Virus record (IMG/VR): IMGVR_UViG_3300042197_003333
Span: 16,246 to 80,245 of that record
Origin: a virus
Direction: 5' to 3' (one strand)
DNA length: 64,000 nucleotides
This document shows, in pieces, positions 1 to 64,000 of this stretch (the stretch's first letter is position 1; each line of letters starts with the position of its first letter). The position numbers and the translations under genes are program-made. The notes under the pieces were generated by a model. That model ran no database searches. It saw only the letters and a program-made list of their open reading frames with translations, and was not told the DNA's origin.

Positions 1-57
1 TTTCAAAACTTCAATCACGACTTGGTGGAATTTCAAATCAAATGATGTCAATGATGA

Positions 58-93
58 AATAAAAAAAAATACCCCTTATATTAGGGGTATTTT
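58..93. terminator. Intrinsic terminator downstream of FKBP gene
   Basis: ATACCCCT-tatatt-AGGGGTAT stem flanked by A/T runs. Confidence 0.75.
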
Positions 94-114
94 GATTTTA
101 ATTAACTTTTCTGA

Positions 115-540
115 TTAGTTAATTGATACTACTTCCAAATCAAAGATTAATTTTTTTCCAGCGAGTGGATGATTCATATCAAGCACTACCGATGAATCTT
201 TGACTTCTTTAACCACAACTTGAAATGGTCCTCTTTCATTTTGACCTTGCAACTGGTCTCCAACTTTTACTTCTTGAGGTACTTTATCTTTTGGAACTTC
301 CTGAATTAACGTTTCGTTAACTTGTCCATAAGCTTCAGATGGCTCAATTTCAATTGTCTTTTTTTCTCCGACTGCCATTCCGATGAGACCACTCTCAAAA
401 CCTTTAATTAACTGCCCTTGACCTAGTTTGGCGTTTAGGGGAGTTCTTCCTTCCTGAATTGATGTGTCAAATACAGTTCCATCTTCAAGTTTTCCAGTGT
501 AATTAACGGAAACACTATCACCGTTTTTAATTTGTGCCAT
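115..540 (-). CDS. FKBP-type peptidyl-prolyl isomerase (SlyD/FkpB-like)
   Basis: VxVNYTGKLEDGTVFDTS, GQLIKGFE, EAYG, DMNHPLAGKKLIFDLEV motifs. Confidence 0.95.
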   Translation of the reverse strand: MAQIKNGDSVSVNYTGKLEDGTVFDTSIQEGRTPLNAKLGQGQLIKGFESGLIGMAVGEKKTIEIEPSEAYGQVNETLIQEVPKDKVPQEVKVGDQLQGQNERGPFQVVVKEVKDSSVVLDMNHPLAGKKLIFDLEVVSIN

Positions 541-561
541 TTTATTTTTTTTATAATGATA

Positions 562-1050
562 TTAAACTTTTTCCAATATATCAATAAGCCATTCAGGTTT
601 ATATCCATTTTTCCATACCGCAAATTTCATTTTTGCTCCACGATAATAGTTCCTATATGACTCAACAACATCAACTACCTTATATTCATCGGGCATTGCT
701 TTTGGTGGTTCAGTAAACCCTATATCTTTTATTTTTGGTTTGTTGGTTAAACACCATTCAATAACATCTTGTGATTTATGTCGTTTATTGTATCTATTGG
801 TGTATTCTTCACAAAGAGCAAGTCCGAGTTCACAAAGATAAAGATAATTGGATAATGAGGTTCTGGTCCATATAGAACAGGGGTGATTTTTGTGAGCGAG
901 CTTGTACGGTACTTGGTCGGTTACTTGGTCGGTCATATGGTGAGCGGAACAAAGAAGTTGAGCTGTTTCAAGAATCATTTTGACCACATGTTTATCACAA
1001 TGGTCTTTTGCGCATTTTTTTACATCCAAATCTAAAAAAAATATATTCAT
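562..1050 (-). CDS. Pyrimidine-dimer DNA glycosylase (DenV-like)
   Basis: MNIFFLD...HCDKHVVKMILETAQLL, HKNHPCSIW, YRNYY. Start moved to ATG at 1050, just downstream of a TATATTTG promoter. Confidence 0.85.
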   Translation of the reverse strand: MNIFFLDLDVKKCAKDHCDKHVVKMILETAQLLCSAHHMTDQVTDQVPYKLAHKNHPCSIWTRTSLSNYLYLCELGLALCEEYTNRYNKRHKSQDVIEWCLTNKPKIKDIGFTEPPKAMPDEYKVVDVVESYRNYYRGAKMKFAVWKNGYKPEWLIDILEKV

Positions 1051-1101
1051 TTGAGCAAATATACGAAATGATGAAGTATTTATAAAAAAAAAGAAAAAAA
1101 T

Positions 1102-1818
1102 ATGAAACAACTTTTTAAAATAGACGAATCGGAAAAAAGACGAATTCTAGAAATGCATGAAAATGCGACAAGAAGAAATTATTTGATGGAACAGGGAACT
1201 CCTGCACCTGCAACAACAGGAAACCAAAAAACACTGCCAAAAAAAGAAACCACATTTAATACAATCACTGATTTTTACGGTATAGATATGCCAGTTAAAA
1301 CTAGCTTATTGAAAATGAAATCTGCGGACGATATAAATAAATTAACAAGTATGATGCCACAAAACCAAGAATTAGTAGATGAGATAAATAGTAAAGTTAA
1401 AGCTATGGGTTCTTTAGGTAAAGAAACTACAATTGGATTTCCTTCGGCAACTGATGAGAATACAAAAAATTTAACATATAAGTATTTAAATGTTTTAATG
1501 ACGGCCCCAATATGGAATATTGTTACTAGAATATGTGGTGAAGTTGTTAATCTACCCGAAGATACGGGTAAAGCTATGGCTTGTACTTCAGGTATTAATT
1601 ATGAGGTCTATAAAAAAGCTATGGATTTTTTGCTTACAAATAACCAATGGAAAAACATATCAGAAGATGCTTTAGCGTCGTTCAAAGATGCTTATAATAT
1701 GTTAGGGACTGGAGTTAAAAATGATTCTGGTTACCAAAAAATATTTGTACAAATTCAAAAAGCTCCACTCATCACAGCCCTATCTTCAATTGCAAATGAA
1801 AAATATCAATCTTTTTAA
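1102..1818 (+). CDS. Hypothetical protein, cassette family X copy 1
   Basis: First 36 aa identical to 2944..3630, remainder not alignable by eye. Confidence 0.85.
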   Translation: MKQLFKIDESEKRRILEMHENATRRNYLMEQGTPAPATTGNQKTLPKKETTFNTITDFYGIDMPVKTSLLKMKSADDINKLTSMMPQNQELVDEINSKVKAMGSLGKETTIGFPSATDENTKNLTYKYLNVLMTAPIWNIVTRICGEVVNLPEDTGKAMACTSGINYEVYKKAMDFLLTNNQWKNISEDALASFKDAYNMLGTGVKNDSGYQKIFVQIQKAPLITALSSIANEKYQSF

Positions 1819-1857
1819 AAAAACTAATAAAAAAAAAGGGAATTAATTTCCCTTTTT

Positions 1858-2292
1858 TTATTTTGTAATATAAACATCTTCTTTATCTCCAATCCATATA
1901 AATCCATCCATCATGCCATCAATTTCAAATTCAAATATATAAATGAATTGCGATTCGTCTTCAGTTCTTGCCAATTTTTCATAACAAACCCAATCATTAT
2001 CATTTACTGTAATACTATAGAGTAGATTAGTTTTTTCAATAGTTAATATTTTATCTTCAAAACCATTAAAAATTACTTTTTTATTATTCAAATCTGTTAC
2101 CATTTTTATTGGTCCTTTATCGGATATTGAACTAGTTGTTACATTGAGGCTGTCTTTTTTAAATGCCTCTATAGCGTCCATACCAATTGGATGAATAAAA
2201 TTGTAAACAGTATCTATATAAAAACTAATAACCTGTGAAGAACAAGTGATACTTGATACGATAAATGCGATTGTTACGATAATGGTTTTCAT
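1858..2292 (-). CDS. Secreted hypothetical protein, cassette family Y copy 1
   Basis: Signal peptide MKTIIVTIAFIVSSITCSSQ nearly identical to 3680..4099. Confidence 0.8.
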   Translation of the reverse strand: MKTIIVTIAFIVSSITCSSQVISFYIDTVYNFIHPIGMDAIEAFKKDSLNVTTSSISDKGPIKMVTDLNNKKVIFNGFEDKILTIEKTNLLYSITVNDNDWVCYEKLARTEDESQFIYIFEFEIDGMMDGFIWIGDKEDVYITK

Positions 2293-2335
2293 AGTGTTTA
2301 AATTTTAGAGTACAAATATACGTAAATTTAAGTTA

Positions 2336-2435
2336 TCAATCCAAATTTTTTAATATATTTTCCACAATTGAATTCAATTATTTTTTCTTTATATTAAATT
2401 TTATGTTTTTTGCATTCCAATTAAGCTCCCCTTTT
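2336..2435 (-). pseudogene. Remnant of the 3' end of the GIY-YIG gene
   Basis: Matches 4143-4160 joined to about 4265-4337, with the intervening ~104 bp missing. Confidence 0.75.
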
Positions 2436-2446
2436 TATTTTAATTA

Positions 2447-2806
2447 TTAGTATTTAATACTAACCGAGAAATCTTTTTCTTTTGCAAATCGGCCCTCAAT
2501 TTCATCGGGTAGGTCATAGTATTCAATTAAAAAGATTTTTTCTTTAGTGTCAGTTTTGTTTGTAATCAAATACGTGGTACCTTCTTCTGTTGTAATGTCA
2601 AGATTGTTACCATTTTTGTAAAAAATAACCCCAACGTGAGTCAAATCTGAATTTGTTGCCATTTGAAGCATTTTACTTTGAGATGACTTAGATGTGTGAA
2701 AAATGATGTCACCATCTTTAAATTTGGTAGTATCATTTTCTAAAAGTTCTGACTTACAACTAGTTAATGAAACTAACAAAGAAAGTAATACAAGTAATTT
2801 TTTCAT
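2447..2806 (-). CDS. Chimeric lipoprotein: truncated YiiX/C92 permuted papain-like N-terminus plus family Y-like C-terminus
   Basis: Lipobox LTSC, GDIIFHTSKSSQS...ATNSDLTHVGVIF, no downstream catalytic Cys region. Confidence 0.65.
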   Translation of the reverse strand: MKKLLVLLSLLVSLTSCKSELLENDTTKFKDGDIIFHTSKSSQSKMLQMATNSDLTHVGVIFYKNGNNLDITTEEGTTYLITNKTDTKEKIFLIEYYDLPDEIEGRFAKEKDFSVSIKY

Positions 2807-2943
2807 TTTGTATAGGGTTATTGATTATTGTGGTACAAATATAAATACTTTTTTTTGTTTTGCCAAATTTTTATATATAAAAAATATGGATTTATTTATA
2901 AAATATTAAATTTTTGATGTATTTATAAATAAAAGAAAAAAAT

Positions 2944-3630
2944 ATGAAACAACTTTTTAAAATAGACGAATCGGAAAAAAGACGAATTCTAGAAATGCAT
3001 GAAAATGCGACAAGAAGAAATTATTTGATGGAACAGGGAACACCCGCACCTAACACTCCACAACCGACATCTCCACCAGCAAGACAGGAAGTACAACCTT
3101 CGGGAAATGTTGTAAATGGTAAAACTTATAAAATTCAAAATATTACGGATGACAGTTCATTATACTTATTTACTAATTTTGGTTTACTAAATACTGAGAC
3201 AGCAGGAACCCCTTTTGGCCCAAGGAGTCATAGTAACTTAGGTTGGATGGCATCGACAGTAGGTTCTACAGTTGGGAATGAAGTTTATAAATTAGAACAA
3301 TCAAATAAATTTCATGAAAAAGACCTTGGAACTGAAAAATTTGAACAGTTAAAAAAACAAGCGGAAACCGATGTTATGAAAATTGTAAATGAGTTAGATA
3401 TTATTGCACAAAATTATACTTTACCTGAACTATGTAATAAAACAGAAAAACCTCTACCTCAAGGAGTAAGCTCAAAAGCTTTAGCTATTGCTCAACAAAG
3501 AGTAGGGCCCGATATGGGACGACTCAGTTTAAATTGGTGTGGTCAACAAAAAACAGGAACAAACGCTAAAAATAAAAGAGAACAAATTCAAAAAGATAGA
3601 GAGTTTGCACAACAAAGAGCAAAGGCTTAA
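2944..3630 (+). CDS. Hypothetical protein, cassette family X copy 2
   Basis: Same N-terminus as 1102..1818. Confidence 0.85.
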   Translation: MKQLFKIDESEKRRILEMHENATRRNYLMEQGTPAPNTPQPTSPPARQEVQPSGNVVNGKTYKIQNITDDSSLYLFTNFGLLNTETAGTPFGPRSHSNLGWMASTVGSTVGNEVYKLEQSNKFHEKDLGTEKFEQLKKQAETDVMKIVNELDIIAQNYTLPELCNKTEKPLPQGVSSKALAIAQQRVGPDMGRLSLNWCGQQKTGTNAKNKREQIQKDREFAQQRAKA

Positions 3631-3679
3631 AAAAAGGGACAGAAAGTCCCTTTTTATTTTTTAAAATTATTTGATAATT

Positions 3680-4099
3680 TTATTCTATTGTAAATTTAGG
3701 ATTTTTAGTAAAAAAACCTTTGATTAACTCTCCGTCTCTGTATTCAAAAAGATACATAATACCACCCTCATTAGTTTGTCCCAAAATTTCTAAACATTCA
3801 TTACCATTATCAGAAACAACAACATCAATAATGTTATTTGTTTGATTAACTTTAAGTATGTCGTAATTTTTACAGTTAAATGTTTCAGTCATTTTGTTTA
3901 AATCACAAGTTATAACAAGTTTTGGATTGTGTTCATACAAATTTTTATATACTATTTTGTTTAACTTAATAGCTTGAGGAGTACTCATTAATACTGGGTG
4001 TTCAAAAACTTGACAAGTGTCCAATTCAATTGTGATAATTTGTGAAAAACAAGTGATACTTGATACGATAAATGCGATTGTTACGATAATGGTTTTCAT
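3680..4099 (-). CDS. Secreted hypothetical protein, cassette family Y copy 2
   Basis: Same signal peptide as 1858..2292. Confidence 0.8.
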   Translation of the reverse strand: MKTIIVTIAFIVSSITCFSQIITIELDTCQVFEHPVLMSTPQAIKLNKIVYKNLYEHNPKLVITCDLNKMTETFNCKNYDILKVNQTNNIIDVVVSDNGNECLEILGQTNEGGIMYLFEYRDGELIKGFFTKNPKFTIE

Positions 4100-4142
4100 A
4101 GTGTTTAAATTTTAGAGTACAAATATACGTAAATTTAAGTTG

Positions 4143-4937
4143 TCAATCCAAATTTTTTAAAAAAATTTCTTTTGTTTTTCCGTTTTTAAAAAGACCATCA
4201 TAACTATATCTGTCCTTATAAGATAAATTTAGTTCATCATTTAAATCATTTAAAAATTTTTTAATATATTTTCTACAATTGAATTCAATTATTTCTCCTT
4301 TATATGAAATTTTATATTTTTTTGCATTTCCATTAAGTTCTCCTTTTCTATTTTTTGACATTTTTTGTTTAGTTTTTGTTGTATGTTTTCTGGTACCAAA
4401 TTCTTTTATCCTTTTTCTAACCCCTTTTTTAATTTTCTCAATGTCTTCTAATTTTCGCGGAATTCCCTTGTTATGTCCTTCGTGGCCTATTAATGATTTG
4501 CTTAATTTTTCTCTATATTCTTTACTTTGAATGGTTTTTTTAAACTTTTCAGAATTTTTCAAAGACTCACTTATTTTCTTTTTTGTTTTTTCTGAATGTT
4601 TTTTTCTCATACCATCACCTCCCTCAGTCAAATTTAAACCATTTTTACCCATATAAGAATTAAATTTTTTAATATAATAAATTTCTTTTTTACTCAATAA
4701 ATTAATTAGTTCATTAATTTCTATAATTTCTATAATTTCTATTATTTCAACTGAATGAGAATCAAATCCGTATTTTAAAAATGAGTTATATAGTTTTTTT
4801 TGTTTCTCGCATAATAATCTTGAATATTTTAAAAATCTTTGTTTGATATTTTGTGTTTTACCAATGTATACTTTATTGGTGGGAGAAATTATTTTATAAA
4901 TTCCTGCTTTTTTAGGAAGAGACTCTATATTTATCAT
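4143..4937 (-). CDS. GIY-YIG homing endonuclease with NUMOD3-like repeats
   Basis: GIYKIISP..KVYIGKT, KKHSEKTKKKIS and KHTTKTKQKMS repeats. Confidence 0.93.
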   Translation of the reverse strand: MINIESLPKKAGIYKIISPTNKVYIGKTQNIKQRFLKYSRLLCEKQKKLYNSFLKYGFDSHSVEIIEIIEIIEINELINLLSKKEIYYIKKFNSYMGKNGLNLTEGGDGMRKKHSEKTKKKISESLKNSEKFKKTIQSKEYREKLSKSLIGHEGHNKGIPRKLEDIEKIKKGVRKRIKEFGTRKHTTKTKQKMSKNRKGELNGNAKKYKISYKGEIIEFNCRKYIKKFLNDLNDELNLSYKDRYSYDGLFKNGKTKEIFLKNLD

Positions 4938-5024
4938 TGTATTTATATTTGTAGTTATATATAAATATCAAAAAAACAAAAAAATCCCTCAACGGAGGGA
5001 TTTTTTTATAAGATAAATAGTATA

Positions 5025-5882
5025 TTAAATTTCTTGTAATTGTTCTTGTTTTAAAAGTTCATAAGCCCTAAGTAACCGACTCATACCAATACCACATCCA
5101 ACTCTAGGGAAAAAATTGTAACTTAAAAAATCTTCCAATTCCTCTTCAACTCTTTCTTTTCCAAAAAGTTCAAATAGTTTTCCACAATATTTTCCATCTT
5201 CTATTTTATAAAACATTTCCCTCATTTCTTTAACATCACAACTTCTTTCAGCTGAACCAAAAGTTTCCTGTCCGTATAAAATAACGTCAACTTTTTTAAA
5301 TAAATTATTATTATTGTGTTTCATATTCCAAAACGGATTAGTTCTTAACGGGAAGTTTTGTAACGAAATTACTGAACCTTTTTCTTTCCACATTTTTGTT
5401 TCATGCTCATCTTCTAAAATTGATGTGTCATATTCATTACACATATCTTCATAGTTTACCTCAATTTGTTTATCAAAACCTAAATACTCTAAAAGTTCAG
5501 ATTGTAGTTTTATTAAATCTTGCATGTCCCCTTTTGTTTCAAATTCAAACATTTTAAAAACTTTTTTATGTCTACCATCAATTGGTTTTTTTTCATCTCT
5601 GTATGATGTTGTTATACAAAAAACACCATCCCAATCAGGATTTTCTAATAGTTGTTCTTCCAAAACCATTTGATTTGTTTGTTGTAATGGATATGTAATA
5701 GGATTACCATCTTCACTTGTTAAAGAATATGACACGATTGAATGCGGGTTTTCACATGCCGCCAAAATTGATAATCGTATTCCATCAGGAACTTCTTTAA
5801 AATTTTTATTGAGAAAAAAAGTCCTCATTTTTTGAATAAGTTCAGAATAGATTTCTGTTTTTACATTTTTAGTGTTTTTCAT
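5025..5882 (-). CDS. Class II aaRS (Asp/Asn/Lys-type) catalytic-core homolog lacking an anticodon-binding domain
   Basis: Motif 1 region RTFFLNKNFKEV, motif 2 SYRDEK...H..F.MFEFE, ETFGSAER, motif 3 GCGIGMSRL; 285 aa. Confidence 0.85.
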   Translation of the reverse strand: MKNTKNVKTEIYSELIQKMRTFFLNKNFKEVPDGIRLSILAACENPHSIVSYSLTSEDGNPITYPLQQTNQMVLEEQLLENPDWDGVFCITTSYRDEKKPIDGRHKKVFKMFEFETKGDMQDLIKLQSELLEYLGFDKQIEVNYEDMCNEYDTSILEDEHETKMWKEKGSVISLQNFPLRTNPFWNMKHNNNNLFKKVDVILYGQETFGSAERSCDVKEMREMFYKIEDGKYCGKLFELFGKERVEEELEDFLSYNFFPRVGCGIGMSRLLRAYELLKQEQLQEI

Positions 5883-5919
5883 TTTTGTTTTTTTATTTTT
5901 TATTGTTTATTAACAGGGC

Positions 5920-6008
5920 AAAAAAAATCCTGACAAATGTCAGGATTTAAATGAAAATGAATTTATACAATTCATCCGTAGTTTTGTTTTGTTTTTTTTC
6001 ATTTTCAT
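5920..6008 (-). promoter_or_regulatory. Putative attenuator: 22-aa leader ORF ending in a terminator hairpin
   Basis: ORF 6008-5940 MKMKKNKTKLRMNCINSFSFKS*, stem AAATCCTGAC/GTCAGGATTT followed by a U run on the minus strand, upstream of the aaRS-like ATG. Confidence 0.5.
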
Positions 6009-6079
6009 TAATTTTAAATATACCAACTTTTATAAAAGTAATCAAGAGTTGTATAATATTTATAAAAAAAGTTTTGTTA

Positions 6080-7192
6080 ATGAAAAAATTAATTCTTGAA
6101 GTAGAAAAAATTAAATCACTTATTGGGTTGCCAATCAACGAAATGGCAAAACCAAGTGAACAACATATAAAATCAATTCAAACAATTTTAAGTACAAATA
6201 ATTTACTTAAAAGGGAAGCGGAATCACTTCTTAATCAAATTATTGATTTGGCGGATGACCAAATTATAAATTTTGATTTATTGGAGCATGGTGTCAAAAA
6301 TACGTTGCTTAAAAAAGGAGATAAGTATAAATCAATTGTTAAGTACTTTGAAAAAGTATTAGGGTCTTTAAGACGCAGGGAGCCGGATTCATATGAGATT
6401 GAGCCAGAAATGAATGATTATAGTTTTGAACCTGAAGAACCATCAATCCTAAAGAAAAAAATATTTAGAAAAGAGTTGTATTATTTACAAGTTGAACTAC
6501 TCAAATTACAAGAATGGTTAATAGAAACAGGCAAAACCGTAATCATAGTTTTTGAAGGAAGAGATTCGGCGGGTAAGGGCTCCACAATTAAAAAATTCAC
6601 AGAAAATTTAAATCCAAGATATTTTAACATTATTGCTCTTGGAATACCAACACCCGAAGAAAGACAAGATTGGTTCGGTAGATACAAAAAACATATAAAA
6701 CCAGGTATGATTAATTTCTTTGATAGGAGTTGGTATAACCGAGGACTTGTTGAACCTGTTATGGGTTATGGCTCTGAAGAGGAATACCAAGATTTTATGG
6801 ACAATGTTGAAAATTTTGAAAATGAACTTGTTGAACAAGGTGATTATTTATTTAAACTTTGGTTTTCAATTGATAAGGAAACTCAAGCGAGAAGATTTGA
6901 AATGAGACAAAAATCACCACTTAAATATTGGAAGTATTCGCCCAACGATGCTAAAATGCAAGATATGTGGGAAAGGTTTACCGAATTTAAACAACGACTA
7001 TTTGATAAAACATCTACAATAAACCATCCTTGGATTGTTTTGGATGCGAATGATAAGAAAGTATCGGGATTGAACGCAATTAGATATGTATTGCAGAATA
7101 TTCCATATGAAAATAAAAATGAAGAATTGCTGGATAAAGAATTTCCTGAAGCGATGACCGTATTAAGACCTGAAACAAATGAAAATTCCTAA
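6080..7192 (+). CDS. ppk2: Polyphosphate kinase 2 with N-terminal extension
   Basis: FEGRDSAGKGSTI, FDRSWYNR, RFEMRQKSPLKYWKYSPND. Start at 6080 follows TATTTAT. Confidence 0.95.
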   Translation: MKKLILEVEKIKSLIGLPINEMAKPSEQHIKSIQTILSTNNLLKREAESLLNQIIDLADDQIINFDLLEHGVKNTLLKKGDKYKSIVKYFEKVLGSLRRREPDSYEIEPEMNDYSFEPEEPSILKKKIFRKELYYLQVELLKLQEWLIETGKTVIIVFEGRDSAGKGSTIKKFTENLNPRYFNIIALGIPTPEERQDWFGRYKKHIKPGMINFFDRSWYNRGLVEPVMGYGSEEEYQDFMDNVENFENELVEQGDYLFKLWFSIDKETQARRFEMRQKSPLKYWKYSPNDAKMQDMWERFTEFKQRLFDKTSTINHPWIVLDANDKKVSGLNAIRYVLQNIPYENKNEELLDKEFPEAMTVLRPETNENS

Positions 7193-7204
7193 TATTTATA
7201 CATT

Positions 7205-7525
7205 ATGAGAAAGCAAATTAAAATAACAGAAAGTCAATTAGATAGAATTGTTAAAAATCTTTTAAATGAAGATGCTCGTTATGTTATGTCATTTGACGAG
7301 TTTATGAGACATAAGAACAAAGACCAACAATATAAATGTGGATACGAAAATTTATGTTTTTTGGTTCACGATGGAAACTACCAAATTGATTTGGGTGAAA
7401 AATTCCATGAAAAACATAAAATTCCTAATGGTGTAGGTGGAACAATCTATCACGATGGAAATAATGTTTATTTCTGTCCTGATTTTGGTGACGATAGACC
7501 ACAAAGAACAATTCAAGTGTTTTAA
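7205..7525 (+). CDS. Hypothetical protein with IKITESQL leader
   Basis: ORF after TATTTAT; leader shared with other genes. Confidence 0.75.
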   Translation: MRKQIKITESQLDRIVKNLLNEDARYVMSFDEFMRHKNKDQQYKCGYENLCFLVHDGNYQIDLGEKFHEKHKIPNGVGGTIYHDGNNVYFCPDFGDDRPQRTIQVF

Positions 7526-8187
7526 ACCTTAACATTTAAAAGGTCAAACCCATTACGTTCTTCAGTGTTCCAAACGTGATTAATGGTAACAGTATTATTA
7601 TCTAAATTAAATACAATATTACCTTGTGAGCCCTCATTTATTTCCCAACCACCGAAATGTGTTAAAGCGTTATAACATGAGTCTTTAATATCTGCCGAAG
7701 TATTTTCTGATTCACCGTTAACATCCATACTTCCTTCTATATAACCACTATCGCCACCACCAGTATAAGTGCAAATTATTTCACTAACTCCTTGTTCTAT
7801 ATAAGTTTCAAATGGAGCTAAATTTGTAATTTCATCTTCACTACTAACCTCCTCGTAACCCATAGTAGTATAAGAGCAAGAAACTCTAATTTCTTTTTCT
7901 TTTGCCAAAAATTCTATTTCTATTGTATAATAATCAACATCATTATCATGAAAATTACTCTCAAAATCATCTGAATCAACTTGTTCTAAAATTCTACGTA
8001 TAATATCATCAATACCTGGAAAAAGTTCAATTTTTCTATGTCCATCACCATGTAATCCTGAATTCCAAGTAATATCTTCATATTCGTAAGAATAATCAAT
8101 TGATGCGCTATCGGTGCCAAAACTTCTAATATAGATAAAAAATTTATTTAATAATTTTTTTTCGTTATCTGTTAATTGTAATTCCAT
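7522..8187 (-). CDS. Hypothetical protein (DUF6878-like, YxGGGDSG motif)
   Basis: YTGGGDSGYI...GWEINEGSQG. Confidence 0.65.
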   Translation of the reverse strand: MELQLTDNEKKLLNKFFIYIRSFGTDSASIDYSYEYEDITWNSGLHGDGHRKIELFPGIDDIIRRILEQVDSDDFESNFHDNDVDYYTIEIEFLAKEKEIRVSCSYTTMGYEEVSSEDEITNLAPFETYIEQGVSEIICTYTGGGDSGYIEGSMDVNGESENTSADIKDSCYNALTHFGGWEINEGSQGNIVFNLDNNTVTINHVWNTEERNGFDLLNVKV

Positions 8188-8198
8188 ATCAATAAATA

Positions 8199-8549
8199 TT
8201 AATCTTTTTTTATTTTTTTTGTTTTAATCATCCAAATCGGTCTTTCATTTTTTTCAATTGCTGTGAGCCACTCCTTTGCTGTTGGAACATATCCATTACA
8301 ATCTTCTCTTACATGTAATTCTCCCACGTATCTTGTGTAAACAACTTTCCCATCTGAATTTATAAAAGAAGCTCCAAACAATTTTTCAAGTTCAAATATT
8401 CCTTCGCTATGATGTCTAAAAAGTCTGTGATGTGAATAACATACCCATCCTTTTGTCTCGTCAAGCCAATTATGCATTGGAAGATAATCTTCAATTTTTC
8501 CACCCCAAGTTTTTACTGATGATTCTGCGTGTTCAATCGGATGCGCCAT
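8199..8549 (-). CDS. DUF6915-like protein
   Basis: MAHPIEHAESSVKTWGGKIEDY..HNWLDETK, HRLFRHHSEGIF, ELHVREDC. Confidence 0.8.
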   Translation of the reverse strand: MAHPIEHAESSVKTWGGKIEDYLPMHNWLDETKGWVCYSHHRLFRHHSEGIFELEKLFGASFINSDGKVVYTRYVGELHVREDCNGYVPTAKEWLTAIEKNERPIWMIKTKKIKKD

Positions 8550-8820
8550 TTTCTAATTCTTTTATTGAGCTTATTATTTGAATTTCTTTTCCAAATGAAA
8601 ATAATCTAAATGAATCCATAATCAATTGTTCAAGGGCAAATGGAAATAATTCAAGTGATGAATTAACATCTTTAACATATAAACTAACTGAACAATAATA
8701 AAATTTGCCGTTTGTTGAATAGTTAAATTCTTCAACAATAACTTTTGCGTCTTTACCAAAAAATTCAGTTAATTCACGTTTATGTACTTTGTTTATGGTT
8801 GTTTGTAAGTGTTTCTTCAA
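8533..8820 (-). CDS. Hypothetical protein
   Basis: ORF in an operon with its neighbours. Confidence 0.65.
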   Translation of the reverse strand: MKKHLQTTINKVHKRELTEFFGKDAKVIVEEFNYSTNGKFYYCSVSLYVKDVNSSLELFPFALEQLIMDSFRLFSFGKEIQIISSIKELENGASD

Positions 8821-9175
8821 TTTTCAAATTCATTTCAAATAAATTAATTCTTTTGTATATGATAATTTTTATATAATGTTTAATTTCTTTTTTTAACTTA
8901 TCAAAACTTATATTTTTTGATTGTTTAAAAATCGGTGAACTTAAATATATAGAACTAATTATGTTGTCAGGTCTAATTATTAACATATCTTCCAAAACTC
9001 CTGTTAACAAAAACTCGTCATCAAATTTGTCTTTATCACATACCACAAGTAATTTTACGTTAATTCTTTCATTATTCATGTGTTCAATATTCACAACTTC
9101 AATTCTTTTAAATAAAATATATGATGGTACAAGATATTTATTTAAATAAAACTCAAGCAAAATTTTCCGATTCAT
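8780..9175 (-). CDS. Hypothetical protein
   Basis: ORF; start at 9175 avoids overlap with the divergent gene. Confidence 0.5.
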   Translation of the reverse strand: MNRKILLEFYLNKYLVPSYILFKRIEVVNIEHMNNERINVKLLVVCDKDKFDDEFLLTGVLEDMLIIRPDNIISSIYLSSPIFKQSKNISFDKLKKEIKHYIKIIIYKRINLFEMNLKIEETLTNNHKQST

Positions 9176-9180
9176 TCCAC

Positions 9181-9480
9181 ATGAACTATAATGAAGAATT
9201 TTTAAAATATCAAAAAATTTATGAAAGAACTTTAAAAAAAAAATATAGTTCAATAAAAAAAGTTGAGTTAAGTGATTTAGATACTTTTATTTCTATTTTG
9301 GAAAAAGGTTATAATTTTCCTTTAGAAAGAATGGATGCGGATATTACTTGGAATGTTAGAGAGGCCATTCAAAAAGGAGAGTCTTTTGAAAAACTAGGAG
9401 AAACAGGAGAAAATATTTTTAAAATTATGTTTGGATTATCTGGCGTATTTCCTTGGGTTAATTTAATAACAATAGATTAA
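9181..9480 (+). CDS. Hypothetical protein
   Basis: ORF from MNYNEEF. Confidence 0.6.
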   Translation: MNYNEEFLKYQKIYERTLKKKYSSIKKVELSDLDTFISILEKGYNFPLERMDADITWNVREAIQKGESFEKLGETGENIFKIMFGLSGVFPWVNLITID

Positions 9481-9482
9481 AC

Positions 9483-9809
9483 ATGAAAATTAATTTAAAA
9501 AATAATAGCAACATAAGTTCAGAAAAATATTCCGCAATTTCTGACTTTTTAAAATTTAGTCAATCAAGGTCAAGACTAAAAAGACCTATTGATATTGTTT
9601 TAGTTGATAATTCAAAAATTTTAAATTTAGAAAACAGATATTTTATTATGACAAAAGATATTCCATTTTCGGATGTGATTAATATTCTTTCTGAAGTTTG
9701 GATTACAGAATTTTCGTCACAAAATAAAATACCATGTACTGGAAGAGAATCAACACTTTTAAGTCAATATTTTTTTAAAAATAATCCACAATACCAAAAT
9801 TTATTATGA
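9483..9809 (+). CDS. Hypothetical protein, possible degenerate paralog of 56185..56577
   Basis: MKI..K...I...Y..I.DF....Q....LK..I.I pattern shared. Confidence 0.6.
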   Translation: MKINLKNNSNISSEKYSAISDFLKFSQSRSRLKRPIDIVLVDNSKILNLENRYFIMTKDIPFSDVINILSEVWITEFSSQNKIPCTGRESTLLSQYFFKNNPQYQNLL

Positions 9810-9994
9810 ACAGAGAATACTCAAAAATTACAAATTGCATTGAAAGCTCAAAAACTGAAAAACAATTTGAATCTTGTGACAGATTAATTGACATTTTTGA
9901 AAAAAGATTTTACAAACCAACTGACACTGATACTGAATTTATGCTTTCAAATCTTAAAGTAAGATTGTATAAGAAAAAACTTTTAGTTAATTAA
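9806..9994 (+). CDS. Hypothetical protein
   Basis: ATGA-coupled ORF. Confidence 0.6.
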   Translation: MNREYSKITNCIESSKTEKQFESCDRLIDIFEKRFYKPTDTDTEFMLSNLKVRLYKKKLLVN

Positions 9995-10005
9995 TATTTA
10001 TTTGT

Positions 10006-10632
10006 ATGGGTTCAGATTTAGAAGAAATATCGGATAGAGTTATACATAAATTGTTTTATCCATTATTACGGGAATATAGTTATAGTAGTAGGTTTGTTGA
10101 AATGTTGTTAAACGAAAGAAACGAAAAAACTAGAGATGAAGTTAGTTCAATTTTAAAATTTGCTGGTTTATCAAGAGAATTGATTGATATTGATTATATC
10201 GCACAAATTGCTGAAGATAATTGGGACGCTCTAACATCCCCTAATAAATTATCCGCTCCATTAGAAAGACCAAAATTGAAATCGTTTAATGTTAGTTTTC
10301 GTGTGTCAATGACAAAATACGGAGTTGAATATTGGAGACTAAAAACTGAATCATACTCTGAAAGAAATTGTTATAAGATTTCTGAAATTGAAGAAAGGGA
10401 TGGGGTTTTAAATTATTGGGACGGGGAAATGTACGATGAAGATACACACGACTCAGAAAGTCATAATACGGAAATATTTAGTGTTGATGAAATACTTGCG
10501 GAGTCATCAAGAAAAAAACCCCTAATTGAAGGGGTTTCTAATACTATTAAATCAAAAAGTTTAGACGAGTTATTTGAAATGAGGTCACTAATTGAAGAAC
10601 AAATTAAATTAAAGATTAATTCTTCTTTCTAA
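10006..10632 (+). CDS. Hypothetical protein
   Basis: ORF after TATTTAT. Confidence 0.7.
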   Translation: MGSDLEEISDRVIHKLFYPLLREYSYSSRFVEMLLNERNEKTRDEVSSILKFAGLSRELIDIDYIAQIAEDNWDALTSPNKLSAPLERPKLKSFNVSFRVSMTKYGVEYWRLKTESYSERNCYKISEIEERDGVLNYWDGEMYDEDTHDSESHNTEIFSVDEILAESSRKKPLIEGVSNTIKSKSLDELFEMRSLIEEQIKLKINSSF

Positions 10633-11140
10633 TTCTTGGTAATAATACCAAAATCCCTTCCCCAACTATTACTCCTATCGCCGCTGGTATAATTGCTCCA
10701 GTTACAATTCCTGTCGTTACACCCGCAATTAATATGCCTTCACCAACCGCAACTCTTCTCCAAATTCTTTTATTTTCATTTTCAACTCTTAAGCTGTCTC
10801 TTGCATCTTTTTTCATTTGAGCTTCATCATCAGCCCTTTTTTTCTGTTTTTCAGCGTATACATATAAAGAATCAAATTGTTCTACACATAGAAAAAATGC
10901 TCTTCTTGATAAAATAAGAGCGTCCGTACAATAAGACGCATATGAATACATACTATCTAGGTTTTCTAGGTATATCTCCTTGAACTCCAAGCCCTCTAAT
11001 ATTTTTTCCTCCTGTTTTCTGTTCAAGAATATTCCAGTATCCTTTTGGTATACTATCCTTTTTGGAGTTAGATTTACTTGCCCATACACTATCACGTTGA
11101 GCATCAGTATACTTAGGAATAATAATAATTTTCGCATCAC
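10616..11140 (-). CDS. Putative outer spanin-like protein
   Basis: Signal peptide, coiled coil, hydrophobic C-terminus; overlaps the upstream gene by 188 nt. Confidence 0.5.
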   Translation of the reverse strand: MMRKLLLFLSILMLNVIVYGQVNLTPKRIVYQKDTGIFLNRKQEEKILEGLEFKEIYLENLDSMYSYASYCTDALILSRRAFFLCVEQFDSLYVYAEKQKKRADDEAQMKKDARDSLRVENENKRIWRRVAVGEGILIAGVTTGIVTGAIIPAAIGVIVGEGILVLLPRIRKKN

Positions 11141-11384
11141 TTTTTTGATTATTTTGATTTATGTTGTTTATTAATTCACTTTGTTTTGAGTCATATTTTG
11201 TTTGCCATTCAATGGTTTGTTGAACAAGCAAATCAACTGAATCCCTTAAATTTTTTAGTTTAGGGTCTTCTACGTAAATTTTTGGTTTTTCTAATTCAGT
11301 TATTTTCTTATGTTGAAAAAAACACAAAATTGCCAAACCTAAAATTACAAATATGTACCAAAATTTTGCAAAAAAATTAACCAT
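10953..11384 (-). CDS. Putative inner spanin-like protein
   Basis: N-terminal TM (FWYIFVILGLAILCFF) plus coiled coil, downstream of the holin-like gene. Confidence 0.5.
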   Translation of the reverse strand: MVNFFAKFWYIFVILGLAILCFFQHKKITELEKPKIYVEDPKLKNLRDSVDLLVQQTIEWQTKYDSKQSELINNINQNNQKSDAKIIIIPKYTDAQRDSVWASKSNSKKDSIPKGYWNILEQKTGGKNIRGLGVQGDIPRKPR

Positions 11385-11646
11385 TTTGAGGTGTTTCTGT
11401 ATTTGGTTCCCCTTTACCAGGTTTTTTAAATATCGCCTCAATTACAGTTAGTCCAAGACCACCACCTGATATTAAAGATAGTGCGTCAAACATATATTCC
11501 GGTAATTCAAATTCTGTGAATGCCGCAATATAACAAAATGCAATTAAGTTTAACATTGTAAACATGCTTACTACTCTTTTAGAAGATACGTTTCCTTCGG
11601 ATGACAACATACTTTTAAACCATCCTGATTTTTTTTGTTTTTCCAT
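11377..11646 (-). CDS. Putative holin
   Basis: 89 aa, SSKRV followed by two TM segments and a charged tail. Confidence 0.55.
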   Translation of the reverse strand: MEKQKKSGWFKSMLSSEGNVSSKRVVSMFTMLNLIAFCYIAAFTEFELPEYMFDALSLISGGGLGLTVIEAIFKKPGKGEPNTETPQNG

Positions 11647-11651
11647 AATTT

Positions 11652-11789
11652 TTACCTCCCTTGACCTTTATAAGGTTTTTTATAATTTTTTGAACGTTTA
11701 TTTGATGTAAATTTTTTTGTAGCCTTACCTGTTTTTTTTGTTCCAAAGGTAAGTTTTTGTGAGCCTCCAGATACAGATTTTCCTGCCAT
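11652..11789 (-). CDS. Small basic protein ending KPYKGQGR (45 aa, absent from ORF track)
   Basis: Translated by hand: MAGKSVSGGSQKLTFGTKKTGKATKKFTSNKRSKNYKKPYKGQGR; TATTTAT upstream. Confidence 0.8.
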   Translation of the reverse strand: MAGKSVSGGSQKLTFGTKKTGKATKKFTSNKRSKNYKKPYKGQGR

Positions 11790-11882
11790 AATTTTTTTGT
11801 TTTACTTATAAATATCCAAGTATTTATAATTTGAGGTTAAGCTCATTTGCGAGCATAAAAATTAAATCCAACTAAATGGATA

Positions 11883-12089
11883 ATGGGAATTTGGAAAAAA
11901 ACATTGAACGGAAACATTGCTACAATATTCCTTGTCGCGGCAACTTTTTTCAATCCTCTTGGATTCGACGTATTGTTCAAAATGACAATGGACTTGACGG
12001 GTTCTTATTGGGTGTCTACTTCAATTTTTTATTGCGTTTCAGTATTCTTTTTTGGGTTGTATTTTTTATTCAAAAAATTATCTAAATGA
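11883..12089 (+). CDS. Small membrane protein
   Basis: Two hydrophobic segments; ATGA-coupled to the next gene. Confidence 0.6.
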   Translation: MGIWKKTLNGNIATIFLVAATFFNPLGFDVLFKMTMDLTGSYWVSTSIFYCVSVFFFGLYFLFKKLSK

Positions 12090-12715
12090 AAAATATTAAT
12101 TTATTAGTAAAAAAAATTCTAAAGGAAGCATCATCTTCCAAAAACACTATGGTATTAACTGAAAATGTTGAAGTTACAAAAAATTTACAATACCACCTTG
12201 ATAATAAAATTCCGTTATTTAATAATATTTTTAGAAGTCATTCTGAAGCCTTTTTTGATTTAATTAACGAGGTTAGGTTTCTATATGAAAATAGAATGAT
12301 TGAACTATCTAATCAAGATGCGGAAATAGTTGAAAGTGATTTAGGAAAAAAAGTAACTTTAACAAATGGAAAAGAAGTTTATTTGGATATTCCTGTGATT
12401 GAAGAAGAATTGTCGGAAGCGGAATATAAAGGTAGAAAAGTTCAGGTTGGAAGACCTATGAGAAATACAGGTGGTGGAAAAAAATATGTTGTATATGTTA
12501 AAAATCCGTCAACAGGTAAAATTAAAAAAATATCATTTGGTGATGTTCATGGAGGATTAACTGCAAAAGTTTCAAACCCTAAAGCAAGAAAAGCATTTGC
12601 TTCACGTCACCAATGTGCAAAAAAGAAAGACAGAATGACTGCGGGGTACTGGGCTTGCAGAATTAATCGCTATGGTCATTTATGGGGAGGGAAGACCTAC
12701 GGAGGTTATTGGTGA
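12086..12715 (+). CDS. Conserved phage protein with basic C-terminal domain
   Basis: KKISFGD...ARKAFASRHQC...AGYWAC, preceded by an LSE putative cleavage site. Confidence 0.8.
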   Translation: MKNINLLVKKILKEASSSKNTMVLTENVEVTKNLQYHLDNKIPLFNNIFRSHSEAFFDLINEVRFLYENRMIELSNQDAEIVESDLGKKVTLTNGKEVYLDIPVIEEELSEAEYKGRKVQVGRPMRNTGGGKKYVVYVKNPSTGKIKKISFGDVHGGLTAKVSNPKARKAFASRHQCAKKKDRMTAGYWACRINRYGHLWGGKTYGGYW

Positions 12716-12716
12716 T

Positions 12717-12992
12717 ATGGAACTACCTTTTCAACAAAAAAATATATCGGACAATATTAAAATCAGAACTTTTAGTCCTGAAACGGACCCTGGTGAATTT
12801 ACTTGGCACAGAGACAGAGAAGACAGGGTTGTAGAATTAGTTGAAGGGAATAATTGGTATTTTCAATTAGATAATGAATTACCAATAAAATTAGTTAAAG
12901 AAACTAAAATATTTATACCAAAAGGTGTTTACCATAGAGTAATAAAAGGAGACGGAGAACTAAAAGTAAAAATTGAATTTGTAAATGTATAA
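12717..12992 (+). CDS. Cupin-like protein
   Basis: WHRDREDR...W.FQLDNELP...IPKGVYHRVIKG. Confidence 0.75.
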   Translation: MELPFQQKNISDNIKIRTFSPETDPGEFTWHRDREDRVVELVEGNNWYFQLDNELPIKLVKETKIFIPKGVYHRVIKGDGELKVKIEFVNV

Positions 12993-14016
12993 CGAAAGTC
13001 AATTAAAAGTTGCCAATTTAATAATTAAGAACAAAGTTTTTAGTTATGATAAAAAGATTGGAATGCTCTCGGGATTTAAATTTTATTTTACTGCAAAAGT
13101 TACAGGACAAAGAGTTATGTATCATGCAGGGGAACCATACCATACAATACAATTAGATGTAGAAGTTGTTAAAGTTTCAGGTCCATTAGCATTTAGAATT
13201 TTTGACTCTAGAAAAGGGATAAATTTTAATAGAATTGAAATGATTGAAGATAGGAGTCACCAAGCTGGATTTGATTATCTTATGAGAGATATGGCTCGGG
13301 TATTAGAAGATTTTTTTAAAGTTTTGGACTCTAATGTAACCACTCAAGTGGAGAATTTAAAAATCTCAGAAAATCTTGAGACTGAAGACCCATTAAATTT
13401 TGGTCAAATTTCTGAGGCGAAAGTTAGCCGAAATATGACAAGAACAATTGTTAGAGATATTGTTGACGTATTAAAACTAAAACAAGAATCAGAATTTCAT
13501 TTACCTGGAGCGTTAAGAAATGAAGATAGATATTCTTTTATTGGTTTTTCCGATTTTAATGTAATTGTTGATGTTAATTTCCAAGATGAAAATAAATTTG
13601 GAACTGACTACAGAATTGAAGCTGGATTTCAAACAACCGAAAATACTTTGCAATTTATTTTTGAAATAAATCCTGAAAGATTGGAGAAAAATTTGTATTC
13701 TATTATTGGTGAACTAAATGATTATGTTGCCCACGAATTGCAGCATTTAAGACAACAAGATGAAGGAAGAATATCAAAAGAAGATTTTATTGGTTCAAAT
13801 TTTGAATACTTTATGCAACCAGATGAAATTGAAGCTCAATATTATGGATTAAAACGAAAGGCGAAACTTATGAAATTACCCTTAAAAGATGTTATTGATG
13901 ATTATTTTGCATTCAAACAAGATTTGTTTGAATTGACTAATAATGAAATTAATCAAATTAAGAAAGCGGTTCTGTCTTTTCGTCCTGACTCTTTATCCTT
14001 GAAAAAAACTGCTTAA
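12985..14016 (+). CDS. Hypothetical protein with HExxH metallopeptidase-like motif
   Basis: VAHELQHLRQ...EIEA. Confidence 0.65.
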   Translation: MYNESQLKVANLIIKNKVFSYDKKIGMLSGFKFYFTAKVTGQRVMYHAGEPYHTIQLDVEVVKVSGPLAFRIFDSRKGINFNRIEMIEDRSHQAGFDYLMRDMARVLEDFFKVLDSNVTTQVENLKISENLETEDPLNFGQISEAKVSRNMTRTIVRDIVDVLKLKQESEFHLPGALRNEDRYSFIGFSDFNVIVDVNFQDENKFGTDYRIEAGFQTTENTLQFIFEINPERLEKNLYSIIGELNDYVAHELQHLRQQDEGRISKEDFIGSNFEYFMQPDEIEAQYYGLKRKAKLMKLPLKDVIDDYFAFKQDLFELTNNEINQIKKAVLSFRPDSLSLKKTA

Positions 14017-14608
14017 GAAAGTTTCTTAAACTAACGGCACTTAACGAAGTTATTCCCGACAATACAATTCTTTCCGCAATTTCCTCAATATTATCAGGTG
14101 TTATTATTCCTGATGTTGCATAACCATTTAAAATACTTAATATTGGTATCATAAATGTAAAACTTGAAATTAATAAAATACTTGTGGTAGTAACTCCAAT
14201 TGACTCCAAAAAATTAACAAGAGCCGACTTTAATTCTTTTCCTTTTTCTAACGCAGATTCAAATGCGGATATTAATCCTTTTTCTTTAATTTTTGCAATA
14301 AATTCTGTTATTAATTTTTCATTATTATAAAACAGCATTGAACAAACGCCAACGGAAATAAAATTAATATCACTTTGAGTAAGTTCAGGAAATTTATCAT
14401 TAACAAATGAATTTAATGGTCCCATAAAACCGGCAATTGTTGAACTCCATGTTAATAAAAACTTTAAATCAAATTTTAAAACTTTTTGAGTATCAACAAG
14501 ATTTTGTTTTGCCGTCTTAATTAGATTTGACAAAATTTTTGATAAATCACCCATAAGTGATTCTGTTATAAGTTTTTTTTGTATTTCTTCGGAGATTGTA
14601 ATTTCCAT
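13958..14608 (-). CDS. Hypothetical protein with hydrophobic helices
   Basis: ORF from MEITISEE after minus-strand TATTTAT. Confidence 0.7.
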   Translation of the reverse strand: MEITISEEIQKKLITESLMGDLSKILSNLIKTAKQNLVDTQKVLKFDLKFLLTWSSTIAGFMGPLNSFVNDKFPELTQSDINFISVGVCSMLFYNNEKLITEFIAKIKEKGLISAFESALEKGKELKSALVNFLESIGVTTTSILLISSFTFMIPILSILNGYATSGIITPDNIEEIAERIVLSGITSLSAVSLRNFLKQFFSRIKSQDEKTEPLS

Positions 14609-14681
14609 AATATTTAATAAATATATTAATGATTTAATTAACCCAAAATTAAAAAAAGGAGATAGAGTAGTTTGCATTTTT

Positions 14682-15275
14682 ATGCCAGGGGAAACATCAG
14701 TTATGCCTGGAGACAGAGGAACTGTAACTTCTATTGGAAACGGACCCGGATTTACTCAATATATGATGAAATGGGATAATGATTCAACACTTGCTCTTAT
14801 TGAAGATGAATCAGGACCAACTCAAGACAAGTGGATGTATGAGTCGGACTATGAAATGCGTTTTAAAAAAAGAAAATCTAATTTGAAAGAATCAGATAAT
14901 AAGTCACCACAACAAAAAAACATGGAACATTTAATGAATAATATAAATGTTTTTAGGTTATTTGACAGAAAATTTTTATTTGAATATTTGGAGAAAGTTA
15001 GAGAGTCTGGAATTGTAAATATGTTTGGAGCGGCTCCATTTCTTTATATGGGAAGTGATAGAATTGAGAGCGAACACAAGTATAACGAAAATAAGGATGA
15101 GGACGCATTTGAACAAGTTGTTGAAATGGCAGACGAAGCAAAAGATAAAATGATTCAAGGTGCAATGAAGGTCCTTGAAAAAGAGGGAAAAGAACTTGAT
15201 ATTAACAGACTTTCAAGACTAGTACAAACATATTCAAAAAAAGTTTTGGATATGTTTATTACAACATATCATTAA
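14682..15275 (+). CDS. DUF4314-like protein
   Basis: PGDRGTVTSI...KWDNDSTLALI; RESGIVNMFGAAPFL. Confidence 0.65.
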   Translation: MPGETSVMPGDRGTVTSIGNGPGFTQYMMKWDNDSTLALIEDESGPTQDKWMYESDYEMRFKKRKSNLKESDNKSPQQKNMEHLMNNINVFRLFDRKFLFEYLEKVRESGIVNMFGAAPFLYMGSDRIESEHKYNENKDEDAFEQVVEMADEAKDKMIQGAMKVLEKEGKELDINRLSRLVQTYSKKVLDMFITTYH

Positions 15276-15277
15276 AT

Positions 15278-15865
15278 ATGAAAAAAATTATAAGATTAAC
15301 AGAATCAGATTTGGTTAAAATAATTAAAAGAGTTATTAGTGAACAACCTACTCCGCCAGCAAATCTTCCATGGATAGATAATAAAGGAAATTATAAAAAC
15401 ATTTCCACAAAAGAAGATGTTGTTAAGGCTAACAAAAAATATTTAGGTCTTCCCGCCGATGATGCAAATCTTACAACAAAATATTTGGGCGAAGTAAAAC
15501 AAAAATTAAAACAAGCAGGTATTGGTGATTCAGAAATTGAACTTTTAGGTAATTTGGCAGGTTTTATACCCTATTTTGAGACCGCAATTGATTTAGAATC
15601 AATTGTAAGTGGAATTATTAATAATGATAAAGAACAGGCCAACTCTGGCATTGTGGGGATGGTAGCCCCTTTTGCGGGAAAATTAGTTTTAAATTTAGTG
15701 GACTACTTTAACGAAAAAACTTTTGGTAGAGAAAAAGGACAAGAAGTTTCTGGCAAAAGAAAAGATATAATTAATATGACAGACTCTGAAAGAATTAAAT
15801 TATACCAAAAATATGGTATGGGTGGATACGATAAGTGGGTTGCTGACGGCAAACCAAAACTCTAA
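15278..15865 (+). CDS. Hypothetical protein with IIRLTESDL leader
   Basis: Leader motif; GFIPYF..AID hydrophobic hairpin. Confidence 0.75.
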   Translation: MKKIIRLTESDLVKIIKRVISEQPTPPANLPWIDNKGNYKNISTKEDVVKANKKYLGLPADDANLTTKYLGEVKQKLKQAGIGDSEIELLGNLAGFIPYFETAIDLESIVSGIINNDKEQANSGIVGMVAPFAGKLVLNLVDYFNEKTFGREKGQEVSGKRKDIINMTDSERIKLYQKYGMGGYDKWVADGKPKL

Positions 15866-16389
15866 ACTATATTCACAAACTTTTCTTTAAATTCTTCGAG
15901 TGTTATGCCTTCCTTATCTTTTGAACTAATTGTCAAATTAATTAGAGTTCCGGCCATATATTTAAAAATTATTTCAGACAATTCATTTATTGACGAATAT
16001 TTTATGCAAACCTCACTTTCTTTATTATATGGTTTGTCAACAAGATAGTTAACAATCGTTCCAGATTTTAATGTTAAAAATCCGTGAGCAAAATGATTTG
16101 GCACAATAAGTGTTTCGCCCTCATTTAATACAAATGAACTAAGTTTACCAAATGTTTCTTTTCTTAAATCAACAACAAAATCAACAATTTTTCCTGAAAC
16201 AACTGATACTTTTTTGGTTTGAGAAAACTCACCAAGTTGGGTATGCATTCCTCTAAATGTAAACAAATTATCATTAACACTTATGTTTGATTGAATCCAT
16301 TCTTTTGATAATGGAATTGGAGCAAATAGTCCTCTATTGTCTTTAAAGACAGGTGTTGTTAATAATTGTGGTTCTGAAATCATAAACAA
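15862..16389 (-). CDS. rfbC: dTDP-4-dehydrorhamnose 3,5-epimerase
   Basis: FKDNRGLF, FRGMH, DFVVDLRK, VPNHFAHGFLTL. Confidence 0.9.
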   Translation of the reverse strand: MFMISEPQLLTTPVFKDNRGLFAPIPLSKEWIQSNISVNDNLFTFRGMHTQLGEFSQTKKVSVVSGKIVDFVVDLRKETFGKLSSFVLNEGETLIVPNHFAHGFLTLKSGTIVNYLVDKPYNKESEVCIKYSSINELSEIIFKYMAGTLINLTISSKDKEGITLEEFKEKFVNIV

Positions 16390-16448
16390 TAGTAAATAAA
16401 AATTTGATAATTGAAAATACCAATATATTTATTGCAAAAAATATTATT

Positions 16449-16856
16449 ATGGGAGCATACTTTTTAAACATATCTGAAGAAGAAAAAAAATCAATTCAAG
16501 AAAAACAAAGAAGTCTTTATGACGGATATAAGACAATGGCACCAAAAGTTGAAGGTGAAACACCCCTTAAAGTTGAAGATTTAGCTTTAGATAAAGGTGG
16601 AGTAACTGTAAATAATCAAAATGAAGTTTCTGAATATAAAAATACAGGAATTAATAAAAAAATGGAAGAAGATGCTCCTGTATGTGAACAATGTGGTTCA
16701 ACATTGGCCGAAGGTAAGATGTGTGAATGCGGACCAATGAAATATTCTATGGAAGAACTTGAAGAATCAATTAAAGTTAAAGGTAAAAAAAATCAAGTAA
16801 AAGAACAAATTAATGAATCATTAAATTGGTTTAAGAGGTTCAATAACTACCTATGA
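16449..16856 (+). CDS. Hypothetical protein with CxxC/CxC Zn motif
   Basis: CEQCG...CECG; FLNISEEEK leader. Confidence 0.7.
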   Translation: MGAYFLNISEEEKKSIQEKQRSLYDGYKTMAPKVEGETPLKVEDLALDKGGVTVNNQNEVSEYKNTGINKKMEEDAPVCEQCGSTLAEGKMCECGPMKYSMEELEESIKVKGKKNQVKEQINESLNWFKRFNNYL

Positions 16857-17188
16857 AAGTAAAAGAAATTATTGATTACTATTATGCTCCGGCAACTGAA
16901 ACTATTGAAGTTAGTTTTAGAATGAAGGGAGACCCTGAAACTCAAATGAGAGAAGCTGAATTTGATTTATCAACAACAAAGGATTATGGATATTATATTT
17001 TGGATACAGATTTTCCTGAATCAAAAGATTATAAATATGAATATTCCGAATATACAGATGATATAGTAATTGGTGAAGACCTTGACTATGATGAAGATGT
17101 CAAAATTGACAAAAGTGAATTAAGAAATTTTATTTCAGAATATTATTCAAATAACGAGGACTCACTTCCTGAACTCGTTCCATTCTAA
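16853..17188 (+). CDS. Hypothetical protein
   Basis: ATGA-coupled ORF. Confidence 0.7.
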   Translation: MKVKEIIDYYYAPATETIEVSFRMKGDPETQMREAEFDLSTTKDYGYYILDTDFPESKDYKYEYSEYTDDIVIGEDLDYDEDVKIDKSELRNFISEYYSNNEDSLPELVPF

Positions 17189-17237
17189 TTATTGAATTTT
17201 ATTATTTTTTAAGTATTTATTGTATAATCATGCCCAT

Positions 17238-17489
17238 ATGAACCACGACATTGATTTATACATATCAATCCTAAACGACCTATCGGGAAGTTCATCCAAA
17301 ATTGAAATGGGAGAACAAGACGCTGCGGCTGGCGGAGGAGGAGAAAGTGCAACAAAAAACCCAAATAAAAGAGGAACAAATTGGAATGAACTTTATACAT
17401 TAAAAAGAGGTAAAGCCAATATGCTTGGAAAAAAAGGAGAAAAATGGACAACTGGACTTACAAGAGGAACCGCAAATCAAGTTTGGTAA
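17238..17489 (+). CDS. Hypothetical protein with a repeated LxRGxAN motif
   Basis: LKRGKANML and LTRGTANQV. Confidence 0.65.
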   Translation: MNHDIDLYISILNDLSGSSSKIEMGEQDAAAGGGGESATKNPNKRGTNWNELYTLKRGKANMLGKKGEKWTTGLTRGTANQVW

Positions 17490-17490
17490 T

Positions 17491-27075: not shown

Positions 27076-28131
27076 ATGTCATTATATAAGGCTTTAATTG
27101 ATTTTAGAGACAACGAAAATAACCCATTTTGGGTAGAAAGGGCTGACGATGATAATATTGTTAGTGTAAAAACTGTAGTCAAAACAAATAGAGGTAAATC
27201 TTTAGTTGCATTAAAATTTGACTTGGAAAGTTTTTCAGAACTTTTTTTACCTGAAAATGAAGAGAATAACAATAAATTTTTAATATCAGTTTCTTTTGGA
27301 AGAGGGTATTATGGTGATTCTGTTTTTGTAGATACAGGTTATTTTGGTGAAGAAGAAATGAAAGAAGGTTATATCTTCAGACATTTTTCAGATGAAAGTT
27401 TAAAAAAGTTAAATGAAATTTTAATTATGGCAAGACCTGATTTGGCAAATAAAGGAAGTGAGGTTTATGATGAAGTCGGACCTTGGTTGTTAAGTAATTT
27501 TAGTAGACAGGCTTTAGAAATATGCTCTACATATTCATATGAATATGATGAATGTCTTGTTGCAGGTGTAAAAGACTATGTTATAGGTAAACTATGTAAA
27601 CGTTTATCGGAATTTATGATGATTGAAAGTAAATGCGGTAGTTTATATTATACAACAGTAAACAACCTTCTAAAATTATGGGATAAATCAGAATTAAATA
27701 AAGATGCAACAATGACTGAAGTATTAAAGAAACTTATATTGGATTCAAATTTGGAACTAGATGAAGATTTATATGATGATTATTACGCATATTGGGATAA
27801 TGATAATTTTGACCAACCTAGCTTTAATAGAACAGTAGATAGAGAACTAGATAAAATAGAAGAAATAATAACCGACCAATTAGAAACAGGTGAATTTGCA
27901 GAAAATAAAAAAATGTATGATTTTATTATATCAAAAAAATTACAATTTGATAGTTGGAATAGTTTCCCAAAAGAAAAAACTTTTGGAGAAAAAAATAAAA
28001 TGAAGTTTAGATTAGAAAAAGTTGAGGATGGTAAAGTTCATATTATTACTAATTTCCCCACAGGTACCAGAGGAGCGTATCTTGATTTAGAACAATTTAA
28101 AAATTTTTTATATCAACCTGAATTATTTTAA
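27076..28131 (+). CDS. Hypothetical protein
   Basis: 351-aa ORF after TATTTAT. Confidence 0.75.
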   Translation: MSLYKALIDFRDNENNPFWVERADDDNIVSVKTVVKTNRGKSLVALKFDLESFSELFLPENEENNNKFLISVSFGRGYYGDSVFVDTGYFGEEEMKEGYIFRHFSDESLKKLNEILIMARPDLANKGSEVYDEVGPWLLSNFSRQALEICSTYSYEYDECLVAGVKDYVIGKLCKRLSEFMMIESKCGSLYYTTVNNLLKLWDKSELNKDATMTEVLKKLILDSNLELDEDLYDDYYAYWDNDNFDQPSFNRTVDRELDKIEEIITDQLETGEFAENKKMYDFIISKKLQFDSWNSFPKEKTFGEKNKMKFRLEKVEDGKVHIITNFPTGTRGAYLDLEQFKNFLYQPELF

Positions 28132-28167
28132 AAAAGTTTTGTATATTTGCCCATAACTTTTAAACAA

Positions 28168-28980
28168 ATGAATAATTTAGATTTTTTCAAAACATTACTT
28201 TCAGTTCCTACGAAAACATATCAGGAAGATAAAATGATTGATTTTTTGGTTTCATATTTTGAATCAAAAAATTATGAGTTCTTTGTTGATGAACTTGGAA
28301 GTATATATGTTACAAAAGGAGTTGTAAAACCTGGTGAATACTTCCCCTGTGTTGTCGCTCACACCGATACGGTACATAAACTTGACACAATTAATGTGAT
28401 GGAAGAAACTCTTCCTAATTCAAAAGGTGAAGACTCACTATGTCTTAAAGCTTATAATGATTTTAATGAGCCAACGGGAATTGGTGGGGACGACAAATGT
28501 GGAATATTCGCTTGTCTTGAGCTTCTTGAAAAATTTGATGTTATAAAAGCGGCGTTTTTTGTTTCAGAAGAAGTCGGTTGTATTGGGTCAAATAATTCTG
28601 ATGATAGATTTTTTGATAATGTTGGTTATGTTATTGAATTTGATGCTCCTGGCGATTATTGGGTGACTGAATATTGTTTTGGAGTTAAACTTTATGACAG
28701 GGAGTCAGAGTTTTTCAAAATTTCAAATAACATTCTTTCTGAAAATTTGTTGTCAAAACCATCTTATGGTGTTCACCCTTATACTGATGTATATGCGCTG
28801 AAAAAGAAATATAATTTTGCTTGTATTAACTTTTCAATTGGGTACCATAACTATCATACCAAAAATGAGTATATCTGCATTGAAGAGGTTGAAGCGGGAA
28901 TTAAAGCGGGTGGTGAGTTAATTAAATCTTTGGGTAATGTTAAACACTTTTTTGACCACCCATCAAAAGTTAATCTATAA
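28168..28980 (+). CDS. Zn aminopeptidase-like hydrolase (M20/M28/M42 clan)
   Basis: VAHTDTV, GGDDKCG, SEEVG, YHNYHT. Confidence 0.85.
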   Translation: MNNLDFFKTLLSVPTKTYQEDKMIDFLVSYFESKNYEFFVDELGSIYVTKGVVKPGEYFPCVVAHTDTVHKLDTINVMEETLPNSKGEDSLCLKAYNDFNEPTGIGGDDKCGIFACLELLEKFDVIKAAFFVSEEVGCIGSNNSDDRFFDNVGYVIEFDAPGDYWVTEYCFGVKLYDRESEFFKISNNILSENLLSKPSYGVHPYTDVYALKKKYNFACINFSIGYHNYHTKNEYICIEEVEAGIKAGGELIKSLGNVKHFFDHPSKVNL

Positions 28981-28991
28981 AAAAAGGGGGA

Positions 28992-30245
28992 TTATTCCCC
29001 CTTTGTTTTTCTTGCCCTTTTTGTCTTCTTATATTCCGAGTAAAGCACTTTTTCATCTTCAATTCTCATAACGTAAAGTGTTTCTTCTTTAAGATTTTTT
29101 CTTAAAACTTCGTCGGAAATAAAATCTTCAATCTTTTCTTGAATTGCCCGTTTAAGCGGTCTTGCTCCATATACCTCATCAAACCCAACTTTTGAAATAA
29201 AGTCAATAACTGATTCATCAAAAGTAATATTAAGTTTCAACCCCTCAAGTCTTGACTGCAATTTGTTAATTTCAACTTTAACAATCTTTTTAACATCTTC
29301 ATCGTTTAATGTATTAAAAACAATTACCTCATCAATACGATTTATAAATTCGGGGGCAAAATGATTTTTTAATTCTTTATTCAACATTTGTTTTTTAACC
29401 TCTTGGTCAGCATATACGTTGTTTGTTTTGGAAAATCCAATCCCCGCTCCAAAATCTTGCATTTTTTTGACCCCAATATTTGATGTCATAATGATAAGAC
29501 AATTTTTAAAGTTAATTTTTCTTCCAAAACTATCTGTCATATAACCTTCATCCAAAAGTTGGAGGAGTGATGAAAAAATATCACGATGAGCCTTTTCAAC
29601 TTCATCAAAAAGAACAACCGAATATGGTTTTGTCTTAACCTGTTCTGTTAATTGACCCCCTTCTTCATATCCAACATAACCTGGAGGTGAACCAATCAAT
29701 CTTGAAACCGAGTGTTTTTCTTGAAATTCACTCATATCAACCCTAATTAAATTTTCTTCACTTCCAAATATCTGTTTTGCCAATTCTTTCGCTAAAAGAG
29801 TATTGTGAGATAAAATACCATTAGTATAATATCTTCTATTAGAACCTTCTTTTAATTCTAAATCAAACATAACTTCTTCGTACCCTAAATTAGTTATTGA
29901 TACAACTTCACATTCTTCTAATTTATCATCACCAAATACACATATTTTATCACCAACATTTAAATTCTTCACAAAAACTTCTTCCATATTGTCAATATAA
30001 AAAACAATATGATTATCGGCGCATTTGAGTTCTTTACCATCAGATAATTTAAGGTGATAAACCTCATAAGGTATTGTTTCATGTAATGCCTCAATATCAA
30101 CAAAACCGGTGTCGGTTAATATTTCATAATCTGATATTTTAGTTGTTTTAGTAAATTTTTTTAATGAATCTAATTCGTGTTTATCAAATAAAAAAACATT
30201 ATCTAATTTCTCAATTCGTTTTTGTATTTCTTCAATTCCATTCAT
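28992..30245 (-). CDS. clpC: ClpC fragment 3: C-intein 2 (aa 1-148) plus the remainder of NBD2
   Basis: ...YYTNGILSHN|TLLAKELA, RVDMSEF, RLIGSPPGYVGYEEGG, LFDEVEKAH, IGF loop, GARPLKR. Confidence 0.95.
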   Translation of the reverse strand: MNGIEEIQKRIEKLDNVFLFDKHELDSLKKFTKTTKISDYEILTDTGFVDIEALHETIPYEVYHLKLSDGKELKCADNHIVFYIDNMEEVFVKNLNVGDKICVFGDDKLEECEVVSITNLGYEEVMFDLELKEGSNRRYYTNGILSHNTLLAKELAKQIFGSEENLIRVDMSEFQEKHSVSRLIGSPPGYVGYEEGGQLTEQVKTKPYSVVLFDEVEKAHRDIFSSLLQLLDEGYMTDSFGRKINFKNCLIIMTSNIGVKKMQDFGAGIGFSKTNNVYADQEVKKQMLNKELKNHFAPEFINRIDEVIVFNTLNDEDVKKIVKVEINKLQSRLEGLKLNITFDESVIDFISKVGFDEVYGARPLKRAIQEKIEDFISDEVLRKNLKEETLYVMRIEDEKVLYSEYKKTKRARKTKGE

Positions 30246-30246
30246 A

Positions 30247-31467
30247 TCATTTGTTTTTTAAAAATTTTATACATTTATTTATTATCTCTTGCTTATTCCC
30301 CCACCTATATTCAGAGTCCCATATTACTAAAACTTCAAAACCACAATTTTTGGCCATGCATAATTTTAATTTATCCTTATCCCAAATTTCTTGTGCAGTT
30401 ATGTTTTGTTTAAATGGATTTGGGTAATCTGTTGATTTATATTTTGTTGGGTTTGCGTGAAATGAATCTCCATGAAACTCAATTATTTTTTTATTAATAG
30501 TGTCAGTAAAATCGTATAACCAAACTCCGCCATTTTCTTTTTCTAACTTGAATTCTTTATTATGTGTTGCAAAATAAATTTTATCTTTATCAACAATATC
30601 ATATTTTTCTAAAAGTTTATAAAATAAATCTTGTGAAATTTTAGAAAACCCAATAACCATACTACCATTTTTTATCAAAGAATTTAACCATTTATCCTGT
30701 CTTTCATTAAATCTTTTTTTACCTTGTTCTTCACCATATTTTTTTATACATTTTTCTAATGAAAAAGTTGATTGGTGTTTAGATACTTTTTCTTTTGCTT
30801 CTTCTTCAGATAATCCAGTTTTTGTCCAATATTTAATATTAGAAGGTATTAATCTTTTTTGGAAATCTACTTGTTTAGCCGATTTTTTTTGATTTTTAGA
30901 AATAATTTTTTTAGCCTCAAGTTCTGTTTTACCTTTATTAATCCAAAATTCAACTTTTGAAGGAGTTAAACAAATTTTATTTATTTCTTCTTCAGTATAT
31001 CCTTTTTCTATTAGCATTTTTTTAGATTTACCATGATGAGTTTTAACACATTTAGAAGATTTTTGCTGTTGTTTTGAAATTTCTTTAGTCGCTAATTCTT
31101 TTGGGTAACCTTTATTTATCCAATACTCTTCACATAAACGATTTCTTTTTTTAATTTCATAATTTCTGTTTTCTAATTCTTTTAAAGCTTCTTTTTCATC
31201 CCAACCACGCTCAATAAAATATTCTATTTTGCCCCATTTTTTAGTTTTAAAGCTATAATTTTTTACCAACCACCCTCTCATTAATGAATATGAAATAGTA
31301 CCATCTTGTTCTTCTAATTTATTCATCAAAGATTGCATTTCTTTTTTTATTTTTTCATTATTGTAACGTATGTTCTTATCTAATTTTAAAACATAATTTT
31401 TAAATGTTTCTAAATCTGGAAAAATTTCGTTTATTTCTTTAGTTCCTTTGTTTGTTTTTATTTTCAT
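30247..31467 (-). CDS. Putative homing endonuclease (Vsr/PD-(D/E)xK-like C-terminus) inside split intein 2
   Basis: YWxxKG.SEEEAK repeats; YDFTD..KKIIEFHGDSFHANP...VIWDSE. Confidence 0.8.
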   Translation of the reverse strand: MKIKTNKGTKEINEIFPDLETFKNYVLKLDKNIRYNNEKIKKEMQSLMNKLEEQDGTISYSLMRGWLVKNYSFKTKKWGKIEYFIERGWDEKEALKELENRNYEIKKRNRLCEEYWINKGYPKELATKEISKQQQKSSKCVKTHHGKSKKMLIEKGYTEEEINKICLTPSKVEFWINKGKTELEAKKIISKNQKKSAKQVDFQKRLIPSNIKYWTKTGLSEEEAKEKVSKHQSTFSLEKCIKKYGEEQGKKRFNERQDKWLNSLIKNGSMVIGFSKISQDLFYKLLEKYDIVDKDKIYFATHNKEFKLEKENGGVWLYDFTDTINKKIIEFHGDSFHANPTKYKSTDYPNPFKQNITAQEIWDKDKLKLCMAKNCGFEVLVIWDSEYRWGNKQEIINKCIKFLKNK

Positions 31468-31513
31468 AATATCTATTTTATAATAAATATCGTAAAGTTT
31501 AAAAAAGTTAGGA

Positions 31514-33025
31514 CTAATTGGTGTCGGTAATGATATTTTTTATTTTTATTGTCTTTATTTCACCAGTAAACTTGTTTCTAACTATAATTTCAGTATCTTC
31601 ACAAACACATTTTCCAACACCTGTTGAACCCAAAAATATGAATGAACCAATTGGTTTATTTGGGTCTTTAATACCCAACCTATTTCTTCTTATTGATTTT
31701 GATATTGTTGTGATTGCTTCAATTTGGCCTATAACTGATTTTGACAAATTATCTTCCATATTTATCAAATTTTCTGTATCATCAACTGATAATTTGGTAA
31801 CTGGAATTTTTGTCATTATTGAAACAACATCATAAACAAGTTCAATTGAAATGTCTCTTCTTTTTGTTAATAAATCTTGTTCAAATTTGGTTCTTTCAGC
31901 ATCTAATTGACTCAAAATCTTTTTTTCCCTGTCTCTTAATTGTGCTGCCATTTCATAATTTTGCCTTTTGACAACAAGTAATTTTTCTTCCCTAATTTTT
32001 TGTGATTCTTTCTTTAATTCCTCAATAATTTCGGGATTTTTAACATCAACTTGAGCTCTTGCTCCAACTTCGTCCAAAATATCAAAAGCCTTATCAGGAA
32101 ATTCTCTATCTGTTATATATCTGTCGGCCAAATCAACACATGCGTTTAAAATTTCATCTGTAAAATTAACCTTGTGATGAATTTCGTATTTTTCTTTCAA
32201 ATTTTGAAGAATTTGAAGAGTTTCTTCTTTTGTTGATGGTGAAACAATTACTTTTTGGAACCTCCTGTCAAGAGCCCCGTCTTTTTCAATATTTTTCTTA
32301 AATTCATCAAGTGTTGTTGCTCCAATGCACTGAATTTCACCTCTTGATAATGCGGGTTTTAGAATATTTGATGCGTCAAGTGAACCAGATGCGTTTCCAG
32401 CCCCAACAAGGGTATGAATTTCGTCAATAAAAAGAACTACATTTGGATTTACCGTAATTTCGTCAATTATAACCTTTAATCTTTCTTCAAATTGACCCCT
32501 ATATTTTGTTCCCGCAACAATTGAATTTAAATCAAGTGATAAAATTCTTTTGTCAACCAAATTTCTTGGGCAATCTCCTTGAAATATTTTCATTGCAAGA
32601 CCCTCAACTATCGCCGTCTTTCCGCAATTATGGGAAACAACTCCATTTGATATATATTTTCTTTCATCGTCTAAAACTTCTAAATCATAGGTATTATTAA
32701 TTCCTATTTCAGTATATTCTATAACATCAACCAATTCATTATTTTCAGTCCAAACAAATTCACCTTCTGTAATGTTACCTAAACTTAACCAACAAGAATT
32801 ATTTTCAAAAACAACATTTGGATTTAAAGAATTTTTAGAAACTTCAACCAAATGTTCGTCAGAACCTGATAATTCTAAACCATTTGATAGTTTAATTCTA
32901 ATACAATTTTTATTGTTTTTTTTGTATAAATTACCAATTAATTTATATCCTGATGGTGTTTTAATTTTGTAAGTCCCACCTTTTTTTTCAACAAGGTCAA
33001 AAAAATCTTCTATTTTTATTTTCAT
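31514..33025 (-). CDS. clpC: ClpC fragment 2: C-intein 1 (aa 1-133), NBD1/UVR/NBD2 start, N-intein 2 (aa 473-503)
   Basis: VVSHN|CGKTAIVEGLA, FIDEIH, GATT, PDKA, FLGSTGVGK|CVCEDT. Confidence 0.95.
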   Translation of the reverse strand: MKIKIEDFFDLVEKKGGTYKIKTPSGYKLIGNLYKKNNKNCIRIKLSNGLELSGSDEHLVEVSKNSLNPNVVFENNSCWLSLGNITEGEFVWTENNELVDVIEYTEIGINNTYDLEVLDDERKYISNGVVSHNCGKTAIVEGLAMKIFQGDCPRNLVDKRILSLDLNSIVAGTKYRGQFEERLKVIIDEITVNPNVVLFIDEIHTLVGAGNASGSLDASNILKPALSRGEIQCIGATTLDEFKKNIEKDGALDRRFQKVIVSPSTKEETLQILQNLKEKYEIHHKVNFTDEILNACVDLADRYITDREFPDKAFDILDEVGARAQVDVKNPEIIEELKKESQKIREEKLLVVKRQNYEMAAQLRDREKKILSQLDAERTKFEQDLLTKRRDISIELVYDVVSIMTKIPVTKLSVDDTENLINMEDNLSKSVIGQIEAITTISKSIRRNRLGIKDPNKPIGSFIFLGSTGVGKCVCEDTEIIVRNKFTGEIKTIKIKNIITDTN

Positions 33026-34194
33026 AATACATTTAATATTTTATCATATAGTTTAGTAAAATCTGTCTCATAAATCAATTTAATTTTGTTTTCATTACAA
33101 AATAAAATTTTTTTATTCATTTTATCGTAATATTTAGATTGTTTTTCGTCTAATTTGTTAAAATTTTTTCCGTCTAAAATACCAAAATATTCAATATACA
33201 CATCGTAATCAGGTAGATAAAAATCACATTTAAAATGCGAATTCGGGTACCCAATCTCATATGAATAATTAATTTTTTTAAATTCAAATAAAAGACAAAG
33301 TTTATATTCTTTAACGCTTTTAAATCTAATCCCATTATGATATACAGGGGTACCATATAAGCCACACTTTAACTCATAAGGAAATGATGAAAAAAAAGTT
33401 TTTTTAATTGTGTCTTTATTAGTATTGTACCTATTTGAAATGATTGAGCTATTAATGTAAGGGATAATATCTGAAATAGTTTTAACGTCTATTTTTGTTA
33501 AAACACACAAAACAAATTTTGAAATAGAATCACAATCAATACATTCTGTTATAATTTTTTTTGTACTATCTAAAAAAGATGTTCTTACTATTAAATCTTT
33601 TATTGGTACTTTATCAAAAGAATATGAGTTCTTTTTTTTATTAATTTCATTAATTTTATTATTTGTGTGAAGACTATTAATCCATTTTTTTTGTCTTTTT
33701 TGGAAAATTTCAACTCCTTCCTCTTCACCATATTTTTGAATACAAATTTTTTTGCTAAAAGTTTTTTGACTTTCAGAAATTAAATTTTTTGCCTCTTCAG
33801 AACTAAATCCTTTTTTTACCCAATATTCAATTCTTTTAGGGGATTTGTCATAAAATTTTTCAGGATTTATTTTCTTTTTGTCTGAAAGAATTTTAGAATT
33901 TTTTTTCTGTTGCTCACTAATAAATTGAGTTATTTCTGATTTTTCCCATCCCATCATAAATAAAAAGTCTTCATTATATACACTTTCAGGGTAATTAACT
34001 ATTTGTCTATACCACTTCTTAATTTCCTTAAAATTAATTTGAGTCGTATTTTTAATTTGATTATTAACTTTATCAATACAAGAGTCGGGTATTTTTTTAA
34101 AGAACTTAAAAAAATTATTATTTAAAATAAAATTTTCTAAATCAATATGATTTGATATAGTTAATAATTTTTTTCTTTTAAAGAAAACATTCAT
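33022..34194 (-). CDS. Putative homing endonuclease (PD-(D/E)xK-like) inside split intein 1
   Basis: YWVKKGFSSEEAK, CIQKYGEEEG, FKSVKE...CDFYLPDYDVYIEYFG. Confidence 0.8.
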   Translation of the reverse strand: MNVFFKRKKLLTISNHIDLENFILNNNFFKFFKKIPDSCIDKVNNQIKNTTQINFKEIKKWYRQIVNYPESVYNEDFLFMMGWEKSEITQFISEQQKKNSKILSDKKKINPEKFYDKSPKRIEYWVKKGFSSEEAKNLISESQKTFSKKICIQKYGEEEGVEIFQKRQKKWINSLHTNNKINEINKKKNSYSFDKVPIKDLIVRTSFLDSTKKIITECIDCDSISKFVLCVLTKIDVKTISDIIPYINSSIISNRYNTNKDTIKKTFFSSFPYELKCGLYGTPVYHNGIRFKSVKEYKLCLLFEFKKINYSYEIGYPNSHFKCDFYLPDYDVYIEYFGILDGKNFNKLDEKQSKYYDKMNKKILFCNENKIKLIYETDFTKLYDKILNVL

Positions 34195-34233
34195 AGTTAA
34201 TCAGGTTAAAGTAATTACCTTTACCTATAAATA

Positions 34234-34527
34234 TCAGATAGTTTCAATATTATGGGTATTTACAACTGAAATTTTTTCAACTTCAATAATAGTGTCCCCA
34301 AGTACGCAACCCGGCTCACCAATAATAATTGGGTTATTTTTTTTCCTTCTTGATAAAATTTGAGCGATTCTCAAAATTTCTTGTTCTCGTCCAACAACTG
34401 GGTCAAGTTTTCCTTCTTCTGCCAATTTAATTAAGTCCCTTGAAAAATTATCAAGTACAGGGGTTTGACCTTCTTGTGTTCTTTGGTTTCCACCACCTTT
34501 TTTTCCTTCGTCTGGAGTTTCTGTCAT
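34234..34527 (-). CDS. clpC: ClpC fragment 1: NBD1 start (aa 1-73) plus N-intein 1 (aa 74-97)
   Basis: [27 protein letters not shown]|CVLGDT. Confidence 0.95.
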
Positions 34528-34619
34528 AAAAATCGTTTTTAAAAATCTAAATGATTTTTCAAATTAATTCAATAGATTATTAAAGTTGACATTTTTTATT
34601 TGTTCAATATAATTTGGTT

Positions 34620-34862
34620 ATGGCGATTACAAACGAAAAAATATCAGGAACAAAAATTATCAATAAAGTTGAATCAAGCAATTTGGTTGAAACTGAGTAT
34701 GATACTACAACAAAAAAATTAATTGTTGAATTTAAAAATGGGGTAAAATATGAATATGAAGACGTTCCCCATCAATTATATACAAGTTTCCGTTCATCTG
34801 AATCACAAGGTAAATTTTTTGTTTCTGAAATATCAAAAAAATTCAAATACAAAAAGTTATAA
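34620..34862 (+). CDS. KTSC-domain protein
   Basis: VESSNL...YD...L.VEFKNG..YEY..VP...S.GKFF. Confidence 0.85.
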   Translation: MAITNEKISGTKIINKVESSNLVETEYDTTTKKLIVEFKNGVKYEYEDVPHQLYTSFRSSESQGKFFVSEISKKFKYKKL

Positions 34863-34883
34863 TTTGTTAGATATTTATAACTT

Positions 34884-35603
34884 GTGAAGAACGATGAAAT
34901 AATTAAAAGTTTTGTAACAAGAGATGAATTAAACCCAAAAGTTTGGGAAAATGAGGATACGCTCAATAAAGAAGTTAGGGAAAAACTTCTGTCTACCGCA
35001 AGTGAATTTATTGATTTTATAGGTGTTCCAATTTTAATTAGTGATATTATTTTTACAGGGTCATTGGCTAATTATAATTGGTCAAAATACTCGGACATTG
35101 ACTTACATATAGTTGCTGACTTTAATCAATTTGATGATACTGTACTTCCCTTATATGAAGAACTTTTTAAAGTTAAAAAAACTTTATTCAATACCGACCA
35201 CAACATTAAAATATTTGGATATGAGGTTGAACTTTACATTCAAGATTTACATGCCGCCCATTTTAGTAGCGGAGTGTATTCTGTATTAAATGATGAATGG
35301 AACAACAAACCAAAAAAAGAAAAAGTTGAAGTTGATAAAAATCTTATCAAACAAAAATCTAATCAGTGGATGGAAATTATTGACACTGCGCTTGAAGCAG
35401 CATCAGATGTAACGGCTGACGATGCTAAAGATATTATTAAAAAATGTAGAGAAAAACTTAAAAAATATAGAACTTGCGGACTTGAAAAAGAAGGTGAGTA
35501 TTCAGATGAAAATTTGGTTTTTAAAGTTTTAAGAAGAAATGGTTATATTGAAAAACTTGTAAATTTTGAAAATAAAGTTGTAGATAAAGAATTATCTATA
35601 TAA
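34884..35603 (+). CDS. Pol-beta-like nucleotidyltransferase
   Basis: TGSLANYNWSKYSDIDLH...VELY. Confidence 0.85.
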   Translation: MKNDEIIKSFVTRDELNPKVWENEDTLNKEVREKLLSTASEFIDFIGVPILISDIIFTGSLANYNWSKYSDIDLHIVADFNQFDDTVLPLYEELFKVKKTLFNTDHNIKIFGYEVELYIQDLHAAHFSSGVYSVLNDEWNNKPKKEKVEVDKNLIKQKSNQWMEIIDTALEAASDVTADDAKDIIKKCREKLKKYRTCGLEKEGEYSDENLVFKVLRRNGYIEKLVNFENKVVDKELSI

Positions 35604-35664
35604 GTTTTTTGCCGTAAATAGAAAAAACGTAATAATTAATATATTTATTGTAAAAAACTGCGCT

Positions 35665-35850
35665 ATGGCAATATTATCGTCGGGAACTTATACTTATAAA
35701 ATAATAAATTTTACAGGTGCCACTAATTGTGAGGCATGTACATCAACATTGCAACCACATCCGATTTATAGTAGTATAACAAATTCAGCTGATACAGTTG
35801 TTCAGTTGAATGCCGTAACAATCGGTGGTTTTAATGGATTAAACAATTAA
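35665..35850 (+). CDS. Small hypothetical protein
   Basis: ORF after TATTTAT; CxxC, PHP. Confidence 0.65.
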   Translation: MAILSSGTYTYKIINFTGATNCEACTSTLQPHPIYSSITNSADTVVQLNAVTIGGFNGLNN

Positions 35851-35866
35851 TAAAAAAAAATTAAAA

Positions 35867-37114
35867 ATGAGCAAACTTAAACCAATTGGTAGTGAAAAAT
35901 TAAAAGGTCAAGAACAAATTAAAAGAATTCTTGAAATTGCTAAATACAAGGAACATCTTCCTAATTCTATAAATGAATCTGCAAGAACAGATTATAATAC
36001 CAAACTTGTTGATGGTAACGTTTATTTTATCGTCAAAGAAAAGATGGGTTACACAATTAAAAAAGGGTTAAATGAGTCAACAGCTGATTATATTGAACCT
36101 ATGAAAAATAGAAAATATTTTGATTCATATGCTGACGCAATGAAAAAACTTAACTTGGTTGCTCAAGAATTAAATAGAGTTAATCATATTAATGAAGGTA
36201 TTTCTTTATTTACTGAAGATAAAAAGTATTTCCTTAAAACACCAAAACCTGAAACAACAGATGAGGCGGCGCCTGAAATGGCTCCACCTCCTCCACCACC
36301 TGCTCCTTCACCTGAAGAAATGCCAGCTCCACCTGCTGAAGATGAAATGCCGTCTGAAGGTCCTGACGCTCCTGAAGGAGATATGTCACCTGAAGACTCA
36401 ATGCCTGATGAACCAACTGACGAAATGCCGGATGAAGGTCCTGAGGAAGCTGATGATGAGGTTCCAACATATAAGTCAATTCAAAAATTGACTGGCAAAC
36501 TCGCTCAAAAAATTAGAGATTTTAAAGGTGGTGACGAAGAAATGACATCAAAAGACGCAAAATATGTAATTAATTCAATTTTATCTTCAATCACAGATTT
36601 ACTTGATGACGAAGATAAAGAAGACATCATAACAAAACTTGAAGATAGTGAAGGTGAAGAAGATATGAGCATGGGAATGGAAGATGAAGAAGAAATGCCA
36701 ACTGATGAAATGCCGGCCGAAGAAGGTGGAGAAGAAGAAATGCCATCAGAAGAACCAAAAGAAATGACAGAGGAAGAAATGAATGAAAAGTATGTTGAAA
36801 GAGCACTTCAAAGTATATTCAAAGAATCAACTGTAGATAAAGTTCTTTCACAATATTTTGTTATAAATGAAAATGAAAAGAAATTTACAGAAACAAAAAA
36901 ACAAAATAAAAAAACTTACTTGAAAAATAAGAAAAATTCAGACAAACAAAAAATCAGACAATTATCAGAAAGCTTAAAACAAAAAAATGTCGCAAGTGAA
37001 ATTATTAGCAGTTTTCCTGAAATGAAATTTGTTGGAAAAACAAATTTAGGTAATTTAGTTTTTGAACATAACAACAAACAACTTAAAGTATCGCCAAAAG
37101 GTGAGTTGTTATGA
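35867..37114 (+). CDS. Acidic/Pro-rich putative prohead core protein
   Basis: Low-complexity E/P tracts; head-module context. Confidence 0.7.
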   Translation: MSKLKPIGSEKLKGQEQIKRILEIAKYKEHLPNSINESARTDYNTKLVDGNVYFIVKEKMGYTIKKGLNESTADYIEPMKNRKYFDSYADAMKKLNLVAQELNRVNHINEGISLFTEDKKYFLKTPKPETTDEAAPEMAPPPPPPAPSPEEMPAPPAEDEMPSEGPDAPEGDMSPEDSMPDEPTDEMPDEGPEEADDEVPTYKSIQKLTGKLAQKIRDFKGGDEEMTSKDAKYVINSILSSITDLLDDEDKEDIITKLEDSEGEEDMSMGMEDEEEMPTDEMPAEEGGEEEMPSEEPKEMTEEEMNEKYVERALQSIFKESTVDKVLSQYFVINENEKKFTETKKQNKKTYLKNKKNSDKQKIRQLSESLKQKNVASEIISSFPEMKFVGKTNLGNLVFEHNNKQLKVSPKGELL

Positions 37115-37530
37115 GTTATTTGATTTTTGTAAACGGATTAGGACCAAACTATAAAGGGAACAAGATTTACGAATTTATTTTTTCAAATAGTTTGGAAGTG
37201 TGGGGAGACGATTGGGACAGCGAACCAGCGAATTCAAACCCAACACCACCTGAATCCGAATACATTAAAAAAGTGGGAGTTTTAAATAGAGAAGGAATTG
37301 ATATGGAACTTATACAAAACTCCGATTTTTTTTCTATGAAAGATGCGGTTGATAAAGTGGTTGCACTTGGATGGGAAAAAGATAAAGACCTTGATAATAG
37401 ACTTGTTTTTCATTTTGGAGACACAGAAGAAGAAGTAAAAAACAAACTATACGAAAAGGACATAATATTAGAATTTTATAAAGAATTTGAAAATGGACAG
37501 AAAAAAACAAAACTTGTTGGAAATGCGTAA
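37111..37530 (+). CDS. Hypothetical protein
   Basis: ATGA-coupled ORF. Confidence 0.7.
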   Translation: MSYLIFVNGLGPNYKGNKIYEFIFSNSLEVWGDDWDSEPANSNPTPPESEYIKKVGVLNREGIDMELIQNSDFFSMKDAVDKVVALGWEKDKDLDNRLVFHFGDTEEEVKNKLYEKDIILEFYKEFENGQKKTKLVGNA

Positions 37531-38323
37531 ATTGGGGTTTTCAACTCAAACAATTTCATTGCTTTCTGAATCACAAATTAAAATGATTTTGGAAAAAATT
37601 AAAAATAAGAAAAAAGAAGCGAAAGAAGCTCAAGTAACAACAACAACTACTAAAAAATATGGTAAAGATGAACCATTAAATATGACTCCGTCACAATTAG
37701 CCCAGGTTGAGCCTAAAAAAAATACAGACGGTTCAATTGAAATTACTACAACAAAAACAGAAACAACTGAAGGTAAAAAGAAAAAATACAATCCTTGGGC
37801 AGTTTGCACAGCGTCTGTAGGTAGAAAGAACAAAAAGAAATATGAAGATTGTGTAATGGGTGTTAAGAAAAAATTAAAAGAAGGAAAAAACCCATACGAA
37901 TATATTATTGAATCTAAAATTGAAGAGATTGTTGAAAACAACTTATCACCAAAATTAAGTAAGTCAGAAATTCTTAGTATCATTGCAGAAAAAAAGATGA
38001 TAAAAAAAGAAACTATGGAGGCGAATACAGAAACCGCACCAGTTAAAGCACCACCAAAAACAAATCCTGATACAAGACCATCACATCCAGGTAGAAAAGA
38101 CAAAGAACAACCAAATCCAAGACCAAGAGCGGGAACTGAAACGGCGCCTGTTAAAGCTCCGCCAAAACCTAATACAAAGCCCGATACAAGACCATCACAT
38201 CCAGGTAGAAAAGACAAAGAACAACCAAATCCAAGACCAAGAGCTTCAAGTTCGGAAATGGAATCCAAAAAAAGTGAAATAATAACAGCGATTTTTAATT
38301 TAATAGATAAAGAAAACAAATGA
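37493..38323 (+). CDS. Hypothetical protein with internal duplication
   Basis: NPWAVCTASVG; 62-nt exact repeat at 38069-38130 and 38183-38244. Confidence 0.75.
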   Translation: MDRKKQNLLEMRKLGFSTQTISLLSESQIKMILEKIKNKKKEAKEAQVTTTTTKKYGKDEPLNMTPSQLAQVEPKKNTDGSIEITTTKTETTEGKKKKYNPWAVCTASVGRKNKKKYEDCVMGVKKKLKEGKNPYEYIIESKIEEIVENNLSPKLSKSEILSIIAEKKMIKKETMEANTETAPVKAPPKTNPDTRPSHPGRKDKEQPNPRPRAGTETAPVKAPPKPNTKPDTRPSHPGRKDKEQPNPRPRASSSEMESKKSEIITAIFNLIDKENK

Positions 38324-39597
38324 AAAAAATAAGATTAACCGAAGCTGATTTAACGAGAGTTATTAAAAGGATTGTAAAAGAAGCTCCAATTGATTATGGA
38401 GATTATCCTGAAAGAATGGACCCAAGACTTGAAAGAAAGTTTGGAGACCCTGAAGGTATGTTTGCAAAAAATCCTGCATTTAGAAAAGGAGCTGCTGATA
38501 TAGAAAGATTGGCTGGTGGAAGATTTAAAGAAATTGTAAATAGAGTTAGAAGTGCATTTAATCAACCTAATGTAAGTTCTAATCAAGTTAGACAACAAAT
38601 TATGCAACAAATGATGATGACAACTGGTCAAATTATGAGCATTGAAAGTCAACATAACGATGAGTTAAAAGATTTAGCCTTAGAACTTGCTCTTGAAGAG
38701 ACAGGAACTGACAGAGATTGGTATGAATTTGATTTGACACTTGGTCAAGCGGACTCAGGAATGGGAGAGTTTAGAATGAAACCTGAAGAAAAACCAAAAT
38801 TTGAAACACCTCAATCTTTTGATATTGACGATGAAACTGATGAAGAACAATTTCAATCTGAAGTTGATAAACGAAATATAATTAATCTTATTATACAAGG
38901 TGAGGCAAAAAAAGGACACTATTCTTTTATGAAACCATCTTATATGCAAAGATTGGCACAAATTGATTCAGAATTACCAAATTTGTATAGACAAGTAATG
39001 GCGGCAAATGACCTACTTTATTTTACTATGGAACAAATGATTGAAATGATGAGCGAAACAGGTAGTGGAGTTGCAGGAAAAATGGAACTACAAGATGCCG
39101 ATGACGATGATGATGAAGGAGGTGAAGGTGAAGGTCCTGATACAAAAATTGTTGCAGCAGGTATTATATTTCCAATTCTTCTTCACGAAATTATTAAGGG
39201 GCTTGAGGAAGCTCCGGCAAGACAACAATTTTCACAAATGGACCCAGAAAGAGCATCAAAAATTATGGGTCAAACTGATGTATTGGCGTATGAGCCAATG
39301 CAATTAAGATTGGGGCCTCCTGTTGTTGAACTTATTAAATTTTCATTACCTGATGAAATGTTTGACCCTGAAAATTCGGGACTTAATCCTTGGTTCAAAA
39401 AGGAACTTTATAAAATTCCAGCAAAAGAATTTCTTGATTTGATTGGAGACGCAATGTCAGAAAACAAAACAGAAAAAGATAGAGCCAAAAAAAGATTTAC
39501 TGAAGTAATGAGAGCGGCGCAAGCGGCAAAAAGAGAGTATGACGAATATAATTCAGGAAAAGACCAAGAAGACCTTGACGACTTTTTAGCGAGTTTA
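38320..39597 (+). CDS. Hypothetical protein with IRLTEADL leader and HEIIKG motif
   Basis: Leader; FPILLHEIIKG. Confidence 0.75.
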
Positions 39598-39673
39598 TAA
39601 AATATAAAAATAACTTTTTTGTAAACCCCCTCCACCAAAAGGGGGTTTTTTCATATTTATTAAAAAAAGTTTA

Positions 39674-41425
39674 ATGTCCTTAACAAAAGAACAAATCTTA
39701 TTGGAATATGCAAAGTGTATGAAAAGCACTCCATATGCCCTAAAAACATATTTGCAGACATATGATAATACAGTATCAAAATATGTCCCGTTGGAATTAT
39801 TTCCCGACCAACTTGGACTTTTGGAGGACTATGAAAAATATAATGAAAATATTGCATTAAAATATCGTCAGGCGGGAGTATCAACCGTAACCGCGGCATG
39901 GGCATCAAAAAAACTCGCATTTGCATCAAAAAATAAACCTGAAAAAATATTGATTATTGCAAACAAACTTGACACCGCAGTTGAGATGGCAAATAAAATA
40001 AGAGGGTTTACAGAACAATGGCCAAAATGGACTGGCATTGATTTTTCAGCGGAAAAAAACTCACAAAGACATTTTAAACTTAATAATGGATGTGAAGTTA
40101 AAGCGGTTGCAACATCAAAAGACGCATTGAGGGGATATACTCCGACAATATTGGTATTTGACGAAGCGGCATATATTGAAGCCGACTCAGACTTTTGGGC
40201 GGCTTGTATGGCGTCATTATCAACAGGAGGTAAAGTTATTGTAATATCAACTCCAAATGGTTTTGATGCAATATATTATGAAATATACGACCAAGCATTA
40301 AGAAATATGAATGAGTTTAAAATTTCAGAAATGGTTTGGTTTAAAGACCCAAGATACACAAAAGATTTATCATTAATTAATGTTAATGATATAATTCATT
40401 ATTATTTAAATAGAGAAGAATATCCATCAATTCAATCTGTAGATTATTCATCAATTCCATTTAAAGAAAGAAATTTTGAAGATATAAAAGTATTAATGAC
40501 TCAAGGATATAAACCAACTTCTTCTTGGTATGAGTCAATGGTTAAAAAATTAAAATACGATAGAAGAAAAGTTAATCAGGAATTGGAATGCAAATTTCTT
40601 GGTTCGGGGGATAATGTATTTGACGCCGAAATGCTTCAGAATTTTAGAGAAAATATGATTAAAGAACCCCAAAATAAAATGATGGGAGGGTCAATATGGA
40701 TTTGGAAAGAGCCAATTATTGGTCATAAATACATAATGGGAGTTGACGTTAGTCGTGGAGACAGCGAAGATTTTTCTTGCATTCAAATTATTGATTTTGA
40801 TACAAGAGAACAAGTGTTGGAATATGTTGGAAAAATGCCACCTGACACATTGGCTGAAGTATGTTATAAATGGGGGAGCATGTATTCGGCATTTATTGTG
40901 GTTGATATAACAGGAGGAATGGGTGTTACAACCTCAAGAAAATTGCAAGAATTGGGATATAAAGATTTATATGTTGATGGTGTTGACCACTTTAATAAAT
41001 GGAAATATGACCCAAAGACAAGTGAAAAAATACCTGGAATGAACTTTAATGCAAAAAGAGTTCAAATTATTGCGTCTTTTGAGGAAGCGTTAAGACATGG
41101 GTTTAAGATTTATTCATCAAGATTGTTAAATGAAATGGGGACTTTTATTTATGTAAATGGAAGACCTGACCACCAAAAAGGACATCACGATGATTTAATT
41201 ATGTCTTTATCTATGTGTACATATGTGTGTGAATCATCTTTTTCATCGGTTTCAAAAGTCACCCAACACACAAAGGCAATGCTTGAATCTTGGCAAGTTT
41301 CAACAAATACGGTTAAAACTTCAAATTATTTTAATCCTGTTATAATAAATAATGAACAACCTAATAATCAGCCTACAAAAAATGATTATATGAACTATAA
41401 TTGGCTATTCGGAGGACGTAGATAA
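39674..41425 (+). CDS. Terminase large subunit (T4 gp17-like)
   Basis: KYRQAGVST, VFDEAAY, ISTPNG, QELECKF, GVDVSRG, HDDL. Confidence 0.95.
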   Translation: MSLTKEQILLEYAKCMKSTPYALKTYLQTYDNTVSKYVPLELFPDQLGLLEDYEKYNENIALKYRQAGVSTVTAAWASKKLAFASKNKPEKILIIANKLDTAVEMANKIRGFTEQWPKWTGIDFSAEKNSQRHFKLNNGCEVKAVATSKDALRGYTPTILVFDEAAYIEADSDFWAACMASLSTGGKVIVISTPNGFDAIYYEIYDQALRNMNEFKISEMVWFKDPRYTKDLSLINVNDIIHYYLNREEYPSIQSVDYSSIPFKERNFEDIKVLMTQGYKPTSSWYESMVKKLKYDRRKVNQELECKFLGSGDNVFDAEMLQNFRENMIKEPQNKMMGGSIWIWKEPIIGHKYIMGVDVSRGDSEDFSCIQIIDFDTREQVLEYVGKMPPDTLAEVCYKWGSMYSAFIVVDITGGMGVTTSRKLQELGYKDLYVDGVDHFNKWKYDPKTSEKIPGMNFNAKRVQIIASFEEALRHGFKIYSSRLLNEMGTFIYVNGRPDHQKGHHDDLIMSLSMCTYVCESSFSSVSKVTQHTKAMLESWQVSTNTVKTSNYFNPVIINNEQPNNQPTKNDYMNYNWLFGGRR

Positions 41426-44400
41426 TGGGTAATAGACAAAGAGGTAAATCAGGTAGAATTTTTGATGGCTCAAAATTGGTTGTAAATAATAACTGAATTA
41501 AAAACGTTAAAAAAGAATCAAAAGTCATTAAAAATTTGGACATTGGGGTTGGTTTTATTGAAACTCCTCCCCCAACCCCATCAATTACACCGACTAACAC
41601 CCCGACAATATCATTAACACCATCAAACACCCCTACTCCGTCAATTACGCCATCAAATACTCCTACCCCATCAATTACGCCTACAAACACTCCAACTAAT
41701 AGCGTTACGCCAACTAATACTCCAACAAATACACAGACCCCAACTAATACTAAAACACCAACACAAACAAGAACTCAAACACCAACAAATACACAGACCC
41801 CAACTAATACTAAAACACCAACACAAACAAGAACTCAAACACCAACAAATACACAGACCCCATCAATTACGCCGACTAGTACTAAAACACCAACACCTAC
41901 AAAGACCCAAACACCCACTAATACCGTAACTCCTTCGGAAACACCGACCAATACTCCAACAAGGACATTAACAAAAACTCCAACACAGACCCCGTCAATT
42001 ACCCCAACTAATACTCAAACTCCAACAAATACTAAAACTCCAACTCCAACAAGAACTGAAACTCCGACTAATACCCCAACAAACACACAAACTCCAACAA
42101 ATACTAAAACTCCAACGAATACTAAAACTCCAACCCCGACAAATACAACCACGCCATCAGAAACTCCAACTAACACTCCAACAAGAACATCCACAAAAAC
42201 ACCAACGCAGACTCCATCAATTACACCAACAAATACAACAACACCATCAGAAACTCCAACTAATACTCCAACAAGAACATCCACAAAAACCCCAACCCCT
42301 ACTTCAACTATAACTCCAACAAATACTAAAACTCCAACGAATACTAAAACTCCAACACAAACAAATACAAACACCCCATCAGAAACCCCAACCAATACCC
42401 CAACAAGAACATTAACAAAAACTCCAACAAATACCCCAACACAATCACCGCAATTTTCTCAATCACCGACTCAAACTCCAACAAAAACTCCAACTAATAC
42501 TGCCACAAATACCCCGACTAGTACCGTTACTCCAAGTAACACCACCACAAATACCCCAACTAATACTGCAACAAAAACCCCTACCACAACATCAACTCCT
42601 GCGGCTAGTGCTTCACCAACTTCAACTCAAACTCCAACAAATACCCCAACATCGTCTGTAACTCCAACAAATACAAAAACTCCTACTAATACACAAACTC
42701 CTACTAACACACAAACTCCAACTAGAACTTCAACTCCTACTAATACACAAACTCCTACTCAAACATCTACTAATACTCAAACTCCTACTAATACACAAAC
42801 TCCAACTAAAACTTCAACTCCAAGTCCAACTCAACCATCGTGTTTTTGTTATCAATTCCAAATTACTACTAATGGTACAACTGTTCAATCAACAAATTGT
42901 AATGGTAATATAACTCGGAGCGCATATTCAATTGGTTATTACTCAATTTGTTCTAGAGTTACACCGACATTTATTGGTGGTTCGTATTCAAATTTAATTC
43001 AAGCTGCAAGTTGTTTAAATGGAGGTGACGCCGCTTGTATCGCAGTGAGCCAATCACCGACTCCGACTCCGACAATTACCCCAACTAAAACACTTACCCC
43101 TACTCAAACTCCTACTAATACTCAAACTCCTACTAACACAATTACCCCTACCAACACCCAAACTCCAACAAATACTCAAACACCTACTAATACTCAAACT
43201 CCAACTCCTACTTCAACTCCTTTGGCAAGTCCTTCCCCAACCTCAACAGTTACTCCAACTAATAGTGTTACCCCAACTAATACTCCAACTAATACTCAAA
43301 CTCCAACACCAAGTATTACACCGACTAATACTCAAACTCCAACTAATACTCAAACCTCAACAAACACACCAACTAATACTGTAACACCAACAAACACGCC
43401 TACTAATACTCAAACCCCAACAAATACACAAACCCCAACAATTACGCCGACTAATACTATAACTCCAAGTATTACTCCTACTAATACTCAAACCCCAACA
43501 ATTACACCAACAGTAAGTCCAAGTAGTCCAGTCTTATTAGAATTTTTAAGTTTTCCGGCGTCAAGTGGGATTTCATTTTCATTTGGTAACTCAACACAGG
43601 TCAGACAAACAACTGTTGAACTAACAGACACTAATTCTGCCAGTACTATTTATAATTTTAATAATACAGGCGATACGACATTTGTGTCGTTAGGTAGTTC
43701 GGTGGCTAATTTTACCTATACACCCACTACCTCAAATGGAGAGCTATTACTCTTTAAAAATCCTGTAGGATTTATACATTCTTTTAAAACAAGTAGTGTT
43801 AGTACGTCTTTATTTATACAAGGTTTTTCGGCTATAACAAAAAATCAAAATTACGCACTTAAACAGAGTTATTTTGGAAAAACCCTTCTTACTATAAGTG
43901 GCTTCTCAGGCTCATTAAATTTACTTGATTATAATGGTTTTGAAGGCGCAAGGCTTTACATTTTTAATTATATTGCAACAGGAACAAATGCAAGTAATGC
44001 TGAATTATTAGATAATTCTTGGTTACCCAAAAATTATACGGCAAGTACTACCGCTCAACAATTTTATTTTAACGTTAGCGCGACTACAAGAGCCAGTGTA
44101 AATTTTAATTTGACTGGAATGACAAATTTATCGTATCTAGTAAATGACGATGTTAACCACGAAATAAATGGGGTAACTTCAATAACATTGGCGTTACCTC
44201 AAAATTTTGGTAGAACTACTACTTTTGGCCCGGTAAGTGCTGTTGACCCTGCAGCTGGAATTTTTATACGAACAACTAGTTCTAGTCCTAACCCTTTAAC
44301 CGCCGTCACAATAACAAACGGGCCGTCAGTTGTGTCCAATTTTAGTAAATTTCAATTAAGACTTATACCTAGTTTGGTTTCTCTAACAACAAGTTACCAA

Positions 44401-45516
44401 AGAAATTTGGCAATATATTCTTTGGAAAGAATGTCATCTTTAACTGCAGTAACCGACGATTTTAGTGTATATACTGGTTTAACTTATTTTAACATTACTA
44501 CTTGTCCTAATTTAAGTAATTTCACTGCGAATACTTTATCTGGATTATCTAATTTTCAACACTATTTGTTAAACGATTGTAAACAATTTAATTGGCCTAT
44601 ACTTCCCACTTTTAATCAAAACCCTTACAAATTACAATTAACAAATTGTCTTCTTACTTCACCTCCCCCATCATCGCCATTTTATTTTAAAACAAATCTT
44701 AAAGACATATATTTAGGAAATTTTGTTAGTACAAGCACAAATGAAATTGCTATACATTCAAATAAAAATGTAATTAATTTATGGGATTATAATCTTACGA
44801 GTTTGACAGGTTTGACTACGTTTAGTCTAAATCATTGTGAATTGACAGGAATTACAAATTCAAATATATTCCCGACACAAGTTAAGACCATTAATTTTAT
44901 ATCTAATCGTTTAAGTGGTTTATCTTTTTCACATTTTAGTTCGGTAACTGGATTCTCAATGAATATTTCAAATGGTAGTAGTGCAAATGATAGGAACACC
45001 ATTTCAGCGTTCACTGATTGTAATTCTGCGTCGGGACTAACAGCATTAACTTATACTAATGGTACTTTCCAACCAACTGGAGGATTTCAGCCATTTTTTC
45101 CTACGGGATTAACTTCATTAAATATTAGTAGTAGAGTAAATGGTAGAAATGCTACTCCATATGTAAATATTGTATTTTCATCAAACACTGTATATTCAGG
45201 ATTTAATAACTCTTTAAAAACTTTAAATATCAGTAATTTTTCTTTATCTGCCGCTAGTATGAATTACATAATTTGTTGGCTCGCAACGGCTCAAACGTAT
45301 AGCACATCAGTTACTGGAGGCACATTAAATGGGGGTAATGAATTTATATCATCAACTACTAATCCTACTGGTAACGCCAAAATAGACACAACTTCAGGTG
45401 GATTAAATGGAATTGTCTGTAGAGATATTTTAACAGGTACTGTAGGTAATACAATAACAGTTAACACTATTCCTTACCCAGGTAAAGGTTGGACTGTAAC
45501 AGGTACTTTTGCTTAA
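41425..45516 (+). CDS. Thr/Pro-repeat virion protein with C-terminal LRR-like region (in-frame TGA at 41494; track start is TTG 41536)
   Basis: About 650 aa of TPT/TPS repeats; ATG at 41425 is in the same frame and overlaps the terminase stop. Confidence 0.75.
41563..43530 (+). repeat. Coding Thr/Pro tandem repeats
   Basis: Imperfect ACN-CCN-ACN repeats, including an exact 60-nt duplication near 41722-41861. Confidence 0.9.
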
Positions 45517-45575
45517 CAAATAACAATTATTATTTTCAAACTATTTATAACTTAAACATTAGTTATTAAGATTTA

Positions 45576-48473
45576 ATGATGGAAAATAATAAAATGACAG
45601 TATGGCAAAGATTGTCCCAAGCTTTTGGTCCAAATTCATTGCTCGGACAAGATTATCCAACATACAAATACGATAAAAAAGAACTTTTAAGGACAACATC
45701 CAAAAAAGAATATGACCTTGAAAAACTTCAAGCTCAACAAAATTACTATCTTGCAAACCAATGGTCAAAGATTGAACACAATCTTTATACCCAAGCAGTG
45801 TATTACGAACCAACAAGATTATCATCTTTTTATGACCTAGAAAGTATGGAGTTTACTCCAGAAATATCTGCAGCTTTAGATATTTACGCCGAAGAATCAA
45901 CGACAGTAAACGAAGATGGTTATATGCTTCAAATTTATTCTGAATCAAAAAGAATAAAATCAATTTTGGCTGACTTATTTAACAACGCTCTTGATATTAA
46001 CACAAACCTTCCGATGTGGACAAGAAACACATGCAAGTATGGTGATAATTTCGTTTATTTAAAACTTGACCCCGAAAAAGGTATAGTTGGATGTATGCAA
46101 CTTCCAATTATTGAAATTGAAAGATTGGAAGCGGGAATGGGAGGAAAATCTGCCGACCCTGAAACAAACCCAACAAAAAAACATACAAGATTTAAATGGA
46201 AACAAAAGGACTTGGAGTTCAATACTTGGGAAGTTGCTCACTTTAGATTACTTGGTGATGATAGGAGACTACCGTATGGAACTTGCCTAAAATTTGATAC
46301 TAAAATTGATACTGAATATGGAGTTAAAGAAATTAAAGATATTGTAAAAGGGGATAAAGTTTATTCATTTGATTTAAATTCAGAAGAAAAAGTATTGTCT
46401 GATGTTTTAGATACTGTAAATTCAGGAGTTAAAATTTGTTACCAAATACATACTAAACATAATTTTATTGAAGCTTCAGAAGAACACAAAATATTAATTT
46501 TTGATGGAAATAAATTTACATATAAAAATACATTAGAATTAAATATTGGTGATTTATTAGTTATTGACAATTCAAAAAATAAAACTAAAAAAACTTTGAT
46601 TAATAAAACACAACCTGAAGATAATAAAAACGGATGGTTTAATAGTGTTGATTTAATACCTGAATATATAAATGAAGAATTTGCTAGATTTTTTGGATTT
46701 ATGTTAGGTGATGGCTGGATTAGTAATAATGGTGTTTATTTTGCATTATCTGAATATGATGATTTAAATGATTTTTATATTGGGATATTAAACAAATATT
46801 CCAAAAATCCAGTAAAAATTATTGAGGTTGATGGCAAAGAAACACAATGCATGGTGTGGTCAAAGTGTTTAAAGACAATTTTAGAAAGAATGGGTTTTAA
46901 TGGTAAGGCCTCAACTAAAAGATTACCTAGTTGGATATACAGCTCGGATGTAGAAATACAAAAGGCTCTTTTAGAGGGACTAATAGACTCAGACGGATGG
47001 ATAACACAAGATAAATGGTCAACACATCTTAATATTGAATTATGTAATGAAAATTTAGTAAAAGACGTTAAAACTTTATGCCAAAAGATTGGATATAAAT
47101 CAGGTTCAATTAGAAAAAGAGAACCAAGAAAAAATGTGGTAATTGAAGGTAGAAAAATTAAATCGGTAAAACCAAGTTATTCTTTGACTTTTTATGATAC
47201 CTTATTAACTCAAACGAAAAAATATGACAACCAATTTAGAAAAAATGAAAATTACATTTTAGAACCAATTACAAAAATTATTGACATTGGAGAACATGAA
47301 ACTTTTGATATATACGTTGAAAATCAAAATCATAATTTTTACGCTAATGGAGTCGTTGTACATAATTCAATGTTAGAAAAAGCTCGTCGTATTTGGAAAC
47401 AATTATTATTATCCGAAGACGCAATGTTAATTTATAGAACATCAAGAGCTCCTGAAAGAAGAGTATTTAAAGTATTTGTTGGAAATATGGATGACGCAGA
47501 TGTTGAACCTTATATCCAAAGATTTGCAAATAAATTTAAACGAGACCAAGTTGTTGACTCTAAATCAGGAAATGTTGATATGAGGTTTAATCAAATGGCG
47601 GTTGACCAAGATTATTTTGTTCCCGTTAGAGACCCAGCTCAAGCTTCCCCAATTGAAACATTAGCAGGTGCCACAAACCTATCGGAAATCGCGGATATTG
47701 AATATATTCAAAAGAAATTGCTCACCGCAATTCGTGTTCCAAAAGCGTTTTTAGGTTTTGAAGAAACCGTAGGAGATGGAAAAAATTTGGCATTACAAGA
47801 TATAAGATTTGCAAGAACAATCAATCGTATTCAAAAAACGATGGTTCAAGAACTTAATAAAATTGCAATTATTCACCTTTTTATTTTAGGTTTTGAAGAA
47901 GAAATTGGAAACTTTACATTATCCTTAACAAATCCATCAACTCAAGCGGATTTAATGAGAATTGATGTATGGAAAGAAAAAGTTTTATTATTTAAAGATA
48001 TGGTTGCAGACCCTGGAAGTGGAATTGCCCCTGTATCACAATCTTGGGCAAAGAAACACATTTTGGGATTTTCTGATGATGAAATTAAACTTGATTTGCA
48101 ACAACAACGAATTGAACGAGCTGTTGGTGAAGAGTTAAAGAAAACTGCTGAAGTTATTACTCATTCAGGAATATTTGACAATATTGATAGATTATATGGC
48201 AAAAAAGAAAGTGAGCCAGCTGGAACACCAACTGAAGGTGGAGCCCCACCACCGGGAGGAGATATGGGAGCGGAATCATCACTCCCCGCACCTCCACCAC
48301 CAGGTCCTGAGCCAGGCGGCGAAGCGGGAGTAACCCCCGAACAATATGAAAGAGACATGAATATTCTTGTTGAGAGTAATCTTATAGAGGACGATGAGAT
48401 GATTGATTTATCAAAAGCAAAAAAATCTTTGTCTGAAATTGAAGATAAATTAAAATCATTACTAAAAGATTGA
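45576..48473 (+). CDS. Portal protein (T4 gp20-like) with intein
   Basis: ISAALDIYAEE, CKYGD, HFRL, EDAMLIYRTSRAPERRVF, DIRFARTINRIQ. Confidence 0.95.
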   Translation: MMENNKMTVWQRLSQAFGPNSLLGQDYPTYKYDKKELLRTTSKKEYDLEKLQAQQNYYLANQWSKIEHNLYTQAVYYEPTRLSSFYDLESMEFTPEISAALDIYAEESTTVNEDGYMLQIYSESKRIKSILADLFNNALDINTNLPMWTRNTCKYGDNFVYLKLDPEKGIVGCMQLPIIEIERLEAGMGGKSADPETNPTKKHTRFKWKQKDLEFNTWEVAHFRLLGDDRRLPYGTCLKFDTKIDTEYGVKEIKDIVKGDKVYSFDLNSEEKVLSDVLDTVNSGVKICYQIHTKHNFIEASEEHKILIFDGNKFTYKNTLELNIGDLLVIDNSKNKTKKTLINKTQPEDNKNGWFNSVDLIPEYINEEFARFFGFMLGDGWISNNGVYFALSEYDDLNDFYIGILNKYSKNPVKIIEVDGKETQCMVWSKCLKTILERMGFNGKASTKRLPSWIYSSDVEIQKALLEGLIDSDGWITQDKWSTHLNIELCNENLVKDVKTLCQKIGYKSGSIRKREPRKNVVIEGRKIKSVKPSYSLTFYDTLLTQTKKYDNQFRKNENYILEPITKIIDIGEHETFDIYVENQNHNFYANGVVVHNSMLEKARRIWKQLLLSEDAMLIYRTSRAPERRVFKVFVGNMDDADVEPYIQRFANKFKRDQVVDSKSGNVDMRFNQMAVDQDYFVPVRDPAQASPIETLAGATNLSEIADIEYIQKKLLTAIRVPKAFLGFEETVGDGKNLALQDIRFARTINRIQKTMVQELNKIAIIHLFILGFEEEIGNFTLSLTNPSTQADLMRIDVWKEKVLLFKDMVADPGSGIAPVSQSWAKKHILGFSDDEIKLDLQQQRIERAVGEELKKTAEVITHSGIFDNIDRLYGKKESEPAGTPTEGGAPPPGGDMGAESSLPAPPPPGPEPGGEAGVTPEQYERDMNILVESNLIEDDEMIDLSKAKKSLSEIEDKLKSLLKD
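46284..47366 (+). mobile_element. Contiguous LAGLIDADG intein in portal (aa 237-597)
   Basis: PYGT|CLKFDT...FFGFMLGDG...LEGLIDSDG...VVHN|SMLEK. Confidence 0.95.
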
Positions 48474-48493
48474 TATTTATAAAATAAAACAAA

Positions 48494-49201
48494 ATGAGAT
48501 TCGGTGTAATTAAAACAATAATTGAAAATAGATTTATCAAATTTTTTGGAAAAAATAACCAAAAAAAAGATTTTAAACTTTTTGAATCAATCCTTTTAAA
48601 AGATAATTCATTTAAAAGATTATTTTTTATTTATGATACTTTAAATGAAAACAAAAGTTTGGATAAGTCATCTGCCGAATATTTGATTGAGGATTTATCA
48701 AAAGAAGCAAATTCTTTAACTCTATCAGAGAACTCAAAAAAAGTTATTGAAAAGTGGAAAAAAAGTGTCCTTCTTGAAAATAGATATTCAACAATTGATG
48801 ATTTAATTTTTGGTGATATTTTAAAACCTGAAAAAAAATCAATTGCTAAAAAACAAATTGTTGAAAGTTTAACAAAAGAAAAAATTGTGGAAACAAAAAA
48901 ACCAAATATTCCACTCAAAAGTTTTGTTAAGTTGGCAAATAAAAATGCATCAAATTTAATTGAAAGCCTTCCTGAGTTAGATAAGAAACAAGTTATGGAG
49001 GTTCTTCAAAATTCAAACTCAAAAGAGTTATTTGAACAATTAAAAACTGAAACATTAAATAAAATTAATTCAATTTCTGAAAGTTCTGAACCTGAAATTA
49101 AATTGACTCTTAATGAAACAAAATCAAAAATAGAAAATACAAAATATTCAAAAAAAGAATATTTGAAACTTCATGAATTAAATAAAAATTTAATTATCTG
49201 A
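48494..49201 (+). CDS. Head-module hypothetical protein
   Basis: ORF between portal and bS21. Confidence 0.75.
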   Translation: MRFGVIKTIIENRFIKFFGKNNQKKDFKLFESILLKDNSFKRLFFIYDTLNENKSLDKSSAEYLIEDLSKEANSLTLSENSKKVIEKWKKSVLLENRYSTIDDLIFGDILKPEKKSIAKKQIVESLTKEKIVETKKPNIPLKSFVKLANKNASNLIESLPELDKKQVMEVLQNSNSKELFEQLKTETLNKINSISESSEPEIKLTLNETKSKIENTKYSKKEYLKLHELNKNLII

Positions 49202-49378
49202 ATTTCTTTTTTGTTCTTTGTAAATTGCGTTTTTTAATTTTTCCCTTTTTTCTTCAGATTTTTTTTGGTAAGTTTTTCTATCTTGAAGCTCTTTTATCAT
49301 TCTTGTTTTTATTACCTTTGATTTAAACTGCTTAAGAGCTGAATCAATATTACCTTTTTTAACTTCAATTATTAACAT
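49190..49378 (-). CDS. rpsU: Ribosomal protein bS21
   Basis: IIEVKKGNIDSALKQFKSKV...EL..R..Y.K.SE.KR. Confidence 0.88.
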   Translation of the reverse strand: MLIIEVKKGNIDSALKQFKSKVIKTRMIKELQDRKTYQKKSEEKREKLKNAIYKEQKRNSDN

Positions 49379-49441
49379 TTTGACAATTTGTTTTTTTTTA
49401 TTAGATTTAATATATAAATAAACGGAAACTATGCAAAGTTA

Positions 49442-49897
49442 ATGAAAAAAGGAAAATCATGCGAAATTAAAGGTTACAAAAATATCAAATGTGTTTATGG
49501 AACGGTTGACTCAAAAAATTTTAAGTCATTATATATCAACATCCAATCGTGGGTTCAACCAAAAGAGTATTACGAAGATTGGAGAAGGCATGTATCTTTT
49601 TTCAGTAAAACAATTAGACAAACTTTAATGGAAATTTTGGATTTAATTATGTTTGATTCAAAATCTATTGTTGATGTTGATTTGAGGACGAGTGGGATTG
49701 CAATTAACAAAAGGTCTTTTATGAATTTGGAAATAACTTTATTTTTAAAAAACAAAATTGATTTTAAATCAGTTAAAATAAAAAATGCGGTTAAACATTT
49801 AATATCCACAATTAAGAAAGAAGTGTTTGAAAAGTCAAAAATATTTGAATTTTATTTAAGAAAAAATGATAAAGTTTCAAATTTGACGGCAGTTTAA
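49442..49897 (+). CDS. Hypothetical protein
   Basis: YGTVD..N.KS.YI.IQSW; IVD.DLR.SGI. Confidence 0.75.
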   Translation: MKKGKSCEIKGYKNIKCVYGTVDSKNFKSLYINIQSWVQPKEYYEDWRRHVSFFSKTIRQTLMEILDLIMFDSKSIVDVDLRTSGIAINKRSFMNLEITLFLKNKIDFKSVKIKNAVKHLISTIKKEVFEKSKIFEFYLRKNDKVSNLTAV

Positions 49898-49919
49898 TAT
49901 TTATAAAGAAAAATATTAA

Positions 49920-50636
49920 ATGCAAAACTTAAAAATACTTGGACCTACCGAAATTGGTAGAGGAATATTAATTGAATATGATGCGGGTTATGTATCACCA
50001 AAAGAATTTTCAAACGATAGAGTTATAAAAGAAAGTTTGGACGCATCAGATTACTCAAAACCATTTGAGTTTTATGCCGTACTTCAAAAATACGACACAC
50101 CAAATAGAAACGGAAGAATTTATCCTGAAAAAATCTTAAAAAGAGAAGCTGACAATTATATTAAAAATTATATAAAAAGGGGGACTTCATTATCTGAACT
50201 TAACCACCCTGAGTCATCACTTATTGACCTAGACAGAGTTTCACATATTATAAGTGATATGTGGTGGGATAAAAATGTTCTACTTGGAAAATTAAAACTT
50301 TTAACTTCACCAGGATTTCATGAAAGAGGAATTGTGTCAACAAAGGGAGACCAAGCGGCAAATCTTTTAAGACAAGGTGTTACACTTGGAATATCATCAA
50401 GAGGAGTTGGCTCATTAAAGAAAAGAGGTGAACAAAATGAGGTGCAAGAAGATTTTGAATTAATTTGTTTTGACCTTGTATCATCACCATCAACACCAGG
50501 CGCTTACTTATTCAAAGATGAAAAGGATAGATACAAATATGAAGAAAATATTAAGGAAGAAGAAAGACCAAAATCAATAGAAAATAACAAATCACTTGAT
50601 TTAATGAAAAAACTCACCGATTATTTATCAAAATAA
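49920..50636 (+). CDS. Prohead protease (T4 gp21-like)
   Basis: NRNGRIYP, ELNHP, GISSRGVGS, FDLVSSPS. Confidence 0.95.
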   Translation: MQNLKILGPTEIGRGILIEYDAGYVSPKEFSNDRVIKESLDASDYSKPFEFYAVLQKYDTPNRNGRIYPEKILKREADNYIKNYIKRGTSLSELNHPESSLIDLDRVSHIISDMWWDKNVLLGKLKLLTSPGFHERGIVSTKGDQAANLLRQGVTLGISSRGVGSLKKRGEQNEVQEDFELICFDLVSSPSTPGAYLFKDEKDRYKYEENIKEEERPKSIENNKSLDLMKKLTDYLSK

Positions 50637-50641
50637 AAATT

Positions 50642-50851
50642 ATGGACGAAAAGTATTTTGTAGCAAAAATCACAATTGATGATGTTGATTCTGAATCAGG
50701 AAAAATTAAAAAACAAAAACAAGAAAAACTTGTTAGGGGTTACAATCCAACAGATGTTGAAGCAAAAGTAACCAAAATTTTTGAATCTTACTCACAAGAT
50801 TGGCGAATAACGGCAATCGTTGAAAGTAAAATTGACGAGGTTATTAACTAA
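50642..50851 (+). CDS. Small hypothetical protein
   Basis: ORF followed by the terminator at about 50874-50899. Confidence 0.7.
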   Translation: MDEKYFVAKITIDDVDSESGKIKKQKQEKLVRGYNPTDVEAKVTKIFESYSQDWRITAIVESKIDEVIN

Positions 50852-50964
50852 TTAACTGAAAAACAAAAAATTGAAAAAGGGACAAAATGTCCCTTTTTTT
50901 ATTGCCATTTCAAAAAAATATAAATTTTTTAACAATTATATATATTTATTTATAAAAATAACAA

Positions 50965-52419
50965 ATGGCAGAAAAAAATTTAGTTGAAGAAACATTACTC
51001 CAAATTCAGAATTTGGAAGATGTTATCAATGAAAACGCAAAAGAAATACTTGCTTCAACAATGAAGGAAGAAATTAGCGAACTTGTAAAAGAGTCTATGA
51101 AACAAAAGACTGATGAGGAAGTTGAAATGAAAGAACAGCCTGAAGAGGAGGAAGAAGAAGAATCTGAAGAGGAAGAAGAAATGGAAATGGGTGCTGAAGA
51201 CGAAGAGTCTGATGAGGAAATGGATATGGAAGATTCAGAAGAAATGGATATGGACGACATGGATGACATGGAAATGTCTATGGATATGGATGATGAAATT
51301 ACTGACCTTACAGATTTAGAGGACACTCCTGAAAATGCTGAAATGATTGCTCAAATCTTCAAAAACATGAAAGATTCTGACGAGGTTACTGTCGTTCAAG
51401 ATGGTGACTACACTAAACTTACTGACAACGAGGCCGACACCGAGTACTTGATTCAAACAGAAGGTACTGAAGACGAACTTGAGGAAGGTGAGGAAGATGA
51501 GTACGAGTATGAATTAGAAGAAGGTATGGATGAATTTGATGAGTCCATGCAAGAACCTGATACAGACCTTGAAGAATCAGAAGAAGTTGTGTATGAAATT
51601 GAACTTGATGAACCAACTGAAGAGCTTGATGAAGAAGAATATGAATTTGAGCTTGAAGAAGGTGATGTAGAAGACAATGAATCATATAAACCAGTGACTG
51701 AAGCGAAAAAATCAAAGAAAATGGAAACCAAAGAGGGAATGAAACCAAAAGTTGGTAAAGGCGCTAAACTTGGTTCTGCTAAGAAATTTTCCTATAAAAA
51801 ATCTGCTGGTGGATTTAAAGAAACTATGAAAAAAGCAAATCCAACAAAAGGTACAGGAAAACCAAAGTTTGAATTTAAAGAAGGTGTTAAAATGGAAAAA
51901 ATGCCAAAGAAAGAAACAAAAGAAGCCTCACGTACTTATGGTATGGGATGGAGAAAAGGGGCATTACCAAAGGGAGCAAGAACAGGTTCGTCTAAAGCTA
52001 GACAAGATGAATCAGTTGATGTTGAACTACAACTTTTGAGAGCAAAGAACGAAGAATACAGAAAAGCTCTTAACATGTTTAGAGAGAAATTAAACGAGGT
52101 TGCAGTATTTAATTCAAATTTAGCTTATGCTACAAGATTATTTACTGAACACTCAACTTCTAAACAAGAGAAAATAAATATTCTTAGAAGATTTGACTCG
52201 GCTGATACCCTAAAGGAATCAAAAGCACTTTATAAGTCAATAAAAGATGAACTCACAACAACAAACGTAAAATCAACTCATATTACAGAGTCAATTGAGC
52301 GTGTAATTGACCGTGAGCCACAACAATCAGGTTCCGCAATTAATTTGATTGAATCAAAAACTTACGAAAACCCACAGTTTTTGAGAATGAAAGACATTAT
52401 GTCAAAAATTGCAAAATAA
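50965..52419 (+). CDS. Scaffold/prohead core protein
   Basis: Acidic with many L/IxE sites, LNEVAVFNSNLAY; directly before the major capsid gene. Confidence 0.85.
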   Translation: MAEKNLVEETLLQIQNLEDVINENAKEILASTMKEEISELVKESMKQKTDEEVEMKEQPEEEEEEESEEEEEMEMGAEDEESDEEMDMEDSEEMDMDDMDDMEMSMDMDDEITDLTDLEDTPENAEMIAQIFKNMKDSDEVTVVQDGDYTKLTDNEADTEYLIQTEGTEDELEEGEEDEYEYELEEGMDEFDESMQEPDTDLEESEEVVYEIELDEPTEELDEEEYEFELEEGDVEDNESYKPVTEAKKSKKMETKEGMKPKVGKGAKLGSAKKFSYKKSAGGFKETMKKANPTKGTGKPKFEFKEGVKMEKMPKKETKEASRTYGMGWRKGALPKGARTGSSKARQDESVDVELQLLRAKNEEYRKALNMFREKLNEVAVFNSNLAYATRLFTEHSTSKQEKINILRRFDSADTLKESKALYKSIKDELTTTNVKSTHITESIERVIDREPQQSGSAINLIESKTYENPQFLRMKDIMSKIAK

Positions 52420-52449
52420 ATAAACAATAAAATAAAAAAAAAAATAAAA

Positions 52450-54336
52450 ATGGGAGCATTATTAGAATCAGGTCTTGTTGGTAACATAGGTCTTAAGCAC
52501 CTTAAAGTTATCAAAGAAGATACTATTAACAAATGGGACAAATTAGGGTTCCTTGAAGGCCTTCGTGGTCACCTAAAAGAGAATGTAGCGCAGTTGTATG
52601 AAAACCAAGCTTCATTCTTAATTAACGAAGCGGCATCTACTTCAGATTCAGGTTCATTTGAAACTGTTGTATTCCCGATTATTCGTCGTGTATTCTCTAA
52701 ACTTTTAGCTAATGAAATCGTGTCAGTACAAGCTATGAACCTTCCTATTGGTAAGTTGTTCTACTTTGTACCACAAATTCAGGGTTACAGTGGTGGTTCT
52801 GCAACTGACACTTTAGGTGTTGATTCAGGTGACCACTATGCGCCTGTAGGTTCTCCTGGTAACTACCCTGGTGACCCTAACGCAGGTTACACTTCAGGTT
52901 CAGGTCAACCTTTCGGTACTGCACCTAAAAACCTTTATGATTTGTTCTACGAAGGCACTGAACCAGGTTTGAACCCAGCAGGTATCTTTGACTATTCTAA
53001 AGGTCGTTTTGTAACATTGACTTCTGCAACTCCAACAGTTGCTTGGTCTAACGGAGCTCTTGTTGCTTCTGCTTACACTGTAAATGGTGCGGCGGCCGCT
53101 GGTACTGTTGAATACAGAAAGATTATCGTTGCACTTTCAGGATTCTCAACTGCCGGTATCGGTAAATTGATTGGTCCTGATGGTCAAGAACAAGATACAG
53201 AATCTTTCTTGTCAAACTTAACTCTTTATACTGATAACGCAACTTGTGCTGCTAACTTGAACACTTCAACATTTACACCACTTTTATTCCGTGTTGTAAC
53301 TCAGAAGTATGGTCAGGCTATGTATGGTCCTCAGTATACATCAACTCAAGCTGGTTTCAACAAAACTACTACAGGTGGTAACGGTGGTTACTACGATAAC
53401 GTTTGTTCACAAACTGGTTATATCTATTTGGAAATCGACGCTCAAGTTCCTGCATGTATCGCTTGCGGACAATCAACTCCTGATGGTTACTCAGGTGCGT
53501 CTTTGACTAACTCAGCATGGACAGGTGATTCAGCTAACACTAACATCAAGGCTGCTTGGAGACGTTACGAAGAATTAGAATTTGAAGACAAAATTGGTGA
53601 AGTATCTTTCAACCTTGAGTCAGTAACAGTATCTGTAACTGAAAGAAAGTTGAGAGCACAATGGTCACCAGAACTTGCTCAAGACGTTGCAGCATTCCAC
53701 AACATTGACGCTGAAGCCGAATTGACAGCTTTATTGTCAGAACAAGTGGCTGCTGAAATTGACCGCGAAATCCTACGTGACCTTCGTAAAGGTGCGGCTT
53801 GGACACTTCGTTGGGACTACAACGGTTGGAAGCGTCTGAACAACCAATCTACTCCTTATACTCAAAAGGACTGGAACCAAACTCTTATCACTGCAATCAA
53901 CCAAATCTCTGCACAGATTCACAAATCTACGTTGAGAGGTGGAGCAAACTGGATTGTTGTATCATCTGAAATTTCAGCAATTTTTGATGACCTTCAATAT
54001 TTCCACGTTTCTAACGCAGCTCCTGAGCAAGACCAGTACAACATGGGTATTGAAAGAGTTGGTACATTAGCAGGTCGTTACCAAGTGTATCGTGACCCTT
54101 ACTTCCCACCAAACACAGTATTGTTGGGACACAAAGGTACGTCACTTCTTGACACTGGTTACATCTACGCGCCATACGTACCACTTCAATTAACTCCAAC
54201 TATGTACAATCCATTCAACTTTACACCTATCAAAGGTATAATGACTCGTTACGCTAAGAAAATGGTTAATTCACGTTTCTTTGGACGTATCGTTGTTGAT
54301 GGTGTACGTACATTTGACTTAAACGAATTGAGATAA
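52450..54336 (+). CDS. Major capsid protein (T4 gp23-like)
   Basis: IVSVQAMNLPIG, RKLRAQWSPELAQD, EIDREI, YAPYVPL, GIMTRY; high-expression codon usage. Confidence 0.97.
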   Translation: MGALLESGLVGNIGLKHLKVIKEDTINKWDKLGFLEGLRGHLKENVAQLYENQASFLINEAASTSDSGSFETVVFPIIRRVFSKLLANEIVSVQAMNLPIGKLFYFVPQIQGYSGGSATDTLGVDSGDHYAPVGSPGNYPGDPNAGYTSGSGQPFGTAPKNLYDLFYEGTEPGLNPAGIFDYSKGRFVTLTSATPTVAWSNGALVASAYTVNGAAAAGTVEYRKIIVALSGFSTAGIGKLIGPDGQEQDTESFLSNLTLYTDNATCAANLNTSTFTPLLFRVVTQKYGQAMYGPQYTSTQAGFNKTTTGGNGGYYDNVCSQTGYIYLEIDAQVPACIACGQSTPDGYSGASLTNSAWTGDSANTNIKAAWRRYEELEFEDKIGEVSFNLESVTVSVTERKLRAQWSPELAQDVAAFHNIDAEAELTALLSEQVAAEIDREILRDLRKGAAWTLRWDYNGWKRLNNQSTPYTQKDWNQTLITAINQISAQIHKSTLRGGANWIVVSSEISAIFDDLQYFHVSNAAPEQDQYNMGIERVGTLAGRYQVYRDPYFPPNTVLLGHKGTSLLDTGYIYAPYVPLQLTPTMYNPFNFTPIKGIMTRYAKKMVNSRFFGRIVVDGVRTFDLNELR

Positions 54337-54356
54337 TCAATTTAAATTAATAAATT

Positions 54357-54385
54357 AAAAGGTCAGAGAAATCTGACCTTTTTTA
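54357..54385. terminator. Intrinsic terminator after major capsid gene
   Basis: AAAAGGTCAGA-gaaa-TCTGACCTTTT. Confidence 0.85.
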
Positions 54386-54436
54386 TTTTAATAAAAAAAT
54401 AATTGATTTTTTGGTAATATTGTATATTTATAATAT

Positions 54437-55117
54437 ATGAAGAAAATAATTTTAAACAACGATGAACTTAATTTAATTGTTAGAATGTATAAAGAAGAAT
54501 TATTAAGTTCAAATACAATTTCTAAAAAGATTGGAATAAGTAAACCAATTATATTAAAAGTATTAAAAGAAAATGGAGTAGTATTAAGGTCCTCGGGTAG
54601 AAAAAATATAGGAGGTAAAAAAGTGTCCGATAAAAAATATTATGAATTAAATAAAGAAAAAATATCTAAATACTATTCTGAATGGAGAAAAGATAAGGAA
54701 GAACATTTAAAAATTTACCAAAAAAAATGGAGGGAAGAAAATAGAGAAAAATTGCGTGAAGTCAAAAGAAACTACGAAAGAAACCGTAAAGCGACAGACC
54801 CCATCTATAAACTTATTAATAATTTCAGGACAGCAATCTATCAAGTTTTAAAAGAAAATAACATCCAAAAAAACGGACACTATTTTGAGGTTCTTCAATA
54901 CACACCCGAAGAACTGATAATACATTTAGAAAATCAATTCAAAGACGGAATGAACTGGGACAATTATGGCAAATGGCACGTTGACCATATACTTCCAATA
55001 TCAGTACATAATATTAAACAAATTGGGGATTATGAGTTTATGAAATGTTGGTCCTTAACCAACCTACAACCAATGTGGGCTGAAGAAAATATTAGAAAAT
55101 CAAATAATATTTTGTAA
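54437..55117 (+). CDS. HNH-like free-standing endonuclease
   Basis: GMNWDNYGKWHVDHILP...NLQPMWAEENIRKSN. Confidence 0.85.
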   Translation: MKKIILNNDELNLIVRMYKEELLSSNTISKKIGISKPIILKVLKENGVVLRSSGRKNIGGKKVSDKKYYELNKEKISKYYSEWRKDKEEHLKIYQKKWREENREKLREVKRNYERNRKATDPIYKLINNFRTAIYQVLKENNIQKNGHYFEVLQYTPEELIIHLENQFKDGMNWDNYGKWHVDHILPISVHNIKQIGDYEFMKCWSLTNLQPMWAEENIRKSNNIL

Positions 55118-55119
55118 AT

Positions 55120-55368
55120 TTAATCTACAAGAACTCTTAATGCTCTTGATAATACTTCACTTTCCTCAAGTGAAAACGCCCCTCTCCTAAATGCCGCTTT
55201 TGATGACTCAATTAAACAATAAATTGCTTGGTCTTTATTCATATCAAAAAGAAATTTATCAAATTCAACTTCGTCAGAATAATGAATAGATTCAAAAAGT
55301 GACTTTTTTGGAGTTAAATTTTCAATTTTTTCTTTAATTTCTTTTTCTAAATCTTCTGTTTGTTCCAT
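55120..55368 (-). CDS. Hypothetical protein
   Basis: ORF. Confidence 0.65.
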   Translation of the reverse strand: MEQTEDLEKEIKEKIENLTPKKSLFESIHYSDEVEFDKFLFDMNKDQAIYCLIESSKAAFRRGAFSLEESEVLSRALRVLVD

Positions 55369-55405
55369 AATTTGAAGTATTTATATAAAAGTAATAATTT
55401 ATTTT

Positions 55406-56188
55406 ATGAAATCAAATTTTATAAAGGAATGTTTGGGTAATATTTTTAATTTAAATGAAGCCACAACAACTTATAAGGCTAGAGGTAGTTATAAACCTCC
55501 AATTAGACCAGGATTAACTTATTGGGACGTTGAGGATTTACAACCATTTGTTGACCCAATTTCAAAATATACAAATGCGGAAAACTATCACGATTTACTT
55601 GACGGACACACAAACAGGTCAAAAAAAGATATTTCAAAAAAAGAAAAAGTATCCAAAAAAATTCAAAAAACAGATTTTAAACAAGATGCCCCTGTTGAGG
55701 GTGATGATGAATATACAAAGGCCCCATTTAAAGTTTTAACCCCACTTTATAGAGATAAAGGAGACAAGACAGGGAAAAAACCAAGAATGAAAAAAAATAA
55801 ATTTAATTCATCCGCTCCATTTGTATCCGAAAGTGAAACAAAAGAAGATTTGGCAGTTTGGTTTGGAACAAAGAAAAAACCAAAAGGTAGCAAACAACCA
55901 AAAGGACCTTGGGTTAATATTTGTAGAAAAGATAAAAATGGAAAACATCCACCTTGTGGAAGACCTGAAGCCGATAGTAAAGGTTACCCAAAATGTAGAG
56001 CGGCAGGTGTTGCAGGAAAAATGTCTGATTCACAAAAAAGAGCGGCATGTCAACAAAAAAGGAGAGCGGAAAAATCTAATCCAAAAGTAGGTACAGGAAA
56101 CAAACCAAAAATGGTTTCATACAAACCAAAAAAACAAAATGAGTCAATTCTAAAAAACATGATTATTGAAGCATTAAAGTCAAAATGA
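55406..56188 (+). CDS. Basic conserved phage protein
   Basis: WVNIC...PCGR...YPKC C-terminal domain. Confidence 0.75.
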   Translation: MKSNFIKECLGNIFNLNEATTTYKARGSYKPPIRPGLTYWDVEDLQPFVDPISKYTNAENYHDLLDGHTNRSKKDISKKEKVSKKIQKTDFKQDAPVEGDDEYTKAPFKVLTPLYRDKGDKTGKKPRMKKNKFNSSAPFVSESETKEDLAVWFGTKKKPKGSKQPKGPWVNICRKDKNGKHPPCGRPEADSKGYPKCRAAGVAGKMSDSQKRAACQQKRRAEKSNPKVGTGNKPKMVSYKPKKQNESILKNMIIEALKSK

Positions 56189-56577
56189 AACTTTGTATTA
56201 AACATAAAAAAGGACTTATAAAAAAATATCAATTAGATATTTTAAAAGATTTTATTTTGTTGTTACAAAATGAAAAACCATTAAAAGGTGATTTAACAAT
56301 AGAATTTTTAGAAAAAAGAACAAAGGATATGACAACGGGTCAATTCTCAAGAAAAAAATCAAGAATTAGAGTTTTATTTAGAGATAGAATGTTGGCTGAT
56401 GTTTTAAGAACATTATCACATGAATGGGCACATTCTTATGACCACCAAAAACTTAAAATAAAAGATAGAAAAGATATTGGTGGTGAATCTGAAGATTATG
56501 CAAATCAAGTATCAGGAGAGTTGACTAAAAAATTTATTAGAACAAATACAAAACTTCACAATAAAATATTTGATTAA
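56185..56577 (+). CDS. Zn metallopeptidase-like protein
   Basis: LRTLSHEWAH...EDYAN. Confidence 0.7.
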   Translation: MKLCIKHKKGLIKKYQLDILKDFILLLQNEKPLKGDLTIEFLEKRTKDMTTGQFSRKKSRIRVLFRDRMLADVLRTLSHEWAHSYDHQKLKIKDRKDIGGESEDYANQVSGELTKKFIRTNTKLHNKIFD

Positions 56578-57002
56578 ATTCTATCTTGGGTTTTAATTTC
56601 TTTGTTAGATATTCGTCCATAAATTGTATCAAGAGAATGTTTTACATTTGATACAATCACTTCTTCAATCTTTTTGGTCCTCTTTTCCATCTCAATCCTA
56701 AAGAGTCGTTCTACGGTGTCCCAGTCCTTATTAGTGAGTTCAATATCGTAAGAGTATGTTCTATCAACAATTGTTCCTTTATTTCCAAATAAAGACACAA
56801 AAATACCCAATCTTTCATTATAGATATATTTGTCATCAGAAACTGGAGCAATTAATAGTAAACTATCCTCAAGTTTCATTAATCTGACACAAATAAAGAG
56901 AGGCGTCCTATCTAATTTTGTGTTTTCGCAGTGAATTTTGCTATGGATTTTTTTTCTAAATAAAATCTTAACTTTTGCGACTAATCTTTTGAAACTTATC
57001 AT
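56574..57002 (-). CDS. Hypothetical protein
   Basis: ORF after TATATTTG. Confidence 0.7.
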   Translation of the reverse strand: MISFKRLVAKVKILFRKKIHSKIHCENTKLDRTPLFICVRLMKLEDSLLLIAPVSDDKYIYNERLGIFVSLFGNKGTIVDRTYSYDIELTNKDWDTVERLFRIEMEKRTKKIEEVIVSNVKHSLDTIYGRISNKEIKTQDRI

Positions 57003-57067
57003 AATTTTTTTTTACAAATATACTATGAATTTTGTTTCGTAAAGTCAAAAGATATTAACAATTAAGT

Positions 57068-57973
57068 TTAAGATAAAATTATAGTCTCAAATCTACATTT
57101 CCAACCTTTGTATTGTTTAATATCTCCTTTCGCAACTCTTTGTAATGCACTATCGTTTAAATTATGATTTAAACAAAAATTTCTTAATGAATATAGTTTG
57201 TATTCTTCATTTTTTGGTGAAGTAAGAAAATATATTCTTTTTTCAATCGTTTCCCCTTTTGTTCTATTTAAAACAATCAACCCCTTTTGGGTTTTTCTTT
57301 TTATTTTTTTTCTACTAGATTGCATTGTGTTTTTACTGATTCCATGTAATTCACAATATTTATTTAAATTTTTTGTTGTTGATACATTTAAATTTTCATC
57401 ATAAATAACATATTCATCTCTATCGTCATTTTTTTCCAAATTATTATATAAATCTGAAATTAAAATGTTTTCAGTAGATTCAGATGATGTTCCATTTAGT
57501 AGTAATTTTACAAAGTTGGACCATACCTCTACGTCGGTTTCATTTCTCCCAATATTTGCGGCATAACAACATAACACTATATTATCTAAAGTATATCCTT
57601 TTGTCCTATCCAATCTATCTATTGAAGGTTGTTGGGGATGTTTACTAATAAGGGACGGGAGTAAGGGTATTTTGAACCAATAGCACAATCTTTTTTGTTT
57701 TTCGTAAATCTCTAATATATCTTTTACTGTGAGTGTGTTTTCACAATTTCTATTTTTTGAATGATGGATTAAAAAATTGGCCCAAAGTCTAATTTTTCTT
57801 TCTTGGTATTTTAATTTTTCTTTATTTCTATTTTCAGAATTTTGTCTGTATTTTTTTTTATTTTCTCTACCTATTTCGTTGACATGGTATTTACAAAGTA
57901 ATACTTTTTGACTCGGGTGAAATTCATCAATTGATTTAAATTCTCCACATTTTTTACAATATTTAGTCTCCAT
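57068..57973 (-). CDS. HNH-like endonuclease with C-terminal HTH
   Basis: KYCKKC...PSIDRLD..KGYT.DNIVLCC..AN. Confidence 0.85.
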   Translation of the reverse strand: METKYCKKCGEFKSIDEFHPSQKVLLCKYHVNEIGRENKKKYRQNSENRNKEKLKYQERKIRLWANFLIHHSKNRNCENTLTVKDILEIYEKQKRLCYWFKIPLLPSLISKHPQQPSIDRLDRTKGYTLDNIVLCCYAANIGRNETDVEVWSNFVKLLLNGTSSESTENILISDLYNNLEKNDDRDEYVIYDENLNVSTTKNLNKYCELHGISKNTMQSSRKKIKRKTQKGLIVLNRTKGETIEKRIYFLTSPKNEEYKLYSLRNFCLNHNLNDSALQRVAKGDIKQYKGWKCRFETIILS

Positions 57974-58022
57974 ATACTATATAAATATATGAAAGTATGG
58001 TAAAAGTGTGTAAGTTTGTAAA

Positions 58023-58493
58023 TTATTTCCTTTTCCATTTACCGCCTTTTTGTTTGTATCTTTTTGCGGCGGCTCCATTACAATAAGCACTTGGGCAAAC
58101 TTTATATCTTGATTTAGCCCAATTTAAACAACTTTGCCAAAGTGATGGATTTGTTGGCACATTTTTTTTCTTTTTTTCGGTTAGCTCACTTCCTTCCATC
58201 ATAGACACAGCAAGCGCCAAGTCCTCAAAACCCTCATTTTCCATCATTTCAGAACTAACTTCCTTAATTTCATTCATAAGGAAGTCAAATACTTGGTCCA
58301 TATTATTTTTCGCTTCAGCAATGTGGTCTTGAGCCCAGTCATGTCCATTTGTTAGAATACTTTCAATTTGGTTTTCATCCATATTCAAAAGCATTTCACA
58401 TTGTCTTTTCATTTGCTCCAAATTGGAAAAAAACATATATCTTTGGTTTTCTTCTTTAAGAACTCTTTTAATAAGGTTGTCTAAATTTCTCAT
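58023..58493 (-). CDS. Conserved phage protein
   Basis: LIKRVLKE leader; PTNPSLW...PSAY.NG...YK..GG.W. Confidence 0.75.
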   Translation of the reverse strand: MRNLDNLIKRVLKEENQRYMFFSNLEQMKRQCEMLLNMDENQIESILTNGHDWAQDHIAEAKNNMDQVFDFLMNEIKEVSSEMMENEGFEDLALAVSMMEGSELTEKKKKNVPTNPSLWQSCLNWAKSRYKVCPSAYCNGAAAKRYKQKGGKWKRK

Positions 58494-58494
58494 A

Positions 58495-58797
58495 TTATTT
58501 TTCTTTAATCATATCAACATTTATCATATCAAGGTCCAACAATCTTTTTGTTAGAGTTTTTCTATCAATTTTTCTTAAATATCTTACAACAATCGGAGGG
58601 ATGTCATTTTGATATTTTCCAAATAAAACTTTCATAATTTCTGTTTCTTTTGGAGTTGGAGTATAATCCGCCTTTGAGCGTGATGCTCTAATTCCGGATT
58701 TCCCTTTTTCAAACTTTTCATCCTCTTCAGTTTCAGAGATAATTCTTTTAACGATTTTTTCTAAATCACTTTCTTTTAATTTAATAATCTTTTCCAT
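58495..58797 (-). CDS. Hypothetical protein with IIKLKESDL leader
   Basis: Leader motif. Confidence 0.7.
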   Translation of the reverse strand: MEKIIKLKESDLEKIVKRIISETEEDEKFEKGKSGIRASRSKADYTPTPKETEIMKVLFGKYQNDIPPIVVRYLRKIDRKTLTKRLLDLDMINVDMIKEK

Positions 58798-58800
58798 AAT

Positions 58801-59307
58801 TTATGTTGTTGGGTCAGCTTTAAGTTCTTCGCAAACATTTTGAAAAAACATTTCAAGTTCTCCTTGAATTTTATAATAATCTTCAAATAAATCTACTTCC
58901 TCTGGTGATTCAAAATGAGCGTATTTAAATGTTCCATTTTCATCACAAAATATTTCACCATAATATTCGTCTTCATATATTGTAAAATATCCTACGTGAA
59001 CAATACCATTTTCTGTTTCTTCTGTTGTTTCATAAGTAAAACTTACAGGAGCGTCTTTTATTCTTTCTGAAAAAGACGGACCTTCAAAACGAGGGTGTGT
59101 ATATTTGTCAAATTCATCTTCAACATCATCATTAAATTGACCTGTTTTGGAATAATAATCTAAATATTTTTTTTCTTTATCTGATATTGATTCATAACCA
59201 CTCGCCGCAATTTTATCAAGAATTTTGTCCATATCTGACATTGCTTCATTTACCATTTTATTGATTAATTTAACTAGTTCTTGTTCGGTTAATTTAATTT
59301 TTTTCAT
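58801..59307 (-). CDS. Hypothetical protein with IKLTEQEL leader
   Basis: Leader; DKILDKI..SGYES. Confidence 0.7.
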   Translation of the reverse strand: MKKIKLTEQELVKLINKMVNEAMSDMDKILDKIAASGYESISDKEKKYLDYYSKTGQFNDDVEDEFDKYTHPRFEGPSFSERIKDAPVSFTYETTEETENGIVHVGYFTIYEDEYYGEIFCDENGTFKYAHFESPEEVDLFEDYYKIQGELEMFFQNVCEELKADPTT

Positions 59308-60809
59308 TTTCTATTAACAATTTGAAATTTGATTTGTTTTTTATAAGTATCTGCGGAACCATCAGAATATACCTTTAAATCAATATAATATTCGTTTGGT
59401 ATTTTATCTCTTGTGTCAAACATAAAATAAAATTGATTATATGACCTATTAATTTTGGTCCAATCTTGAACTTCAACTTCTGTTTGACCTTCTTTTACGT
59501 AAACTCTGAAATAGGCATTTACATTATGTAATACCTCATTTGTTGTGTATGCTTTTTTAATTATTACCCCAACTTTTCTAATGTCAGTATTTATAATTTT
59601 TTCATCTTGTTTAATTCCATAATAATCAAAACCATATAAAATTGGGTCTTGACTTTCTGGACCAAGTTGAATTGATTTTGTATAAGATTGTAATACTACT
59701 TGATTTGTAATATTATCAAGGGATATTCCATTATATGTTATTCCGCTCCATATATCATAATATGTGCAATTTGTAACTGCGGTTGATGCGGTAATTGCTG
59801 ATATGGTTACTTCGTAAATTCCTTTTGTTTTTAAACAAGTTGATAATGGTCCCTGAATAATATTATCAGATGAATCAACAAGAACTACTGATGGGTTATT
59901 GTCCAAATTAACTAATTCTCCATCAATTACTGAATATAGATAAAGTTTATTTTTTCTATTTTTATAAAATGTATTTCTGTCGTCAGATATATAATCATCA
60001 TAATATGTTTCCAAGTAAGGTTCATAAAATGTTTGAGTATCTTTACCAAAAAAGGCGACAGAATAATTTTGAGTAAGTCCTGTAAATAATTCTAATTCAG
60101 GTGGAAATGAAATAATCCATCCTGTGTTTCCTGTTGTCCCACCAGTCAATATTGAATTAATTTCATTTGTCATATCAAATTTAATATTTTCATTACCCAT
60201 TTCAAAATGTTGTGTATCAACAATTGTCATTGAACTAAATGGGGTTAATCCTGTATTAACGTTTGAGTATATTCCATATTCACTCCATCCCGATAATGTA
60301 TTTCTTTGGTACCAATTTGAAGGTCTTTGAGAGTAACTTCTATTATCAGGCAATGCGATTGGACTTAATAGACCATTTGAAAAGTTTTTTGTATTTTTAA
60401 TATCATAAAAATCAGACCCTACTCCATTATCCCAAGTTTGAGGGGAACCTGTCTGACCTGATGTTAAAGGTATTCTTATTAAATTTAAATCAAATGAAGT
60501 TGCTCTTAATCTTCCGTTCCACATTTGAGTGTTTAGTAAATCCTTGTCAAAAGTTGAGGTATTTACCATTCTTAAAGTGTGAGTCATGCTAGAAAAACTA
60601 GTACAACCACTTGATATTACACCTTGTGTGTATTGATTAACAAGTTCAGTTAAATCAATATCAAATATATATCTACTAAATCCTCTGTCCGAAACTACAT
60701 CATTAGCGGAACCAAAATATAGTTCAGTATATGGAGCGAGTCCAGTATTAGTAAAACTATTATTTAATAGTGTATTATTTTTTTTAAAATAAGAACGAAA
60801 AATAGACAT
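59304..60809 (-). CDS. Putative structural (baseplate/tail) protein
   Basis: Beta-rich, S/T/N-rich; follows the gp5-like gene. Confidence 0.65.
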   Translation of the reverse strand: MSIFRSYFKKNNTLLNNSFTNTGLAPYTELYFGSANDVVSDRGFSRYIFDIDLTELVNQYTQGVISSGCTSFSSMTHTLRMVNTSTFDKDLLNTQMWNGRLRATSFDLNLIRIPLTSGQTGSPQTWDNGVGSDFYDIKNTKNFSNGLLSPIALPDNRSYSQRPSNWYQRNTLSGWSEYGIYSNVNTGLTPFSSMTIVDTQHFEMGNENIKFDMTNEINSILTGGTTGNTGWIISFPPELELFTGLTQNYSVAFFGKDTQTFYEPYLETYYDDYISDDRNTFYKNRKNKLYLYSVIDGELVNLDNNPSVVLVDSSDNIIQGPLSTCLKTKGIYEVTISAITASTAVTNCTYYDIWSGITYNGISLDNITNQVVLQSYTKSIQLGPESQDPILYGFDYYGIKQDEKIINTDIRKVGVIIKKAYTTNEVLHNVNAYFRVYVKEGQTEVEVQDWTKINRSYNQFYFMFDTRDKIPNEYYIDLKVYSDGSADTYKKQIKFQIVNRK

Positions 60810-60830
60810 TATCTTTTTTATAGATAAATA

Positions 60831-62459
60831 TCAATTAATGCGAATGTTTTGATTTAAAACTTTAGAATCGTACAACTGAAACTCTGATTCAATTTGTGGG
60901 ACGGAAACTCCTGAATGCGAAACAGGTACTGGAGGCAACCCGTGATATGCATGACAATGTGAATTAAGAAATTGAACTATTAAATTAAGTATTTCTTTAA
61001 GTTTTTCTCCTCTCACAATAGAATCAGTATTTGGTATTATATCGTCTTGAATTTCGTTTTGAGTCAATCCATAAATTGTATTACTCTTTAGATTAACAAG
61101 TTTTTTACCGGGTATTGGATTTGAGTTATTTGATAGTAAAATAATCTTTGAGCTTCCTAAAATTGATACACTATTTTTTGATAAAACATTTTCACCATCT
61201 TGTTTTATTGTTGTAATCTTTTTTGTGGTTACCCCAAATTTATTTTTTTGTGAAATTAAACCATTCCCATCAAAATCTTTAATTGCAAAAGACGCTTTAA
61301 CTCTTGAAATTAAATTTGAACAATTTGAAATTTTTATAAAACAAGTTGGGTCATTTTGTAAATCAGGAGTTGTATTTAGTAATGTTCTAATATTTGAACT
61401 TGGTCTATAGTAATATGGGAATATCCTTGAGTCCCCCCAATTTAATATACTTGTATAAAGCGCACTAAATCTTTCGTTGTCAGGGTATTTTGTTTTTAGT
61501 TCCGAACCACCATTATTTAATGCATTTATGACATCATTTATAATTGATGACACACCCGACATACTTAAACCAATAAAATCATAACTCCAAACTGGAGTAG
61601 TCACATTATTTGGGACTTGAGTTTCTACGGTAAATGTGTCATTAGCCAAATTAGGCGAAGGAGGCAAATCATAAATGTAAATTGAACCTGTAAACGCATT
61701 TAATACATTGTCAGCATTCATCAAATTATACTCAATTAATTTTTTTAAAGGAGTTTTGTCAATCTCTTCAGTATTAACTTTTTGAGGTTCAGTTGTTTTT
61801 TTATTTGTTTTAAAATATGACATTTGAAAAAATCCTCTTTTTTCATTTGCCTTATTAATTGTGTTTGGTTTTAAATCACTAATTTTTCCAGCCCTTAAAA
61901 GTATTTCGTCTTTTTTTAATATTATATCGGTAGTTCCTTGACCATAAATTGCATTATCTCCCGGTAATGCGTACAAACCATCAACAGGTTGATTGTATGG
62001 CTTTCTACCTGTGTTCACATCAATGCTGTCCGACTTTAATTTTGGAGGTAAAGTTAAATTAAACCCCTTTGATGTGTTAGTAATTTGTTGTTCATAACTA
62101 TCCGTTACAATATTAAACGGACTTGAGTTCATCGTCGGAATATAAAATTGCTCCTTTCTCCCGTTGTTTTCTTTTGGATTTGAGTAAGTAACCCAAACCA
62201 TTTCTCCAATTTTTGGTATTATACTAATTGAAAATGAAATCAAAGGATAAAAAACAAAAGGGTCTCGTTTTCCATATTTTAAAGTATCAATAATGTCTAA
62301 CCCAAATTCACCTCTTTCTAATTCACCATCACTAAATTGTGACCTTAAAATTTTCTCAATATTCTCATCAGTGTCCGGAAATACACGAATTCTATTTAAT
62401 ATATAAGTGTCCTCATTATCAATTACTTTACCTGTAAATAATATTTTTTCGGCCTTCAT
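60831..62459 (-). CDS. Baseplate hub/spike (gp5-like)
   Basis: N-terminal OB-fold pattern G.VIDN.D..RIRV..IPKIGE.VWV; C-terminal HCH. Confidence 0.7.
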   Translation of the reverse strand: MKAEKILFTGKVIDNEDTYILNRIRVFPDTDENIEKILRSQFSDGELERGEFGLDIIDTLKYGKRDPFVFYPLISFSISIIPKIGEMVWVTYSNPKENNGRKEQFYIPTMNSSPFNIVTDSYEQQITNTSKGFNLTLPPKLKSDSIDVNTGRKPYNQPVDGLYALPGDNAIYGQGTTDIILKKDEILLRAGKISDLKPNTINKANEKRGFFQMSYFKTNKKTTEPQKVNTEEIDKTPLKKLIEYNLMNADNVLNAFTGSIYIYDLPPSPNLANDTFTVETQVPNNVTTPVWSYDFIGLSMSGVSSIINDVINALNNGGSELKTKYPDNERFSALYTSILNWGDSRIFPYYYRPSSNIRTLLNTTPDLQNDPTCFIKISNCSNLISRVKASFAIKDFDGNGLISQKNKFGVTTKKITTIKQDGENVLSKNSVSILGSSKIILLSNNSNPIPGKKLVNLKSNTIYGLTQNEIQDDIIPNTDSIVRGEKLKEILNLIVQFLNSHCHAYHGLPPVPVSHSGVSVPQIESEFQLYDSKVLNQNIRIN

Positions 62460-62671
62460 TTTGTTCTACTATTATATTCCTTTAAAATTGTATTATAAGT
62501 AAATTCTAATTTATCTAAATGTTTTGATAATGCAATTAATGTGTTTTTTGTGTATTCAAAATCTTGAGTAATTAAATCCATAGCTTTTACCAAATCTTTA
62601 TTTGGTCTATGTTTATAATCTTGAATAATCTCCGCAACTTCTTGTTTAAAATCTGAATTTTCTTGTTTCAT
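62456..62671 (-). CDS. Small coiled-coil protein
   Basis: ATGA-coupled ORF. Confidence 0.65.
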   Translation of the reverse strand: MKQENSDFKQEVAEIIQDYKHRPNKDLVKAMDLITQDFEYTKNTLIALSKHLDKLEFTYNTILKEYNSRTK

Positions 62672-62673
62672 TT

Positions 62674-64000
62674 TTAAATACTTTTTGATATTGTAGATAT
62701 TGTTCCGTATGGTGGAGGTAAAGAAACCGCTCCTGGTGCTTTTCCGTTAATTTTTTGTTCGGTATCCATCCCTTTAATTTGCGAAAATTTTGATTGTAAA
62801 TCTAAATTAGGGCTCCCGTCAGGTAAATCTCCTGTTGGTAATCCTATTTTTTGCATTTCTTCAATTGTATTTATTAACGCTCTATTTGGTGAATAACCTG
62901 GCAATAAATTTGCCAATGCCATAAGAGGAGTTGGAATTCCCCCACCTATTCTAGGGATTAAAGTTAAAAGTTGTAGAATAGCGTCAATTATACTTTTACA
63001 TTTTCTGTAATCTTGAACTATATTAACAACCAATTGAGCCAATGCAATTAATCGTTCAATCATTGCGGTTATCGTTCCGCTTTCATCCTTTATTACTAGT
63101 CTAATAATTAAAGTTACTAATTTTTGAATATCTTTTTTTATTTCTTCAAATAAAATTCTAACAAATTCTCCCCCAATTCTTGATATTAAATCTTTCATAA
63201 GGGTTTTGTATTTTTTTACAAAATCGGAAAGTCCATTTATTGCATCATCAATTACTAACCCCATAGATTTCATAATAATAAAAAGAGGAAGTAGTACTTT
63301 GGGTGATATAACCGTAGACACTACAGCTAGTGGTATTTTTTTAACTATATTAAAATCTAATGAAACTGATAACTGCGGATATGGTATTTGTAATGACCAT
63401 CTTGGGTCATTTGCCAATAAAGCCGTTATTTGGTCTAATCCGCTTGCGAAATTACTTCCGTCGTCATTGAAGTCAATACTTTCAATTGAATCAATAATTT
63501 CATCAGAATTAACAGGAAATTCCACTTCATCACAAGTTTCTAAAGTAATAACTTGATTCTTTATTTGTCTCGTTCTTTCTTCAATAATACTATTATCAAT
63601 ACCTGTCATTTCAAAAAAACTATCAGTTGTGTCATCAAGTTCTGGTGTTTTTGCCTGACCTGAAACAGATATTTCTTGTTCGTTGTCAAAACATAATCCT
63701 AAAATTCTTTGAACTAAAAGTCCAAATTTTGTTGTATCATCAATTTTTAAACTTCCTGCCCCAATTTTAATTGAAACTATTCCAAAAATTGCTTCCATCA
63801 AATTGGCTATAAGAGTTTTTAATTCAAAAATTGATATTGTTCTATAGTAATCTGCAAAAAATTTAAAAACTTTGTTATTACTTCCTGTATTTGTTTCCAC
63901 CTTATACCAACCTGTTGCGTCTCCATTTACAGGGTTTACTTGAACATATTCTATTTTAAAAAGTTCGTTAGATGAATATCCTAAATATGAATATTGATTG
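62674..64000 (-). CDS. Large hypothetical/structural protein, 5' end outside the window
   Basis: Frame stays open from 63900 to the window end. Confidence 0.7.
   Translation of the reverse strand, partial: NQYSYLGYSSNELFKIEYVQVNPVNGDATGWYKVETNTGSNNKVFKFFADYYRTISIFELKTLIANLMEAIFGIVSIKIGAGSLKIDDTTKFGLLVQRILGLCFDNEQEISVSGQAKTPELDDTTDSFFEMTGIDNSIIEERTRQIKNQVITLETCDEVEFPVNSDEIIDSIESIDFNDDGSNFASGLDQITALLANDPRWSLQIPYPQLSVSLDFNIVKKIPLAVVSTVISPKVLLPLFIIMKSMGLVIDDAINGLSDFVKKYKTLMKDLISRIGGEFVRILFEEIKKDIQKLVTLIIRLVIKDESGTITAMIERLIALAQLVVNIVQDYRKCKSIIDAILQLLTLIPRIGGGIPTPLMALANLLPGYSPNRALINTIEEMQKIGLPTGDLPDGSPNLDLQSKFSQIKGMDTEQKINGKAPGAVSLPPPYGTISTISKSI

Follow-up and report, generated by a model that had tools for sequence, protein, structure and literature searches.

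A Phage clpC Gene in Three Pieces, Probably Rebuilt by Two Atypically Split Inteins

Introduction

Translation of the ORFs in a 64,000-nt window (the whole stretch of DNA that was analyzed) revealed that clpC of a large freshwater phage is present as three separate genes, all on the minus strand. How could one ATP-dependent enzyme be obtained from such a locus? A preliminary description proposed that the three products are joined by two atypically split inteins, one at each Walker A loop. P-loop inteins, fractured genes and short-N split inteins are all known building blocks. We examined the locus, its relatives in metagenomic datasets and several competing explanations, and put the probability that a three-piece ClpC is rebuilt by two atypically split inteins via trans-splicing at roughly 0.8, with both splicing and orthogonality of the two inteins being inferred from the data described below.

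Results

Five co-oriented ORFs were found in the following minus-strand order: ExtN (73 aa)-IntN1 (24 aa), endonuclease 1, IntC1 (133 aa)-ExtM (339 aa)-IntN2 (31 aa), endonuclease 2, and IntC2 (148 aa)-ExtC (269 aa). Fragment 1 (34527-34234) begins with ExtN (34309-34527), ClpC residues 1-73, which was assigned from the ORF, its relatives and a match to PHROG 4871 and which ends in IIIGEPG, the N-terminal half of the D1 Walker A motif; it is followed by IntN1 (34237-34308; Cys1 and 23 aa), the N-half of intein 1, and a TGA stop codon (34234-34236). The free-standing endonuclease gene 1 (33022-34194, 390 aa) starts 39 nt past this stop, and its own TGA overlaps the ATG of fragment 2 (ATGA). Fragment 2 (33025-31514) consists of IntC1 (32627-33025), a Hint C-half with blocks B, F and G that ends in SHN before Cys+1; ExtM (31610-32626), which extends from CGKT to GSTGVGK and contains what is left of D1, the middle region and the N-terminal half of the D2 Walker A motif; and IntN2 (31517-31609; Cys1 and 30 aa), the N-half of intein 2, which is followed by a TAG stop codon (31514-31516). 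The free-standing, putatively Vsr-like endonuclease gene 2 (30247-31467, 406 aa) starts 46 nt past this stop, and one nucleotide separates its TGA from the ATG of fragment 3 (30245-28992). The latter contains IntC2 (29802-30245), a Hint C-half of intein 2 with a net charge of -14 that ends in SHN before Thr+1, and ExtC (28995-29801), which starts with TLLAK, covers the remainder of D2 and the D2-small domain, and is terminated by TAA (28992-28994). An intrinsic-terminator-like hairpin (9 bp, 5 G-C pairs) with a T-run (28983-29004, minus strand) overlaps the last stop codon. Because this sole strong minus-strand terminator lies at the end of the locus, the five ORFs probably form one transcription unit. 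On re-reading of the ORFs, all fragment ends, intein-half lengths and extein lengths given previously were correct, and the exteins sum to 73 + 339 + 269 = 681 aa, the size of the intact ORF in the closest relative (L004).

By profile matches, the host gene is a ClpC/ClpA-type class I AAA+ unfoldase of the double-ring type. ExtN matched PHROG 4871 ("ATP-dependent protease", E 1.5e-16), ExtM matched Pfam AAA and AAA_lid_9, and ExtC matched Pfam AAA_2 (E 4e-58, from profile position 16) and ClpB_D2-small (E 7e-23); in addition, a tblastn match to phage ClpC spans exactly residues 134-473 of fragment 2. Two AAA+ modules (D1 and D2) and a D2-small domain are thus distributed across the pieces, and both Walker A motifs are complete only once the pieces are joined. 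ExtN lacks the Clp_N repeat domain: it gave no Pfam hit, and only ~50 of its residues precede D1. First pieces of 272-275 aa occur in two more distant three-piece relatives (L044 and L057). ExtC contains a GAGIGFS loop (IGF at fragment 3 residue 269), a candidate ClpP-docking loop whose position was judged by eye.

One reading of these breaks is that they are artifacts of assembly or sequencing, of an alternative genetic code, or of two ordinary cis-splicing inteins that contain endonuclease domains in frame. Two observations would fit such a reading: TAG terminates few of the long frames in the window (1/42), and endonuclease 1 shares its frame with fragment 1. However, several different in-frame stops follow each IntN (TGA..TAG..TGA past IntN1 and TAG..TAA..TAA past IntN2) and the other pieces are in different frames, so that a single-base error would not account for the breaks, and reassigning one stop codon would leave the pieces unfused. 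Independent Logan contigs of other studies (X2, X4 and X6) span most of the breaks with 0-2 differences, which does not support the assembly errors that the preliminary description had raised as a concern; for the interval from the IntN2 stop to the endonuclease 2 start, the sole contig with sequence on both sides came from X1, probably the source sample. Dozens of independent loci also have the same layout. The artifact reading was therefore not supported, and we regard its chance as negligible.

Comparison with clpC of related phages, which had been suggested as a check on the three-piece reading, was in agreement with it. ExtN, ExtM and ExtC are exactly colinear in 32 related IMG/VR phage contigs, abutting without gap or overlap, and the closest relative (~95% identical) has a single uninterrupted ORF surrounded by the same neighboring genes. 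The same colinearity with intein-free alleles bears out the claim that removal of the inteins restores both Walker A motifs. The three-piece arrangement itself was also confirmed but not as a one-off, as it recurs in many metagenomic contigs: the IntC1-ExtM-IntN2 layout was represented by 15 protein clusters, down to 67% identity, and the split at site 1 only by 102 clusters. Other three-piece variants were L039, L044 and L057, and in the latter two loci the two inteins within one gene are 55-66% identical.

Different allele states were observed at the same split point, including split forms with a full, a truncated or no endonuclease gene, and empty sites. A contig from one metagenome run (X4) joins position 29801 directly to 31610, and represents a precise empty-site allele of intein 2. 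In L038, IntC2 is 91% identical to that of the window whereas the host extein is 71% identical, which suggests mobility of intein 2. In intein-free alleles, the residue at +1 of site 1 is natively Cys or Ser (GEPG-C/S-GKT), where Val is usual.

It might be argued that clpC was killed by two endonuclease cassettes and that the pieces are decaying fragments of a pseudogene. The closest relatives do with an intact gene, and endonuclease genes are visibly decaying in several relatives (L053-L055, L060 and L039), both of which would fit this reading. On the other hand, all three pieces have open frames and start codons, and the three-piece layout persists across the 15 divergent clusters. Values of dN/dS were 0.04-0.27 for the intein halves (0.08-0.18 for IntN2 and 0.10-0.22 for IntC2), 0.18-0.22 for endonuclease 2 and 0.05-0.21 for the extein. 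By these codon comparisons, the intein halves are under purifying selection together with the exteins, and the pseudogene reading appears very improbable.

Within intein 1, IntN1 has a net charge of -3 and is 91% identical to the IntN of L036. IntC1 matched positions 16-81 of 83 of the NCBIfam intein_Nterm model, and intein_Cterm was also above its cut-off; because both models are covered in this way, IntC1 lacks block A only. Matches in the structure database were VidaL (6vgv, E 0.0023), gp41-1 (E 0.002) and CatC (E 0.15). We identified 135 proteins homologous to IntC1, and H58, D114, S131, H132, N133 and C134 were invariant among 32 homologues; the C-terminal side reads YDLEV...SHN|C. No contiguous form of intein 1 was found, a point against the trans-splicing reading. 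When IntN1 with 16 extein residues and IntC1 were used for complex prediction, the ipSAE was 0.75 versus 0.28 for the best control, a result that indicates likeness and is no proof of binding because similar complexes (Cat and VidaL) have already been solved. Of 80 solved complexes, 58 attained this ipSAE mark, as did 2 of 110 mismatched pairs; prediction runs shared at least 82% of contacts, with a partner pLDDT of at least 53, and IntN1 was predicted to contact the first strands and the block B, F and G regions of IntC1.

Intein 2 was recognized from its C-half, which matched Pfam Intein_splicing (E 8.9e-8), CatC (6dsl_B, E 4.6e-7) and gp41-1 (E 1e-4). Profile searches of the kind suggested earlier gave matches for both C-halves. 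Clustering at 50% identity gave at least 746 clusters of IntC2 relatives, most of which have the match at the protein N-terminus, and the IntN2 tail is kept both at loci L040-L060 and in 15 protein clusters. The C-terminal side reads FDLEL...SHN|T. L046 has a continuous version of intein 2 at the same GVGK|T position, a mini-intein of 173 aa whose IntN2 and IntC parts form a single reading frame. The AF2 model of this contiguous homologue (pLDDT 79) is predicted to have the HINT fold: its top PDB match was VidaL (E 1.3e-8, TM 0.81), 59 PDB matches had E values of 0.001 or less, and the top 47 among the matches listed were all inteins.

If the intein halves did not splice, they could serve as mere association domains that hold the ClpC pieces together non-covalently. 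A precedent is the fragmented NrdA of Aeromonas phage Aeh1, whose pieces are reportedly brought together by mobile element-derived domains (PMC3045599). Neither intein has the Thr of block B, which would fit a loss of splicing: TxxH is SDEH in intein 1 (Thr to Ser, with H58 invariant) and ADNH in intein 2 (Thr to Ala, with the His of the H105 column invariant). In our alignments, gp41-1 and Cat, which are active inteins, also carry Ser at this position. Against such a non-covalent assembly, diverged homologues show no variation at any of the residues needed for class 1 splicing: Cys1 (found in both IntN halves and in every homologous tail), the His of block B, the Asp of block F, the HN at the intein end, and Cys or Thr at +1. 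Moreover, unexcised inteins would separate G from GKT, or K from T, by ~155-180 aa in each Walker A loop, whereas the intein-free alleles show the uninterrupted loop to be the functional state. We consider association without splicing improbable, and the conserved residues suggest that both are class 1 inteins with retained catalytic residues and presumably splicing activity. Splits of 24/133 aa and 31/148 aa correspond to the short-N atypical layout, in which the intein is divided soon after block A into an IntN of up to ~40 aa and an IntC longer than 100 aa, with the halves on separate polypeptides. The proposal of two atypically split inteins at both Walker A loops is hence supported by colinear exteins, CatC and VidaL matches, the contiguous form in L046, selection and the predicted complex.

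Each IntN would also have to find its own partner. Inteins 1 and 2 are ~30% identical and occupy non-equivalent P-loop sites (GEPG|C in D1 and GVGK|T in D2), although both IntN halves begin with a common CV..DT.I.V pattern (10 of 24 residues identical). IntN1 (-3) faces a charge of +6 over residues 1-40 of IntC1, whereas IntN2 has a basic core and IntC2 is strongly acidic; because these charge patterns are opposite, mismatched pairs would repel, which suggests that the two inteins do not cross-react. If they did, cyclization or fragment skipping would compete with the correct reaction, since the middle piece is arranged as IntC-extein-IntN. It could even be proposed that cross-reaction is purposeful, with a cyclized middle piece and/or an ExtN-ExtC product, devoid of most of D1, having its own function. 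The middle piece does have the geometry used for artificial cyclization, and the resemblance of the IntN halves in their first residues, together with the intein pairs of L044 and L057, would allow it; but the opposite charges and the low identity of the IntC halves (30%) argue against mispairing, and the ExtN-ExtC product would join half of a D1 P-loop to a D2 core. Such a use is in our opinion quite unlikely, and separate pairing of the two inteins is preferred.

Both intervening genes appear to encode endonucleases of the Vsr/I-Bth0305I type, although the scores are weak (E 0.16 and 0.22). Endonuclease 1 has 21 homologues of 388-401 aa; the best PDB fold match of its AF2 model (pLDDT 85) was the catalytic domain of I-Bth0305I (3r3p, probability 0.99, TM 0.62, with the weak E value of 0.22), and Vsr was next. 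Endonuclease 2 belongs to PHROG 22677 (E 2.5e-26), and PDB matches of its profile (14 homologues) were Vsr only (1vsr, 1odg and 1cw0), across the catalytic motifs but with the weak E value of 0.16. The two proteins have a common 100-aa central module (hhalign 99.4%). No match was detected in Pfam, NCBIfam or PDB for their N-terminal and central DNA-binding parts. These endonucleases may drive homing of the inteins.

Discussion

Based on these observations, we suggest that two mobile elements entered a clpC-type gene of a large freshwater tailed phage, one at each P-loop, and that each element is a mini-intein interrupted by a free-standing Vsr/I-Bth0305I-type endonuclease gene. Because this gene would interrupt the intein ~24-31 codons in, the position of both splits would be atypical: block A alone would be left on a short IntN, and blocks B, F and G would lie on a long IntC. 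The five ORFs probably share one transcript, in which the starts of the downstream pieces overlap or nearly touch the endonuclease stops, and three polypeptides would be made: ExtN-IntN1, IntC1-ExtM-IntN2 and IntC2-ExtC. Pairing of IntN1 with IntC1 and of IntN2 with IntC2, followed by two class 1 trans-splicing reactions (Cys1 with Cys+1, and Cys1 with Thr+1), would excise the inteins and yield a 681-aa ClpC with restored GEPGCGKT and GSTGVGKT motifs.

A more speculative possibility, which we consider unlikely, is that this arrangement acts as a two-key switch: both ATP-binding loops would be completed only after two orthogonal, thiol-dependent trans-splicing events, and ClpC would be gated or delayed during infection, with fragment stoichiometry, redox state or temperature as inputs. 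If so, Cys or Ser at +1 in intein-free alleles would be a lasting imprint of the inteins, and a naturally orthogonal short-N split intein pair, with hundreds of relatives, would be a by-product.

The three-piece ClpC appears to be a recurrent, selected state rather than a singleton. One gene family offers empty, contiguous, single and double alleles, as well as split alleles with an intact, a decayed or no endonuclease gene, and this series provides material for work on the splitting of inteins by free-standing endonucleases and on the course of the homing cycle. Short-N split inteins are valued for peptide ligation. They have been described as rare (PMC11766414), and a family of at least 746 clusters, including pairs used naturally within one protein, is a source of candidates for orthogonal tandem ligation. 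The preliminary description also regarded one enzyme requiring two trans-splicing events across three polypeptides as an arrangement not known to be described; consistent with this, our literature search found no paper on a natural three-piece layout or on ClpC as a host.

The inteins are most similar to AceL-TerL, GOS-TerL, VidaL and Cat (PDB 6DSL and 6VGV). In these, too, block A alone resides on a short IntN (25-37 aa, compared with 24 and 31 aa in the phage locus), and the long IntC accounts for blocks B, F and G. Environmental phages are the source of these atypical split inteins, which belong to class 1 and begin with Cys1 (PMC11766414). In contrast to them, ClpC is the host here, in place of terminase, UvsX or a T4 helicase; the IntC halves, at 133 and 148 aa, exceed the ~104-115 aa of the known ones; and two such inteins occur within one gene.

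Fractured genes described by Dassa, London, Stoddard, Schueler-Furman and Pietrokovski in 2009 share the same-strand order of extein-IntN, spacer, free-standing endonuclease gene and IntC-extein, the phage context, and spacers of 27-51 nt (39 and 46 nt here) (PMC2677866). Their endonucleases are of the GIY-YIG or Vsr-like family, and the weak matches obtained here are consistent with a Vsr-like type. However, each of those loci is in two pieces, with the canonical endonuclease-domain split (an N-half of ~100 aa and a C-half of 40 aa), whereas the present locus is in three pieces with splits 24-31 residues into the intein; ClpC does not occur among the hosts in that paper (PMC2677866). The endonucleases themselves may be related to I-Bth0305I and other Vsr-like ("EDxHD") homing endonucleases (PMC3239194). 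The predicted catalytic fold of endonuclease 1 is nearest 3r3p, and the Vsr motifs PDF, hGxFWH and GWxVLvvWE can be aligned with the profile of endonuclease 2, both with weak scores.

Finally, tandem trans-splicing with orthogonal split inteins was reportedly engineered by Shi and Muir in 2005, and engineered tandem trans-splicing has been used for three-segment labeling (PMC12707363). As in the phage locus, three polypeptides and two split inteins are involved, and the middle piece has an N-terminal IntC and a C-terminal IntN; those systems are man-made, whereas the three-piece ClpC is encoded by a natural locus under selection.

The clpC locus

The clpC region occupies positions 34527 to 28992 of the window on the minus strand and contains five ORFs, all in the same orientation. 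Fragment 1 (97 aa) consists of 73 ClpC residues (ExtN) to IIIGEPG, followed by Cys, 23 residues and TGA. The ORF for endonuclease 1 (390 aa) starts 39 nt past this fragment, and its TGA overlaps the ATG of fragment 2 (ATGA). Fragment 2 (503 aa) has 133 residues to SHN, then 339 aa of ClpC (ExtM; CGKT...GSTGVGK), and finally Cys, 30 residues and TAG. The ORF for endonuclease 2 (406 aa) starts 46 nt past fragment 2 and stops 1 nt ahead of the ATG of fragment 3 (417 aa), in which 148 residues to SHN precede the last 269 aa (ExtC), beginning TLLAK. When ORF coordinates, lengths and residues were rechecked, every number in the preliminary description of this three-piece ClpC proved correct. A strong terminator hairpin coincides with the fragment 3 stop, and no minus-strand terminator of like strength was found between the ClpC pieces. 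Pfam domains were AAA and AAA_lid_9 in fragment 2, and AAA_2 (from profile position 16), ClpB_D2-small and Intein_splicing in fragment 3. In addition, fragments 1, 2 and 3 match consecutive positions (163-224, 224-510 and 510-753) of PHROG 4871, 'ATP-dependent protease'.

We estimate a probability of roughly 80% that two trans-splicing reactions assemble the three products into a functional ClpC. The reading of a three-piece ClpC rebuilt by two atypically split inteins is supported by exact extein junctions, kinship to short-N inteins, an allele series among relatives, and selection. Intein 1 (halves IntN1 and IntC1) interrupts the Walker A motif of D1 between GEPG and C, and intein 2 (IntN2 and IntC2) that of D2 between GVGK and T.

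Reading frames differ among the pieces, except for fragment 1 and endonuclease 1, which share a frame with TGA, TAG and TGA intervening; past IntN2, TAG is followed by TAA two codons on. A single stop reassignment or a single indel would thus fuse nothing, and stop-codon reassignment was rejected as the cause of the breaks because several in-frame stops lie past each IntN. Assembly error as the source of the stops is not supported, since Logan contigs from other studies' metagenome runs bridge most breaks with 0-2 differences. Contigs of runs X2 and X4 span the IntN1 stop and the endonuclease 1 start, an X4 contig spans the endonuclease 1 stop and the fragment 2 start, and an X2 contig spans the endonuclease 2 stop and the fragment 3 start. 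A contig of run X6 includes IntN2 and its stop but reaches no further than the endonuclease 2 start codon; the junction from that stop to that start is spanned by run X1 only, which tiles the whole stretch with zero differences and was not counted as independent because it may be the source sample. The ClpC breaks are not an artefact.

Extein junctions in intein-free relatives

Scanning IMG/VR with the whole of fragment 2 yielded 32 relatives, all intein-free. This comparison with the clpC of related phages was clear-cut: ExtN, ExtM and ExtC abut to the base in 32 of 32, with zero gap and zero overlap. The closest relative, locus L004, has exteins 94-96% identical to those of the window (ExtM 95%), and its clpC is a single 681-aa ORF (73+339+269 = 681) flanked by 277-aa, 82-aa and 239-aa neighbors as in the window. 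The two loci differ solely by insertions of 1682 nt and 1808 nt.

The D1 Walker A motif of close intein-free relatives (L004-L030) is GEPG-C-GKT or, in some, GEPG-S-GKT, and more distant relatives have the usual Val or Ile in this place. The Cys or Ser in these close relatives means that the +1 nucleophile of intein 1 is native to the clade and fixed even without the intein; it either had to be there for invasion to occur or was left behind by earlier invasions. Intein 2 has the universal Walker A Thr as its +1 residue. An X4 contig joins 29801 straight to 31610, the exact empty site of intein 2, implying that alleles with and without intein 2 coexist in one habitat. X1 has a similar joint, from 29798 to 31614 with 7 other letters between, which came from a more diverged relative.

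Intein halves and their predicted pairing

The identification as atypically split (short-N) inteins was borne out by structural matches, NCBIfam models and catalytic residues. IntC2 matches the C-piece of Cat, a consensus atypically split intein (6dsl_B, E 4.6e-7), and also gp41-1, and IntC1 matches gp41-1 (6qaz, E 0.0022) and the short-N intein VidaL (6vgv, E 0.0023), the latter alignment beginning at residue 25 of the fused VidaL structure. In addition, IntC1 covers positions 16-81 of the 83-position NCBIfam intein N-terminal model and matches the C-terminal model with a score over the cut-off. Its alignment from model position 16 implies that IntC1 is an intein lacking block A only, which would be supplied by the 24-aa IntN1. 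Invariant residues among 32 fragment 2 homologues and 23 IntC sequences are Cys1, the His of block B, the Asp of block F, the terminal Ser-His-Asn and the +1 residue. The block B Thr is replaced by Ser in intein 1, as in Cat and gp41-1, and by Ala in intein 2.

A complex was predicted for IntC1 plus 12 extein residues with the last 40 residues of fragment 1. Its ipSAE of 0.75 (best control, 0.28) would reflect likeness to known split inteins rather than proof of pairing, because Cat and VidaL complexes have already been solved; 58 of 80 solved complexes attain this mark, as do 2 of 110 mismatched pairs. Runs share at least 82% of their contacts, and the partner has a pLDDT of 53 or more. In the predicted contacts, IntN1 residues 1-13 lie along the first two strands of IntC1, beside blocks B, F and G. 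Between the two inteins of the window, identity is only 30% in IntC and 10 of 24 residues in IntN, and their charges are opposed: the net charge is -3 for IntN1 and +6 over the first 40 residues of IntC1, whereas IntN2 has a basic core and IntC2 carries -14. Low identity and opposed charges make it plausible that the two inteins are orthogonal.

Allelic forms in related phages

With the IntC halves as IMG/VR queries, 25 more loci were found and dissected by tblastn and in-frame translation; intein-bearing loci surfaced only this way. At the site between GVGK and T, L046 has an uninterrupted intein 2, a 173-aa mini-intein whose 26-aa IntN-like part runs directly into the IntC-like part. Its contiguous model (AF2, pLDDT 79) has VidaL as top match (E 1.3e-8, TM 0.81); every one of the next 46 matches listed is an intein, and two intein-like (BIL) domains come further down. 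Intein 2 is split at the same point, with a full endonuclease gene, in L040-L042, L045, L048-L052, L056 and L059; only the last 108 codons of this gene are left in L053-L055 and L060, and in L038 the two halves of intein 2 are separated by 177 nt that contain many stops and lack an endonuclease gene. In L036 and L037, intein 1 is split by a mere TAA, 6 nt and ATG.

Three further loci have a three-piece clpC. L039 carries the same two inteins as the window and has lost the site-1 endonuclease. L044 (3977-6001) and L057 (3666-10552), whose ClpC has a longer N-terminus and belongs to a more distant phage group, carry intein-2-type inteins between GK and T in both D1 and D2. The two inteins of one clpC are 55-66% identical to each other in these loci (55% in L057) and, given the equivalent sites, the question of cross-reaction would be sharper here than in the window. 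Within the second gap of L044 lie a 113-aa endonuclease remnant and an ORF of 313 aa whose motifs (PCQ, ENV) resemble those of cytosine methyltransferases.

Endonucleases

Neither endonuclease of the window matched a Pfam or NCBIfam family, and single-sequence PDB searches with both gave chance-level matches only. The endonuclease 1 profile likewise gave chance-level PDB matches, plus T7 endonuclease I at E 0.57. For the endonuclease 2 profile (14 homologues), Vsr was the sole PDB match (E 0.16), with an alignment spanning the Vsr catalytic motifs. The best match of the endonuclease 1 model (AF2, pLDDT 85) was the catalytic domain of I-Bth0305I (prob 0.99, E 0.22, TM 0.62), with Vsr below, and a central 100-aa module is common to both endonucleases (hhalign 99.4%). 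Weak as the scores are, the profile match, the fold match and the common module make the Vsr-like homing endonuclease family, first described in fractured genes (PMC2677866; PMC3239194), the most likely assignment for both.

Selection, mobility and abundance

Nei-Gojobori dN/dS estimates, each against the window sequence, were 0.10-0.22 for IntC2, 0.08-0.18 for IntN2, 0.23-0.27 for IntC1, 0.18-0.22 for endonuclease 2 and 0.05-0.21 for ExtM; IntN1 gave 0.04 in one comparison, the other being saturated. In L038, IntC2 is 91% identical to that of the window and the adjoining ExtM 71%, whereas the ExtM of L004, 95% identical, is without intein, a pattern expected of an element moving between alleles.

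A collection of 5.8 billion proteins contained 135 IntC1 homologues. Among the 120 of these 135 matches listed, 102 are approximately 730-750 aa and consist of IntC1 and the unbroken remainder (split at site 1 only). The IntC1-ExtM-IntN2 layout is present in at least 15 clusters (499-505 aa), and their IntN2 tails are conserved. IntC2 had 746 related clusters in the same collection (50% identity, E <= 0.001), and most of the 150 listed have an N-terminal IntC that stops near residue 110-125. Short-N split inteins are thus abundant in environmental phages rather than rare. Several metagenomic large-terminase pieces (P0128, P0131, P0140, P0141, P0159, P0206 and P0215) have an IntC2-family IntC at the start and an IntN-like tail at the end, which raises the possibility that terminase genes, too, occur in three or more pieces. 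In P0131, P0141 and P0215, the extein between two inteins is just 6-7 residues (CLIIDE, CVMVDE or CVFIDE), and Cys1 of the following IntN comes directly after it.

Phage source and neighboring genes

The window covers 64 kb of an IMG/VR virus record that is 80 kb long and 27% complete according to CheckV, which suggests a full phage genome of a few hundred kb. Runs holding its sequence are freshwater metagenomes; no RNA runs holding it were found among public runs. The window also encodes large terminase, portal and major head protein. The portal gene (PHROG 213, E 1.4e-57; ORF 45576-48473, plus strand) contains a third, conventional intein of this phage, a contiguous 361-aa element at 46284-47366 (plus strand). 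It extends from Cys1 (CLKFDTKI, after GT) to VVVHN, before S; two of its motifs (LGDGW, IDSDGW) are LAGLIDADG-like.

Between the terminase and portal genes lies a 1326-aa ORF (41536-45516, plus strand) whose first ~900 residues are nearly all Thr/Pro-rich repeats (TPTNTQ...), with a GC skew of -0.56 at the same place. The 277-aa ORF at 28147-28980 (plus strand) adjoins clpC, a position conserved in L004, and a 479-aa ORF at 25164-26603 (plus strand) matches PHROGs of M23-type metallo-endopeptidase and endolysin.

Comparison with known systems

Terminase and a few other phage genes are the known natural sources of atypically split inteins, which have been called rare (PMC11766414), and according to a 2023 preprint, inteins so far found are encoded by one gene or by two. 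The preliminary description knew of no account of one enzyme needing two trans-splicing events across three polypeptides, each at an ATP-binding loop. We found no such paper, and no intein in ClpC or natural gene needing two split inteins, in the literature searched, although its incomplete coverage of inteins makes this weak evidence. Another comparison is with the fractured genes of Dassa et al. (PMC2677866), in which ClpC, the host protein in the window, is not mentioned. Spacers in those genes are 27-51 nt, and those of the window are 39 and 46 nt. However, the splits of Dassa et al. are at the canonical intein site, whereas both inteins of the window have short-N splits.
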